From a virus: DNA of 5,241 nucleotides. A program made the position numbers and the translations under genes. Positions 1 through 5,241 of this stretch are shown here, piece after piece (position 1 is the stretch's first letter; each line of letters opens with the position of its first letter). Location: the IMG/VR virus record IMGVR_UViG_3300045988_033595, positions 1 through 5,241 of that record; one strand, 5' to 3'. The notes beneath the pieces were generated by a model. That model was not told where the DNA came from, searched no databases, and saw only the letters and a list, made by a program, of their open reading frames with translations.

Positions 1-55
1 ACGGAACAGCCAACACATCACACACGCCGGAATCAGTATCAAACGAAGCCAACCG
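1..55. repeat. Terminal direct repeat, copy A. 55 nt identical to 5187..5241. Overlap from assembling a circular genome of 5186 nt.
   Basis: Base-by-base comparison: acggaacagccaacacatcacacacgccggaatcagtatcaaacgaagccaaccg occurs at both window ends. An ORF reads cleanly through the implied junction. Confidence 0.95.
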
Positions 56-211
56 ACAAAGTGTAAAGTCGTTCGGATGAGAATTAAGAAGGGAATCAGA
101 CCGATTAACAGCATGCTCGAAGTTACGAAGAGCAGAAAGGTCATTCTGGTCAACAGTCGGAGTCATAAAACCAGTCTTAGCGTCCTTAATAGAATACAAT
201 CCATAAGTCAT
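1..211 (-). CDS. VP5-like small non-structural protein, N-terminal 70 codons. The ORF leaves the left edge of the window and continues at 5186 across the circular junction. Full length is 84 aa.
   Basis: Hand translation from ATG (211..209): MTYGLYSIKDAKTGFMTPTVDQNDLSALRNFEHAVNRSDSLLNSHPNDFTLCRLASFDTDSGVCDVLAVP, then FVVADASEVLRNER and a stop after the junction. GGAGG at 221..225 lies 9 nt upstream. The ATG overlaps the upstream stop as ATGA. The N-terminal pattern (hydrophobic-S-I-K-D-x-K-x-x-F...P) and the position after VP4/J match my memory of gokushovirus VP5/ORF5 proteins. The family assignment comes from memory only. Confidence 0.7.
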   Translation of the reverse strand, partial: MTYGLYSIKDAKTGFMTPTVDQNDLSALRNFEHAVNRSDSLLNSHPNDFTLCRLASFDTDSGVCDVLAVP

Positions 212-321
212 AATCTAATACCTCCACGAAAAATTTTAGGGTCAATGTTGATCTTCTTGCTGTGGGCAGCAGTGCGACGGAAAATTTTGTTGTCCAGCTT
301 CGGTTTAGTTTTCTTGCGCAT
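208..321 (-). CDS. Small basic DNA-binding/packaging protein (phiX174 J-like / gokushovirus VP8-like), 37 aa.
   Basis: Hand translation: MRKKTKPKLDNKIFRRTAAHSKKINIDPKIFRGGIRL, then TGA. 13 of 37 residues are K/R. The C-terminal RGGIRL is the ending I recall for Microviridae J-like proteins. The ATG at 321 lies 2 nt after the VP4 stop, with AAGGAAG upstream. Too short for the supplied ORF track. Confidence 0.75.
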   Translation of the reverse strand: MRKKTKPKLDNKIFRRTAAHSKKINIDPKIFRGGIRL

Positions 322-323
322 TT

Positions 324-1289
324 TTACAACTTCCTTTCGAGTGATTTTATGCGAGCCGTCAAAGCGGCCTCTTCAACCGCAAGACGGTCAGGCTCAATAA
401 GGGATGTTTGCAGGGACTTATTATGAGCATCAACCAGCGCGGCGTGCTGGCGTTTAGCCTTAATCTTAGACATCTGCTCGGGATTATCAAAATCAAAAAG
501 CCGGTCATAATACCGGGGAGGACGAAATTTCAACTGACCCTTATCGGTCGGAAGATTGATAAACTCATACTGATACAAATCGGGATGGTCAGCGTAATAC
601 TGATAAGCAATGCCGGGCTTACGAGACATCCGCACAAACTCAGGTTCAATATTAAACCGGTCATACACCTCAGCACCTTCACCAAGGGCTTTCTTCATAA
701 TATAACGAGCAGTGTAGGCGCAAGTTTCCCACGTTACGGCGCCGACCACAACATAGCCGAGACCCCAACACTTAGTAAGAGAATCACTAATGAAATAATC
801 ATAGTTTTGGGGGCTACGTTTGTAGGGTCGCAGATCGTCGAGAGTGAGTCCAAAAATAATTGCGTGATAATGAGGGCGATAAGTAGTAGACCCATACTCG
901 CCACAGGCAAAGAAGCGTAGACGCTCATAAGAATGTTCCTTTCTTAACCGTTTCATAAAAAGTTGAAAATCACGAGAACGAAGCGTTAAACCACTACGAG
1001 CCTCACCATCATCATTCTCCGAATAATACGTTACAGGCACATGCTCATCATCATAGGTCAGCGTAACGAAATAACTTGACTCATGGTACTGCAATTCAAG
1101 CATACATCGGTTCGCCCATTGGCGAGAGCGCTCAAGACGGCAACCAACACATCGACCGCAGGGAATCTTTAAGCGAGCGTTAGGCGGGTAAGATTCCCAC
1201 TCAGCAAGACCAGCAACGAATTTGATATCACGCTTACCGTTGGAATTCAATCCAGTGCTGACAGCCAACATGGGATGAAAGCAAGACAC
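324..1289 (-). CDS. VP4: Replication initiation protein VP4 (phiX174 A-like HUH rolling-circle endonuclease), 321 aa.
   Basis: The ORF-track protein has the typical N-terminus M-x-C-x-H-P and a Cys cluster (CGRCVGC). Motif I is FVTLTYDD. The HUH motif is HYHAIIF. The paired catalytic tyrosines are Y-T-A-R-Y (YxxxY followed by IMKK), as in phiX174 A. GTG start at 1289 with GAGGTG (1298..1303) 8 nt upstream. An internal ATG at 1271 is an alternative start but would remove the conserved N-terminus. Confidence 0.93.
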   Translation of the reverse strand: MSCFHPMLAVSTGLNSNGKRDIKFVAGLAEWESYPPNARLKIPCGRCVGCRLERSRQWANRCMLELQYHESSYFVTLTYDDEHVPVTYYSENDDGEARSGLTLRSRDFQLFMKRLRKEHSYERLRFFACGEYGSTTYRPHYHAIIFGLTLDDLRPYKRSPQNYDYFISDSLTKCWGLGYVVVGAVTWETCAYTARYIMKKALGEGAEVYDRFNIEPEFVRMSRKPGIAYQYYADHPDLYQYEFINLPTDKGQLKFRPPRYYDRLFDFDNPEQMSKIKAKRQHAALVDAHNKSLQTSLIEPDRLAVEEAALTARIKSLERKL

Positions 1290-1358
1290 AAAGCAAACAC
1301 CTCACTAAGGGGATGCGATATCCTCTTAATTTTTAAGTACTTTTATAACTTTATTTAT

Positions 1359-1386
1359 ATTATAGACTATTTTTATTTTATGTCAA
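1359..1386 (-). promoter_or_regulatory. Consensus sigma70-type promoter directed toward VP4.
   Basis: The minus strand reads TTGACA (1386..1381), a 16-nt spacer, then TATAAT (1364..1359). It sits in a very AT-rich tract about 70 nt upstream of the VP4 start. Both hexamers match consensus perfectly. Confidence 0.6.
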
Positions 1387-1390
1387 TATA

Positions 1391-1419
1391 AATTTAGCGT
1401 ATATTCGTATATTTATCAA
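1391..1419 (-). promoter_or_regulatory. Possible second, weaker promoter immediately upstream of the consensus promoter.
   Basis: The minus strand reads TTGATA (1419..1414), a 17-nt spacer, then TAAATT (1396..1391). The spacer contains the tandem octamer cgtatatt x2 (plus strand 1398..1413). In AT-rich DNA such matches arise easily by chance. Confidence 0.3.
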
Positions 1420-1473
1420 ATAATTTAGGTAGCTATTTGAGAATATAGACGAAAGTTTGCGTGTCTTGGTGTC

Positions 1474-1512
1474 ACTCGTGCCCATTACATCAAGAGAGTA
1501 ATGGGCACGAGT
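1474..1512. repeat. Perfect 15-bp inverted repeat (stem-loop) with a 9-nt loop in the non-coding region.
   Basis: actcgtgcccattac (1474..1488) is the exact reverse complement of gtaatgggcacgagt (1498..1512). The loop is atcaagaga on the plus strand and TCTCTTGAT on the coding strand. No T-run follows on either strand, so it does not look like a terminator. Confidence 0.9.
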
Positions 1513-1568
1513 TCGGCATGCGATACGACAGCCGAGATTTTATGCAGAAAAAAAATGCATACATACCA

Positions 1569-1621
1569 TTTTAGCAAGTTGCACAAAAAAATAATACATA
1601 TTTTTTAGCAAGTTGCACAAA
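1569..1621. repeat. Two perfect 19-nt direct repeats (1569..1587 and 1603..1621), spaced 34 nt start to start.
   Basis: ttttagcaagttgcacaaa occurs twice. On the coding strand each copy reads TTTGTGCAACTTGCTAAAA. Each copy contains the small palindrome GCAA-n-TTGC. Both are followed on the coding strand by AT-rich sequence. Confidence 0.9.
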
Positions 1622-1655
1622 GATTTACACGAGCCTGAAACAGCGCCGCCACGAC

Positions 1656-1698
1656 AAAACAGGAAAAAGCGAGCCGGGCGCAGGGGCGCGACTCGCTT
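1656..1698 (-). terminator. Putative rho-independent terminator ending the VP2 / small-ORF transcription unit.
   Basis: The basal stem aagcgag (1667..1673) pairs with ctcgctt (1692..1698). It encloses a GC-rich imperfect upper stem (ccgggcgcaggggcgcga). On the minus strand the hairpin is followed by TTTTTCCTGTTTT. It lies 30 nt downstream of the stop at 1728. Confidence 0.55.
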
Positions 1699-1727
1699 CG
1701 CTTCCTTTATAAAAAATAATTGTTTTC

Positions 1728-1841
1728 TTAATGTCTATTAAGCCATCGAATAACAGCGATCACAAGGGCAAGAATGGGAATGCCGGGTACAAGCAAGACA
1801 ACCAGCAAAAGGAGGACAAAAATCAAACCATCATCTACCAC
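1728..1841 (-). CDS. Hypothetical 37-aa single-pass membrane peptide. An alternative ATG start at 1865 would give 45 aa.
   Basis: Hand translation from GTG (1841..1839): (M)VDDGLIFVLLLLVVLLVPGIPILALVIAVIRWLNRH, then TAA. AAAGGAGGT (1849..1857) lies 7 nt upstream of the GTG. 103 of the 114 nt lie beyond the VP2 stop, so this is free-standing coding capacity rather than only an alternate frame of VP2. It lies upstream of the terminator at 1656..1698. The N-terminus is acidic, the core is about 27 hydrophobic residues with a central P-G-I-P, and the C-terminus is basic. Confidence 0.45.
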   Translation of the reverse strand: MVDDGLIFVLLLLVVLLVPGIPILALVIAVIRWLNRH

Positions 1842-2748
1842 TACCAAAACCTCCTTTTCGACCATCAGAACCAAAACCGCCAGAACGACGAGATCGGCCA
1901 GAACGATTAGAAGACGAAAGACCGAGCTTCTGAGCAACCCAACCGGCAACACCGGTGAATTGATTATTACCATACTGATTCCGCAAATCATAATCCGTAT
2001 CAGTACCATAACGCGAAGCAGAGGACGAAGCATCAGCGCCATACTTAGATGCGGCGCGAGCCTGATCGGAAGCATAACGGGAAGCACTAGCAGCTTGAGA
2101 CGAACCAAAGATAGAAGCAGCAGCAGAACGGTCAGAACCATAACGCGAAGCCTCATAGCTACGATCAGAATGATAGCGAGAAGCAGAAGCAGACGTATCA
2201 GCACCATAACGAGAAGCGGCGGCAGAGGTATCAGCACCATAGCGCGAAGCCTCTGCAGAAATCTCAGAAACAATGCGCTCCATAGCAGTATACTTATCAG
2301 CAACAGCTTCCTGTGTCTTAGCGTTGATATTAGCGGCCTCTATTTGAGTCTGAGCGGATAGAATAGAACCAAGCAAATTAGCAATAGCGCCGTTGGCGGA
2401 AGTATCTGTATCACCTTTAGCACCTTGCGAAGTCACACCTTGAGCAGTAGCGCCGGAGCCGACAGAAGCACCATTTCCATTCATGGCAGATAACACAGGA
2501 TTAAGACCAGCAGCCATAAGGTCACGCACTTCACGCTGATGAGCCGTATTGGAAAGCATCTCCTGCCAATTACGATTTTTAGCAGCTTCATTTTGATTGA
2601 AAGCCATAGCCTTAGCATTCTGCTGTTCCTGCCATTCGCGCTGTATTTGAGCCTGTCCGGCAGACCAAGCATTATTAGCCTGAGCAACACCCTGCATATG
2701 AGCGATCTGATTCGAACCAGTATTCAAAGCCTCAGAAAAATCAGACAT
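1831..2748 (-). CDS. VP2: Minor capsid / DNA pilot protein VP2 (functional analogue of phiX174 H), 305 aa.
   Basis: The position directly after VP1 is canonical. The Q/N/A-rich N-terminal half contains the AAGLNP motif I associate with gokushovirus VP2. The tail is Gly/Arg-rich. ATG at 2748 with AAGGAG (2755..2760) 6 nt upstream. Confidence 0.85.
   Translation of the reverse strand: MSDFSEALNTGSNQIAHMQGVAQANNAWSAGQAQIQREWQEQQNAKAMAFNQNEAAKNRNWQEMLSNTAHQREVRDLMAAGLNPVLSAMNGNGASVGSGATAQGVTSQGAKGDTDTSANGAIANLLGSILSAQTQIEAANINAKTQEAVADKYTAMERIVSEISAEASRYGADTSAAASRYGADTSASASRYHSDRSYEASRYGSDRSAAASIFGSSQAASASRYASDQARAASKYGADASSSASRYGTDTDYDLRNQYGNNQFTGVAGWVAQKLGLSSSNRSGRSRRSGGFGSDGRKGGFGSGR
1990..2253 (-). 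repeat. Eight in-frame tandem copies of a 33-nt (11-aa) repeat inside VP2, covering aa 166-253.
   Basis: The units are EASRYGADTSA, AASRYGADTSA, SASRYHSDRSY, EASRYGSDRSA, AASIFGSSQAA, SASRYASDQAR, AASKYGADASS and SASRYGTDTDY. The first two units are also near-identical at the nucleotide level. Confidence 0.9.
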
Positions 2749-2762
2749 ATAAATCTCCTTTC

Positions 2763-2790
2763 AAAAAAAGTGGGGGCAACAGCCCCCACT
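2763..2790 (-). terminator. Rho-independent terminator (probably leaky) between VP1 and VP2.
   Basis: A perfect 9-bp stem, agtgggggc (2769..2777) with gcccccact (2782..2790), has a 4-nt loop. On the minus strand it reads AGTGGGGGC-TGTT-GCCCCCACT followed by TTTTTTT. The VP2 Shine-Dalgarno site and ATG follow directly. It lies 13 nt after the VP1 stop. Confidence 0.7.
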
Positions 2791-2802
2791 ATAACATGAT
2801 AT

Positions 2803-4479
2803 TTAGTGATGGTCAATAAGGCCGGGAATAGAATACATCGGCATCGGGCGCGTGGCGCGATTGGAAACATAGATATCCGCGAAAAGCTGGTCAGAAACAG
2901 AAGACTTAACTGCAAGAACACGGTCAACGGTATTCTTATCCTCACGAATCCAACTATCAGACAGTGACGGAAGACTCGCGTAGTCATCCGCCAAATGCCA
3001 GACATCAAGAGATTGTTCATAGGCCGAACGCATCTCACCAGTCACGCGATTAGGCTTATAACGATAGTCAGACCATGCTTCCTGATAGCCGAAAACCTCG
3101 TTGTCCTTTGCGGTACCCTGCGCAAAGATTTCCTTATTAAGCACAGCCTGCTCGCCAATATTGGCGAAGACCGGCCAATAGTAATCAAAGCGCGTCTTGC
3201 GCGACCAATGACGCTCAATGCCCTGCTGGTAGGTATGATCATAGCGAGCAACCATGACACCAATGATATAGCCGTGCTCGGTAAACGACTTCATGAAATC
3301 GTGGTTGGAATCCGTAGTCTGAGACATACCGACGACAGTACCTTGCGGAGTATCGGCACCGGCGCCAGTGCCGGACTGCTGGATGACCTGATTTACATTA
3401 ATCGGCACACGGTTACCACCAAGATATTCGGGACGCTGCAAACGGGCATCCGGAGACGTAACACCGAAATGAGACTTGAGAAGCTCAATATAACGAGTAC
3501 CGCCGCGGGCATCGCGCTCATAGAGCTTTTGAATCTGGAACGCCATACGGAGCTGATTGATAGTAGCAATAATAGCATTGCCGGAATTCACAGCCCAAAG
3601 ATTATTCGGAACAGCATTAAAACCACCCTTCCAAGTATCGACATCATAAATCTTCATATTGTTACCGACAACACCGAGGTCACCATCTCCAATGTCATTC
3701 CACTTACCATTACCATCGATCATAACAGATAACGGCTGCTTACTGTTATTAGCACCAGGCCAAGAAGTATATGGAACCACAGACGACTTAGCAACGACAG
3801 GAAGATCACCCTGAGAAGCAACCGAAAGAGTAACATCCGGACCTTTCTGCGGGCTGGGAAGACAGCTTGTAAAATAATCGTGATACTTAGCGGCGATGTA
3901 AGGCAAACCGCCTTTCGCACAATCGGTCACAAAATTACCGGTATTCACACCGACAACAGTAGCATCATCAACCGGAACAACGAGCGGGTCTTGCAAGTTC
4001 TGATCGCGGAACCACTCATTCATAATGAGCGCATAAGCTCTAAAAGGAAGAGCGGACACACTCAGACCACCGACACCTGTAGGCAAGCCGAAATAATCGG
4101 CAAGAGTACCAACAGACCAACCAGCGGAAGGCGACGTAATCTGAGGTACAGAATACTCCGTCGTGGGTATCCACGCGCTTTCAGTGTTTTCACCGTTAAA
4201 CTCCTTCCAGTGATTCCAAACCAAGCGGTTCGGCACAAAGAAATAATACGAATCAAGGTAGACATTGTCCATCATCGGCGTAAGAAGGGTCTGCATACGC
4301 ACAACTTTGGAAGTACGTACATTGAACGTATCGCCGGGGAGCACCTCTTCGAGGAAAAAAGGGACAATATCACCGACATTAAACGAGGTCTTGACAGAGG
4401 CCGAACGATCAAAAGTCGAACGGCTCATATCAATGCGGGTGGGATTCAACGCAAAATGCGATTCTACATTACGATTCAT
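2803..4479 (-). CDS. VP1: Major capsid protein VP1 (Microviridae F-protein family), 558 aa.
   Basis: The N-terminus is the hallmark of Microviridae major capsid proteins: HFALNPTRIDMSRSTFDRSASVKTSFNVGDIVPFFLEEVLPGDTF. Further downstream are INQLRMAFQIQKLYERDARGGTRYIELL and a conserved C-terminal region. ATG at 4479 with AAGGAG (4487..4492) 7 nt upstream. Confidence 0.97.
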   Translation of the reverse strand: MNRNVESHFALNPTRIDMSRSTFDRSASVKTSFNVGDIVPFFLEEVLPGDTFNVRTSKVVRMQTLLTPMMDNVYLDSYYFFVPNRLVWNHWKEFNGENTESAWIPTTEYSVPQITSPSAGWSVGTLADYFGLPTGVGGLSVSALPFRAYALIMNEWFRDQNLQDPLVVPVDDATVVGVNTGNFVTDCAKGGLPYIAAKYHDYFTSCLPSPQKGPDVTLSVASQGDLPVVAKSSVVPYTSWPGANNSKQPLSVMIDGNGKWNDIGDGDLGVVGNNMKIYDVDTWKGGFNAVPNNLWAVNSGNAIIATINQLRMAFQIQKLYERDARGGTRYIELLKSHFGVTSPDARLQRPEYLGGNRVPINVNQVIQQSGTGAGADTPQGTVVGMSQTTDSNHDFMKSFTEHGYIIGVMVARYDHTYQQGIERHWSRKTRFDYYWPVFANIGEQAVLNKEIFAQGTAKDNEVFGYQEAWSDYRYKPNRVTGEMRSAYEQSLDVWHLADDYASLPSLSDSWIREDKNTVDRVLAVKSSVSDQLFADIYVSNRATRPMPMYSIPGLIDHH

Positions 4480-4960
4480 TCTTAATCTCCTTTACAGCAT
4501 CGGGAACAACCGGCGCGGGTGGGGTCTCGGGCTCTACCGGCGCAGAAGTCTCAAAGCCCATCTTAGAAAGCCAATCCTCAGTACCAGACTGAGCAAGAAA
4601 CTGTTCAAACGAACAATCAAACTTCTGCCGGGTCTCGAGCGGGAGAGCCTTAAACATCTCTTCGGCCTGATTGATACGGTTAAGGGCATCGGCCATATTC
4701 TTCGGAAAATCGGTCACGTCTGCATAAAAGCCCTGAGCCTTATTAAGGGCTTCCACGTCGCCGTTGGTAAAGCGGGCAAGGATAACGTTAAGATCAACCG
4801 AGTCGCGAAAAGACTGGATATAGTCATATAGATTCTCTTCACCTTTCTTCTCAAGCACAACACGGCCGTTAGCGTCATACTTACCGCCGTAAAGCACCTT
4901 GACGGGCGAGCCGGGATTAGCAGAGATGCGATTATGCGGGGAATACTGGGTATCAAACAT
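4469..4960 (-). CDS. VP3: Internal scaffolding protein VP3 (gokushovirus/Chlamydia-phage type), 163 aa from the ATG at 4960.
   Basis: It lies directly upstream of VP1 and overlaps it by 11 nt. The sequence (GFYADVTDFPKNMADALNRINQAEEMFKALPLETRQKF...FEQFL) matches the conserved core I recall for gokushovirus VP3. GGAGGG at 4972..4977. The start is ambiguous: ATG 4960, GTG 4963 or TTG 4966 are all in frame and 6-12 nt from the Shine-Dalgarno site. The track start at 4972 overlaps the Shine-Dalgarno site itself and is unlikely. Confidence 0.85.
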   Translation of the reverse strand: MFDTQYSPHNRISANPGSPVKVLYGGKYDANGRVVLEKKGEENLYDYIQSFRDSVDLNVILARFTNGDVEALNKAQGFYADVTDFPKNMADALNRINQAEEMFKALPLETRQKFDCSFEQFLAQSGTEDWLSKMGFETSAPVEPETPPAPVVPDAVKEIKNES

Positions 4961-5153
4961 CACCAACAACACCCTCCTTCAAATCGACAAAAGCAATAGC
5001 CTGATCGACCATACGTTCGTCAACAGGCTCGTTCGGACGCGCAAAACGATCAAAGACGATATCAAGGAGATCGTCAATCAAATCAAGAAGACGTTCCTCG
5101 GTAAAAGTCTTCCGAACGAAAGCAACGAAAATAGACATCAGCTTATCTTTCAT
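4953..5153 (-). CDS. Hypothetical acidic 66-aa protein (ORFan) between the VP5-like gene and VP3.
   Basis: ATG at 5153 with GGAGGTG (5161..5167) 7 nt upstream. Protein: MKDKLMSIFVAFVRKTFTEERLLDLIDDLLDIVFDRFARPNEPVDERMVDQAIAFVDLKEGVVGDV, with 15 D/E against 9 K/R. It overlaps the upstream gene end by 11 nt and the VP3 start by 8 nt. I recognise no family. Confidence 0.55.
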   Translation of the reverse strand: MKDKLMSIFVAFVRKTFTEERLLDLIDDLLDIVFDRFARPNEPVDERMVDQAIAFVDLKEGVVGDV

Positions 5154-5241
5154 TGCGCAGCACCTCCGAAGCATCCGCAACGACAAACGGAACAGCCAAC
5201 ACATCACACACGCCGGAATCAGTATCAAACGAAGCCAACCG
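5143..5241 (-). CDS. VP5-like protein, C-terminal part. This is the same gene as 1..211, and 5187..5241 duplicates 1..55.
   Basis: Continuing the frame of the 211->1 ORF through the junction (position 1 = 5187) gives ...LAVPFVVADASEVLRNER, then TAA at 5145..5143. The stop lies just inside the next gene, consistent with coupled translation. Confidence 0.65.
   Translation of the reverse strand, partial: RLASFDTDSGVCDVLAVPFVVADASEVLRNER
5187..5241. repeat. Terminal direct repeat, copy B (identical to 1..55).
   Basis: Exact 55-nt identity with the window start. Confidence 0.95.

Follow-up and report, generated by a model that had tools for sequence, protein, structure and literature searches.

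A conserved membrane micro-gene behind VP2 in a lineage of temperate gut gokushoviruses, and its tentative link to host lysis

Gokushoviruses rank with the most abundant ssDNA phages of guts and oceans, and the literature records their lysis gene as missing (PMC7062461), in agreement with the original prediction for this locus, which held that the group has no recognised lysis gene. The DNA analysed here (the window, a stretch of 5,241 nt from a gut gokushovirus) carries a very short ORF directly behind the gene for the DNA pilot protein, VP2, raising the question of whether this mini-ORF is a gene at all and, if so, whether its product could act in lysis.

The mini-ORF occupies positions 1728..1841 of the minus strand, opening with a GTG (1841-1839) and running for 37 codons to a TAA stop (1730-1728); its product is MVDDGLIFVLLLLVVLLVPGIPILALVIAVIRWLNRH, and translation from the GTG reads (M)VDDGLIFVLLLLVVLLVPGIPILALVIAVIRWLNRH. 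The cistron directly upstream is VP2 (1831..2748, minus strand), the 3′ end of which reads ...GGT CGA AAA GGA GGT TTT GGT AGT GGT AGA TGA. Codons K-G-G of this 'GGF' tail make up a Shine–Dalgarno (SD) site, AAAGGAGGT (1849..1857, minus strand), and a spacer of 7 nt (TTTGGTA) separates it from the GTG at 1841, just as originally described. The VP2 stop (TGA, 1831..1833, minus strand) falls within the first codons of the mini-ORF, which overlaps VP2 by 11 nt, is free of it past codon 4 and is in the +1 register in the window, a layout that suits coupling by termination and reinitiation. Most of the 30 genomes that we tabulated share with the window a start at, or a few nucleotides from, the VP2 stop and an SD within the final codons of VP2, and an SD-like motif was located 6–13 nt 5′ of the mini-ORF start in 26/30. 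Across relatives, the start is a GTG or ATG that coincides with or adjoins the stop codon of VP2, in most cases as an ATGA or GTGA overlap, and two different registers relative to VP2 are used. Presence of the SD covaries with the mini-ORF: the GGF tail is found only where there is a mini-ORF and is missing from relatives that have none.

Such a frame might not be separate at all, forming instead a C-terminal extension of VP2 reached through +1 frameshifting or read-through of the TGA; in the window, the +1 frame runs through VP2 for 191 codons without a stop and the VP2 zero frame is likewise open past its stop. However, several other lineages (L006, L008, L011, L019, L051 and L052, among others) use the other register with an ATG or GTG of their own, and four of these (L006, L008, L011 and L052) have an in-frame stop directly 5′ of the conserved mini-ORF start. 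Third-position diversity in VP2 is flat up to the final codon, indicating no overlapping coding constraint upstream of the GTG, and the VP2 read-through frame gives a dN/dS of 3.6. We regard an extension of VP2 as scarcely credible, and the +1 frameshift fusion that the original prediction kept as an alternative is contradicted on the same grounds; its 45-aa version of the peptide, initiated from an ATG at 1865, is not supported, given the in-frame stops. Two further candidates were rejected: a 191-aa ORF (1728-2303), which the flat VP2 third-position diversity leaves unsupported, and read-through into a Cys-rich VP2 tail (WFDFCPPFAGCLACTRHSHSCPCDRCYSMA), on account of the dN/dS of that frame and because recoding is not suggested by any other in-frame TGA.

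A second doubt is that the mini-ORF is a compositional artefact, that is, a T-rich, A-poor untranslated spacer that is open and hydrophobic by chance. The window has only 17 A in the 114 nt of the mini-ORF, 26 % of mononucleotide shuffles of its 108-nt body stay open, and T-rich +1 frames of Gly/Ser/Arg-rich VP2 tails read as hydrophobic where a gene is not likely (in L003 and in the 191-aa ORF). The window alone therefore proves little, and it is the comparison with relatives that settles the matter. Against an artefact, the mini-ORF is open in 16/16 distinct DNA versions among relatives while alternative frames are broken; purifying selection is frame-specific (dN/dS of 0.31 and 0.37 for the mini-ORF frame, as opposed to values no lower than 1.07 for the two others; codon-position diversity in the mini-ORF frame of 0.118/0.024/0.207); and start, SD, length (36–37 codons across the family) and motifs are all conserved. 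Chance openness is thus a very improbable explanation, and the locus has largely survived the grounds for refutation named at the outset, namely stops, frameshifts or a lost SD or start in close relatives. An antisense ORF, 1731-1910(+), which is the gene caller's choice in L096, was rejected as it is broken in 6 of the 16 versions, and the codon-position pattern at the locus fits the minus strand rather than this ORF. On this comparative sequence evidence, the analysis shows 1728-1841(-) to be a genuine, independently initiated protein-coding micro-gene.

The predicted product is supported as a single-helix membrane peptide, acidic at its N-terminus and basic at its C-terminus, in keeping with the architecture first proposed. 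A hydrophobic run of 26 residues (L6-I31; best 15-residue Kyte–Doolittle mean 3.29) is flanked by an N-tail containing D3 and D4 (net -2) and a C-tail containing R32, R36 and H37 (net +2). The codon for Pro19 (1785..1787, minus strand) falls mid-helix within a conserved LLVP block, Pro being present in 16/17 family members, and the codons for a near-invariant C-terminal motif, I-R-W-L-N-R-H (1731..1751, minus strand), encode a putative aromatic/basic anchor at the membrane interface. The family pattern (an acidic N-tail, ...LLVP..., Trp 14 residues past the Pro, then [LF][NK]R[HK]) is represented in the window by D3 and D4, P19 of LLVP and W33-L-N-R-H. A sister family in cat and lemur gokushoviruses likewise has a mid-helix Pro and a Trp 14 residues later, although its C-tail is longer and more basic (...WFKRKDR) than the RWLNRH found here. 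Among residue changes within the helix, 77 % are hydrophobic-to-hydrophobic. The helical moment of conservation was not significant, giving no one-sided helical pattern for a specific binding face, and a conserved helical face was accordingly rejected as a sign of a specific binding partner.

Database searches returned little. No significant family match to the peptide was obtained in Pfam, PHROG or NCBIfam, including their holin families, nor any match to PADLOC defence or superinfection-exclusion models at E≤1; tblastn against GenBank phages gave no match, and a search of IMG/VR for an exact match to 30 nt of mini-ORF DNA found nothing. Representatives of ~15 billion predicted proteins yielded three family matches only, of which one is a chimeric ORF and a second is misnamed as an ATP synthase subunit. 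The family escapes gene callers, and GenBank records carry the mini-ORF without annotation. An Rfam search of the whole window found nothing.

The distribution of the mini-ORF is patchy. Eight close relatives lack it after VP2 (L001, L002, L003, L020, L021, L040, L083/L085 and L086), and two carry decayed copies: L009, whose version is shared with L059, has a frameshift and encodes a truncated form of 25 aa, and L014 has an internal deletion. Universality was rejected, as 0/10 more distant GenBank gokushoviruses, chosen as a spread sample, have such an ORF adjoining the VP2 stop; when nine of these were scanned more widely, one genome had a different small transmembrane (TM) ORF further downstream. 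The mini-ORF is a lineage-specific solution rather than a gene shared by all gokushoviruses. In related genomes, the slot after VP2 holds differing small TM peptides, a turnover resembling that of single-gene lysis (Sgl) genes (PMC7693330).

Tight coupling to the VP2 stop and covariation with the kind of C-terminal tail on VP2 (GGF only with the mini-ORF) would also suit a virion- or entry-associated partner of VP2, i.e. a membrane anchor or a chaperone in assembly or DNA delivery, kept at a fixed ratio through the coupling. Yet close relatives sharing similar N-terminal two-thirds of VP2 manage without the mini-ORF, and the covariation is more simply explained by the GGF codons serving as the SD. 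We consider such a role improbable.

With respect to expression, a GC-rich hairpin, GGAAGCGAAGCGAGUCGCGCCCCUGCGCCCGGCUCGCUUUUUCC, which with its U-run folds at 1706-1661 (element 1654..1706, minus strand), is a probable intrinsic terminator ending the transcription unit, and its core, GGAAGCGAAGCGAGTCGCGCCCC, is kept in all close relatives whether or not the mini-ORF is present. The distance from the mini-ORF stop to this element is about 22–24 nt, not the 30 nt given initially. A consensus promoter, TTGACA-16-TATAAT (1359..1386, minus strand; 12/12 consensus positions), lies upstream of VP4. Together, promoter and hairpin delimit a genome-length unit whose last cistron is the mini-ORF, the position originally predicted for it. 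The phage is temperate, and the mini-ORF is intact in two independent prophages; these full-length prophages point to Bacillota as the probable host. In the prophage, integration leaves the main promoter cut off from every phage gene; as the mini-ORF also lacks its own promoter, expression during the lytic cycle is favoured.

Our preferred reading, held tentatively and at somewhat less than even confidence, is that this micro-gene, as last cistron, encodes a peptide acting in host lysis in a lineage-specific manner. Ribosomes terminating on VP2 would reinitiate at the mini-ORF start, so that the peptide would appear alongside the structural proteins. It would then insert into the cytoplasmic membrane with N-out/C-in topology, like small Sec-independent phage peptides, and act in lysis during the lytic cycle. 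It might do so in one of two ways: its kinked helix could bind a membrane enzyme of cell-wall precursor supply (compare phiX174 E with MraY and phage M Lys with MurJ), or it could act with, or tune, a two-helix protein encoded within VP4 as a small holin-like or antiholin-like partner. The mini-ORF has 37 codons, AAAGGAGGT at 7 nt and a transmembrane domain (TMD), the properties by which Sgl candidates have been screened (a minimum of 25 codons, together with an SD and a TMD; Chamakura et al. 2020, PMC7693330). A TMD is nevertheless a weak predictor of lysis, because 178 of 293 TMD-bearing candidates in that E. coli screen had no effect (PMC7693330). The patchy distribution further weakens a lysis role, as an essential lysis gene would be expected to be less dispensable.

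The same genome also holds a competing lysis candidate. A 64-aa two-helix ORF (734..928, minus strand) is overprinted in the +1 frame of VP4, the rep gene, where synonymous diversity drops from 0.54 to 0.12. It is present in 22/22 clade genomes examined, including those without the mini-ORF, and is thus at least as good a lysis candidate; it is conserved more uniformly than the mini-ORF. Six other ORFs of the window were scanned and gave no peptidase, muramidase or endolysin domain.

The mini-ORF could instead encode a real membrane micropeptide with a non-lytic accessory role, e.g. in superinfection exclusion, modulation of a host membrane protein or adjustment of burst size or timing in the manner of the non-essential phiX174 K. 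The patchy presence and two decayed copies among close relatives, the variable slot filled by unrelated small peptides and the temperate lifestyle all accord with such a role, and a promoter-like site upstream of VP2 (2816-2788) could in principle drive VP2 and the mini-ORF from the prophage; the essential lysis function, for its part, could sit in the VP4-embedded ORF. That site is, however, a putative promoter matching 10/12 consensus positions; the mini-ORF ends the structural operon with no promoter dedicated to it, integration parts the main promoter from all phage genes, and no PADLOC, PHROG or Pfam membrane or exclusion family was matched. An accessory role is possible, if rather doubtful. 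The lysis reading can also be put in a more specific form, in which the peptide is a homology-free lysis effector ('protein antibiotic') of temperate gut gokushoviruses in Gram-positive anaerobes (Oscillospiraceae-like Bacillota), alone or partnering the two-helix rep-overprinted protein; in that form, we consider it unlikely, without dismissing it.

Whatever its role, a guess from a single sequence has become a defined family, a conserved micro-gene of 36–37 aa under selection with a recognisable motif, and a second lysis candidate, overprinted in VP4, has come to light in the same genome. If the more specific form of the lysis reading is true, the mini-ORF would make gokushovirus lysis accessible to genetics for the first time and might reveal a new target in the cell envelope. 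Should either ORF encode the effector of lysis, whatever it acts on could be a new vulnerability of the Gram-positive anaerobe envelope. Should neither do so, the family would still be a clean case of a missed microprotein gene and would illustrate how membrane peptides can arise from T-rich alternative frames of tails rich in Gly and Ser.

Among known systems, phiX174 E (Bullavirinae) is likewise the product of a small microvirus and, like the mini-ORF peptide, a single-pass membrane protein with an acidic residue ahead of the helix, a mid-helix Pro (P21 in E, P19 in the mini-ORF peptide), basic residues ~12–13 positions past it and the same predicted N-out/C-in topology. P21 of E is a functionally essential mid-helix proline. 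The two differ in that E has 91 aa with a cytoplasmic domain and its gene is overprinted in gene D, whereas the mini-ORF encodes 37 aa with no soluble domain and lies free after VP2, with the 11-nt overlap only. Homology to E was not borne out: BLASTP gave E=44, and a Pfam scan of five family peptides at E≤10 gave no match to PF04517 (Microvir_lysis), a model that E itself matches at 1.8e-22. E blocks MraY and depends on SlyD.

The Sgls of ssRNA phages are tiny, mostly have one TMD, are mutually non-homologous and fast-evolving and occupy varying genome positions (PMC7693330). The mini-ORF resembles Sgl genes such as those of phage M Lys, a MurJ inhibitor, and MS2 L in combining an SD and a TMD with a length of at least 25 codons, although Sgls belong to another virus realm, act in Gram-negative hosts and have had their function shown by induction. 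At ~37 aa, phage M Lys is also similar in length to the mini-ORF peptide.

Holins and antiholins of dsDNA phages are small membrane proteins made late, and Gram-positive phages include those with two-component holins. The one-helix mini-ORF and the two-helix VP4-embedded ORF would together resemble a holin/antiholin pair. Holins have at least one TMD and a charged cytoplasmic C-terminal tail; the mini-ORF peptide has one TMD, but its tail comprises only six polar residues (RWLNRH, net +2). Unlike in holin systems, no endolysin gene was found among the six other window ORFs scanned, and no holin family was matched.

Within the subfamily, OrfN of Bdellovibrio phage phiMH2K, which its GenBank record proposes to be 'similar to bacteriophage phiX174 E and K proteins', is likewise a gokushovirus ORF with one hydrophobic segment and sets a precedent for unassigned membrane ORFs. 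It differs in having 109 aa, in being embedded in the rep gene and in showing no sequence similarity to the mini-ORF peptide; its location parallels that of the VP4-embedded ORF rather than the post-VP2 mini-ORF, and in phiMH2K VP3 directly follows VP2.

Finally, the major coat protein of the inovirus Pf3 (44 aa) consists of a single helix between an acidic N-tail and a basic C-terminus, ...IRWIK..., and inserts N-out/C-in via YidC without Sec. Although it is the structural coat of a filamentous phage, and microvirus capsids have no such component, it is a good model for how the mini-ORF peptide may insert into the membrane.

Positions 1–55 of the window recur as 5187–5241, a terminal redundancy which identifies the window as a circular gokushovirus assembly of ~5.19 kb (about 5,186 nt). 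All its recognisable genes lie on the minus strand: VP4/Rep (1289–324), a 37-aa basic ORF (321–208), a VP5-like ORF, VP3 (4972–4469), VP1 (4479–2803) and VP2 (2748–1831). A perfect sigma-70-type promoter (TTGACA-16-TATAAT; 1386–1359, minus strand) is found upstream of VP4, while a GC-rich hairpin with a U-run (1706–1661, minus strand) is found downstream of VP2, and the mini-ORF (1728–1841, minus strand) is placed between the VP2 stop and this hairpin. The DNA of the hairpin region (1654–1706; homologous sites in L001–L059) is conserved far above the flanking genes and, as a metagenome query, was specific enough to find relatives, plus a few unrelated GC-rich chance matches; the hairpin may have a role beyond that of a terminator.

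The initiation signals of the mini-ORF are as described in the original prediction. A Shine–Dalgarno (SD) motif, AAAGGAGGT, at 1857–1849 (minus strand) is built from the VP2 codons K-G-G; 7 nt past it, the GTG at 1841 opens (M)VDDGLIFVLLLLVVLLVPGIPILALVIAVIRWLNRH, which terminates at a TAA (1730–1728), the VP2 stop TGA (1833–1831) falling within mini-ORF codons 3–4. The predicted hydrophobic run was likewise recovered (residues L6–I31, best 15-residue Kyte–Doolittle mean 3.29), as were the acidic N-terminus and basic C-terminus (net charges −2 and +2, respectively); the spacer to the hairpin is ~22–24 nt, rather than 30 nt. Members of the window's sub-clade start with GTG, placed +1 with respect to the VP2 reading frame; outside the sub-clade, an ATG or a GTG serves as start in the other register and invariably overlaps the VP2 stop (ATGA/GTGA). 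An SD-like motif is present 6–13 nt 5′ of the start in 26 of 30 tabulated genomes, supplied by a VP2 ‘GGF’ tail that is not present in genomes without the mini-ORF. Four lineages (L006, L008, L011 and L052) have an in-frame stop immediately 5′ of the start, indicating that the peptide is initiated independently.

Judged from the window alone, the ORF is not significant: 26 % of body shuffles remain open, the stretch is A-poor (17 A per 114 nt) and T-rich frames give hydrophobic readings whatever their origin. Comparison among relatives yielded 16 distinct DNA versions of 36–37 codons each. For two sub-clades, each represented by seven sequences, the proposed frame gave dN/dS values of 0.31 and 0.37, against 1.07–3.6 for the remaining two frames. 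In the window's sub-clade, nucleotide diversity at codon positions 1, 2 and 3 was 0.118, 0.024 and 0.207; position 2 varies least when all 16 versions are taken together (observed value met by 0 of 20,000 permutations), and 77 % of the amino-acid substitutions within the helix are hydrophobic-for-hydrophobic. The third-position diversity of VP2 stays at 0.20–0.39 right up to its final codon and, as it is unreduced, there is no dual coding 5′ of the GTG. Together, the start, selection and VP2 diversity data led us to reject the 45-aa version of the peptide and a 191-aa reading, as well as TGA read-through of VP2; a +1 frameshift fusing the tail to VP2, raised originally as an alternative, is likewise rejected on the basis of the mini-ORF's own initiation, its frame-specific selection and VP2 diversity. 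We conclude that the mini-ORF is genuine and unannotated, and that it is a coupled, selected last cistron with a bitopic-type peptide product.

Two further ORFs overlap this stretch. Read in the +1 frame, the whole VP2 tail gives an uninterrupted hydrophobic ORF of 191 codons (1728–2303, minus strand), a by-product of composition (VP2 codons rich in GGT, TCT and CGT); no constraint at VP2 synonymous sites accompanies this 191-aa reading. A similar ORF is labelled ‘hypothetical protein’ in record MG945407. An in-register antisense ORF (1731–1910, plus strand), the choice of one gene caller, is broken in 6 of the 16 versions.

Relatives were drawn from VP2-found IMG/VR contigs, hairpin-found metagenome contigs and a protein look-up, and include additional family members in L080, L081, L097 and P0003. 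The mini-ORF peptides are a new family within a known kind, the small phage membrane peptides, with near-invariant positions V9, L12, L16-L17-V18-P19, A25, V27-I28-A29 and I31-R-W-L-N-R-H37, and variable residues at 20–24, many of them small. A sister family (L084, L089, L090, KT264762 from a cat, and Dulem viruses 164 and 175 from lemurs; e.g. MTSQSAFALLVFIVLAVLVGIPFILLCRLLWHAGSWFKRKDR) has a mid-helix Pro with a Trp 14 residues on, as in the window, then [LF][NK]R[HK]. Elsewhere the same slot holds shorter, unrelated-looking TM peptides, namely MDSLVLCLAMFVVAAVFYLVIRNLIR in four lineages and those of L022 and L023. The GenBank records examined carry no annotation for any of these mini-ORF, sister or slot ORFs, family searches (Pfam, PHROG, NCBIfam, PADLOC and Rfam) returned no match, and representatives of ~15 billion predicted proteins gave only three matches, including a chimeric 176-aa ORF and one labelled by its source as an ATP-synthase c subunit.

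The distribution of the mini-ORF is uneven, and the prediction that relatives would retain it was largely, if not wholly, upheld: the frame is open in 16/16 distinct versions, but it has decayed in L009 (a 1-nt deletion; L059 has the same version and is probably the same data) and L014 (an internal deletion), and other relatives do not have it. It is absent after VP2 in L001, L002, L003, L020, L021, L040, L083/L085 and L086, and from the three closest complete genomes in GenBank (MG945333, MG945407 and MG945570, pig faeces), where ~20 nt separate the end of VP2 from this hairpin, which is conserved there too. Such an ORF was found at the VP2 stop in none of ten more distant, spread-out GenBank gokushoviruses (VP2 ~40–66 % identical), and a wider interval scan of nine of these genomes returned one similar small TM ORF, further downstream, in Dulem virus 174; in Chp2 and phiMH2K, VP3 directly follows VP2. 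The mini-ORF is therefore lineage-specific and dispensable across short evolutionary distances. The Dulem virus 174 ORF (PP511563; L102, 2334–2477), annotated as a 47-aa hypothetical protein (MEYLLIFLIVLVAFVFVVLPVLLFLRVWRILKYVEWLLRDELNRRGY), has an acidic N-end, a mid-Pro helix and a basic tail; it sits between VP2 and rep, not adjoining VP2, and may be a positionally shifted analogue. Separately, a small soluble ORF ending in ...GDRQVLWF(K/R)D.VVM(L/I)L is conserved among several related gokushoviruses, directly 5′ of rep (L060, 3976–4158; L093, 1869–2093; L094, 2012–2185; L101, 2425–2598); no lookalike was noticed among the window ORFs.

The 15.6-kb contig L096 contains a full-length prophage that shares 95 % identity with the window and has identical mini-ORF DNA; it is bounded by a 19-bp direct repeat, GGATATCGCATCCCCTTAG (7606–7624 and 12795–12813), that equals window 1305–1323. 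L097 carries a second full-length prophage, integrated at a site of the same type (7590 and 12722) and ~77 % identical over aligned segments, with an intact mini-ORF (MSSDLVMVSLLLFVLLVPVVCSVAVVIAFIRWLNRH). As the attachment core surrounds full-length prophages in contigs with bacterial genes, the phage is temperate. The flanking host genes (an SLH-domain protein of ~1,100 aa, a LysM-GH18 protein, an MFS transporter and HSP90), together with a third relative from an Oscillibacter MAG (L060, CAAGJQ010000087; VP1 88 % identical) in which VP4-ORF5-VP3-VP1 adjoin a tyrosine recombinase, an IS element and a GH18 gene, make a Bacillota anaerobe the most likely host, in agreement with the strong SD sites. 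Integration takes place between the main promoter and VP4 and so cuts this promoter off from all phage genes; the mini-ORF should therefore be expressed chiefly from the circular, lytic form. This is not airtight, given a weaker promoter-like site (TTGACC-17-TATAGT with TG, 2816–2788) that overlaps the strong intrinsic-terminator hairpin (AGTGGGGGCTGTTGCCCCCACT + T7) directly after VP1 in the VP1–VP2 interval (2769–2816, minus strand). Predicted transcripts start inside the hairpin, and VP2 and the mini-ORF may thus form a separately regulated unit.

By the positive-inside rule, the peptide would insert N-out/C-in, for which the Pf3 coat protein is a model; it would be synthesized late, in an amount tied to VP2, and act at the membrane in the lytic cycle. 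We tentatively favour a lysis-related role, as effector or modulator, because the mini-ORF has the features by which candidate single-gene lysis proteins (Sgl) are operationally recognised (at least 25 codons, SD and TMD) (PMC7693330), no peptidase or endolysin domain was detected in the other window ORFs scanned, no lysis gene is recorded for the gokushovirus subfamily (PMC7062461) and the post-VP2 slot shows Sgl-like turnover. This role is weakened by the patchy distribution, by the absence of a conserved helical face in the family and by the base rate, 178/293 TMD-bearing candidates having been inactive in E. coli (PMC7693330). The main rival, an accessory, non-lytic function at the membrane, seems to us somewhat less likely.

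A competing candidate, which also counts against the lysis role, came from looking for mini-ORF equivalents in genomes without one. This 64-aa ORF (928–734, minus strand; product MSVYASLPVASMGLLLIALIITQLFLDSLSTICDPTNVAPKTMIISLVILLLSVGVSAMLWSAP, with two hydrophobic segments) lies in the +1 frame of VP4. Of 24 distinct VP4 genes, 22, among them those of L001, L002, L003 and L040, keep it open with an identically placed ATG. VP4 synonymous diversity is 0.12 within the overlap versus 0.54 each side, third-position diversity falling to ~0.05 from codon 126 and returning to ~0.4 at codon 186, the ORF stop. This signature, a classic one, makes an overprinted gene the probable explanation, with a cis-acting DNA element as a possible alternative source of the constraint. 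Only two copies were found in the protein database, with no family match; a positional precedent is OrfN, inside the rep gene of the phiMH2K GenBank record, described as ‘similar to phiX174 E and K proteins’. As a lysis candidate the VP4 ORF ranks no lower than the mini-ORF, which makes it less likely that the latter is the only effector; the role of the mini-ORF is plausible but unproven.

Relative to holins, the mini-ORF has neither an endolysin partner nor a holin family match, whereas the operational definition of Sgl candidates fits it. It differs from phiX174 E in that its gene is not overprinted and its peptide has no homology to E and no cytoplasmic domain; however, the two share a layout of acidic residue, helix, mid-helix Pro and basic residues. 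By analogy, the mini-ORF peptide may resemble E in its working while standing outside the E family.
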